Sequence record: DRR378314_581
Length of the DNA: 41,211 nucleotides
Reading direction: 5' to 3' (one strand)
Shown: positions 1 to 41,211 of the stretch, piece by piece
How positions within the stretch are numbered: the first letter of the stretch is position 1
How the letters are laid out: each line of letters starts with the position of its first letter
The notes under the pieces: generated by a model
What the model was told of the DNA's origin: nothing
Database searches by the model: none
The model's input: the letters and a program-made list of their open reading frames with translations, nothing else
Made by a program: the position numbers and the translations under genes

Positions 1-17
1 GTTTTGGATAAAAACTT

Positions 18-25
18 TATTTTTG
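18..25 (+). promoter_or_regulatory. Bacteroidota sigma70-type -7 element (TAnnTTTG) upstream of the TPR-ribH operon
   Basis: TATTTTTG 20 nt before the ATG at 46; the -33 position would lie before the window start. Confidence 0.55.
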
Positions 26-45
26 CGCGACCAATTAAATGACGG

Positions 46-807
46 ATGGCAACATACAAGAAGAGAGGCTTTAAGCCAAAAAATAAGGAAGAGGAAGCTA
101 AGTTAGAAGAACACGACAGCACAACAGCTGAAGTTTTCAACACTTTGGACGAAGGCGCTTCCAAAACCGAAGAGTGGGTTCAGAAGAACCAAAACTACAT
201 TTTGGGCGTTATTGGTGTAATTGCCGTGGGTGTTTTGGCCTACCTGGGTTACCACCAATTCATTCAGAACCCGAAAGAAGCTGCTGCAGCAAACGAACTT
301 TTTTATCCACAACAATATTTTGATCAAGCTCTGGCAAGTGAAACTGAGAAGGATTCTTTGTTCACATTGGCATTGAACGGCGCCCAAGGTAAATATGGTT
401 TCTTGGACATTATCGAGGAATACAGTGGCACCAAAGCAGCCAACTTGGCCCAGTATTCTGCAGGAATGACCTATTTGAATTTGAAGCAATATGATCAGGC
501 TGTTGCTCATTTGGAGGACTTTTCTTCGGATGATGACATTATGGGAGCTATGGCCAAAGGTGGAATTGGAGATGCTTTTTCTCAATTAAACCAACCTGAA
601 GATGCTTTGGACTACTACGAAAAAGCCATTGCACATAGTGATAATGAGTTTACCGCACCAAGATTTTTGCACAAAGCAGGTGTGATTGCCTTGGAACTTG
701 GGGAAAAAAGTAAAGCTTTTGGGTACTTTGAGCGAATCAAAGAAGAATATCCCAACTCACAAGAAGCCAATGGTGTTGAAGCCCTAATTGGATTGGCGCA
801 AAACTAA
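46..807 (+). CDS. Membrane-anchored tetratricopeptide repeat protein (YfgM-like)
   Basis: 253 aa; single TM helix (ILGVIGVIAVGVLAYLGY) followed by TPR-like helices (AQYSAGMTYLNLKQYDQAVAHL, ALDYYEKAI). Confidence 0.8.
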   Translation: MATYKKRGFKPKNKEEEAKLEEHDSTTAEVFNTLDEGASKTEEWVQKNQNYILGVIGVIAVGVLAYLGYHQFIQNPKEAAAANELFYPQQYFDQALASETEKDSLFTLALNGAQGKYGFLDIIEEYSGTKAANLAQYSAGMTYLNLKQYDQAVAHLEDFSSDDDIMGAMAKGGIGDAFSQLNQPEDALDYYEKAIAHSDNEFTAPRFLHKAGVIALELGEKSKAFGYFERIKEEYPNSQEANGVEALIGLAQN

Positions 808-810
808 AAG

Positions 811-1293
811 ATGGCCACAGAGAACAAAAACTTATCCATTTACGATAAAAACAAAATCCCAAACGCGAAAAACCTTCGGTTTGGGATTGTTGTTTCTGAA
901 TGGAACGGGGAAATCACTGAAGCGCTTTACCAAGGTGCCGAAGAAGCCCTTTTGGATTGCGGGGCACTTCCTGAAAATGTGCTTCGATGGAACGTACCGG
1001 GTAGTTTTGAACTGACTTTCGGTTGCAAAAAAATGATTCAAACGGAAAAGGTTGACGCCATTGTTGCTATTGGCAGCGTTATCCGTGGCGAAACAAGTCA
1101 TTTTGATTTTGTTTGCAGCGCCACCGCACAAGGCATAAAAGACTTGAACGTTGCGTATGATGTTCCCGTTATTTTCTGTGTATTGACAGATGATAACATT
1201 GAGCAGTCTAGGGCCAGGAGTGGGGGCAAGCACGGCAACAAAGGAACCGAAGCGGCCATTGCCGCCATACAAATGGCGGTTCTGGGGAAATAA
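811..1293 (+). CDS. ribH: 6,7-dimethyl-8-ribityllumazine synthase
   Basis: Motifs IVVSEWN, VPGSFEL, GSVIRGETSHFDFV, GNKGTEAA. Confidence 0.97.
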   Translation: MATENKNLSIYDKNKIPNAKNLRFGIVVSEWNGEITEALYQGAEEALLDCGALPENVLRWNVPGSFELTFGCKKMIQTEKVDAIVAIGSVIRGETSHFDFVCSATAQGIKDLNVAYDVPVIFCVLTDDNIEQSRARSGGKHGNKGTEAAIAAIQMAVLGK

Positions 1294-1414
1294 GCTCAAG
1301 TGTCAAGGACAAGTTCGATAACTCTAACAATCCACTTATCCAATAATTCACGTCTCTAGTATAGCTGTTAACATTTTTTGGGACAAACGTCGAACCCTTT
1401 TTTTCTATTTTAAG

Positions 1415-1422
1415 TACCTTTG
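1415..1422 (+). promoter_or_regulatory. -7 promoter element (TAnnTTTG) upstream of the mutL operon
   Basis: TACCTTTG 22 nt before the ATG at 1445. Confidence 0.5.
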
Positions 1423-1444
1423 AGGTTACAGCGATAAGGATACC

Positions 1445-1729
1445 ATGCGAAACCCTTTAAAACTTAGGAAAAATAAGAGCTTCGATTACTCCCCCAGATA
1501 TTACAAGGGAGAAGGGAATCCTTATAAAATTGAGCACAAGCTTGATAAATTTCGAACTACGGCACATTCCAACAAAGGGCTAAAGAACAAGTTTACCTCT
1601 GCAATGGATGATTTACAGACCGAAGGAGATAAAAATTTGAAACTTCGTTTTTGGATCATTGTGGCCGTTTTGCTGTTGCTGTTCTTGTTTATCATCGATT
1701 TTGATCTATCAATATTCCTGAATCCATAA
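1445..1729 (+). CDS. Small basic protein with a C-terminal transmembrane helix, function unknown
   Basis: 94 aa; FDYSPRYY motif and hydrophobic C-terminus; stop overlaps the mutL start (TAATG). Confidence 0.75.
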   Translation: MRNPLKLRKNKSFDYSPRYYKGEGNPYKIEHKLDKFRTTAHSNKGLKNKFTSAMDDLQTEGDKNLKLRFWIIVAVLLLLFLFIIDFDLSIFLNP

Positions 1730-3579
1730 TGGCGGATATTATTAAACTTCTACCGGACCATGTCGCTAACCAAATAGCAGCAGGGGAGGTGGTCCAACGG
1801 CCCGCTTCCGTAGTAAAGGAGCTAATGGAAAATGCCATAGATGCAGGTTCAACTTCTATAAAACTTATTGTTAAGGATGGTGGTAAAACGCTCATACAAG
1901 TGGTTGATGATGGTTTAGGGATGAGCGAAACAGATGCTCGGTTGTCTTTTGAGCGTCATGCCACCTCAAAAATATCATCCGCACAGGACTTGTTCAATCT
2001 GCAAACCAAAGGTTTTCGAGGCGAGGCATTAGCGTCCATTGCCGCAATTGCTCATGTTGATATGCAAACACGAACTGCTGACAACGAAGTGGGGACACAT
2101 CTTAAAATTGAAGGCAGCAAGATTGTCTCCCAAGATGTGGTGGCTACACCGAAGGGAACCTCCATTTCCGTTAAAAACCTATTTTTCAATATACCGGCCA
2201 GGCGAAATTTTTTAAAGTCGAACCAAGTAGAGCTTCGTCATATTACAGATGAATTCCATCGTGTGGCCATGGTTCACCCGAGTATTGAGTTTCATTTTTA
2301 CAATAATGGTGCTGAGATTTTCAATCTGCCCAGCACAAAACATCGTCAGCGCATTGTTCACATTTTTGGTAGTAAAATGGAGCATCGATTGGTGCCCGTT
2401 AACGAAGAGACCGATGTGGTGAAAGTTTCCGGATTTATATGCAAGCCCGAGTTTGCCAAAAAGAGCAGGGGAGAGCAATTCTTTTTTGCCAATAACCGAT
2501 TCATTAAAAGCCCGTATTTACACCACGCAGTGGTCGCTGCTTTTGAAGGGTTGATAAAATCCGACACATATCCTGGATATTTTTTGTTTTTGGATGTGGA
2601 CCCATCCTCTATCGATATCAACATTCACCCCACCAAAACCGAGGTGAAGTTTGATGATGAAAACACGCTGTACGCTATTTTACGATCTACCATAAAGCAT
2701 AGCTTAGGGCAGTTCAATGTGGCCCCCGTATTGGATTTTGACCATGACCCCAACTTGGATACGCCATATTCTTACAAAGAAAAAGGTGCAGTTTTGCCCA
2801 AAGTAACGGTGGACAGCACGTTTAATCCTTTTGAGGAAAAAACGCCAAGCAAGGGCACTGGAAGAGGTAATTTGCACAAACAAAGCACCAAAGGCTGGGA
2901 AGATTTGTACGAAGGTCTTGGCAACCAAAATGACAACCAAGAGTTCAGTAGCGTCGTCATAGAATCCGAGAGCGAGGAACAAGGGACCTTGTATTCAGGT
3001 GAAGGTATTGAAGATCATTTGGCGAGCACTTTTCAGCTGCGAAGAAAATATGTGGTGAGCACGGTTAAATCGGGAATGTTGGTCATCCATCAAAATAGAG
3101 CGCACGAACGCGTTCTATTTGAGAAATTTTTGGGTGAAATTACTGTCAAAGAAGGGGTAAGTCAACAATTGCTGTTTCCTTTGGAACTGACTTTCAACAA
3201 ACAAGAGTTGGCCGTTCTCAAGGAGATAAAGGAAAGCCTGACAAATATTGGATTTGCTTTCCAGAGTTTGGAGGAAGAAACTGTAAAAGTGACAGGCGTG
3301 CCCATGATGGTCCCCGAAAGCGGAATTGGCACGGTATTGGATCGCTTAATTGCAGATTATATGGAGGGTTACTCCGATGGTTCCATTTCACAGGCCGAAT
3401 TGTTGGCCAAGGCATTGAGTAGGAATTTGGCCGTAAGAACAGGGGATGTACTGGACCAAGAATCGCAATTGATCTTGGTAAATAATCTTTTTGCCTGCAA
3501 AGAGCCTAACTTAAGCCCTTTTCAAAAAATAACGTATACCATTATCTCCGAGGGGGATATTGATAAAAAATTCAATTAA
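1729..3579 (+). CDS. mutL: DNA mismatch repair protein MutL
   Basis: NQIAAGEVVQRPASVVKELMENAIDAG, GFRGEALASI, DINIHPTKTEV. Confidence 0.97.
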   Translation: MADIIKLLPDHVANQIAAGEVVQRPASVVKELMENAIDAGSTSIKLIVKDGGKTLIQVVDDGLGMSETDARLSFERHATSKISSAQDLFNLQTKGFRGEALASIAAIAHVDMQTRTADNEVGTHLKIEGSKIVSQDVVATPKGTSISVKNLFFNIPARRNFLKSNQVELRHITDEFHRVAMVHPSIEFHFYNNGAEIFNLPSTKHRQRIVHIFGSKMEHRLVPVNEETDVVKVSGFICKPEFAKKSRGEQFFFANNRFIKSPYLHHAVVAAFEGLIKSDTYPGYFLFLDVDPSSIDINIHPTKTEVKFDDENTLYAILRSTIKHSLGQFNVAPVLDFDHDPNLDTPYSYKEKGAVLPKVTVDSTFNPFEEKTPSKGTGRGNLHKQSTKGWEDLYEGLGNQNDNQEFSSVVIESESEEQGTLYSGEGIEDHLASTFQLRRKYVVSTVKSGMLVIHQNRAHERVLFEKFLGEITVKEGVSQQLLFPLELTFNKQELAVLKEIKESLTNIGFAFQSLEEETVKVTGVPMMVPESGIGTVLDRLIADYMEGYSDGSISQAELLAKALSRNLAVRTGDVLDQESQLILVNNLFACKEPNLSPFQKITYTIISEGDIDKKFN

Positions 3580-4314
3580 ATGGGTAGACTTACCGAGGCA
3601 GTAAAACATATACTGATCATTAATGTGATCATGTTTATTGCTACAAGCTTATATGGAGATCAGATGTACCAGTGGATGTCGCTCTGGTTTCCCAAAAACC
3701 CCAATTTTGAATGGTGGCAGGTCGTTACCCACATGTTTATGCATGGAAACTTTATGCATATTCTTTTTAATATGTATGCGCTTTGGGCTTTTGGTACGCC
3801 ATTGGAGCGTATTTGGGGCAAGAACAAGTTTCTGTTCTTCTATTTTTCTGCGGGATTGGGTTCTGCAGCGTTGCACACGGGGGTAAATTATTTTCTTTTC
3901 AACGAAGGAATGAGTGCTTTGGAAGGTGCGGGAATTGCCCGTACACAGATTTTGGATATTTTGGCAAACGGGCAATATAGTCCTGGATGGTATGATATTG
4001 TTGGAAAAAGTACCGTAGATAGTATGTTAACGGCTTTCAACACCCCGGCGGTTGGGGCCTCGGGAGCTATTTATGGTATTTTGGTGGCTTTTGCATTTAT
4101 GTATTCGGAGGCAAAACTGATGCTTATTTTTTTACCAGTACCTATAAAGGCTAAATACTTTGTACCGATTCTAATTGCGGTCGACCTTATTTTCGGGATA
4201 GGAAATGTGAATACAGGGGTAGCGCATTTTGCACACATAGGTGGGGCTTTGATTGGTTTTATAATGATGTGGTACTGGAAAAAGAACCAGTTCAACAATA
4301 ATCGATGGGATTAA
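3580..4314 (+). CDS. Rhomboid family intramembrane serine protease
   Basis: HMFMHGNFMHILFNM, catalytic GASG, HFAHIGG. Confidence 0.92.
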   Translation: MGRLTEAVKHILIINVIMFIATSLYGDQMYQWMSLWFPKNPNFEWWQVVTHMFMHGNFMHILFNMYALWAFGTPLERIWGKNKFLFFYFSAGLGSAALHTGVNYFLFNEGMSALEGAGIARTQILDILANGQYSPGWYDIVGKSTVDSMLTAFNTPAVGASGAIYGILVAFAFMYSEAKLMLIFLPVPIKAKYFVPILIAVDLIFGIGNVNTGVAHFAHIGGALIGFIMMWYWKKNQFNNNRWD

Positions 4315-4317
4315 CTT

Positions 4318-5181
4318 ATGATGAACGGAGGACTTCGATATCAATTTGCCAGGCTTAGCATAGCCGAAAAACTGATCGCCATCAATGTGCTTATTTTCTT
4401 GATTGATGGACTCTCTGGTGCATTGCTGGGGCAGTCGTTTTCCCATTGGTTCCATTTGCCCAAGGATTTTTTCGAGTTTTTGGCTCAGCCATGGTCTTTG
4501 GTTACGTACTCTTTCTTTCATGCAGGTTTCGGTCATATTTTTTGGAATATGCTGGTGCTTTACTTTTCCAGTCGAATCTTTTTGAACCTTTTTGATGCCC
4601 AACGCTTTATCAACGTCTACTTTTTAGGTTTGATGTTGGGCGGATTGGTATTTCTGCTCAGCTATAATGTATTTCCGACTTTGGTCAACTCAAAAACTGC
4701 ATTGATCGGAGCATCCGCAGGTGTGAACGCCGTACTTATTTTTGTTTGTGCCTATATTCCCAACCAAGAAGTTCGTGTTGTTTTCTTCAACATCAAACTA
4801 TGGTATATTGGTGTGGCTTTGGTGATCAAGGATTTAGTGCTGATTGGTATGGGAGACAACATTGGTGGTGGAATGGCCCATTTGGGCGGAGCATTTTTGG
4901 GATATATGTATGCTCGACAGTTATTTAAGGGCAATGACATAGGTGCTGGTTTCACCAAAATGAGAAATTCAATAGTAGACCTTTTTAAACCTAGAGAGAA
5001 GAAGGCACCTTTAAAGACCGTCTACAAGAAAAAAGCTGCAGCAAAAAGTAAGGAAGATTACGATAAACAGGCCAAACAGCGCAAAATTGACACGATTCTG
5101 GATAAAATAAGCAAGTCCGGTTATGAAAGCTTGTCCAAGGAAGAAAAAGACTTTTTGTTTAAAGCGGGTAAGGAAGACTGA
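4318..5181 (+). CDS. Rhomboid family intramembrane serine protease with a C-terminal helical extension
   Basis: HAGFGHIFWNM, GASAG, AHLGG; C-terminal IDTILDKISKSGYESLSKEEK. Confidence 0.9.
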   Translation: MMNGGLRYQFARLSIAEKLIAINVLIFLIDGLSGALLGQSFSHWFHLPKDFFEFLAQPWSLVTYSFFHAGFGHIFWNMLVLYFSSRIFLNLFDAQRFINVYFLGLMLGGLVFLLSYNVFPTLVNSKTALIGASAGVNAVLIFVCAYIPNQEVRVVFFNIKLWYIGVALVIKDLVLIGMGDNIGGGMAHLGGAFLGYMYARQLFKGNDIGAGFTKMRNSIVDLFKPREKKAPLKTVYKKKAAAKSKEDYDKQAKQRKIDTILDKISKSGYESLSKEEKDFLFKAGKED

Positions 5182-5184
5182 TAG

Positions 5185-6222
5185 GTGAAGAAATCGACTT
5201 CTATATGGGATAGGGTAGTTTTTGGGGTCAATATGTTGATTGCATTCCTACTGGTTATTACGGGAATCATTTCTTTTTTACCATTTCCGTTTGTATCCTC
5301 CTTCTCTGTGTTAAGCTTGTTTGTACCTTTTTTATTTGCATTTAATTTGATGTTCCTTCTTTTTTGGCTGTTAAAACTAAATAGGAGACTCCTGCTTTCG
5401 TCCATAGCCATCATTGTGAGTTATGTTATGTTTGGTCCTTTTTATGGTTTGAATGGTGCAGATGAAGTTAAGGGAAAGACTTCTGACTTAAAGATTATGT
5501 CATATAATGCTTGGGGATTCAATAAGAATGGGTGGATAAAAAAACCTGGGATTGGGGATAGTATCGTAGAATTTATAACAGCGCAAAATCCAGACATTAT
5601 TTGTGTTCAGGAACACAGCAGAATACGATACAAACAATTGAAGAAGTATACCTACCGAAGTGAGACTCCTTACTCTGCACCAAGAACGATTCAAGCTATA
5701 TTTTCCAAATATCCGATTGTAAATAATGGTTCTTTGGATTTACCAGGCACTATAAATAATATTATTTATGCGGATATTGTCTTTCACAAGGATACTATAA
5801 GAGTATACAATCTTCATTTGCAATCTTTTAATATAGTGCCTAGTGCCGATAATTTTTCCGATGGTGAACAGTCGGAGAGAACATATAAGCGATTGGTCCA
5901 TACATTTTCTAAGCAGGTCGAGCAGGCAGAAATATTTAGGAATCATTTTAAAAACAGCCCCTACACTAATATTGTTTGTGGTGATTTTAATAACACGCAA
6001 TTTTCCAATGTTTACAAAATTGTAAATGAGGGTTTGCAGGATACTTTTCTTGAGAAGGGTAAAGGTTTTGGTCGTACCTATGATTTATGGAAAATCCCAC
6101 TGCGTATTGACTATATATTGGCAGACCCTGAGTTTGAAGTACTCTCTCATCACAATTATGATGAAAGACTGTCCGATCATTACCCCATAATGGCTACATT
6201 GAGGCTAAAATCACATCAGTAG
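5185..6222 (+). CDS. Membrane-anchored endonuclease/exonuclease/phosphatase (EEP) family protein
   Basis: N-terminal TM helices; MSYN, DIICVQE, CGDFN, RIDYI, SDHYP motifs; GTG start (alternative ATG at 5233). Confidence 0.9.
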   Translation: MKKSTSIWDRVVFGVNMLIAFLLVITGIISFLPFPFVSSFSVLSLFVPFLFAFNLMFLLFWLLKLNRRLLLSSIAIIVSYVMFGPFYGLNGADEVKGKTSDLKIMSYNAWGFNKNGWIKKPGIGDSIVEFITAQNPDIICVQEHSRIRYKQLKKYTYRSETPYSAPRTIQAIFSKYPIVNNGSLDLPGTINNIIYADIVFHKDTIRVYNLHLQSFNIVPSADNFSDGEQSERTYKRLVHTFSKQVEQAEIFRNHFKNSPYTNIVCGDFNNTQFSNVYKIVNEGLQDTFLEKGKGFGRTYDLWKIPLRIDYILADPEFEVLSHHNYDERLSDHYPIMATLRLKSHQ

Positions 6223-6519
6223 GCAATCCACGGAATCTGCGATAATGTGGATGATCAAGGCTAATCCCACAATTCTAGTTGGTTTTATGAACAGCAACAA
6301 ACTGTATATTGCAATCGCCCAATAGCGGTGCAGTAAGTGAAAACCAATGCTGCAACGGTCGGCGTCGAAAAGTGGCGTGGCCCACAGATGATCTATATCA
6401 ATAACAATTCCCGCGAGCAAAATCAAAGCCACCTTGACTCGATTGTCCTTAAAAAAGCAAACGGCGATCAAAATAGGGATTAAAAAGTGTATGCCGTAAT
6501 GGAGTAGATGCCTAAGCAT
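6211..6519 (-). CDS. Small membrane protein (DUF6122-like)
   Basis: 102 aa hydrophobic; HYGIHF, IDIDHL, RCSIGFHLLH; overlaps both neighbours. Confidence 0.7.
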   Translation of the reverse strand: MLRHLLHYGIHFLIPILIAVCFFKDNRVKVALILLAGIVIDIDHLWATPLFDADRCSIGFHLLHRYWAIAIYSLLLFIKPTRIVGLALIIHIIADSVDCLLM

Positions 6520-7144
6520 GTTTTAAATCCAAAGATAGACTTTTTAGGTAGTTGAGCGTGTTGGTGCCCTCGTTGAACAAAAGATCTAAGACACTTAAAT
6601 CGGGTATGAATCCGTGTCGTTCCTCAAAAACTTGGGTGTAAGGTTCGATGTTCCAGTCTTTTTCCTTTTTGGCCTCCACCAAAAAGCGGGTATCAAAATA
6701 GGTTATTGGTTCAACTTCGTACTTTTTAGTTTTTTCTGTTGGAATCTCTATTCCGATACAAGCCGCAACCGCTTCAATGGTTTTTAGATTGAATTCATAA
6801 AGCGAATTTTGGCTTCCCACATAAAGAGGTCTCAATTCATCTTCATAGAACTCAAAAAAAGGGGAGGTCCTATACGCGGTTTCCAAGGTACGCCAATGCT
6901 CTTTTTTCCAATTGTAACTGTTTTCGGTGCGCACATCAATATATTTTTGACGTCCTTCTTTTTCCCCTGTGTGTTTAATGGGGATATTGAGCATGTGTTT
7001 GCCCTTGTCCGTTGAAATATAGCACCGATTGCGATACGTCTGCTTTTGAAAATTATCACAAGCCTCCCATATAACATCGTGCTGCACCATGGCAGCAAAA
7101 GTGGCAATGCTTGGAAAATATGTAGGGTGGAGCAGTATTTTCAA
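6512..7144 (-). CDS. WbqC family protein
   Basis: HPTYFP, FQKQTYRNRC, AYRTSPFFEFYE, LSVLDLLFNEG; TTG start. Confidence 0.85.
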   Translation of the reverse strand: MKILLHPTYFPSIATFAAMVQHDVIWEACDNFQKQTYRNRCYISTDKGKHMLNIPIKHTGEKEGRQKYIDVRTENSYNWKKEHWRTLETAYRTSPFFEFYEDELRPLYVGSQNSLYEFNLKTIEAVAACIGIEIPTEKTKKYEVEPITYFDTRFLVEAKKEKDWNIEPYTQVFEERHGFIPDLSVLDLLFNEGTNTLNYLKSLSLDLKHA

Positions 7145-7168
7145 AGAACACTACAGTTTACGGTTAAT

Positions 7169-8908
7169 CTAAGCTTTGTTCTTTTTTCTCTTGCGCAGGA
7201 AATCAAAAATAAACCACCCCGCCAACAATGCGATAAAGTACCAAAAGTACGACACGGGTTCACCACTACCCCCAACGGTAGTAAATACACGGTCCCAACG
7301 AACCCTCCAATTGGCGATGCCTTGTCTAAAGTTGTCAAAACTCATCCAAAGAAATACCGGTTTGCCCACAATGTGGTCGGCGGGAACATAGCCCCAAGTT
7401 CTGCTGTCCTCGGAATGGTCGCGGTTGTCTCCCATCATCCAATAATAGTCTTGCTTAAATGTGTAGGAACTGACTTCCTCACCGTTAACGAGTACTTTGT
7501 TCCTGGTAACTTTTACGTCGTTGTGCTCATAATCGCGGATGATTTTTTTGTACAGCGGAATAGTTCTTGAATTGATTTCTACAGTTGCTCCCGCTTTTGG
7601 AATATAAATGGGTCCAAAGTTATCGTTGTTCCAGGGGTAAAGGTTGGGTTTTTGAGGAAATGCCCCACCATATTGCCCTTTCGGTTCGATGGTTTGTACT
7701 ACAGAATCAATCGCAGGATTGTTTCTTAAGGACGAGACCATATCATGGGTTAGGTTGGCCATGCGAGAACGGGGTTTTTCCTCGGACAACGAAAGTCGCA
7801 ATTGGCGAATTACATCGGTTGGAATGCCATTTTCCTGTGTGTAAAGCTCAATTTTTCCATTGTCAGTTGGTCTTGCACCAGAAATATAAGGAGCCAATCC
7901 ATTATATTGGGATTCGTTGATATTGGATGCTATGTATTTTCGAACGTAGTCAGAGGCATCAACCTCTTCCAAGTATTTACTGGAAACTCCATTTTGGGCA
8001 TAAATATCATATACATACATGGGTTTTGCCCTATCCGATAGTATGAGTTGTTCCCCGTTGATGTAAACATACCCATTGATAACTTCGAGAGAATCCCCAG
8101 GAGTTCCCACACATCGTTTTACGTAGTTTGATTTTTTATCGATGGGTTTTATTACGGCTTTTTGGGCTTTGAAGAACTGATACAAAGTATCAGCCGGCAA
8201 GCTGAATACCACAATGTCGTTTTTCTCTACCTTTTCAAAACCGGGCAAACGCATATAGGGTAGTTGCAATTTGTTTATCCAGGAAGTTTTATGGGTTTCT
8301 GGGTCTACGTCCGCCAAATATGACCTTGTTTTTAACACGGGAAGCGTATCATGAACCATAGGCGCGGCCAATGTGGTCATAGGTACTCGTGCACCAAAAT
8401 GGAATTTGCTCACAAACAAAAAGTCACCAACACGCAAGGTACGTTCCAGCGAACCTGTTGGAATCACGTAGGGTTGAATGAAGTAGGTGTGTACAAAAGT
8501 GGCGGCGACAATGGCAAACACAATGGAACTCACCCATTCGCCCAATCCCGTTTTTGGTTTTAGGCTGCGGTCTTCAATATATTGTACATCTTCGGCATAA
8601 TTGATGTAATATATGTAAAGACCAAGTGTAAGGATGACCAACCAAGTATCTACAAGCGAGTTCTTTCCAAAACTGCGGATGGTTTCCACCCAAACCACGG
8701 GGAACATCAATAAATTGATGATAGGGATGAACAACAACAGCACCCACCACCATGGTCTATTAATGATTTTCATCAAAACAATGCCATTGTAAACAGGTAT
8801 GGCGGCTTCCCATGCTTTTCTGCCTGCCTTAACGTAGAGTTTCCAAGTTCCCAAGAAATGGATAACTTGAATGATCAGGATAAAAATGATCCATTGTATA
8901 CCGTCCAT
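7169..8908 (-). CDS. lepB: Signal peptidase I with extra N-terminal membrane domain
   Basis: IPTGSLERTL (catalytic Ser), YVKRCVGTPGD (catalytic Lys), MMGDNRDHSEDSR. Confidence 0.95.
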   Translation of the reverse strand: MDGIQWIIFILIIQVIHFLGTWKLYVKAGRKAWEAAIPVYNGIVLMKIINRPWWWVLLLFIPIINLLMFPVVWVETIRSFGKNSLVDTWLVILTLGLYIYYINYAEDVQYIEDRSLKPKTGLGEWVSSIVFAIVAATFVHTYFIQPYVIPTGSLERTLRVGDFLFVSKFHFGARVPMTTLAAPMVHDTLPVLKTRSYLADVDPETHKTSWINKLQLPYMRLPGFEKVEKNDIVVFSLPADTLYQFFKAQKAVIKPIDKKSNYVKRCVGTPGDSLEVINGYVYINGEQLILSDRAKPMYVYDIYAQNGVSSKYLEEVDASDYVRKYIASNINESQYNGLAPYISGARPTDNGKIELYTQENGIPTDVIRQLRLSLSEEKPRSRMANLTHDMVSSLRNNPAIDSVVQTIEPKGQYGGAFPQKPNLYPWNNDNFGPIYIPKAGATVEINSRTIPLYKKIIRDYEHNDVKVTRNKVLVNGEEVSSYTFKQDYYWMMGDNRDHSEDSRTWGYVPADHIVGKPVFLWMSFDNFRQGIANWRVRWDRVFTTVGGSGEPVSYFWYFIALLAGWFIFDFLRKRKKNKA

Positions 8909-8956
8909 ATAAAAAGTTTCTTTGTTAGACCCTTGGTCTACATTGTTGTTACGTTT

Positions 8957-9658
8957 TTAGCTTAGGTTTAACACATCTTTCATAGAGAAAATACCTGTTT
9001 TTCCTTGTATCCATTCCGATGCTATGACAGCTCCAAGGGCAAAACCCTCCCTGTTGTGTGCTTCGTGTTTTATTTCGATGGTGTCCACGGGACTTCCATA
9101 GGCGATGCTATGCGTTCCCGGTACCGTACCTTCCCTTATGGATTTTATTGGGATGATTTTGTCTCCAGATTTGTCCAATTCCCACTTTTCGTAGGGTGTG
9201 TTTTCAATAATGCCTTCAGCCAAGGTTATGGCTGTTCCACTTGGAGCGTCCAGTTTTTGGGTATGATGGATTTCTTCCATACCAACTTTGTATTGTTCCA
9301 ACCCGGCCATCATTTTGGCTAGATGTTTATTGAGTTCAAAGAAAATATTTACGCCCAAACTAAAGTTAGAGGCGTAGATGAAAGCACTTTTATGCTCTTC
9401 ACAAATGTTGACCGCTTCCGAAAATTTGTCCAACCATCCCGTGGTGCCACTAATCACGGGAACTTTGTTTTTAAAACAGTTGGTAATGTTATCAAAAGCA
9501 GCCTCTGGAGTGCTAAAATCAATAGCAACATCCATGGATGCATAATCCACATCCTGCGAAGGATTATCAATTTTTGCTACAAGGGTATGGCCTCTATCCT
9601 GAGCGATTCGCTCAATCATCTTTCCCATTTTGCCATATCCAAACAGACCAATTTTCAT
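8957..9658 (-). CDS. dapB: 4-hydroxy-tetrahydrodipicolinate reductase
   Basis: GYGKMG, IDFS, SGTTG, EEIHHTQKLDAPSGTA. Confidence 0.96.
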   Translation of the reverse strand: MKIGLFGYGKMGKMIERIAQDRGHTLVAKIDNPSQDVDYASMDVAIDFSTPEAAFDNITNCFKNKVPVISGTTGWLDKFSEAVNICEEHKSAFIYASNFSLGVNIFFELNKHLAKMMAGLEQYKVGMEEIHHTQKLDAPSGTAITLAEGIIENTPYEKWELDKSGDKIIPIKSIREGTVPGTHSIAYGSPVDTIEIKHEAHNREGFALGAVIASEWIQGKTGIFSMKDVLNLS

Positions 9659-9661
9659 ATA

Positions 9662-10318
9662 TCAAAACTTTATGACCATAGCCATCCCATAATTTGGCGA
9701 ATAGGTAAGGGGGTTTATATCTAAATAAGGTTTGAAGTCAACGGCCAGATCATCACTAACGTTGTATTGTTTTAAGTGAGAGTCCACATTGGCATCTATA
9801 ATGTTCAGGGCATAAAGGGCAATGGTAATGACCAAAGCCAAATCCCTATCCCGTTGTGTGTTTTCTTGAGCCTCCTGCAATGCTTCCGAAGATACATCGG
9901 GTCCGCTGCCATCACCGTTCAAGTCCCAAAATTCGTCATCTTCAAAACCAGCAAGTCGGCGCTTAAATGCATTTCTGGCCCTTCTGTACTCGGTGTTGTT
10001 ATAGGAATAGACATAAATGCCCGTTCCAATGGCTCCCCAAACTATGGGAGCTTTCCAGTAGCGTTTATTGTAAATTTGTCCCAAACCAGGAAGTATTGCC
10101 GAATAAAAGGCAGCTTTACTGGGTGCAAGAGGATTTATGTTCTCTTGTTTGGTGACATCTTCAAAAGTAACGCCTTCCCCTTCCATATTTTGTGCAATGG
10201 AATCCACCTCTGTGGTTTGCTGGGGCTGTTTTGTTTTTTCATTTTCCTCTTCTTCCTGAGAAAATCCTGAGTGAAACAACAAAAAGGCAAAGAACAATAA
10301 AAGGAGGTTTTTATTCAC
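9662..10318 (-). CDS. Exported/membrane protein (DUF5683-like)
   Basis: Signal peptide; PSKAAFYSAILPGLGQIYNKRYWK and NIIDANVDSHL; sits between parB and dapB; GTG start. Confidence 0.8.
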   Translation of the reverse strand: MNKNLLLLFFAFLLFHSGFSQEEEENEKTKQPQQTTEVDSIAQNMEGEGVTFEDVTKQENINPLAPSKAAFYSAILPGLGQIYNKRYWKAPIVWGAIGTGIYVYSYNNTEYRRARNAFKRRLAGFEDDEFWDLNGDGSGPDVSSEALQEAQENTQRDRDLALVITIALYALNIIDANVDSHLKQYNVSDDLAVDFKPYLDINPLTYSPNYGMAMVIKF

Positions 10319-11216
10319 CTGTCAACAATTTTTTGATACGCTTAAAGTCTTCTTCCGAATGAAAGGGTATCACAATTTTTCCTTTTCCGTTTTTTGATGC
10401 GGTAATGTCCACTTTGGTGGCAAGCCGTTCTTTGATGGAATCCAAACTGTTGGAAACAAATTCGGGCACATTTGATGTGCTCTTTTTCTTTTCAGAGCCT
10501 GAACTTTTAGGTTCTTTGTGGTCTTTTACCAATTGTTCGGTAGCTCTTACGGACAAACCCTCGGAAACTACTTTTTCGTAAATGGCGATCTGTTCTCTTT
10601 TCTTATCGATGTTGATGAGTGCCCTGCCGTGTCCCATACTGATGAATCCGTCCCGCATTCCCGTTTGGATAATGGGGTCCAGTTTCAACAAGCGTAAATA
10701 ATTGGTGATGGTGGAACGTTTTTTTCCAACACGGTCACTCAACTTTTCTTGAGTGATTTCAATCTCGTCGATAAGTCGTTGGTAGGAAAGTGCTATTTCG
10801 ATAGGGTCAAGGTCCTGTCTCTGGATGTTCTCCACCAAGGCCATCTCCAAGGACTCTTGGTCGTTGGCAATGCGGATGTAAGCTGGAATGGTCTCCAGTC
10901 CTACCAATTTGGAGGCCCGGAATCTACGCTCACCAGAAACCAATTGGAATTTATTGAAATCGAGTTTCCTGACCGTTATCGGTTGTATAATGCCCAATTC
11001 ACGAATGGAACTGGCCAATTCTTCAAGGTTTTCGTCGTTAAAATTGGAACGAGGCTGAAATGGGTTTACTTCAATGGAATTGATATCCAATTCCACTACA
11101 TTGCCTATAACCTTATCCGCATTTTTATCAGAAACTGATTTAATATCGTTTTCTGGATCATTTAAAAGAGCGGACAGGCCTCTTCCCAGTGCCTGTTTTT
11201 TTGTTGCTTTCGCCAT
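10311..11216 (-). CDS. parB: ParB/Spo0J chromosome partition protein
   Basis: ALGRGLSALL, NPFQPR, GERRFRA, ENIQRQDL, HTH region GKKRSTITNYLRLLKL. Confidence 0.96.
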   Translation of the reverse strand: MAKATKKQALGRGLSALLNDPENDIKSVSDKNADKVIGNVVELDINSIEVNPFQPRSNFNDENLEELASSIRELGIIQPITVRKLDFNKFQLVSGERRFRASKLVGLETIPAYIRIANDQESLEMALVENIQRQDLDPIEIALSYQRLIDEIEITQEKLSDRVGKKRSTITNYLRLLKLDPIIQTGMRDGFISMGHGRALINIDKKREQIAIYEKVVSEGLSVRATEQLVKDHKEPKSSGSEKKKSTSNVPEFVSNSLDSIKERLATKVDITASKNGKGKIVIPFHSEEDFKRIKKLLTGE

Positions 11217-11990
11217 CTAAACTTTCTCCTTGTTTTTCTTCAAAATTTCGTTGGCTAAGTTAAGGTAATTGGAGGCGCCTTTACTACTTGCATCATATTT
11301 TATGATGCTTTCGCCGTAACTTGGAGCTTCGCTCAGCCTAACGTTTCGCTGGATAATGGTATCAAAAACCATATCTGCGAAGTGTTTCTTCACTTCTTCA
11401 ACAACTTGGTTGGAAAGGCGTAACCTGGAATCGTACATAGTCAACAACATTCCTTCGATGTCCAAATCGTTGTTGTGTATTTTTTGCACACTTTTTACGG
11501 TGTTCAATAGTTTGCCAAGACCTTCCAGGGCAAAATACTCACATTGGATGGGTATCATCACTGAATCGGCAGCAGTAAGTGCGTTCAAGGTCAACAATCC
11601 CAAAGAAGGCGCACAGTCTATCAATACAAAATCATACTTGTCGCCCAAATTTTTAAGGGCCTCTTTCATCATGTATTCCCTATTGTCCTTGTCCACCAAT
11701 TCAATCTCGATGGCAACGAGGTCAATGTGTGCTGGTACCAAATCCACATTTGGGGAATCCGTTGGAATGGTCACTTCTTCCACGCTCATGGTGTGTTCCA
11801 AAAGTTGGTATGTACCTTTTTCAATAGAGTCAACATCAACACCCAAACCCGATGTTGCATTGGCCTGGGGGTCGGCGTCAATCAATAACACCTTTTTTTC
11901 CAATACACCTAAGGAGGCTGCAAGGTTTACCGTAGTGGTAGTTTTACCTACACCGCCCTTTTGGTTTGCAATTGCAATAATCTTGCCCAT
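11217..11990 (-). CDS. parA: ParA/Soj ATPase
   Basis: Deviant Walker A NQKGGVGKTTT, DADPQANAT, IDCAPSLG. Confidence 0.96.
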   Translation of the reverse strand: MGKIIAIANQKGGVGKTTTTVNLAASLGVLEKKVLLIDADPQANATSGLGVDVDSIEKGTYQLLEHTMSVEEVTIPTDSPNVDLVPAHIDLVAIEIELVDKDNREYMMKEALKNLGDKYDFVLIDCAPSLGLLTLNALTAADSVMIPIQCEYFALEGLGKLLNTVKSVQKIHNNDLDIEGMLLTMYDSRLRLSNQVVEEVKKHFADMVFDTIIQRNVRLSEAPSYGESIIKYDASSKGASNYLNLANEILKKNKEKV

Positions 11991-12053
11991 TTCATAGTAA
12001 GTTAGGTGCTAAAAATACGATTATTTAGGATGCGATAAAATGTAATTTGTTAA

Positions 12054-12073
12054 CAGGGGGTGAATAACCCCTG
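12054..12073 (-). terminator. Possible terminator hairpin downstream of the mutase large subunit gene
   Basis: CAGGGG-GTGAATAA-CCCCTG stem-loop; U-tract is weak. Confidence 0.35.
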
Positions 12074-12124
12074 CATTCCACGTTAAAGAAAGTTAAAGTT
12101 TTATTTACGTGATTGTTATGTGGG

Positions 12125-14233
12125 TCAGTCCAGCAAAATGTTGAGTATTTCCGTGGCAGCATCTGCAATTTTGGTACCGGGGCCGAAAACCGAGATGGCT
12201 CCGTTGTCCAATAAATGTTTGTAATCTTGCTTCGGAATTACGCCTCCAACGATGACCATAATGTCTTCCCGACCGTATTTTTTCAATTCCTGTACCACTT
12301 CTGGAACCAAGGTTTTATGCCCACCAGCTAGGGAGGAAATACCTAAAATATGGACGTCGTTTTCCACAGCTTGCTTTGCGACTTCGGCCGGTGTTTGGAA
12401 CAAAGGCCCAATATCTACATCAAAACCTAGGTCGGCATAACCAGTGGCTACTACTTTGGCACCACGGTCGTGTCCATCCTGACCCATTTTGGCGACCATA
12501 ATACGAGGTCTACGCCCTTCTTGCTCTGCAAACTTGTCCGCCAATTTGCGGGCATTTTCAAAGCTCTCGTCGTTTTTGATTTCTTTGGAATACACTCCGG
12601 TAAAGGATTGAATTTTTGCTCTATATCGTCCAAAGGCACTTTCCATGGCATCACTGATTTCACCAAGGGTAGCACGCTTTTTGGCCGCTTCTACTGCTAA
12701 AGCTAACAAATTTCCACGGTCAGAGTTATTTTCCATAGCTTTTTTGGAAGTAACTCGGATGTCTTCAAGTACTTTTTCCACAGCTTTGGAATCCCTAGTG
12801 CTTCGGATTTCGTCAAGGCGAGCCATTTGTTGCTTGCGAACCTTGGCATTGTCCACTTCCAGAATCTGAAGGTCGTCCTCGTTCTCCAGCCTATATTTGT
12901 TTACTCCAACGATAATATCCTGGCCACTATCTATGCGGGCTTGTTTCTTGGCAGCCGCTTCTTCAATGCGCATTTTTGGGATGCCTTTTTCAATGGCCTT
13001 GGTCATTCCGCCCAATTTTTCTACCTCTTGAATCAATTCCCAAGCATTTTCAGCAATTTCATGGGTCAATTGTTCCACTTGATGACTTCCTGCCCACGGG
13101 TCTACTGTTTTTGTAATATAGGTTTCCTTTTGCAGATAGATTTGTGTGTTCCGCGCAATTCGTGCCGAGAAATCAGTAGGCAAGGCTATGGCTTCGTCCA
13201 AAGCGTTGGTGTGAAGACTTTGCGTGCCTCCAAATACTGCCGCCATAGCCTCAATGGTAGTTCTGGCCACATTGTTGAAAGGGTCTTGTTCCGTCAAGCT
13301 CCATCCGCTGGTTTGGCTGTGGGTACGGAGCATCGATGATTTTGGGTTGGATGGATTGAATTGATCTACCAATTTGGCCCATAGCATTCTTCCCGCACGC
13401 ATTTTTGCAATCTCCGCAAAATGGTTCATTCCAATCCCCCAGAAAAATGAAAGTCTTGGCGCAAATTCATCAATTTTAAGCCCTGCTTTTATTCCAGTTC
13501 GGATGTACTCAATGCCATCGGCCAACGTATAGGCCAATTCCATGGATGCAGGGGCTCCTGCTTCGTGCATATGGTATCCAGAAATACTGATGCTGTTAAA
13601 GCGCGGCATATTTTTACTGGTGAACTCAAAAATGTCCGCAACAATTTGCATGGACGGAGTGGGAGGGTAGATATAGGTGTTCCGCACCATAAATTCCTTC
13701 AAAATATCGTTTTGAATGGTTCCTGAAAGTTGGTCCATGGAAACACCCTGTTCAAGACCTGCCACAATATAAAAGGCCATGATTGGAATTACGGCACCGT
13801 TCATGGTCATGGAAACGGACATTTTGTCCAAAGGAATACCATTGAACAGGATTTTCATGTCCTCAACGGAATCTATAGCAACTCCTGCCTTGCCCACATC
13901 CCCGACTACGCGGTCGTTGTCCGAGTCGTAACCACGGTGGGTGGGGAGGTCAAATGCTACGGAAAGCCCTTTCTGTCCCGCTTCCAAGTTTCGTCGGTAA
14001 AACGCATTGCTTTCCTCAGCAGTGGAAAAACCTGCGTATTGACGTATGGTCCAAGGCCTGCTAACGTACATGGTGGAGTAGGGGCCACGAAGAAATGGGG
14101 AAATACCCGCGGCAAAGTTGGCGTGGCTATAGTTATGAGTTATGGGTTTTGAGTTATGAGTTTCATTCAACTCTGAACTCTGAACTCCTAACTTTGAACT
14201 TAATTCCAAATGTTGAAGGTCTTTTCTACTCAT
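12125..14233 (-). CDS. scpA: Methylmalonyl-CoA mutase, catalytic B12-binding subunit
   Basis: [28 protein letters not shown], cobalamin motif [10 protein letters not shown]. Confidence 0.96.
14131..14203. repeat. Two inversely oriented heptamer tandem arrays inside the scpA 5' end
   Basis: AGTTATG AGTTATG GGTTTTG AGTTATG AGTT / TCATTC spacer / AACTCTG AACTCTG AACTCCT AACTTTG AACTTAA. Confidence 0.85.
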
Positions 14234-15611
14234 CGTTCAATCTTTTTTGTTCGGATGCTTCGGCCAATCTTTTTTCGATTATCGGCTCAATGATTGTTTT
14301 CCGCGCTTTGGTTTTTACAAAGGGGTAGAGTTCCAGATTATCCTTCATCCTATCTTGTGGATTCTGATATTTGTTGGTTCCTAGTGAAACTATCTTGCCT
14401 TCATCAAAAAGTTGTTGTTCCTTTTCAGCGCTTTCCTTTATTTTTCGTTGAACCATCCCTTTTTTTAAACTGTCCAGAAAACCCCCTGCTTTTTCAATCT
14501 GCTTAAAAAGCACCAAGGCTTTTTCCGCGAGTTGATTTGTGAGTGATTCAATATAATAAGTGCCATTAGCAAATTGTGAAGCTTCGATAAAGTAGCCTTC
14601 TTCTTTTAAAAGCAATAGTTGATTGCGTGCAATACGCTCACCAAATTCGTTGTCTTTATGGTAAATGGCATCGTAAGCCAAATTGCAAACGGTGTCTGCT
14701 CCACCCAAAACTGCCGACATACATTCGGAGGTGGTGCGGAGCATATTCACATTATAGTCGTACAGTGTTTTGTTTCGTTTTGAGGGCACGGCCAAAATTG
14801 TACAATTACTTTTGATTCCATATTCCGCTGCCAGACTTTTCCATAACCATCGCAGCGCTTTGATTTTGGCTATTTCAAAGAAATAGTTGCTTCCCACGGC
14901 TACTTTAAAGGCGATGGGAAAAGACTTCTCGACTGCGCTCGAAGTGATAAGATGGTTGAGATATTCATTGGCATGCGCCAAACCATAGGCCAATTGTTGC
15001 ACCATATTGGCTCCTGAATTTTGATAAAGGGACAGGTCAACTCCAATAATTGATATGTCCAAAGTGCCCAATGAAACCAATTCGGTCAATATCTCATGGT
15101 CCTTTTTCAAATCATGGTACCAGTTGCCATCTTTTGCCAAGTGACCAATAATGTCAATATTCAAATGGGCTTTTGCTTTTTTGTCTTTGAGAAGGGATAC
15201 CAATTTTTTGATGGGTTCCAAGGCCAAAAACTCAAAATCGAAGTAGAGTTCCAGTCCTTCCAGATTGATACCCTCGAACAATGCTTCAAAATCGGTTTCC
15301 TCATTCGGAATGGTGAAAATCAAGCTTTCTGCGCCTTTTTCCAAGATTTCGAAGGCTTTCGCATTGGCTTTTTGAGTATCACCGACATAAATGGATTGAC
15401 CTACCGACCAATTGTGGTCTTTGGGCAAGGAATAAGTTGGAATGTTCTTTAGGTCTTCTTGATGGTAAAAGGGTTTAACATTGATGCCTTCCAAAGATTC
15501 CCAAACCAAGGTTTCGTTGTAATCGGCACCTTTGAGGTCCATTTGAATTTTTTGTTTCCATTGTTTAGCGGAAACTTCAGGAAACTCTTGAAATAGGTTG
15601 GTATTATTCAT
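14226..15611 (-). CDS. mutA: Methylmalonyl-CoA mutase small (non-catalytic) subunit
   Basis: [48 protein letters not shown]; overlaps the scpA start. Confidence 0.9.
14925..14949 (-). repeat. REP-like palindrome inside the mutA coding sequence
   Basis: CTTCTCGACTGCGCTCGAAGTGATA; 14927-14942 is identical (16/16) to 20878-20893. Confidence 0.8.
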
Positions 15612-15936
15612 CTTGTTTGTTCTTTAGGCTATCTTCATATTCAATCAGGAATATTTCTTCATTGTCCTTTTTCATATAATATTTTTCGCGGGCCAGCTTT
15701 TCCAGCTCCCTTTCATCGGACATTTTTTCCAAGATTTCCTTGTCCTTTGCAATCTCACTTTTAAGGAACTCTTTTTCCTTTTCCAACTTATCTATTTCAT
15801 TTTCCAACTCCAAATGAATCATTAGGGAGTTCGTGTCAAAAAACGCCATCCAAATCACAAAAATGGTCAGCACCAAAATATAGGTGTTGGTCATAATCTT
15901 GAACCATTTCTTTTTTCTTAACTCCTTAAGACCCAT
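15604..15936 (-). CDS. ftsB: FtsB/DivIC septum formation initiator family protein
   Basis: Start reassigned to the ATG at 15936 (MGLKELRKK...), 1 nt after the udk stop; TM helix, coiled coil, LEKLAREKYYMKKDNE. Confidence 0.85.
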   Translation of the reverse strand: MGLKELRKKKWFKIMTNTYILVLTIFVIWMAFFDTNSLMIHLELENEIDKLEKEKEFLKSEIAKDKEILEKMSDERELEKLAREKYYMKKDNEEIFLIEYEDSLKNKQDE

Positions 15937-15937
15937 T

Positions 15938-16546
15938 TTATGTAAGATTGTTGTTGATAATGGTTCGGACAACATCGACGGCAACCGTATTGTATCGATT
16001 GTTTGGTATAATGATGTCCGCAAACTCCTTCGAAGGCTCAATAAATTGAAGGTGCATTGGTTTTACCGCGGTTTGGTACCTTGTGAGTACCTTGTCCAAA
16101 TCGTGACCACGCTCCTTGGTATCCCGCTGCAACCTTCTTATCAAACGTTCGTCCGAATCGGCATGTACAAATATTTTTATATCGAACATATCCCTCAATT
16201 TAGGATTGCTCAGCACCAAAATTCCCTCCACTATCATCACCTTTCGGGGTGGCGTGGGAATGGTTTCCTTCATCCGTGTTTCCTCTACAAAGGAATAAAT
16301 AGGAGTGTCCACGGTCTTTCCTTCCCTTAACTGGTCAATATGCTCAATCAATAGATTGAAGTCAATGGAATTGGGGTGGTCAAAATTAATTTTCGTCCTT
16401 TCTTCACGGCTCATGTGGGAAAGATCGTTATAGTAGGAATCCTGCGAGATTACACCAACCTCGTCTTTAGGCAATTGCTCAACAATTTGGTTTACTACCG
16501 TTGTTTTTCCGCACCCTGTGCCTCCGGCAATCCCTAGAATCAACAT
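15938..16546 (-). CDS. udk: Uridine kinase
   Basis: GIAGGTGCGKTT, SQDSYY, NFDHP, IVEGIL, RLIRRLQRD. Confidence 0.95.
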   Translation of the reverse strand: MLILGIAGGTGCGKTTVVNQIVEQLPKDEVGVISQDSYYNDLSHMSREERTKINFDHPNSIDFNLLIEHIDQLREGKTVDTPIYSFVEETRMKETIPTPPRKVMIVEGILVLSNPKLRDMFDIKIFVHADSDERLIRRLQRDTKERGHDLDKVLTRYQTAVKPMHLQFIEPSKEFADIIIPNNRYNTVAVDVVRTIINNNLT

Positions 16547-16563
16547 AGTTCAAAATTTGTCTT

Positions 16564-16571
16564 CAAAAATA
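16564..16571 (-). promoter_or_regulatory. -7 promoter element for udk-ftsB-mutA-scpA
   Basis: CAAAAATA on + reads TATTTTTG on -, 17 nt before the udk ATG. Confidence 0.5.
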
Positions 16572-16724
16572 AACAAATGATTATATCTAGTGCATTGTTA
16601 TGATACAACATAATTAGTAATCATCTACCAAATAATGAATGATCGATGTCATAATTTTTACCAGTTTAAGGGTTTAGCTTTGTGTTATTTTAATGCAATA
16701 CCCTTATATTTATCAAGCTAACCA

Positions 16725-17225
16725 ATGGAAAATTTTTATATGAATGAATCTTATTCGGTCAAGGTTGGCGATGGCTTTGACTTTAAACTTTCCAAGGACA
16801 CTATTTCTTCGTTGGATTTGATTAAAACGGGTACTGATGCCTATCATTTTTTAAAGGATGGTGCATCGTACCATGTAAAGATTTTGGATTCCGACTTTAA
16901 TAAAGGAACCTACACCGTAAGTATTAACGGGAGTGAGTACCAAGCCTTGATTCAGACCCCATTGGATGAGCTTATCCAAAAAATGGGCTTTGCCACCAAT
17001 GGCGGAAAAAATATAGACTCTATCACTGCACCTATGCCGGGATTGATTTTGGATATTTTGGTGGAGGAAGGACAAGAAGTCAATGAGGAAGACCAATTAC
17101 TTATCCTGGAAGCCATGAAGATGGAGAACATTATAACTTCCCCAAGAAACGGTGTAATCAAAAAGATAGGTGTATCGAAAGGTGATGCCGTTGACAAGAA
17201 ACAATTGTTGATTGAATTTCAATAG
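16725..17225 (+). CDS. Biotin carboxyl carrier subunit of an acyl-CoA (probably propionyl-CoA) carboxylase
   Basis: APMPG and the biotinylation motif EAMKMEN; start may be the ATG at 16740. Confidence 0.9.
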   Translation: MENFYMNESYSVKVGDGFDFKLSKDTISSLDLIKTGTDAYHFLKDGASYHVKILDSDFNKGTYTVSINGSEYQALIQTPLDELIQKMGFATNGGKNIDSITAPMPGLILDILVEEGQEVNEEDQLLILEAMKMENIITSPRNGVIKKIGVSKGDAVDKKQLLIEFQ

Positions 17226-17231
17226 AACACC

Positions 17232-18674
17232 ATGAAAAAAATATTGATCGCCAATCGAGGCGAAATTGCGGTCAGGGTCATAAAGACCGTAAAAAAGATG
17301 GGTATTAAGACCGTGGCCGTTTATTCGGAAGCGGACAGGAATGCCCCCCATGTGCAATTAGCTGACGAAGCGGTTTGTATTGGCGAAGCGCCTTCCAATA
17401 AATCATATTTGCGAGGGGACAAAATTATTGAGGTGGCCAAAAAACTCCATGTTGACGGAATTCATCCAGGTTATGGGTTTTTGAGTGAAAACGCGGACTT
17501 TGCGGAAGCTGTCGAAAAAAGTGGTATCACATTTATTGGTCCAAAATCCAAGGCCATTCGGATCATGGGGAGCAAGTTGGCAGCCAAAGAAGCTGTGAAA
17601 GCCTACGATATTCCTATGGTGCCCGGTATTGATGAAGCTATTTCCGATGTGGCCAAGGCCCATGAAATTGCCAATGAAGTCGGTTATCCTGTTTTGATAA
17701 AGGCTTCTGCTGGTGGTGGCGGTAAGGGAATGCGAATCGTGGAAAAAGAAGGAGATTTGGAATCCGGAATGAAGCGCGCCATCAGCGAAGCTACTTCTGC
17801 TTTTGGTGATGGTTCTGTTTTTGTGGAAAAATATGTAACATCACCTAGGCACATCGAGGTGCAGGTAATGGCCGATATGCACGGTAATGTGCTACATTTC
17901 TTTGAGAGGGAATGCAGCGTGCAAAGGCGTCACCAAAAAGTGGTGGAAGAGGCTCCTTCATCGATTTTGACGCCCGAATTGCGTGAAGAAATGGGTGTCG
18001 CAGCCTGCAAAGTGGCCAAATCTTGTGATTATGTTGGCGCTGGTACCGTCGAGTTTTTGATGGATGCCGACCTCAATTTCTATTTTTTGGAAATGAACAC
18101 CCGTCTCCAAGTAGAGCACCCTGTTACCGAATTGATTACGGGTGTAGATTTGGTAGAATTGCAGATAAAGGTGGCCCGCGGAGAAGAACTTCCCATGAAA
18201 CAGGAAGATCTTACAATTAATGGTCATGCCGTTGAGCTTCGGGTGTATGCCGAAGACCCGCTGAACGATTTCTTGCCTAGTGTGGGCAACTTGGAAACCT
18301 ATCAATTGCCTGTCGGAGATGGAATTCGTGTGGACAACGGCTTTAAGGAAGGAATGGATATCCCCATTTACTATGATCCCATGCTGTCCAAGTTGATTAC
18401 CTATGGTAAAACCCGCGAGGAGGCCATAGAGCTAATGCTTGATGCCATTCAAAATTATAAAGTAAAAGGAGTGCAGACCACCTTGCCTTTTGGAAGTTTT
18501 GTGTTTGCCCATGAAGCGTTCCGATCTGGGAATTTTGACACCCACTTTGTGAAGAATTATTATTCTCCGGAAAAAATCAAGGAGCAAACGGCCAACGGAG
18601 CAGAAGTTGCAGCAATGATTGCCCTTTATCAATTTCTGGAAGACAAAAAAATAGTACGATTACCTTCAAACTGA
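17232..18674 (+). CDS. accC: Biotin carboxylase subunit
   Basis: [49 protein letters not shown]. Confidence 0.93.
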
Positions 18675-18679
18675 ATCCT

Positions 18680-20221
18680 ATGGATCCCAAAATAAAAGCA
18701 CTACAGGAAAAAATTGCTCAAGCCCACTTGGGTGGAGGCGAAAAACGTATTGAAAAGCAACATCAAAAGAAAAAGTTGACTGCTCGCGAAAGGGTACTTT
18801 ACTTTTTGGACGAAGGTTCGTTTGAGGAAATGGGCATTTTGGTGACCCACCGCACCACCGATTTTGGTATGGACAAAGAAATGTATTATGGCGATGGTGT
18901 GGTAACAGGCTATGGAACCGTAAATGGAAGATTGGTATATGTGTATGCGCAGGATTTTACGGTTTTCGGGGGAGCACTTTCCGAAACCCATGCCGAAAAA
19001 ATCTGTAAGGTGATGGATTTGGCCATGAAGGTAGGTGCGCCTGTAATAGGTCTTAACGATTCTGGGGGTGCCCGAATTCAAGAGGGAGTGAAATCTTTGG
19101 GTGGATATGCCGATATTTTTTACCGCAATGTGCAGGCTTCGGGGGTTATACCTCAAATTTCGGCCATTATGGGACCTTGTGCAGGGGGAGCGGTGTATTC
19201 TCCGGCGATGACAGATTTCATTATAATGGTGGAAGAAACCAGCTATATGTTTGTTACGGGACCGAATGTGGTGAAAACCGTGACCAACGAAACAGTTACT
19301 TCGGAAGAGTTGGGAGGTGCAAGTACCCATGCTGTAAAATCTGGGGTTGCCCATAAAACTTCTGCCAATGATGCCACTTGTTTGGATGATATTCGAAACT
19401 TGTTGGACTATCTGCCCCAAAACAATAAGGAAACAACACCGGTGTTGCCTTATGAACTTGGAGATGAGACGCGGGATGAATTGTCTGGCATTGTTCCTGA
19501 CAATCCCAACAAGCCTTACGATATGCACGATGTGATCAATGGTATTATTGATGGCGATTCGTTTTATGAAATCCATAAAGATTATGCTGAAAACATTATA
19601 ACTGGTTTTGCCAGATTGGGCGGGCGAAGTGTTGGGATAATTGCCAACCAGCCTATGTTCTTGGCAGGGGTGTTGGGCGTAAAAAGTTCCCGAAAGGCTG
19701 CTCGATTTACCCGTTTTTGTGATTCTTTTAATATTCCATTATTGGTTTTGGTGGATGTGCCAGGGTTTTTGCCCGGAACAGACCAAGAATGGAGCGGGAT
19801 TATTATGCACGGAGCAAAATTACTCTACGCTTTGAGTGAAGCCACTGTACCACGCGTTACCGTGATTACCCGTAAAGCGTATGGCGGTGCCTACGATGTG
19901 ATGAATTCCAAGCATATAGGTGCCGACTTTAATTTTGCTTGGCCAAGTGCTGAAATCGCAGTGATGGGGGCGAAGGGTGCCAGTGAAATTATTTTTAGAA
20001 AGGAGATTGCTGCTGCTGATGACCCCGAAGCTAAATTAAAAGAGAAAGAAAACGAATATGCCGATAAGTTTGCCAATCCTTACCGTGCTGCCAAACGTGG
20101 ATTTATCGATGAGGTGATTCTACCCAAAGATACCCGCAGCAAACTATTGAAGACTTTTGCCATGCTGGAGAAGAAAGCCGTGCAAACCCCTTGGAAGAAG
20201 CATGGGAATATTCCGTTGTAA
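18680..20221 (+). CDS. pccB: Acyl-CoA (propionyl-CoA) carboxylase carboxyltransferase beta subunit
   Basis: [37 protein letters not shown]-terminal KKHGNIPL. Confidence 0.93.
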
Positions 20222-20422
20222 ATTAAGGTTGAAAGGTTATGGGTTAAAGGAAAAAGACTTGAAACGAATTGCACAAAAAGTTCAAGCTCAAATATCAAGT
20301 TCAAGCATTAAACTCCAATAACAAAGTAACCGATTGACACAATAACACATCAACTCCACTAATATTTGAAAATAACCTAGTCCCGTTTTTGTCAGTTCGA
20401 AATGAAACATTGGTTTATTAGT

Positions 20423-20449
20423 TGTCATTCTGAGCGCAGCGAAGAATCT
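20423..20449 (+). repeat. REP-like palindrome, variant copy
   Basis: TGTCATTCTGAGCGCAGCGAAGAATCT: TGTCA tag, ATTCT/AGAAT stem, GAGCGCAG core; a truncated head TGTCAGTTCGA lies at 20390-20400. Confidence 0.7.
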
Positions 20450-20486
20450 GTGCAAAGGTTGAATAGTTAAATGGTAAAGTGTTTGA

Positions 20487-20511
20487 CACGAATTCCACGA
20501 ATTTTCACAAA
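20487..20511 (+). repeat. Short ~9-bp tandem repeat
   Basis: CACGAATTC CACGAATTT TCACAAA. Confidence 0.6.
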
Positions 20512-20536
20512 AACCTAAATCTGAACTAGTTCTGAA

Positions 20537-20562
20537 ATGTCAGGTCGAGCGCAGTCGAGACC
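20537..20562 (+). repeat. REP-like palindrome, left arm of a perfect 26-bp inverted repeat
   Basis: ATGTCAGGTCGAGCGCAGTCGAGACC; exact reverse complement of 20876-20901. Confidence 0.92.
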
Positions 20563-20866
20563 TCAATCTTGGTTTGGATTAAACTTATGGTGTGAAGCAT
20601 TTCTGCACTCCGATAATATTTGCAACAGGTCCATATCGCCCGCAGCAAGAGCAAACTTCTTTTTGGCGCTCCATTTCTTTATTCTCTTTTCAAAACTGAT
20701 GGCTTGCAAAACATCATTGAATTCTTATTGAAAGATAAGCTGAACAGGTCTTCTTCGATAGGTGAAAGCCATTTTGTTCGTTCCGTTTTGATGTTCGGCG
20801 AACCTACGGTCCATATTATCTGTAATTCCCGTGTAGGTTAATCCGTCAGTGCATTTATAGTTTCAT
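20563..20866 (-). pseudogene. GIY-YIG nuclease (UPF0213/YhbQ-like) pseudogene
   Basis: Manual translation: MKL / frameshift / KCTDGLTYTGITDNMDRRFAEHQNGTNKMAFTYRRRPVQLIFQ*EFNDVLQAISFEKRIKKWSAKKKFALAAGDMDLLQILSECRNASHHKFNPNQD*. Shows YTG.T, RR..EH, T...RP and A...E..IK hallmarks. The first (YVYIL-type) strand is lost with a frameshift, and there is an in-frame TAA at 20725-20727. Confidence 0.88.
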
Positions 20867-20875
20867 GATTTGGTG

Positions 20876-20901
20876 GGTCTCGACTGCGCTCGACCTGACA
20901 T
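20876..20901 (-). repeat. REP-like palindrome, right arm of the 26-bp inverted repeat
   Basis: GGTCTCGACTGCGCTCGACCTGACAT. Confidence 0.92.
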
Positions 20902-20927
20902 CAAACGTAGCAAAGTATATTAAAATG

Positions 20928-20977
20928 GGTCTCGACTTTAGTTTATCCTGAGCGTGGCCGAAGGACTCGACCTGACA
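20928..20977 (-). repeat. REP copy interrupted by a nested 28-bp related palindrome
   Basis: GGTCTCGACT-[TTAGTTTATCCTGAGCGTGGCCGAAGGA]-CTCGACCTGACA versus the empty form GGTCTCGACT-GCG-CTCGACCTGACA. Confidence 0.85.
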
Positions 20978-20983
20978 GTTTGC

Positions 20984-22045
20984 CTATAACATCACCGTTT
21001 TCCCCGTTTTAACGGATTCATCCGCAGCCAATACAATCTTAAGACTGTTGACGGCATCATTTAAATGATGGGAGAGGTCTCGGTCGTTCACTATGGCATC
21101 CAACAGATATTCCTGTTCCAACAAGCAAAGTCCGTCATGGTCGGGTTCATCAGAAGTACTGATGATTTCATCTTTTTTGACGAAATTTCCATCGGTGTCG
21201 AGTTGGCTATGGTGCAATTTTAAACTTCCGGTTTTGGTATGCCCCTCAATATCTTCAGATGCGCCTTTGTCCGCATCGCTAATGGAAACACAGCCCTTGG
21301 GACCAATAACATCTTTTATGAAAAATGCGGTTTCGCTCATCATGGGTCCCCAACCTGCTTCGTACCAACCTACGGAACCATCTTCAAAACGTACCTGTAG
21401 CTGTCCATAATTGTACATATCGGAATCCACTTCATCTGATAAATGTGCGCCAATGGCAGAAACACTGATGGGTTTGGAACGGGTCATGGAACACATCACA
21501 TCCACATAATGCACGCCACAGTCCACAATGGGCGACATGGATTGCATCAACTGTTTGTGGGTGTACCACTGCTCCCCCGAGCTTTGTTGGTTCAGGTTCA
21601 TTCGCATCACCAGGGGTTTGCCCAAGGTCTGTGCCATTTCTGTAAACTTGGACCACGTAGGGTGCACTCGCAAAATATAACCCACTACCATTTTAAGCTC
21701 ATGTTTATGACTTAGGTCAACCAATGTTTGTGCCTCATCCACGGTCAAGGCCAATGGTTTTTCCACAAAGACATGAGCATTGGCCACAAGGGCCATTTTT
21801 ACATAGTTGTAATGCGTGTCCGGGTATGTGTTTATAGAGACAACATCGGGTCGAGTTGTTTTCAATGCTTCGGCATAATCCGAAAAAGTAGGTGCTCCAT
21901 CCAATTCTTGGGAAAGGTGCTCCCTACTTTTGGCACCTCTACTTACCAATCCCACTATTTCAAATCCATCCAATTGGTGATAGGCACGAGCGTGCGAAGT
22001 TCCCATATTGCCGCATCCGACCACTAAGGTTTTTAATTGTTTCAT
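20984..22045 (-). CDS. Gfo/Idh/MocA family NAD(P)-dependent oxidoreductase
   Basis: GCGNMG Rossmann motif, HVFVEKP, DCGVHYVD. Confidence 0.92.
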   Translation of the reverse strand: MKQLKTLVVGCGNMGTSHARAYHQLDGFEIVGLVSRGAKSREHLSQELDGAPTFSDYAEALKTTRPDVVSINTYPDTHYNYVKMALVANAHVFVEKPLALTVDEAQTLVDLSHKHELKMVVGYILRVHPTWSKFTEMAQTLGKPLVMRMNLNQQSSGEQWYTHKQLMQSMSPIVDCGVHYVDVMCSMTRSKPISVSAIGAHLSDEVDSDMYNYGQLQVRFEDGSVGWYEAGWGPMMSETAFFIKDVIGPKGCVSISDADKGASEDIEGHTKTGSLKLHHSQLDTDGNFVKKDEIISTSDEPDHDGLCLLEQEYLLDAIVNDRDLSHHLNDAVNSLKIVLAADESVKTGKTVML

Positions 22046-22197
22046 TGTTCGGTTAATTTATCTTTAAAGATAGGATTATCTGAATTTTTGAACCTATTGG
22101 GTGGTGATAAGCTGCTAAAAACCCTAACTATAACGTTGTAAATGTTTTCTTATCATTAAACCTTTCTTAAAAGCTTTATTGGTCCATCGGGTATGCC

Positions 22198-22205
22198 TAA
22201 TTTTG
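22198..22205 (+). promoter_or_regulatory. -7 promoter element directly before the efflux gene
   Basis: TAATTTTG ending 4 nt before the ATG at 22210. Confidence 0.5.
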
Positions 22206-22209
22206 CCTG

Positions 22210-23424
22210 ATGCAAAAGTTAAATCAGAAACCCAACTTTGAGTTTGTGGCCATGATGGCCGCTTTGATGTCCATCGTAGCCTTGGCCATTGATGCCATTT
22301 TGCCCGCAATTTCCAATATTGGGGTGGCCATTGATAGCACCGACCCTACGGATAATCAATTATTGGTTACCATGATTTTCTTGGGACTTGGCGTAGGGCA
22401 ATTGTTCTTTGGGCCCATATCGGACAGTTTTGGACGTAAGCCGGTTGTATACATCGGTTTTATCATCTTTTTACTGGCAAGTATCATCTGTTTATATGCG
22501 CCATCCTTGGAGATTATGGTAATTGGTAGAATTTTACAGGGAATCGGGCTCTCTGCACCCCGAACCATCTCCATATCCATTATTCGAGACACGTATGAGG
22601 GGGATTATATGGCCAAGGTAATGTCTTTCGTAGTTGCATTTTTTATTCTAGTGCCCGTTGTTGCTCCTGCCATAGGAAAATTGATTTTGGATGCTGCGGG
22701 TTGGCAAGCCATTTTTTATGTACAAATGTTCTTTGTGCTGGTGGTTGCCGTATGGTTTTGGAAGCGACAAAAAGAAACACTTCATCCTGAATATAAAATC
22801 CCCTTTACGAGACACGTTTTTGTTGATGGTGTTAAAGAGTTTGTAAAATATAGGGAGACGGTTGCCTTTACATTGACATCGGGATTGGTAACCGGCGCAT
22901 TTTTGGTATACCTGAGTTCTGCCCAGCATATTTTTGAAGATCAATATGCCCTCAAAGAAATATTTCCGTACATCTTTGCGGGACTTGCTGTTTCTATTGG
23001 GCTTTCAACTTTTTTAAATGGAACCTTGGTAATGCATTTTGGAATGCGAAGACTGTCTTTAATGGCAACCATTGTATTTTGCGTTGTTGCACTTACCTAC
23101 TCCATTGTTTTTCTCAATACCCCTAACCCGAGCATTTATGTATTGGTCGGATTTTTGTCCATCCAGTTTTTCTGCCTTGGATTTATGTGGGGGAACTTCC
23201 GTTCCATCGCCATGGAGCCTATCGGTCATATTGCAGGAATCGGAGCGGCTATTAATGGGTTTGTGTCCACATTACTTTCCATACCCATCGCAACCTTTAT
23301 CGGTGAGTTTGTAAAAGATTCCGTTTGGCCGTTATTTGCAGGTTTGGCGATTTGTGGACTGTGCGCGTTGACTATTTTTCTTTTGGTGAACAAACCCAAA
23401 AGAAAGCGAGTGGTCACAACTTAA
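22210..23424 (+). CDS. Bcr/CflA-type MFS multidrug efflux transporter
   Basis: Multiple TM segments; AIDAILPA, GPISDSFGRKPV, GRILQG. Confidence 0.92.
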   Translation: MQKLNQKPNFEFVAMMAALMSIVALAIDAILPAISNIGVAIDSTDPTDNQLLVTMIFLGLGVGQLFFGPISDSFGRKPVVYIGFIIFLLASIICLYAPSLEIMVIGRILQGIGLSAPRTISISIIRDTYEGDYMAKVMSFVVAFFILVPVVAPAIGKLILDAAGWQAIFYVQMFFVLVVAVWFWKRQKETLHPEYKIPFTRHVFVDGVKEFVKYRETVAFTLTSGLVTGAFLVYLSSAQHIFEDQYALKEIFPYIFAGLAVSIGLSTFLNGTLVMHFGMRRLSLMATIVFCVVALTYSIVFLNTPNPSIYVLVGFLSIQFFCLGFMWGNFRSIAMEPIGHIAGIGAAINGFVSTLLSIPIATFIGEFVKDSVWPLFAGLAICGLCALTIFLLVNKPKRKRVVTT

Positions 23425-24509
23425 TTGGTTTCAGGAAAAAACACTTCGCCACTACACGAATCGGAAGTGGCACCTGTAACTGATTTCAGCACGTTGGTTT
23501 TCCCCTCCAAACGGAGTACGCCCATTAATGCAAAAACAAGAGCTTCTTTGTAGGCAATCAAGGTTTTGTTTGGCACTACAACTTCAATACTCGTCCCTAA
23601 TTTATCTTGAAGGGTATCTATAAAGAATTGATTGAGTGCGCCTCCACCGGTAGCAAGTAACTTACTCTTGGGCTTATCTTTGTTTTTGTGTTTTTGTACC
23701 GACAATGCAATCTGTTCGCAATTATGATGGATAAAAGTGTGCAACAAATCTTCATTGGAAATCTGCGATGCTTCGATCATGGGAACAATCTCCGAAGTAA
23801 ACCATTCGTAACCCGTGGATTTGGGATAGGGCAGACCATAATACTCCAAATTGTTGAGTCTTTGGAGGAGGGTATGGTCCAATTTTCCCGAGCGGGCCTG
23901 TTTCCCTTCATCATCATAGGCCAGTCCCATTTTATGGGTGATGTAATTCAAGGGCATATTGGCCAACCCAATATCGTAGGCAATGCGGTCCCCGTTTTTA
24001 TCAAAAGAGATGTTGCTGATTCCACCCAAATTCAAGCAAAAATCATATGCACGGAACAACAATTTATCGCCAATGGGTACCAAGGGGGCACCTTGTCCCT
24101 TTAGGGACACATCTTTCGTCCTGAAATCACATACCACCTGTTTTCCAGAAGTATTTGCCAAGAGTTGTCCATCACCCAGTTGAAAAGTGATATTTTCTTT
24201 TGGTCGATGATGTGATGTGTGACCGTGACTAGCGATAAAATCAACCTCTTCGTCCAACTCATCTATAAATATTTTGGATTGTTGTCCCAACCAAATTCCA
24301 TAATCCTTGTGCAGTTGTTCGTGTTCTTCTTCGGAAAGATGAATCGCGTTTTTGAGGTATTCCCGCATTTCATCGGAATAATCGATTTCGGCAGTTTCTT
24401 TTATGGAAAAACTCCATTTTCCATCTTCTTTCCAAATATGGCAATAGGCGATGTCCAACCCATCGAGAGAGGTTCCAGACATTAACCCCAAGACTTTATA
24501 AACACTCAT
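23421..24509 (-). CDS. anmK: Anhydro-N-acetylmuramic acid kinase
   Basis: GLMSGTSLDGLD, SHGHT, GQGAPLVP, LNLGGISN, PKSTG, KEALVFA. Confidence 0.95.
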   Translation of the reverse strand: MSVYKVLGLMSGTSLDGLDIAYCHIWKEDGKWSFSIKETAEIDYSDEMREYLKNAIHLSEEEHEQLHKDYGIWLGQQSKIFIDELDEEVDFIASHGHTSHHRPKENITFQLGDGQLLANTSGKQVVCDFRTKDVSLKGQGAPLVPIGDKLLFRAYDFCLNLGGISNISFDKNGDRIAYDIGLANMPLNYITHKMGLAYDDEGKQARSGKLDHTLLQRLNNLEYYGLPYPKSTGYEWFTSEIVPMIEASQISNEDLLHTFIHHNCEQIALSVQKHKNKDKPKSKLLATGGGALNQFFIDTLQDKLGTSIEVVVPNKTLIAYKEALVFALMGVLRLEGKTNVLKSVTGATSDSCSGEVFFPETN

Positions 24510-26092
24510 GGTTGAAAGGTTTTTAGTTGGATAGGGAGTTCCCCTTTAGCTTCAATTGTAACAGAAAAATGATCGAAAGCAACTTCCTGAAACTCTGGAA
24601 AATCTTGATACACCAGCACAACATTTGAAACGGACTTCAACTTTAAAACATCCAGCACGTAGGGATTTCCAAAAAGATAGATCAATGTATTTTTCTTCCC
24701 AACCAATTTATGGATTAAGGACAATGTTTTTTCATCAAAACCGAACCGATCTTTGGGCTTGACGGCAGGAGGGAAGATGCTCAATACAAGATTTTGGTTG
24801 TCAGATGCTAAGGCAGCATCCAAATTAACCTCTTTTGACCCAAAATTGGATGAAATTTGTTCCGAAAAGCTATTTTTCTTGCCGGAATTCACGGAAACAT
24901 TCAAAAAACCAGAAGATTTTATTTGCTCCACGATTGATGTGTTGCCATACAATTCCGTGATGCTTTGTGCTGCAATTTTGCGGTTCAATTTGGAGTTTTC
25001 ATCAAGACCAGCATCACTGGTAGGCGTTTTTTCGGAAAACACTTTGTGTTTTAACTTCCAGACTCGTTCAAAACTTTCTTGAATTCTTTCTTCTGAAGCA
25101 TTTGTCAAAATCTGTTCAACACCTTCAGCTACATGTTCACTAAAACATAGCACGTCCATACCCGCAGTAAAGGCTGCTTTTTCCAAGGCTCCTTTTTGAG
25201 GGAATTTTTTGGACACTGCATGCATGTTCAATGCATCAGAAATTACAACCCCTTTAAAACCTAATTGCTTTCGGAGAAGGTCTGTAATGATTCTTGATGA
25301 GGTGGTGGATGGATTTTCTGAATCCAACTGAGGCAAAAGCAGGTGTCCTACCATTACTGAATCTACTCCTGCTTTAATCAGTTTTTGAAAAGGAAATAAC
25401 TCATTCTCCATAAGTTCCTCCAAAGATTTGTCGATTACGGGCAAACCTAAATGGGAGTCCGTTGCGGTATCGCCGTGCCCTGGAAAATGCTTAATGGAGT
25501 TTAGGGTTCCACTCTTTGCCATTCCTTTTAGGAATGCTCCTGCTTTGTGGGTCACACTATTTTTATCATCCCCAAAAGAACGGTATCCAATTACAGGGTT
25601 TTCCGGATTGTTGTTGATATCGACCACGGGTCCCAAATTCCATTGAATTCCTGCTTGCCTGCAATCGTTTCCAATAGCTTTGCCCACTTTATAAATTAGG
25701 TCATTATTGCTGGTCAAGGCGCCCAGCGTGATGGCATAAGGGTATTGCGGCGTGTTTTCTATGCGCATGGCAAGTCCCCATTCGGCATCAATAGCAACAA
25801 GTAAAGGTGTAGTGGCAGCTTTTTGATACCGGGTAATCAACTCCAACAGACGATCGTAGCTTTTTTCGTTGTGCACAATTTTCTTCTTCCCTTCAAAATT
25901 GGTGGCGGCACTGGCCCTGCTGTGGAAAAAGCAAATGGAACCCACATGCTGTTCTTTGATGAGCTTCTCCATCTGCTGCACTTCTTCCTCTGTGTCGTTG
26001 ATAAAAACAGCTGGCATGAACAATTGCCCCACTTTCTGTTTTAAAGTCAGGGTTTCTTTTGGAAGTGTATAAGTTTGATGAATTTTAGTCAT
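24506..26092 (-). CDS. Glycoside hydrolase family 3 beta-N-acetylhexosaminidase (NagZ-like)
   Basis: DAEWG, RSFG, KHFPGHGDTATDSH, ISDALNM; no signal peptide; start placed at the ATG at 26092 overlapping the ampG stop. Confidence 0.9.
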   Translation of the reverse strand: MTKIHQTYTLPKETLTLKQKVGQLFMPAVFINDTEEEVQQMEKLIKEQHVGSICFFHSRASAATNFEGKKKIVHNEKSYDRLLELITRYQKAATTPLLVAIDAEWGLAMRIENTPQYPYAITLGALTSNNDLIYKVGKAIGNDCRQAGIQWNLGPVVDINNNPENPVIGYRSFGDDKNSVTHKAGAFLKGMAKSGTLNSIKHFPGHGDTATDSHLGLPVIDKSLEELMENELFPFQKLIKAGVDSVMVGHLLLPQLDSENPSTTSSRIITDLLRKQLGFKGVVISDALNMHAVSKKFPQKGALEKAAFTAGMDVLCFSEHVAEGVEQILTNASEERIQESFERVWKLKHKVFSEKTPTSDAGLDENSKLNRKIAAQSITELYGNTSIVEQIKSSGFLNVSVNSGKKNSFSEQISSNFGSKEVNLDAALASDNQNLVLSIFPPAVKPKDRFGFDEKTLSLIHKLVGKKNTLIYLFGNPYVLDVLKLKSVSNVVLVYQDFPEFQEVAFDHFSVTIEAKGELPIQLKTFQP

Positions 26093-27365
26093 TGGATTCA
26101 ACCGTTTTTTTACCGTAATCTGCAGGATACTTTAAATAGCGAAGGACCAAAAAAGCAGGTAAAGCGGCAATAACCACCCAAATAAAGAAGCCATCGTAGC
26201 CTAACCATTCTTGTATGTATCCGCTCAACATTCCGGGTAGCATCATACCCAAGGCCATAAAACCTGTGGCGATAGCGTAGTGGGATGTTTTGGAGGCTCC
26301 TTCGGCCACATAAATAAGGTACATCATAAAAGCGGCAAAGCCGAAACCGTACCCAAATTGTTCAAGCACTACGGTACCGACCACGGCATATATGCTGGTG
26401 GTTTGCGTCACGGCCAAAATCGCATACAGTGCATTGGGCAAATTGAGCGCAAGTAACATGGGCAACATCCATTTTTTAAGTCCATCTCGGGAAATCAATA
26501 TTCCCCCAAGGATTCCTCCGAGTGACAGCATAATTACGCCCACGGTACCATAAATAGTGCCCACGGCTTCGGTGGAGTAAGCCAATCCGCCTACTTCCAG
26601 CTCATCCAACAAGAAAGGAGAGGCCATTTTCACCAATTGGGATTCCCCCAGTCTATACGTTAATACAAACAAAAGGGCGACTCCGATTTGATGTTTCTTG
26701 AAAAAAGTGGCAAATACTTCGAAGAATCCTGCTGGTTTTTCCTTGGGTTCGGTGGTTGTTTCTTCAAACTTGGGAGCAGTAAAAAAGTTGGATACCGTTA
26801 GGGCAAGCATTAATACCGCTGCACTGATCATGGTTACTGACCATGCTTTGGTGTTGTCACCGTATTTATTCTCAAGAAAACCAGCAAAAATCACCAAAAG
26901 TCCTTGGCCTGTTACCATCGCCAATCGATAAAAAGTACTACGAAGGCCAATGAAAAAGGATTGCTTTTTTTGGGTGAGGCCTATCATATAATACCCATCC
27001 GAAGCTATATCGTTGGTGGCGGAGGCGAATGCAGCCATCCAAAAGAACGCCAGCGTTATGATAAAGAAGGAATTTGAAGGTAGAAAGAGGCCGATGCCCA
27101 AAAATGCGAGGGCAACCACCAATTGCATGCCCAAAAACCATTTTCTTTTGGTGCCGTTAAGGTCAACAATGGGACTCCACAAGGGTTTGATGACCCAAGG
27201 CAAGTACAGCCAACTCGTGTACAATCCTATTTCGGCATTGCCAATGCCCAATCTTTTGTACATGATTACGGAGACCGTTACCACCAAAATGTAGGGAATC
27301 CCTTGGGTAAAATATAAAAATGGAATCCACAGCCATGCGTTTTTATCTTTCGGAGCTACGTTCAT
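26085..27365 (-). CDS. ampG: AmpG family muropeptide MFS permease
   Basis: LYFTQGIP, LPWVIKPLWSP, SATNDIASDG; located with anmK and GH3. Confidence 0.88.
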   Translation of the reverse strand: MNVAPKDKNAWLWIPFLYFTQGIPYILVVTVSVIMYKRLGIGNAEIGLYTSWLYLPWVIKPLWSPIVDLNGTKRKWFLGMQLVVALAFLGIGLFLPSNSFFIITLAFFWMAAFASATNDIASDGYYMIGLTQKKQSFFIGLRSTFYRLAMVTGQGLLVIFAGFLENKYGDNTKAWSVTMISAAVLMLALTVSNFFTAPKFEETTTEPKEKPAGFFEVFATFFKKHQIGVALLFVLTYRLGESQLVKMASPFLLDELEVGGLAYSTEAVGTIYGTVGVIMLSLGGILGGILISRDGLKKWMLPMLLALNLPNALYAILAVTQTTSIYAVVGTVVLEQFGYGFGFAAFMMYLIYVAEGASKTSHYAIATGFMALGMMLPGMLSGYIQEWLGYDGFFIWVVIAALPAFLVLRYLKYPADYGKKTVESND

Positions 27366-27488
27366 TTGTGGTTTTAATTTTCAGTATTGGTTTTTGTTGG
27401 TTGAAATATCGGGAAGTTCAAGCTAATTAGGTAACATCACTTTGGTTTACGGTCAAGTTTTATGTTTTTTAACGGAAGCACATAAAAG

Positions 27489-27525
27489 AAAAAAGGCCTA
27501 CGTATGCACTAAATGTAGGCCTTTT
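27489..27525 (-). terminator. Intrinsic terminator downstream of nagB
   Basis: AAAAGGCCTAC-13 nt-GTAGGCCTTTT with T-tracts on both strands. Confidence 0.75.
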
Positions 27526-27571
27526 CGAGATTAATTAAACAACTAACAACTTAAAATGAAATGTTGTTTTT

Positions 27572-29509
27572 TTAGAAATGGTACCGTACAAAACCTTCCA
27601 TGGCTTCGTACTCTGCCATTCCTAGTGCATTATATCTATTCGCTGTATCCTTGTTTCTTTGTTCTGCACGTTGCCAGAATTCCCTTTCGTCGTTTCCAGG
27701 GAACATGGCACTGTCCTTTTGGGATTGGTGTTTGAATATGGCGTTGATTTTTCTGTCCATATCTTTTGGTCCGATCGGTACGGCCATTTCCATATCTGCA
27801 ATGTCCCATTCCTGCCATGCACCTCTATACAACCAAACGTAGCAGTTTCTTATCCAATCCGAGCCTTCATCCACCAAGCGTTCAATGGCTTTAAAGATTA
27901 CATCCAAACAAACTCTGTGTGTACCATGTGGGTCGGAAAGGTCACCTGCGGCAAAGATTTGATGCGGTTTTAGTTTGTTCAGCAAATCATAGGTGATTTG
28001 AACATCTTTGTCAGAAAGCGGTTTCTTCCTAACGGCACCTGTTTCATAGAATGGCAGGTTCTGAAAATGTGCATTTTCCTCCTTCACACCACAATAGCGA
28101 CAAGCGGCCAAGGCTTCCCCTTTTCTTATCAATCCTTTAAAATACTGTACTTCGGGACTGTCCAATTCTCCCGGTTTTTTGTTGGCCAGAAACTCACGCA
28201 CCTCTTTAAACCTCTTTTTGAGGTCCTTGTTGTCTTTTTGAACATCGGTGGCAAAATCAAGGAATCGTATTACTTCATCATCAAAAACTGCAATATTACC
28301 CGAAGTTTGATACGCTACGTGCACATTGTGTCCTTGGTCCACCAATCGCAATAAAGTGCCTCCCATTGAAATCACGTCATCATCGGGGTGAGGACTAAAA
28401 ATTAATGAGGTCTTAGGGTGGGGTTGTGCTCTTTCGGGTCTTTGACTGTCATCAGCATTGGGTTTTCCACCTGGCCAGCCTGTAATTGTGCGTTGCAATT
28501 GGTTAAATACCGATAGATTGATTTGCTCTGCGGAGCCTACCTCGGCAATTAGGCTGCCCATACCATATTCATTATAATCTTCGTTGGTCAATTTTAAGAT
28601 GGCCTTGTCCAGTTTTTCGGATAGCCAAATTGATGCGGTTTTGATGAGTTTTTCATCCCAATCACACTCGGTTACCAACCATGGCGTTTTTATTCTTGTC
28701 AGGTAGGAAGATGCTGCTCCGTCAAGAACAAAATCACAATTGGTATGATGCTGTAAAAAAGTTGCAGGAACGGATTCTTTTATTTCGCCTTCCACTGCCT
28801 GCCGTACAATAGGGGCTTTTCCTTCCCCCCAGGCCATAATAATTATTCTCTTGGCGTCCATTATGGTACCGACACCCATAGTGATGGCTCTTCTAGGAAC
28901 ATTTTCTTCGCCAAAGAAATCACTTGCAGCATCAAGGCGTGTTACACGGTCCAAGCGAACCAAACGGGTTTTGCTGTTTAGGGAGGAGCCAGGTTCGTTG
29001 AAACCGATATGCCCGGTTCTTCCAATACCTAGAATCTGAATATCAATACCTCCGACATTTTTTATTTTCTCCTCATAATCCAAGCAATACTTTCTGATTT
29101 CTTCCTTAGGCAAACTCCCATCTGGAATGTGGACATTATGAGGTTCAATATCAATATGGTCAAACAAGTGTTCGTTCATGAAGCGAACATAGCTATGGAT
29201 GGAGTCTGGATCCATCGGGAAATATTCGTCCAAATTGAAAGTGACCACATTTTTGAAGCTAAGCCTACCTTCTTTATAAAACTGAACCAAGTAATCGTAC
29301 ACCTTGGTCGGCGTAGAGCCTGTTGCCAACCCAAGAACTGCCTTTTTGCCTTCTTCTTGCCTTTGTTTGATTAGACTTGCAATTTCATTGGCAACATACC
29401 ATGATGCACTTTGAGCGTCTTGGTAAATATGGGTGTCGATTTTTTCGAACTTCACCATTTCGGTGTCCAAGACCTCTCTTTTTAATAGATTATCGGCTAA
29501 TTCTTGCAT
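27572..29509 (-). CDS. nagB: Glucosamine-6-phosphate deaminase fused to a C-terminal PIG-L/LmbE-type deacetylase domain
   Basis: LGLATGSTP, FNLDEY, GIGRTGHIGFNEPG; C-terminal SPHPDDDVISMGG and DPHGTH. Confidence 0.93.
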   Translation of the reverse strand: MQELADNLLKREVLDTEMVKFEKIDTHIYQDAQSASWYVANEIASLIKQRQEEGKKAVLGLATGSTPTKVYDYLVQFYKEGRLSFKNVVTFNLDEYFPMDPDSIHSYVRFMNEHLFDHIDIEPHNVHIPDGSLPKEEIRKYCLDYEEKIKNVGGIDIQILGIGRTGHIGFNEPGSSLNSKTRLVRLDRVTRLDAASDFFGEENVPRRAITMGVGTIMDAKRIIIMAWGEGKAPIVRQAVEGEIKESVPATFLQHHTNCDFVLDGAASSYLTRIKTPWLVTECDWDEKLIKTASIWLSEKLDKAILKLTNEDYNEYGMGSLIAEVGSAEQINLSVFNQLQRTITGWPGGKPNADDSQRPERAQPHPKTSLIFSPHPDDDVISMGGTLLRLVDQGHNVHVAYQTSGNIAVFDDEVIRFLDFATDVQKDNKDLKKRFKEVREFLANKKPGELDSPEVQYFKGLIRKGEALAACRYCGVKEENAHFQNLPFYETGAVRKKPLSDKDVQITYDLLNKLKPHQIFAAGDLSDPHGTHRVCLDVIFKAIERLVDEGSDWIRNCYVWLYRGAWQEWDIADMEMAVPIGPKDMDRKINAIFKHQSQKDSAMFPGNDEREFWQRAEQRNKDTANRYNALGMAEYEAMEGFVRYHF

Positions 29510-29539
29510 TATTTATCGATGTTTAGATGTTAATCGAGA

Positions 29540-29571
29540 CAAATATAATGTAAAATTGCTGTTTTTTGCAA
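29540..29571 (-). promoter_or_regulatory. nagB promoter (-7 TATATTTG, -33 TTG)
   Basis: CAAATATA at 29540-29547 and CAA at 29569-29571 on +, 21-nt spacer. Confidence 0.6.
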
Positions 29572-29590
29572 TATATTTGCTGTTTTATGC
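29556..29590. promoter_or_regulatory. Candidate operator: 14-bp direct repeat
   Basis: TTGCTGTTTTTTGC (29556-29569) and TTGCTGTTTTATGC (29577-29590), 21-bp period. Confidence 0.55.
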
Positions 29591-29650
29591 TTTTTTAAAG
29601 AAAAGTTAACATTGCAATCAAACCAGAAGGCGTTATTTTGAATTGTTTTC

Positions 29651-29658
29651 TACTTTTG
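29651..29658 (+). promoter_or_regulatory. -7 promoter element for deoR-murQ
   Basis: TACTTTTG 23 nt before the ATG at 29682. Confidence 0.5.
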
Positions 29659-29681
29659 AAATCATATGAAAAGGATAGAAT

Positions 29682-30431
29682 ATGCTTAAAGAAGAAAGAC
29701 AGCATTCCATACTCAACGAAGTGGAGCTGCACAACAGAGTGTTGCTTACGGATTTGGCCGAGAAACTTGAAGTTTCCATTGATACCGTGAGGCGAGACGT
29801 TAAGGAACTGGATGCGGAAAATTTGTTGGTCAAAGTGCATGGGGGTGCCGTTTCTTTGGGGTTTGCCAATCACAGCCCTCAACAAAGCAATGTTTATGCA
29901 CAAGACAAGAAAATAGCTATCGCCAAAAAGGCGGTGGGCCTCCTTAAAAACAATAGTGTTGTTCTTATTGATGGGGGAACAACTTGTTTGGAATTGGCAC
30001 GGTTATTACCTGTAAATCTAAAGCTTACCTGTTTTACCTTGAGCCTTCCCGTAGCCATGGAGTTGCTGCGCAAACCAAATGTAGAAACAATTTTTATTGG
30101 AGGTACACTTTCAAAGGGTTCGCAAATAGCTATGGGCTCCAGTACCATCAATGCATTGTCACAGATAAAAGTGGATTATAGCTTTATAGGAACAGGCTAT
30201 GTTGATACCGAATTTGGATTAACTGAATTTGATTGGGATGTAGTACAGACCAAAAAGGCCGTTATCAATGCCTCTAAGAAAGCCGTACTTTTATGTATTT
30301 CGGAGAAGCTGAATTCCCAGCATCGCTTTAAAACTTGCGATCTAAACATAATCAATACCATGATAACGGAATTGGAGCCTTGGGATTCAAAACTTGATGC
30401 ATTCAAAAATTTGAACATACAAATATTATAA
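29682..30431 (+). CDS. DeoR/GlpR family transcriptional regulator
   Basis: HTH LAEKLEVSIDTVRRDVKEL, KVHGGA, IDGGTT. Confidence 0.94.
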   Translation: MLKEERQHSILNEVELHNRVLLTDLAEKLEVSIDTVRRDVKELDAENLLVKVHGGAVSLGFANHSPQQSNVYAQDKKIAIAKKAVGLLKNNSVVLIDGGTTCLELARLLPVNLKLTCFTLSLPVAMELLRKPNVETIFIGGTLSKGSQIAMGSSTINALSQIKVDYSFIGTGYVDTEFGLTEFDWDVVQTKKAVINASKKAVLLCISEKLNSQHRFKTCDLNIINTMITELEPWDSKLDAFKNLNIQIL

Positions 30432-30435
30432 TATA

Positions 30436-31251
30436 GTGGTACAAAAGCACATTAAGATTACTGAGGAACCATCCCACTATGATGGGTTGGATGAAATGGA
30501 TACTTTGGATATTGTGACCCATATCAACAATGAGGACAAGAAAGTGGCGGAAGCTGTTGAGCAGGTATTGCCTCAGGTTGTCCAAGTTGTTGATGAAATG
30601 GCCAAGCGTTTTGATAAAGGAGGAAGGCTGTTTTATATAGGAGCTGGAACCAGCGGAAGATTGGGCATATTGGATGCTTCGGAAATTCCACCTACGTTTG
30701 GAATGCCACACGATAGAGTAATTGGATTAATTGCAGGAGGTGATCAGGCGATTCGCAAGGCGGTCGAGAATGCAGAAGATGATACGGAGCAAGCTTGGAA
30801 GGACCTTCAAGAATACGATATCAATCCTAATGATGTTTTGGTGGGCATAGCAGCTTCGGGCACAACACCCTACGTATTGGGAGGGATTGCAGATGCAAAG
30901 GCCAATGGTATCTTAACGGCGGGAATAACTAACAATCCAGGCTCACCTTTGGCCCAATCAACCGATATTCCCATTGAAGTGAACGTAGGACCCGAATTTT
31001 TAACCGGAAGTACGCGTATGAAAAGTGGAACCAGTCAAAAACTGGTGCTCAATATGATTTCTACCGCTTTGATGATCCGTGTGGGCAGGGTCAAAGGAAA
31101 CAAAATGGTGAATATGCAATTGAGCAATACCAAATTGTTGGATAGGGGCACACGATATATTATGGAAGAACTTGGATTGGGCTATGACGAAGCAGAAAAA
31201 GCGCTCAAAAAATATGGTTCGGTAAAGTTGGCCGTAGATGCTTTGAAATAA
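30436..31251 (+). CDS. murQ: N-acetylmuramic acid 6-phosphate etherase
   Basis: YIGAGTSGRLGILDASE, GIAASGTTPYV, GPEFLTGSTRMKSGT; GTG start. Confidence 0.95.
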   Translation: MVQKHIKITEEPSHYDGLDEMDTLDIVTHINNEDKKVAEAVEQVLPQVVQVVDEMAKRFDKGGRLFYIGAGTSGRLGILDASEIPPTFGMPHDRVIGLIAGGDQAIRKAVENAEDDTEQAWKDLQEYDINPNDVLVGIAASGTTPYVLGGIADAKANGILTAGITNNPGSPLAQSTDIPIEVNVGPEFLTGSTRMKSGTSQKLVLNMISTALMIRVGRVKGNKMVNMQLSNTKLLDRGTRYIMEELGLGYDEAEKALKKYGSVKLAVDALK

Positions 31252-31263
31252 GTGAATACCTTA

Positions 31264-32382
31264 TTATTTCGGCTCTAAGCGGTAAATACCTTTCCCCTCA
31301 ATACTTACATAGATAAAACCATCGGGTGCTTGACGTACATTGCGAACACGACCCATGCCATCCAGCAACTTTTCTCGATAGGTCACTTGGTTTTCGTTTA
31401 GCTCCAGTCGCTCCAAATATTGAAAAGCCAAAGAGCCGACCAATAAGTTGCCTTGCCATTTGGGATACTTACCGGAAGTAACGAACGTCATTCCCGAGGG
31501 AGCAATGGATGGTGTCCACTGATGCAGCGGCTGCTCCATACCGGGCCGTGAGGTTTCATCGGTGATTTCAGTACCGCTGTAATTAATACCGTAGGTGATT
31601 ACGGGCCATCCGTAATTTTTTCCTTTTTGTATGATATTGATTTCATCCCCGCCCCTTGGGCCGTGTTCGTGCTCCCAAAGCACTCCTGTTTTTGGATGTA
31701 GAGCCAAACCTTGTGGGTTTCGATGTCCATAGCTGTAGATCGCTTTTTTCGCCCCGCTTTTATCCACAAATGGATTGTCTTCAGGAATACGGCCATCATC
31801 GTGCAAACGGTATATTTTACCACCATCGCGGGTGATATCCTGTGGATTTACATCCCTATTTCCCCTGTCGCCAATGGAAAAAAACAAGTATCTGTCTCTA
31901 TCAAACTCTATTCTTGAGCCAAAATGTTGTCCACGTGTTGAGTTTGGCGATGCTTTGTAGAGCTTTTCAACATTTACAAGTTTATTGTTGGATAACTTGG
32001 CTCGTATTATGGATGTATTACCACCTTTGCCCTCTCCTTCAGATGAGGCATAAGAGAAATAAATCCAACCATTGTTATCATAATCGGGATGCAGTTCAAT
32101 ATCCATTAATCCACCTTGACCTCTGTTGTAAACTTCAGGTGAATTTTCAATTTCCTTGGTGTTGCCAGATTGGTAAAGAAGAAGCTTTCCAGACTTTTCC
32201 GAGATTAAAATGGCCTCATTGGGCAAGAAAACCATCCCCCAGGCGTTCTGAAGGTCATCTACCACGAGTTCCACAGTAAAATCAAGGGTTTCGGGAGAAT
32301 TTATATCATTTTTTGGCGCTTGAGCGCATGATGTACCAAGCAGTACAACGAAAAAATAGGGGAACAAGAGACTATTTTGCAT
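31264..32382 (-). CDS. PQQ-dependent aldose sugar dehydrogenase (YliI/Asd-like), probable lipoprotein
   Basis: Lipobox-like LGTSC; GQGGL, HFGSRI, SYGHRNPQG, HGPRGGDEIN, NYGWP, IAPSG. Confidence 0.9.
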   Translation of the reverse strand: MQNSLLFPYFFVVLLGTSCAQAPKNDINSPETLDFTVELVVDDLQNAWGMVFLPNEAILISEKSGKLLLYQSGNTKEIENSPEVYNRGQGGLMDIELHPDYDNNGWIYFSYASSEGEGKGGNTSIIRAKLSNNKLVNVEKLYKASPNSTRGQHFGSRIEFDRDRYLFFSIGDRGNRDVNPQDITRDGGKIYRLHDDGRIPEDNPFVDKSGAKKAIYSYGHRNPQGLALHPKTGVLWEHEHGPRGGDEINIIQKGKNYGWPVITYGINYSGTEITDETSRPGMEQPLHQWTPSIAPSGMTFVTSGKYPKWQGNLLVGSLAFQYLERLELNENQVTYREKLLDGMGRVRNVRQAPDGFIYVSIEGKGIYRLEPK

Positions 32383-32536
32383 AATTTTACGTTGAAATAA
32401 TAGATTTAATGGATGAACGGCATTTTTTTAAAGCCGGTTGATTAAGATAAACAGAATTTTTATAAGAAAAGAAAATTACTATTTAAGAATATAAAGGTCC
32501 CAAATCTGAGTATTCTTCCAAACAAGACTTAACCCT

Positions 32537-35500
32537 ATGCTCCCACAAAAAACAAGGCATTTGCTATATGTCGTGTTGTTGGTGTTCATTTCAATCTTCG
32601 GTTCCACGGTATTGGCAAAAACAAATGTTACAAGGATACTAACAAATATGGTGTCCAACAGAACAGAGCCCAAGACCCTAAAAGAGATTCCCGATGTAGC
32701 TAAAACGGAAGCATCTACCGAAAAAAGTGAACTTTTTGCAACACCCCCTATGTTCGCTACCATAATCAATGGAGCGAACGAGGAGGTTACGTGCCCGAAC
32801 GATGGTAGTACCGTGGCAAAATTCTTCTTGTGCGGAACCAGCGATGTTAGGACATTGACGCTGAGTCAATCCGGAAGTTCCTACCAATGGCAGCGGCTAG
32901 ACCCCAACAGTTGCGCGCCCACCGTGGTGGATGATTGTCCTACCATCAATAGTGCTTGTACTTGGAATACCGTTGGTACCGATCCAACCTTCAACTTGTC
33001 ATCTGCTGGAGAGTTTAGAGTTCGAGTAAACTCTGGACAATATTATTATTTTAAGTCAACCCTGAATCCATTGGACCCGCAACTCATCAAAGAAGATATT
33101 GTCTGTGGGAACCCGGGCAGGGTAGAAGTTACCAATGTTCCCGTTGGATACGAGTATAGTTTGAACAGTGCAGCCGGACCTTATCAAGATGCTCCTTTCT
33201 TTGATATTACAGCTTCTGGAGATTACAGGGTTTATGTTAGATTAAAAAATGTATCCGCAACTGCCTGTGTGTTTCCATCCAACGAAGTCACTGTTGATGA
33301 TTTGGACATCAGTGTAGATGTTACAGCAAACGATATTTTATGTAGCGGTGAACTTGGTAGCATAGATGTTAATGTGTCAGGCGTTCCTGGTTTTTATACT
33401 TACAGATTGGTGAAGAATGGCGTTACGGTAGATACTTTTGGACCCAATGGAGCCGATAATTATACTTTCGCCAATGTTAGTCCTGGTACGTATAGCATCA
33501 GGGTTGAAACCAACTCTTGCTCCGAGACTATCAACACCGATATTGATGGAGACCCCATTGTAATTGGAGGAGGAATAAGCCCATTGGCCGTTTCGGCAAC
33601 GGCATCAGACAGTTTTGGTTGTGGAGCAACTTCCGTAGATGTAAATGTAACTACCAGTGGAGGAACAGCACCGTATAGATTTAGTGTGGATGGAGGTGCT
33701 TTTAGTGCTACATATTCCAGTACATCCAGTTTTTCGGTAACTTCTGCTAGTACCTATAATATTTTGGTAGAGGACGCCAATGGCTGTCAGCGAACCGCTG
33801 CAGTCGCCGTTGAAAATATCCCACCACCCGTATTCAATTATACAGAGGAAGATGCCAATTGTGGCGGAGCCAACGATGGTAGAATCACGATAAATGTAAC
33901 AAGTGGTTATGGGTACGAAATTCTTTATAGTGTAGACAATGGTGCTACTTTCCAAGTAAGTAACGTGTTCTCAAACTTGGCCCCGGGTAATTATGATGTG
34001 GTATTGCGTTACGAGCAGGATTCTTTTACTTGTGAAACCACACCTCAAACAGCAACCATAGGTACACCATCTACAATAACAGCCACTGCCACAGCGGATA
34101 GTGCACCGACTTGTGTAGATGAAAACGGCGGGCAAATCACAATTTCAGGAGTTGCTGGAGGAACTGCACCTTATGAGTACAGCGTGGGAGCTGGTTTTAG
34201 TGCCAATCCAGTATTCCCAAGTTTGGGAGTTGGGACCTACACCCCAATGATTCGAGATGCCAATGGATGTGTGCAAGCACTTTCGGATATCGTCTTTAAC
34301 GCTTTGAACAAGCCAACTGACTTGGATTTCAACATTTCAAGTTTGGATTGTATCACGACCACCGCCTCGTTGGATTTAACCGTTACAGGAGGTTCGGGAA
34401 CGTATACATATGAAATTATAGCCCCGGCGGGAAGTGTTGTGAACAATGGAAACAACAGTACATTCACTGGTCTAGGCTTGGGAACTTATACTTTTAGGGT
34501 AACCGATGATGAAGGCTGTTCTTACGATGAAAATTATGCCATTACGGATATTAGTTCCATTGGTGTGCAAGGCCAACAAACCCGAGTGGTTACTTGTGTT
34601 GGTGATTCCGATGGTGAAGGACGATTTTTAGTGGATGGATTCAATTCCACCTACAGTTATAGTATTGATGGAGGAACGGTTTTCACAGGGCAAAACAATA
34701 GTATTATTCCGTTAACAGGATTGGCAGCCGGAAGCTATATGATTTCCGTTACCGATGAAGAAACCAATTGTACCGATACCGCGACATTGGTCATTGAAGA
34801 GCCATCTACAGCCCTTGCCATTTCTAGTTTGGATGTTACGGCAATGAGCTGCCAAAATGGTAATACGGGAGCTGTTCGTATCAATACCGTAGGTGGATGG
34901 GGTGGTAACAGATATACCCTTACCCAGCCTGATGGTTCTACCAGAGGGCCTAAAAACGGTAGTACATTCTCCAATCTTTCGCAAGATGGAGCCTATCAAG
35001 TTAGTGTAACGGATGCCAATGGATGTACCGTAACCGATAGCTTTACCTTAACACGTTTGGATGCACCAACTTTGACCTTGGATAGCGGTGCTTCGGACTT
35101 TTGTTACGATAACTTTACAGCGGCCACTCTCGCAGTGAATGCTTCAGGCGGTTTGGCGCCATATCAATACCGAATCAACGGTGGCGCTTTGGGAGCCAGT
35201 ACTAGTTTTACAGGACTTACCCCAGGCACATATACCATTGAGGTAATAGATGCCAACGATTGTAGGGACACTGTCACAGCAACCATCGAGCCACAAGTTA
35301 TGGCCAATGCGACTACGATTCAAGAACTGGATTGTGCAGGCCCTCCCGGTCAAATTCAGGTGAACATCACCAATGGCTACACCTCTTCGGGGGACTATGA
35401 TATTTATGAAGTGAGCATTAATGGCGCTCCATATACTTCGGACAACAATAATATTTCAGGAAATTCCTTTGTATACAATATTCCAAATGATGGTTCCATA

Positions 35501-38500
35501 ATTTCGGACACCACCTTCCAGTTCCAAATTACTGATGCGAGGGGATGTACCACGGAAACCAATACGGTAACTATTTCTCCACCAGAGACTATCGCTGGTA
35601 CCGCAGTGGCTGCGGATACCCAATGTGGAGACAATACCAGCGGGGTAGTGGAGTTGATTCCGGATACCACACAAGGTGTTCCTCCATATGAGTTTAGTAA
35701 TGATAATGGAGCGACTTTTAGTACACAAAATATATTTTCCGGATACGGTCCAGGATCCCATGGTGGTTTCATAATTCGAGATAGTAGGGGGTGCGTGAGC
35801 CCTGCCTATACCGTAACCATTGGAACAAGTGATCCATTGGATGCTACGGCAACTCCCATCGATGCGGTTTGTTCAGCAGGTTCTGTAAACGGTTCCATTT
35901 CTGCCACCATAAACAATGGGGTGGCTCCATTTGATTATGTTTTGGTAGATGAATTTGGCGGTACGGTAGCATCATCAACAGGTACTGCAAGTACAACGGT
36001 AAACTTTCCAAACTTGCCATTAGGAAACTATACGGTAATTACTACGGATGCACAAGGTTGTGAAGACCGCGACCAAGTGGTCATCGACCAGAACCAGTTG
36101 GATTTGATTCCATTGGACGCAGACCCAGCTCTTTGTTCGGATACTGCATTCCCATACCGGGTTCAGGCCTCGGGAGGAACAGGACCGTATGAGTTCAGAT
36201 TGGTGGGAGATCCATCATGGACATTGGGTACTGGTGCTGGCAACGATATTTTCGATGTAACCGGTCTTGTAGTGCCTGGAGTAACTTATTTTGTTGAGGT
36301 AAGGGATGCTAATGGCTGTACCTATATCGAAGAGATTGACCCAATTGGCCCCATTAATCCCGTAGCTGTAGCAGCAACGTCCTTGTCAGCCTCCTGTAAT
36401 GTGGCGGGCAGTGGTGCTATTGATTATGAAGTTTCAGGTATATCAGCGCCGGGTGATTTCACTCTAACATTACAAAACACAGATACTGGTGCAACGGTTT
36501 CCGGGCCAACATCATTTACAGGCGAAACCATTCCTTATAATGGAACATTTACAGGATTGGCACCAGGGAACTACCAAATTATTGTTACCGACGACACCAA
36601 CGGATGTAGCGGAAGCACTTTGGCTTTTATAGATATCAGTTCAGTATCCATTGCTATCGATAATTTTGTGGAAGCTACCTGTAATGTGGGCGCTTTGGTG
36701 ACTGTAAGAGGTTTTGGTAGCACAGGTCCGTATAACTACGCCTATGTGCCAACAGGAGACCCAGCACCGTCAACATTTACTTCCGAAACCACGTTTGAGA
36801 TTCCTGGGCCATATTCGGCCGACTACGATTTTTATGTGCAAGATGCTAATGGATGTACCGCTTTAACAACCTTAACGGTGACACAAGAAGCAGGAGTTCC
36901 AAATCCAGTAATTGATGTAGTAAACCAGTGTACAGCGACAAGCGGTTATCAAATTGATATCGTTTCGCCACTTTCAACAGGTTCTGGATTGCCCGAGGAA
37001 ACTTTCCAATATGATATTGGAAGTGGCTTTCAAACAGGAACCACTTTTATCGTGCCCAATCCAGGAAGCTACGTCATCACGGTTAGGGATGGCAACGGGT
37101 GTACCAATACGGTGACAGCAGATGTATTTGATTTCTTTGCTATTTCTGCGGATGCCACTTCTTATCCAACCTGTAATGCAGGAGATGGAGAGATTACGGT
37201 GAACACGACTGGAGGTAGTGGTAATTTTGAATACCAATTGAGGGATGCAGGTACGTTGGCCAATATTGGGCCTGCTCAACCAACCAATGTATTCCTTAAT
37301 GTATTGCCAGGGGACTACAACATTTTGGTTACGGATTTAGATTCCAACACGGCTCCCTTGTGTTCAGATGAAGCCATTGTAAATGTTTCTACAGTAAACA
37401 CACCAGTAATTACAGCTACACCAAGTAGTGATGTAACCTGTTTTGGTGCTGATGATGGAACCATATCCGTAGAACTACAACCTGGAACTGATACCGATAC
37501 GCCCATTAATTATGTGTTGTACCAAGGTTCAACTTCAAATATTATTGCAGGGCCACAAGGGTCTCCAGTGTTTGATGATTTGCTACCAGATACCTATCAA
37601 GTTGAGGCAGTTTCCGATAGAGGCTGTACCGACCGTTCAGGGGACATCATTATAGATGAACCAAGCGAATTGATGGTAAATGCAATCAATACCGATTTTA
37701 GCTGTAATCCATCCAGTAACCAATTCAGTACCGCGACCATTACAATTTATACCGATGATAATGGAGATGGAACAGGAACCCCTACAGGTTCGGGCTTGTA
37801 CACATACAGTATGAATGATGGCACGCCCCAGTTTGACGGAACCAACTTCCAGACAAGCAATACCTTTGAGGTGATTGATAATGGAACTGATCAGACTATC
37901 ATTGTAACGGCACGAGATCAAAATGGATGTGAACTTACCGATACGGTCTACATCAATACTCCGACGGACATTACCTTCAGTTACAATGTCAATCAAATTT
38001 CTTGTGATGCTTCAGGAAGTGGCGTTAATCCAGGCTCTATTGATATCATTATAAATGAAGGGCCCGGAGATTACGAAGTGGAGATTTTACCGCTAGGTTC
38101 CGAACCGGCCCTTAGTTCAGGTGGAAGCGATAGAGTAAGCTGGGATATTTCCACACCTGGTGATTATATATTCGCGGTAACTGATGTGGGCAGTGGAGGA
38201 TGTACCTATTTGACTACCACCATCAATATGCCCGAATATAACAATATTGAGGCTGTGATCGCTGAAGTGGACCCTGTAACCTGTTTTAATGGTAGTGATG
38301 GTGTCATAAGTTTGGACATCAGCAATTATAGCGGTGCATATAACTACGAGGTATTCTCTAGAGATAATGCAGGAGTTGAAACGACAACGGGTGTAACGGG
38401 TACTTTTGATACCAACGCACCTATCAATTCTCCTGAACTCATTGAAAATGTACCAGCGGGTAATTTGGTGGTCCGGATTGAAGCTTTGGATACGCCTTAT

Positions 38501-40849
38501 TGTGACGCGGTAAGTAATGTAACAACGGTGCGTTCACCGGACAGACCTTTAACTGTTGATGCTGTACAGACATCTCCCGTTACGTGCAACGTACCTGGGT
38601 TTGGAGAAATTACAGCTTCTGGAGATGGGGGATGGGGAACCTATGAATATCAACTGGTGGCATCCGATGGAACTATTTTGGTGGATTACCCAAATACCAA
38701 CCCTGTTTTTGAGGACTTATCAACAGACACCTATACCGTAAATGTTAGGGATTGGAGAGGCTGTGAATCTACAACGGATGTAGATTTGCTTCCACCAATC
38801 GATATAACAGCGAATATTCGTATTGTGAGTCCATTGGCCTGTAACAACGATAACGATGCCATTATTGAAGCATACAATATGGCTGGTGGACAAGGACCAG
38901 GTAACTATTTGTATCAACTGAATAGAATTACGGATGGTACCAATAGTGGATTACAGACTACCCCGACTTTTGCCAATTTATCCGCTGGAGACTATAGAAT
39001 TACCATTTTTGATGGCTGGAACTGTAGTGCCCAAACAGATGTAATAACCATTTCAGACCCAGAAATCGTAGTTGCCGAACTGGTGGAATTACAGCCACCC
39101 GGATGCGGAGACTTGGGTAGAATGGAACTTACCGTGACCAATCCAGAACCAGGTGTAGATTATTTTTACCGCAGATCGGGCACTACCGATCCGTTTATAC
39201 CTTTTGGAGCGGGAATGACCAGCGTAGAGATTGCAGCAGATATTACATTAGATCCAGGACCGTTCCAGTACGATGTGCAAAATTCCAATGGATGTCCATT
39301 TGAGAAATCCAATCAGATCTCGCTAGATCCAGCTGCACCTTTGGTAATCGATTTGGATTTGACCAACGCCACCATAAATTGCGCGGGAGAGGCAACGGGA
39401 ATTATACGTTCCGAAGCTTTTGGAGGTATCGGAAATTATGTTTATACCTTGGTAAATTCCAATACATTGCCTCCATCGGCAGCAACCATTGTTCGTCCTG
39501 CCCAAAGCTCGGGTATCTTTAGGGAATTGAATCCGGGAACATATTACGTGTATGCTGAAAGTGGCGGATGTGAGGCTATTTCGAGCCCCATAGTTATTGA
39601 GCCAAGAGACCCATTGGTATTGGATTATTTGGAGGCGGTGCCCGTGTTGTGCTCCGGGGATATGAATGGACAGATCATTATTGAGGCTAGTGGGGGAACA
39701 GGTCAGATCAGATATTCAATTTCTGATACTTTAAGTGAATTTTTTGAAGGCGATGACCCCGTAAACCCAAATAGAAAGACCTTTACCAACTTGGCACCGA
39801 GAACGTACGATATCATTATACAGGATGATTTAGGCTGTACCATTACCAGAACAGTGGAGATTACCCAACCTATGGAGTTGGTAGCGGGAGTTGTAGATAC
39901 AACCCCAGAAACCTGTATGGGCGATGCGGATGGAACCATGACCCTTGAGGTTACTGGAGGTACAGCTCCTTATTACACAAGTGTAAACTCCGCCGACGAT
40001 GCTGATTTTGTACAAAACGATAACCTATTTTTTGATAACCTTCAAGGAGGTGAAACCTATGTTGTATTTGTTAGGGATGCCAATGGCTGCCAAACCAATG
40101 TAATTGCAGAAATTGGGGTAGGGGTGGATATTGTTGCAGAACCTGTGGTGGAATATGGTTGTGAAGGTATATTCCCGAATAGCACAGTTACCATTAATGT
40201 CGAGGACAGTTCTCAACTATCTGACTTATTGTTCTCTTTGGATGTGGACGATGTAATGATGGCGACCAACCAGCGCACCTTTGGAGATTTACCGGCAGGA
40301 GAGCATACGGTTTACATCTATCATTCCAATGGCTGTATCACTTTTGTTGACTTCGAAGTTGAAGCATACGAACCACTTACATTGGAGGCCACTAAAACCG
40401 GTCCTGATGAAGTTACGGCAATCGCAACCGGCGGTTTTGGAGGATATGAGTACTTCTTCCAAGGAGAGTCTTATGGTGGGGTAAACACCTTCAATATTAC
40501 GGTGGATTCCAATATTAATATTATGGTTCGTGATCAAAATGGATGTGAGGCCAGTATAGTGTTGCCATTCAACTTTGAGGGAATGCCCGAAATGCCAAAT
40601 TTCTTTACCCCAGATGGCGACAACCTAAACGACTATTGGTATCCACAGAACCGTGAGTATTTCCCTTTCATTGATGTAATAATTTACGATCGGTACGGAA
40701 GAGTAGTGGCACGTTTGGACCAAGTAAAAAAATGGGATGGAAACTATGAGGGTAAACCACTGCCAACAGGAGATTATTGGTATGTTGTAAATGCCAACGA
40801 CAATGAAAAACAACAGTTTGTGGGACACTTTACATTATATAGGGAATAA
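32537..40849 (+). CDS. Giant SprB-repeat surface protein with a T9SS type B C-terminal sorting domain
   Basis: 2770 aa; signal peptide; many GG..PY.Y...F..L..G.Y...V.DANGC repeats; C-terminal PNFFTPDGDNLNDYW...IYDRYGR...WDG...LPTGDYWY...GHFTLYR. Confidence 0.92.
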   Translation: MLPQKTRHLLYVVLLVFISIFGSTVLAKTNVTRILTNMVSNRTEPKTLKEIPDVAKTEASTEKSELFATPPMFATIINGANEEVTCPNDGSTVAKFFLCGTSDVRTLTLSQSGSSYQWQRLDPNSCAPTVVDDCPTINSACTWNTVGTDPTFNLSSAGEFRVRVNSGQYYYFKSTLNPLDPQLIKEDIVCGNPGRVEVTNVPVGYEYSLNSAAGPYQDAPFFDITASGDYRVYVRLKNVSATACVFPSNEVTVDDLDISVDVTANDILCSGELGSIDVNVSGVPGFYTYRLVKNGVTVDTFGPNGADNYTFANVSPGTYSIRVETNSCSETINTDIDGDPIVIGGGISPLAVSATASDSFGCGATSVDVNVTTSGGTAPYRFSVDGGAFSATYSSTSSFSVTSASTYNILVEDANGCQRTAAVAVENIPPPVFNYTEEDANCGGANDGRITINVTSGYGYEILYSVDNGATFQVSNVFSNLAPGNYDVVLRYEQDSFTCETTPQTATIGTPSTITATATADSAPTCVDENGGQITISGVAGGTAPYEYSVGAGFSANPVFPSLGVGTYTPMIRDANGCVQALSDIVFNALNKPTDLDFNISSLDCITTTASLDLTVTGGSGTYTYEIIAPAGSVVNNGNNSTFTGLGLGTYTFRVTDDEGCSYDENYAITDISSIGVQGQQTRVVTCVGDSDGEGRFLVDGFNSTYSYSIDGGTVFTGQNNSIIPLTGLAAGSYMISVTDEETNCTDTATLVIEEPSTALAISSLDVTAMSCQNGNTGAVRINTVGGWGGNRYTLTQPDGSTRGPKNGSTFSNLSQDGAYQVSVTDANGCTVTDSFTLTRLDAPTLTLDSGASDFCYDNFTAATLAVNASGGLAPYQYRINGGALGASTSFTGLTPGTYTIEVIDANDCRDTVTATIEPQVMANATTIQELDCAGPPGQIQVNITNGYTSSGDYDIYEVSINGAPYTSDNNNISGNSFVYNIPNDGSIISDTTFQFQITDARGCTTETNTVTISPPETIAGTAVAADTQCGDNTSGVVELIPDTTQGVPPYEFSNDNGATFSTQNIFSGYGPGSHGGFIIRDSRGCVSPAYTVTIGTSDPLDATATPIDAVCSAGSVNGSISATINNGVAPFDYVLVDEFGGTVASSTGTASTTVNFPNLPLGNYTVITTDAQGCEDRDQVVIDQNQLDLIPLDADPALCSDTAFPYRVQASGGTGPYEFRLVGDPSWTLGTGAGNDIFDVTGLVVPGVTYFVEVRDANGCTYIEEIDPIGPINPVAVAATSLSASCNVAGSGAIDYEVSGISAPGDFTLTLQNTDTGATVSGPTSFTGETIPYNGTFTGLAPGNYQIIVTDDTNGCSGSTLAFIDISSVSIAIDNFVEATCNVGALVTVRGFGSTGPYNYAYVPTGDPAPSTFTSETTFEIPGPYSADYDFYVQDANGCTALTTLTVTQEAGVPNPVIDVVNQCTATSGYQIDIVSPLSTGSGLPEETFQYDIGSGFQTGTTFIVPNPGSYVITVRDGNGCTNTVTADVFDFFAISADATSYPTCNAGDGEITVNTTGGSGNFEYQLRDAGTLANIGPAQPTNVFLNVLPGDYNILVTDLDSNTAPLCSDEAIVNVSTVNTPVITATPSSDVTCFGADDGTISVELQPGTDTDTPINYVLYQGSTSNIIAGPQGSPVFDDLLPDTYQVEAVSDRGCTDRSGDIIIDEPSELMVNAINTDFSCNPSSNQFSTATITIYTDDNGDGTGTPTGSGLYTYSMNDGTPQFDGTNFQTSNTFEVIDNGTDQTIIVTARDQNGCELTDTVYINTPTDITFSYNVNQISCDASGSGVNPGSIDIIINEGPGDYEVEILPLGSEPALSSGGSDRVSWDISTPGDYIFAVTDVGSGGCTYLTTTINMPEYNNIEAVIAEVDPVTCFNGSDGVISLDISNYSGAYNYEVFSRDNAGVETTTGVTGTFDTNAPINSPELIENVPAGNLVVRIEALDTPYCDAVSNVTTVRSPDRPLTVDAVQTSPVTCNVPGFGEITASGDGGWGTYEYQLVASDGTILVDYPNTNPVFEDLSTDTYTVNVRDWRGCESTTDVDLLPPIDITANIRIVSPLACNNDNDAIIEAYNMAGGQGPGNYLYQLNRITDGTNSGLQTTPTFANLSAGDYRITIFDGWNCSAQTDVITISDPEIVVAELVELQPPGCGDLGRMELTVTNPEPGVDYFYRRSGTTDPFIPFGAGMTSVEIAADITLDPGPFQYDVQNSNGCPFEKSNQISLDPAAPLVIDLDLTNATINCAGEATGIIRSEAFGGIGNYVYTLVNSNTLPPSAATIVRPAQSSGIFRELNPGTYYVYAESGGCEAISSPIVIEPRDPLVLDYLEAVPVLCSGDMNGQIIIEASGGTGQIRYSISDTLSEFFEGDDPVNPNRKTFTNLAPRTYDIIIQDDLGCTITRTVEITQPMELVAGVVDTTPETCMGDADGTMTLEVTGGTAPYYTSVNSADDADFVQNDNLFFDNLQGGETYVVFVRDANGCQTNVIAEIGVGVDIVAEPVVEYGCEGIFPNSTVTINVEDSSQLSDLLFSLDVDDVMMATNQRTFGDLPAGEHTVYIYHSNGCITFVDFEVEAYEPLTLEATKTGPDEVTAIATGGFGGYEYFFQGESYGGVNTFNITVDSNINIMVRDQNGCEASIVLPFNFEGMPEMPNFFTPDGDNLNDYWYPQNREYFPFIDVIIYDRYGRVVARLDQVKKWDGNYEGKPLPTGDYWYVVNANDNEKQQFVGHFTLYRE

Positions 40850-40943
40850 GATACTTACCAGTGTCCAGAAAATTAAAATTCAGAACTCTTGATGATACAT
40901 TAAAAGTTTTATCGGCTCTAGGTTAAAATCTCATCAAAATTTA

Positions 40944-40951
40944 TATTTTTG
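40944..40951 (+). promoter_or_regulatory. -7 promoter element for the tRNA locus
   Basis: TATTTTTG 11 nt before the tRNA-derived fragment at 40963. Confidence 0.55.
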
Positions 40952-40962
40952 CAGTCCAATTT

Positions 40963-41008
40963 CGGGATGTGGCCCTTCGGCTACGCTCGGGATTGACTCC
41001 GTCTGGTA
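40963..41008 (+). pseudogene. 5' fragment of tRNA-Pro interrupted by a REP-like insertion
   Basis: CGGGATGTGGC-[27 nt]-GTCTGGTA versus intact CGGGATGTGGC-GCA-GTCTGGTA (41086-41107); upstream ATTT is also shared. Confidence 0.8.
40973..41000 (+). repeat. 28-bp REP-like unit
   Basis: CCCTTCGGCTACGCTCGGGATTGACTCC; 21/28 ungapped identity to the reverse complement of 20938-20965. Confidence 0.8.
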
Positions 41009-41085
41009 CCCAGACTGCTTGGCAGTAAGGCGGAATTGAAATTTGGGTATTGTTTTTTTGGATTTTGTCAGCATTTTGCTGATTT

Positions 41086-41159
41086 CGGGATGTGGCGCAG
41101 TCTGGTAGCGTACGCGCATGGGGTGCGCGTGGTCGCTGGTTCGAATCCAGTCATCCCGA
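41086..41159 (+). tRNA. tRNA-Pro (anticodon GGG)
   Basis: Acceptor stem CGGGATG/CATCCCG, D-arm, anticodon arm CGCGC-ATGGGGT-GCGCG, T-arm GGTTCGAATCC; CCA not encoded. Confidence 0.96.
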
Positions 41160-41185
41160 CTTACGTTATTTAAGTAAAATCAAAG

Positions 41186-41211
41186 CACTGTTAATTGTAT
41201 GATTATCAGTG
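41186..41211 (+). terminator. Probable terminator hairpin after the tRNA (cut by the window end)
   Basis: CACTGTTAAT...ATTATCAGTG, 10-bp stem with one mismatch. Confidence 0.5.

Follow-up and report, generated by a model that had tools for sequence, protein, structure and literature searches.

How did one short sequence come to lie both in the loop of a dispersed hairpin repeat and in the D arm of a tRNA-like fragment? The question is raised by the stretch of DNA analysed here (41,211 nt of sequence record DRR378314_581, below termed the window), for which the original prediction proposed that a 28-bp unit had been inserted twice at the motif GCGCAGTC by a sequence-specific cut-and-replace mechanism. 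Features that bear on this proposal are collected in Table 1. Both sites, both empty forms and the match of the two inserts at 21 of 28 positions are indeed present in the sequence, the insert has a REP-type core in inverse orientation as proposed, and the junction is identical at sites 1 and 2. On the plus strand, site 1 reads GGGTCTCGACT, insert TTAGTTTATCCTGAGCGTGGCCGAAGGA, CTCGACCTGACA. Its empty counterpart, GGGTCTCGACT-GCG-CTCGACCTGACA, is situated 51 nt upstream; the flanks of the composite are identical with it over 12 + 12 bases, and a second empty copy of the same hairpin occurs in inverted orientation. Site 2 (40959-41008) consists of ATTTCGGGATGTGG(C), insert CCTTCGGCTACGCTCGGGATTGACTCC and GTCTGGTA, to be compared with ATTTCGGGATGTGGC-GCA-GTCTGGTA in the intact tRNA-Pro(GGG) gene.

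Some details of the prediction had to be adjusted. An insert of 28 bp replacing 3-4 nt is close to what was found, but the replacement is described most simply as 27 nt in place of GCA at site 2 and 27-28 nt in place of GC(A) at site 1. Position 40973 (C) is of ambiguous assignment. What had been called empty alleles are paralogous copies instead. Target duplication is absent at the junctions, as stated, but the 5' segment of the tRNA is duplicated (26 nt, 123 nt apart). Both inserts match CCTTCGRCYACGCTCRGGAT with 0 mismatches. The window contains 2 matches to this pattern, whereas shuffling predicts 0.01 and none of 100 shuffled sequences contained as many as 2; chance similarity of the two inserts was ruled out by these shuffles together with flank statistics. 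No match to site 1 was obtained by blastn against plasmids and phages at E up to 0.01, a search that has little power with a 59-nt query.

Table 1. Repeats, genes and tRNA-related features of the window
Feature	Position	Strand	Evidence
Family-like hairpin CTTC-GAGCGCAGTCGA-GAAG, in frame in methylmalonyl-CoA mutase beta-subunit gene	14925..14944	-	
Free-standing hairpin, ATTCT/AGAAT stem type: TGTC-ATTCT-GA-GC-GCA-GC-GA-AGAAT-CTG	20423..20450	+	DNA fold
Hairpin repeat, GGTC/GACC stem type, empty; left arm of inverted repeat	20537..20562	+	
Single-domain GIY-YIG (Ssn-like) gene, decayed	20563..20862	-	Pfam PF01541, E = 2.6e-12
Hairpin repeat, GGTC type, empty; right arm of inverted repeat, empty counterpart of site 1	20876..20901	-	
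Composite repeat (site 1): outer GGTC-type hairpin, apex GC/GCA swapped for inner unit	20927..20977	-	Flanks compared with empty copy
Inner 28-nt unit of site 1, sense on + strand: TTA-GTTT-ATCCT-GAGCGTGGCCGA-AGGA	20938..20965	+	
TATTTTTG, match to TAnnTTTG box, 11 nt upstream of tRNA-like fragment	40944..40951	+	
tRNA-Pro 5' piece ATTTCGGGATGTGGC, duplicated, left of inner unit	40959..40973	+	
Inner 27-nt unit of site 2, antisense on + strand = CCTTCGGCTACGCTCGGGATTGACTCC; replaces GCA of tRNA D-arm sequence	40974..41000	+	
GTCTGGTA, 8 nt more of tRNA sequence, then hairpin GTCTGG-TAC-CCAGAC	41001..41015	+	
tRNA-Pro(GGG), intact; D arm GGC-GCA-GTC (41093-41102) = empty form of site 2	41086..41160	+	

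Judging from their sequences, the "REP" and the "insert" are members of one family of short hairpin repeats. The family is built of a TGTC/CGTC head, a covarying stem of 4-5 bp and a conserved GAGC-GNA-G(Y)CGA core; the core, written out as GA-GC-GNA-GC-(Y)-GA, is followed by the second stem strand and a C. In the window, GAGCG-YRG-(Y)CGA is common to six members, in each of which it is enclosed by flanks that can pair, and the inner unit of site 1 is a head-less member, inverted with respect to its host hairpin. Pairing was assessed in 44 further distinct copies, chosen by core alone and comprising at least 10 different stem sequences. Flank positions 1-5 pair in 43, 40, 39, 39 and 26 of the 44 copies; when the partner is slid, pairing at positions 3-4 is retained in 16 and 5 copies (+1) or in 14 and 7 copies (+2). 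When empty, filled and free-standing copies were folded as DNA with nearest-neighbour parameters, none was more stable than its shuffles (repeats z -0.2 to +1.5), so the hairpin structure rests on covariation. The free-standing copy of the window folds into the stem, GA/GA, GC/GC and a GCA triloop at only -1.9 kcal/mol. Mini-hairpins with G.A pairs and a GNA loop, d(GCGNAGC), are stable.

When the whole window was searched against Rfam 15, only tRNA-Pro reached the gathering score, and no family overlapped the repeats of either site at E up to 10. Strings of 15-17 nt from the repeat led to no related paper in the full-text literature. The hairpin in the mutase gene encodes the peptide TSSAVEKS; it was considered as a recent insertion and rejected, since the gene is equally long in orthologs and the peptide is retained in most of them.

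The neighbouring GIY-YIG family had been suggested as a possible driver of the insertions. Such a link is real and has already been published as the Ssn/SRM association (PMC11893778), but the gene of the window is, by its reading frame, a pseudogene. The N-terminal GIY strand is missing, an in-frame TAA occupies codon 46 of the read-through and a stop precedes the first conserved residues. PF01541 is the only significant Pfam domain of the protein, whose nearest solved structures are the UPF0213 proteins 1zg2 (E = 3e-10) and 1ywl (E = 7e-9). Intact relatives in Flagellimonas/Allomuricauda have 105-106 aa, in line with the single-domain size of about 90-110 aa that characterises Ssn. Directly at both gene ends lies a 26-nt inverted hairpin pair, 100% complementary, with 313 nt between the arms. 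Long extensions are predicted for 26 of 120 relatives, and in 25 of these 26 the extension is translated hairpin (MSGRAQSRP..., ...WGLDCARPD). Only 4 of the 120 listed loci with the 20-mer used for copy collection (see below) also hold a GIY-YIG gene (L027, L109, L087, L010); the repeat is thus much more abundant than the gene, and the two are not linked locally.

Ssn nucleases were described in 2025 (Chenal 2025, PMC11893778). According to the available text of that paper, the gene is organised as NTS-ssnA-NTS in Neisseria, and the enzyme binds and cuts single-stranded DNA only, about 3 nt upstream of the hairpin head. Extensions at the hairpin loop are tolerated, the loop being dispensable for recognition. 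The predicted cut-and-replace reaction is unsupported. The one activity characterised for the family is this upstream cut (3 nt from the hairpin, in single-stranded DNA), not a cut in the loop. Placement of the cut upstream of the hairpin instead of at its apex also speaks against insertion by Ssn. The authors note resemblance of the repeats to insertion sequences and, in the same text, say no more on their multiplication; the words "nested" and "tRNA" are absent from the main text. Supplementary Data 4 of PMC11893778 contains cd10448 homologs with CDD score >100 from Flagellimonas lutaonensis, F. olearia, Allomuricauda ruestringensis and Muricauda lutisoli, and SRM enrichment given for Flagellimonas in a table of the paper is about 1-fold. 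Literature searches for GIY-YIG with REP, Bacteroidetes, tRNA or mobile elements gave nothing relevant, and apart from the Ssn paper no further work was found by searching for follow-ups on Ssn or for nested insertion in hairpin loops.

It might be argued that the GIY-YIG gene is a bystander and that the repeats were moved by a tyrosine (HUH) enzyme of RAYT / IS200-IS605 kind or by another transposase. In single-strand transposition, elements typically enter hairpins or sites adjoining them and leave the target unduplicated, which we count in favour of this explanation. Furthermore, GTAG REPs are tied to RAYTs, and the available text of Di Nocera et al. 2013 (PMC3733652) leaves open whether CGTC repeats use RAYTs. 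On the other hand, no transposase domain was detected in the 30 main ORFs of the window (41 kb of the genome), the repeats bracket the GIY-YIG gene both here and in the 25 of 26 relatives with extended predictions, and published statistics tie such hairpins to ssnA (PMC11893778). We consider movement by a transposase very improbable.

Copies of the unit were collected by scanning genome contigs with an exact 20-mer, which yielded at least 120 loci and 122 usable copies; as an exact 20-mer is required, the apparent constancy of the inner unit is partly built into the scan. Flanks rejoined after removal of the unit had been predicted to converge on one consensus. This picture emerged for copies with an AAAC tail, while most copies found with the 20-mer are not inserts; 45 of the 122 copies listed have a GACR tail on the antisense strand and are free-standing hairpins with their own TGTC/CGTC head. 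The inner sub-lineage is head-less, 27-28 nt long and has the form CCTTCGGCYACGCTCRGGAT-AAACT-NN, or NNA-GTTT-ATCCT-GAGCGTRGCCGA-AGG in sense orientation, the GTC head and part of the stem being lost. Typically, it is located at the tip of another hairpin, inverted with respect to the host, and replaces exactly the GNA of C-GNA-G. This apex describes the target better than GCGCAGTC does.

The evidence for nesting is as follows. Among the matches listed, GAG[CT] directly precedes 17 of 31 AAAC-tailed copies compared with 5 of 91 others (Fisher p = 1.4e-8), 14 of the 31 lacking a preceding GAGY. To the right of AAAC-tailed copies, (N)G(T)CGAAG is found together with a stem complementary to the left flank, and rejoined flanks of nested copies give a family hairpin that lacks only its GNA apex. 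When AAAC-tailed copies were tested more broadly for flanks that pair with each other, the signal was weak (helix of at least 5 bp in 0.23, compared with 0.13 in re-paired controls). The 122 copies listed include 13 strict and 4 looser cases of nesting in a family hairpin. Nested copies among the matches listed span Flavobacteriaceae, Cyanobacteria (seven copies: L043, L072, L073, L074, L095, L098, L102), Gamma- and Deltaproteobacteria, Chloroflexota, Nitrospirae, Binatia and Planctomycetota. Their hosts, among the same matches, have at least 10 different outer stems and one junction, GAGC-unit-G(T)CGAAG; the side that carries the host head (GTC) is constant in 10 of the 13 strict cases. The head-less unit also occurs inside an unrelated 9-bp palindrome (L067). 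As far as sequence comparison can tell, repeated replacement of the GNA apex of family hairpins by a head-less sub-lineage, with a constant junction, is the new point of this analysis. A nested repeat at one exact position gives a possible mobile unit defined ends, a target (the C-GNA-G tip) and an orientation.

Could the composites have arisen without any insertion? They might represent a rare long-loop variant that spread whole or by short-patch conversion via the GAGC...CGAAG core, the tRNA cases (see below) being products of illegitimate recombination at GCGCAGTC / GCTCGAA-like microhomology. In each of two loci (L071, L039), two composites with one and the same type of outer hairpin occur less than 6 kb apart, and those of L071 resemble each other also outside the hairpin, which suggests that composites can spread as whole units. 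Filled orthologous copies are common to related genomes (L036/L084, L010/L120, L043/L098, L038/L056, window/L023); composites are thus stably inherited. Given the tolerance of Ssn to loop extensions (PMC11893778), a composite could still be a working site. This account does not explain why a same-ended unit of 25-27 nt is found in at least 10 outer stems, many phyla, two tRNA arms and the L067 palindrome. Moreover, the conserved arms usable for conversion have only 4-6 nt, and tRNA sequence on either side of the unit is unexpected from a simple chimeric junction. We regard spread of a long-loop variant as rather doubtful. If nesting were mere copying of composites, it would be an ordinary feature of a known repeat family.

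Hits in tRNA sequence had been interpreted as look-alikes of the usual target, and for this idea a second independent case was found. In two Flavobacteriaceae loci (L056, L038) the 3' end of tRNA-Asn is duplicated, with 18-21 nt identical, and the T-loop sequence GGGCTC-GAA-CCAAGG of the duplicate has the unit instead of GAA. Site 2 itself is repeated in L023 (Allomuricauda MAG), with the inner unit in place of GCA in a tRNA-Pro 5' fragment. There are only two independent cases, tRNA-Pro and tRNA-Asn each being one event common to relatives. Both have tRNA-derived sequence on either side of the unit (14-21 nt and 4-8 nt). Among the loci listed, 7 of 12 tRNAs lie less than 200 nt from a unit (binomial p = 6e-4). 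An integrase att site was also considered as the origin of the tRNA-Pro fragment and rejected: it is the 5' end that is duplicated, the interval measures 123 nt and no integrase or island adjoins.

Site 2 is well preserved. The block 40929-41020 is identical with L023 at 88 of 92 positions, whereas identity is 78% in the adjoining coding DNA, 56% between the block and the tRNA and 37% in the intergenic region upstream. The helix GTCTGG-TAC-CCAGAC is present in the DNA fold, and L023 has the same bases there. In Bacteroidetes, the -7 promoter box has the consensus TAnnTTTG; between 40851 and 41100 the only such box is the one with which the block begins, and none is found in this region directly before the intact tRNA-Pro. 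The site thus appears old and conserved, which fits functional selection as well as insertion. It may be asked whether site 2 acts as leader of the tRNA-Pro transcript, being maintained by selection as RNA or DNA, with a resemblance to an insertion that is historical at most. No Rfam match (E up to 10) accompanies it, shuffled sequences fold with similar stability (z = -1.2 and -0.6), and a leader would leave site 1 and the nested copies of other phyla unexplained. It also concerns the present role of the site, not its origin. We consider this explanation improbable.

Loop-targeted insertion by the head-less unit is the best reading of these observations, although unproven. The unit would be, or would have been, a tiny non-autonomous mobile element whose targets are loops exposed when single-stranded DNA extrudes hairpins. 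It would usually be hosted by other repeats of its own family, with hairpin-forming tRNA genes as occasional hosts (the tRNA-Pro D arm in the window, the tRNA-Asn T loop elsewhere); the latter hits might survive only where a duplicated, intact tRNA accompanies them. Once formed, composites would also be inherited vertically and copied whole. Among the matches listed, no orthologous site was found empty in one genome and filled in another, so we infer mobility solely from the pattern of copies. That the repeats are TGTC/CGTC-tagged repeats of the Ssn/SRM kind, with a head-less sub-lineage acting as a tiny non-autonomous mobile element that enters hairpin loops, is a view we hold with middling confidence.

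The enzyme would probably act in trans, an Ssn-type GIY-YIG nuclease together with host repair/ligation being the obvious candidate. GIY-YIG enzymes are, to our knowledge, hydrolytic, and we know of no strand joining by them. On its head side, the unit terminates 3 nt before the head-equivalent GTTT, which would correspond to the position of the Neisseria SsnA cut. We put forward only tentatively the more specific proposal that the 27-nt unit is a head-less Ssn-associated derivative, mobilised by Ssn in trans, which replaces the loop bases of C-GNA-G in fixed orientation, with tRNA-arm hits as off-target events, one of them now a conserved tRNA-Pro leader. If this trans-mobilised reading were true, the unit would be among the smallest site-specific mobile DNAs known and movement of Ssn-related repeats, with its mode, would be documented at the sequence level for the first time.

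The repeat family shares with REPIN/RAYT systems the many short hairpin repeats and a single associated nuclease gene flanked by repeats. However, its head is TGTC/CGTC and not GTAG, the gene encodes a GIY-YIG nuclease and not an HUH/Y1 enzyme, and a single 27-nt hairpin inside another hairpin takes the place of the two-REP REPIN. Unlike in MITEs and classical insertion sequences, there is no target-site duplication at either junction and three target bases are lost. Cyanobacterial SDR, said to have been described by Elhai et al. in 2008, are reportedly units of 21-27 nt, seemingly inserted into each other or into conserved sequences without target duplication. With the seven nested copies in Cyanobacteria, overlap between the head-less unit and SDR families is possible. 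The work of Elhai et al. 2008 is cited in PMC3116915.

Both the CGTC-tagged REPs (Di Nocera et al. 2013, PMC3733652) and the Ssn/SRM system (PMC11893778) look like the repeats and gene of the window, as far as the available texts describe them. Common to the former and our family are a terminal CGTC, often changed to TGTC, first two stem pairs AT, occurrence in Bacteroidetes among other phyla, some intragenic copies and no known dedicated transposase. An unpaired tag followed by A-T first pairs is found in free-standing copies, (C/T)GTC-ATCCT...AGGAT, and in TGTC-ATTCT at 20423 of the window; GGTC-type copies of the window have TGTCA and no AT pairs. According to PMC3733652, stems of CGTC/TGTC-tagged REPs have 8-9 bp and loops 4-5 nt, with a short CCA-like tail. 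Compared by this text description, our repeats have 4-5 Watson-Crick pairs, GA/AG and GC/GC and a 3-nt apex, 8-9 stacked positions being reached only if G.A pairs are counted; the tail is C(T/C)N, not CCA. Some REP families sit inside longer palindromes (PMC3733652), but the available text describes no case in which one member of a family occupies the apex of another.

With the Ssn/SRM system, as presented in the available text of PMC11893778, the family has several features in common. A small GIY-YIG gene of one domain stands between inverted hairpin repeats. The repeats have the (C/T)GTC head, a stem that in the commonest type starts with AT, an apex resembling G-N-A, and a C that follows the palindrome; they are dispersed in hundreds of copies, have a wide phyletic spread, and their loop is dispensable for recognition. 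The family differs by a tandem G.A/A.G mismatch in the stem, often with a bulged pyrimidine. The published SRM pattern, HGTCWYN(0-2)YYVSBRHN(0-5)WNVSBRGN(0-2)RNCYNB, has 0 matches in the window and in 0 of the 122 copies listed; the 461 kb of listed loci contain 4, compared with 1-4 in shuffles. The pattern thus misses a large, phylum-spanning branch, including repeats beside Flavobacteriaceae Ssn-type genes, and current counts of such repeats are too low.

Two related inserts, one in a hairpin repeat and one in a tRNA fragment, had been proposed by the original prediction. Both are real and correctly described, and their identity at 21/28 positions was confirmed. Site 1 reads GGGTCTCGACT-[TTAGTTTATCCTGAGCGTGGCCGAAGGA]-CTCGACCTGACA; its flanks (12 + 12 bases) occur with only GCG between them 51 nt upstream and, inverted, in a further copy. 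Site 2 reads ATTTCGGGATGTGGC-[CCTTCGGCTACGCTCGGGATTGACTCC]-GTCTGGTA, and the intact tRNA-Pro(GGG) gene reads ATTTCGGGATGTGGC-GCA-GTCTGGTA. The predicted 20-nt pattern fits both inserts with 0 mismatches and has 2 matches in the window versus 0.01 in shuffled sequences. Positions of these and related features are collected in the table.

Hairpin elements and associated features of the window
Feature	Position	Strand or orientation	Stem
Hairpin in gene	14925-14944	minus	CTTC/GAAG
ORF containing this hairpin	14226-15611		
Hairpin element	20423-20450		ATTCT/AGAAT
Empty copy	20537-20562	inverted	GGTC/GACC
Decayed GIY-YIG gene	20563-20862	minus	
Empty copy	20876-20901		GGTC/GACC
Site 1 (composite hairpin)	20927-20977	as read on plus	
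Site 2 (tRNA-Pro 5' fragment with unit)	40959-41008		
Inserts of sites 1 and 2			TCCT/AGGA and CCC/GGG
Conserved block around site 2	40929-41020		
Intact tRNA-Pro(GGG)	41086-41160		

Scanning the window for the core revealed six related elements: the two inserts, the two empty copies and two further hairpins. All contain GAGCG-YRG-(Y)CGA flanked by short complementary arms, and the free-standing ones are preceded by TGTCA. Judged by sequence, the "REP" and the "insert" are one kind of element. Other genomes supplied another 44 distinct copies, chosen by the core alone. Their flanking positions 1-5 are paired in 43, 40, 39, 39 and 26 of 44 copies; shifting the partner by +1 lowers pairing at positions 3-4 to 16 and 5, and a shift of +2 lowers it to 14 and 7. 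Since the flanks pair in register across more than ten different stems, the hairpin is supported by covariation. Computed stability gave no such support (nearest-neighbour DNA folds of -1.6 to -3.8 kcal/mol, z-scores around 0). A possible reading of the core is a pair of tandem G.A mismatches and two G-C pairs closed by a GNA triloop. Mini-hairpins with tandem G.A pairs and GNA triloops are unusually stable.

The hairpin CTTC-GAGCGCAGTCGA-GAAG lies in frame within its ORF and encodes TSSAVEKS, at the position of a variable loop of methylmalonyl-CoA mutase beta subunit. Most of 120 Flagellimonas/Allomuricauda orthologs listed are equal in length and carry an identical or similar peptide, so that this is an old intragenic copy and a recent insertion is ruled out. 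A few of them are devoid of the peptide or have a longer variant containing ERSRS.

The two 26-nt empty copies bracket a single-domain GIY-YIG gene (Pfam PF01541) and are still perfectly complementary. The gene itself is decayed, having lost its N-terminal GIY strand and acquired in-frame stops; the N-terminal loss is shared by P0002, a close relative (97% identical). The 120 relatives listed go by the name "GIY-YIG nuclease family proteins" and come from Flavobacteriaceae, Flagellimonas/Allomuricauda among them; most are 105-106 aa long. Long extensions are predicted in 26 of the 120, and in 25 of these the extension is the hairpin translated as protein (MSGRAQSRP..., MFGVRSSAVET..., ...WGLDCARPD). 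The gene is therefore hairpin-bracketed in relatives too.

An exact scan of genome contigs with the 20-mer CCTTCGGCYACGCTCRGGAT returned at least 120 loci from Bacteroidota, Acidobacteriota, Gamma- and Deltaproteobacteria, Cyanobacteria, Patescibacteria, Chloroflexota, Planctomycetota, Verrucomicrobia, Nitrospirae, Firmicutes and others. Counting the window pair, the matches listed amount to 124 copies, of which 122 have enough flank to be classified. Free-standing copies with their own head account for 45/122 (antisense GAT-[20-mer]-GAC(A/G); sense TGTC/CGTC-ATCCT-GAGCGTAGCCGA-AGGAT-C). In 31/122, an AAAC tail replaces GAC(A/G). GAG(C/T) stands directly left of 17/31 AAAC-tailed copies versus 5/91 others (Fisher p = 1.4e-8). 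In 13 of the copies preceded by GAG(C/T), 12 with an AAAC tail, (N)G(T)CGA(A/G) also stands within a few bases on the other side, and beyond it comes a stem that can pair with the left flank; 4 further copies fit loosely. Given these motifs and stems, nested copies occupy the GNA apex of other family hairpins: GAGC-GNA-G(T)CGAAG becomes GAGC-CCTTCGGCTACGCTCAGGATAAACT(CC/GC/AAA)-G(T)CGAAG. Hosts have at least 10 different stems and are found in Flavobacteriaceae (the window, L037, L111, L115), Cyanobacteria (L043, L073, L074, L102), Gamma- and Deltaproteobacteria (L002, L039), Chloroflexota (L114; L044 loosely), Nitrospirae (L071), Binatia (L077) and Planctomycetota (L106 loosely). In 10/13 the host carries its GTC head on one and the same side, so that the inner unit has a fixed orientation, opposite to that of its host. 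Because the query was an exact 20-mer, the inner unit is to some extent bound to look constant. The exact junction and orientation recur; here, as at both window sites, the target loses three bases and junctions are free of duplication.

Two further arrangements were observed. Short tandem arrays, often directly 3' of free-standing copies (L013, L025, L051, L065, L069, L096, L107), reiterate only the last hairpin part and the head (units with CTCAGGATGAC) and look as if they were reiterated half-repeats. In L035, L050, L062, L080 and L092 (Chitinophagaceae/Ferruginibacter), L059 and L067, the 20-mer is central in longer palindromes (CCCCCT...AGGGGG; 13 bp long in L059, 9 bp in L067). The core thus serves as the tip of hairpins whose outer arms differ widely.

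Transfer RNA genes provide another kind of target. Site 2 recurs in L023, from an Allomuricauda MAG, with all bases the same except for two changes within the unit. A second, independent case is tRNA-Asn in L056 (Sinomicrobium) and L038 (Allomuricauda), where the last 18-21 nt of the gene are duplicated beside the intact gene; the L056 copy includes the 3' flank. In the duplicate the unit takes the place of T-loop GAA, antisense GGGCTC-GAA-CCAAGG becoming GGGCTC-unit-CCAA.... At the sequence level, the three target types share C-GNA-(G/C), which the repeat hosts and the T arm carry in or at the loop of their hairpin. Further loci point the same way as tRNA-Pro and tRNA-Asn. In a Candidatus Peribacteria MAG (L090, 103-350), tRNA-Lys is followed by two incomplete duplicates of its 3' end (T stem, acceptor strand, CCA), and in both of them a family hairpin occupies the T-loop position. 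In a Terriglobales MAG (L089, 1-190), a copy of the first ~25 nt of tRNA-Gln, then a hairpin repeat, lies upstream of that gene. Across 461 kb of loci listed, 7/12 tRNA genes are less than 200 nt from a unit, where ~15% are expected (p = 6e-4). Duplicated tRNA ends beside these repeats are recurrent in distant phyla.

Comparison with L023 further reveals that 88/92 positions of the block around site 2 are identical, versus 78% in adjoining coding DNA and 37% and 56% in neighbouring non-coding DNA (the latter being the spacer to the tRNA). The block opens with the only TAnnTTTG in the region, which we take to be a Bacteroidetes-type -7 box, and further contains the tRNA-Pro 5' fragment, the unit and a 6-bp hairpin. 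By this comparison site 2 is old, and the block looks to be under selection; it perhaps represents promoter and leader of tRNA-Pro.

How did the composites arise? Loop-targeted insertion is, in our estimate, an even bet. The 27-28-nt head-less unit would be mobile, now or formerly, would enter hairpin loops of single-stranded DNA, and an Ssn-type nuclease might participate. The last step fits the start of the unit: in sense orientation it begins NNA-GTTT-ATCCT, 3 nt upstream of the head position, matching the SsnA cut position relative to its repeat. Against it count the missing GTC head, needed for cleavage in Neisseria, and the dead local GIY-YIG gene; also, Ssn is not known to cut loops or join DNA. 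Simple insertion is further disfavoured by the age and conservation of site 2, by the constancy of the inner unit being partly a product of the exact query, by 14/31 AAAC-tailed copies lacking the GAGY left flank, and by the failure to find an orthologous empty/filled pair among loci listed or any match in plasmid and phage searches. In a general test, complementarity of flanks is weak for AAAC-tailed copies (0.23 vs 0.13). It is clearer for the remaining ones (helix of at least 6 bp in 17% vs 4%), several of which lie in longer palindromes. Two composites of the same outer type are present in L071, and likewise in L039, and composites are therefore also copied whole. This favours a rare origin of composites followed by their spread as units or by conversion, a reading that we nevertheless consider rather improbable.

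The components of this arrangement are of a kind already described, Ssn-type GIY-YIG nucleases with TGTC/CGTC hairpin repeats. Chenal et al. 2025 (PMC11893778) describe the Ssn family as GIY-YIG proteins of small size (cd10448) whose genes lie between hairpin repeats, named NTS in Neisseria and SRM generally. According to that paper, Ssn binds its repeats only as single-stranded DNA, and its cut falls 3 nt upstream of them; the repeat can do without its loop or have it extended, and the GTC head is required for cleavage in Neisseria (PMC11893778). CGTC/TGTC-tagged REPs, Bacteroidetes included, figure in Di Nocera et al. 2013 (PMC3733652) as "without a dedicated transposase". The window repeats have the same architecture as NTS (CGTC-AT-TCCCGC-GMAV-GCGGGA-AT-C versus TGTC-AT-TCTGAGC-GCA-GCGAAGA-AT-C). 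However, the published degenerate SRM search pattern matches no repeat of the window family (0 matches in the window, 0/122 copies among loci listed). This escape appears undescribed in the literature searched, as does the nesting, seen across many phyla, of a head-less sub-lineage at the GNA apex of other repeats and in tRNA arms. Elhai in 2008 reportedly described very small nested repeats in cyanobacteria, which may overlap with the nested unit. In Supplementary Data 4 of PMC11893778, Flagellimonas and Allomuricauda have a cd10448 homolog and SRM enrichment of only ~1-fold. Together with the pattern missing the repeats, this means that the present repeat branch has so far gone uncounted. 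Published SRM counts are probably too low for Bacteroidota and other phyla with the GA-mismatch type.
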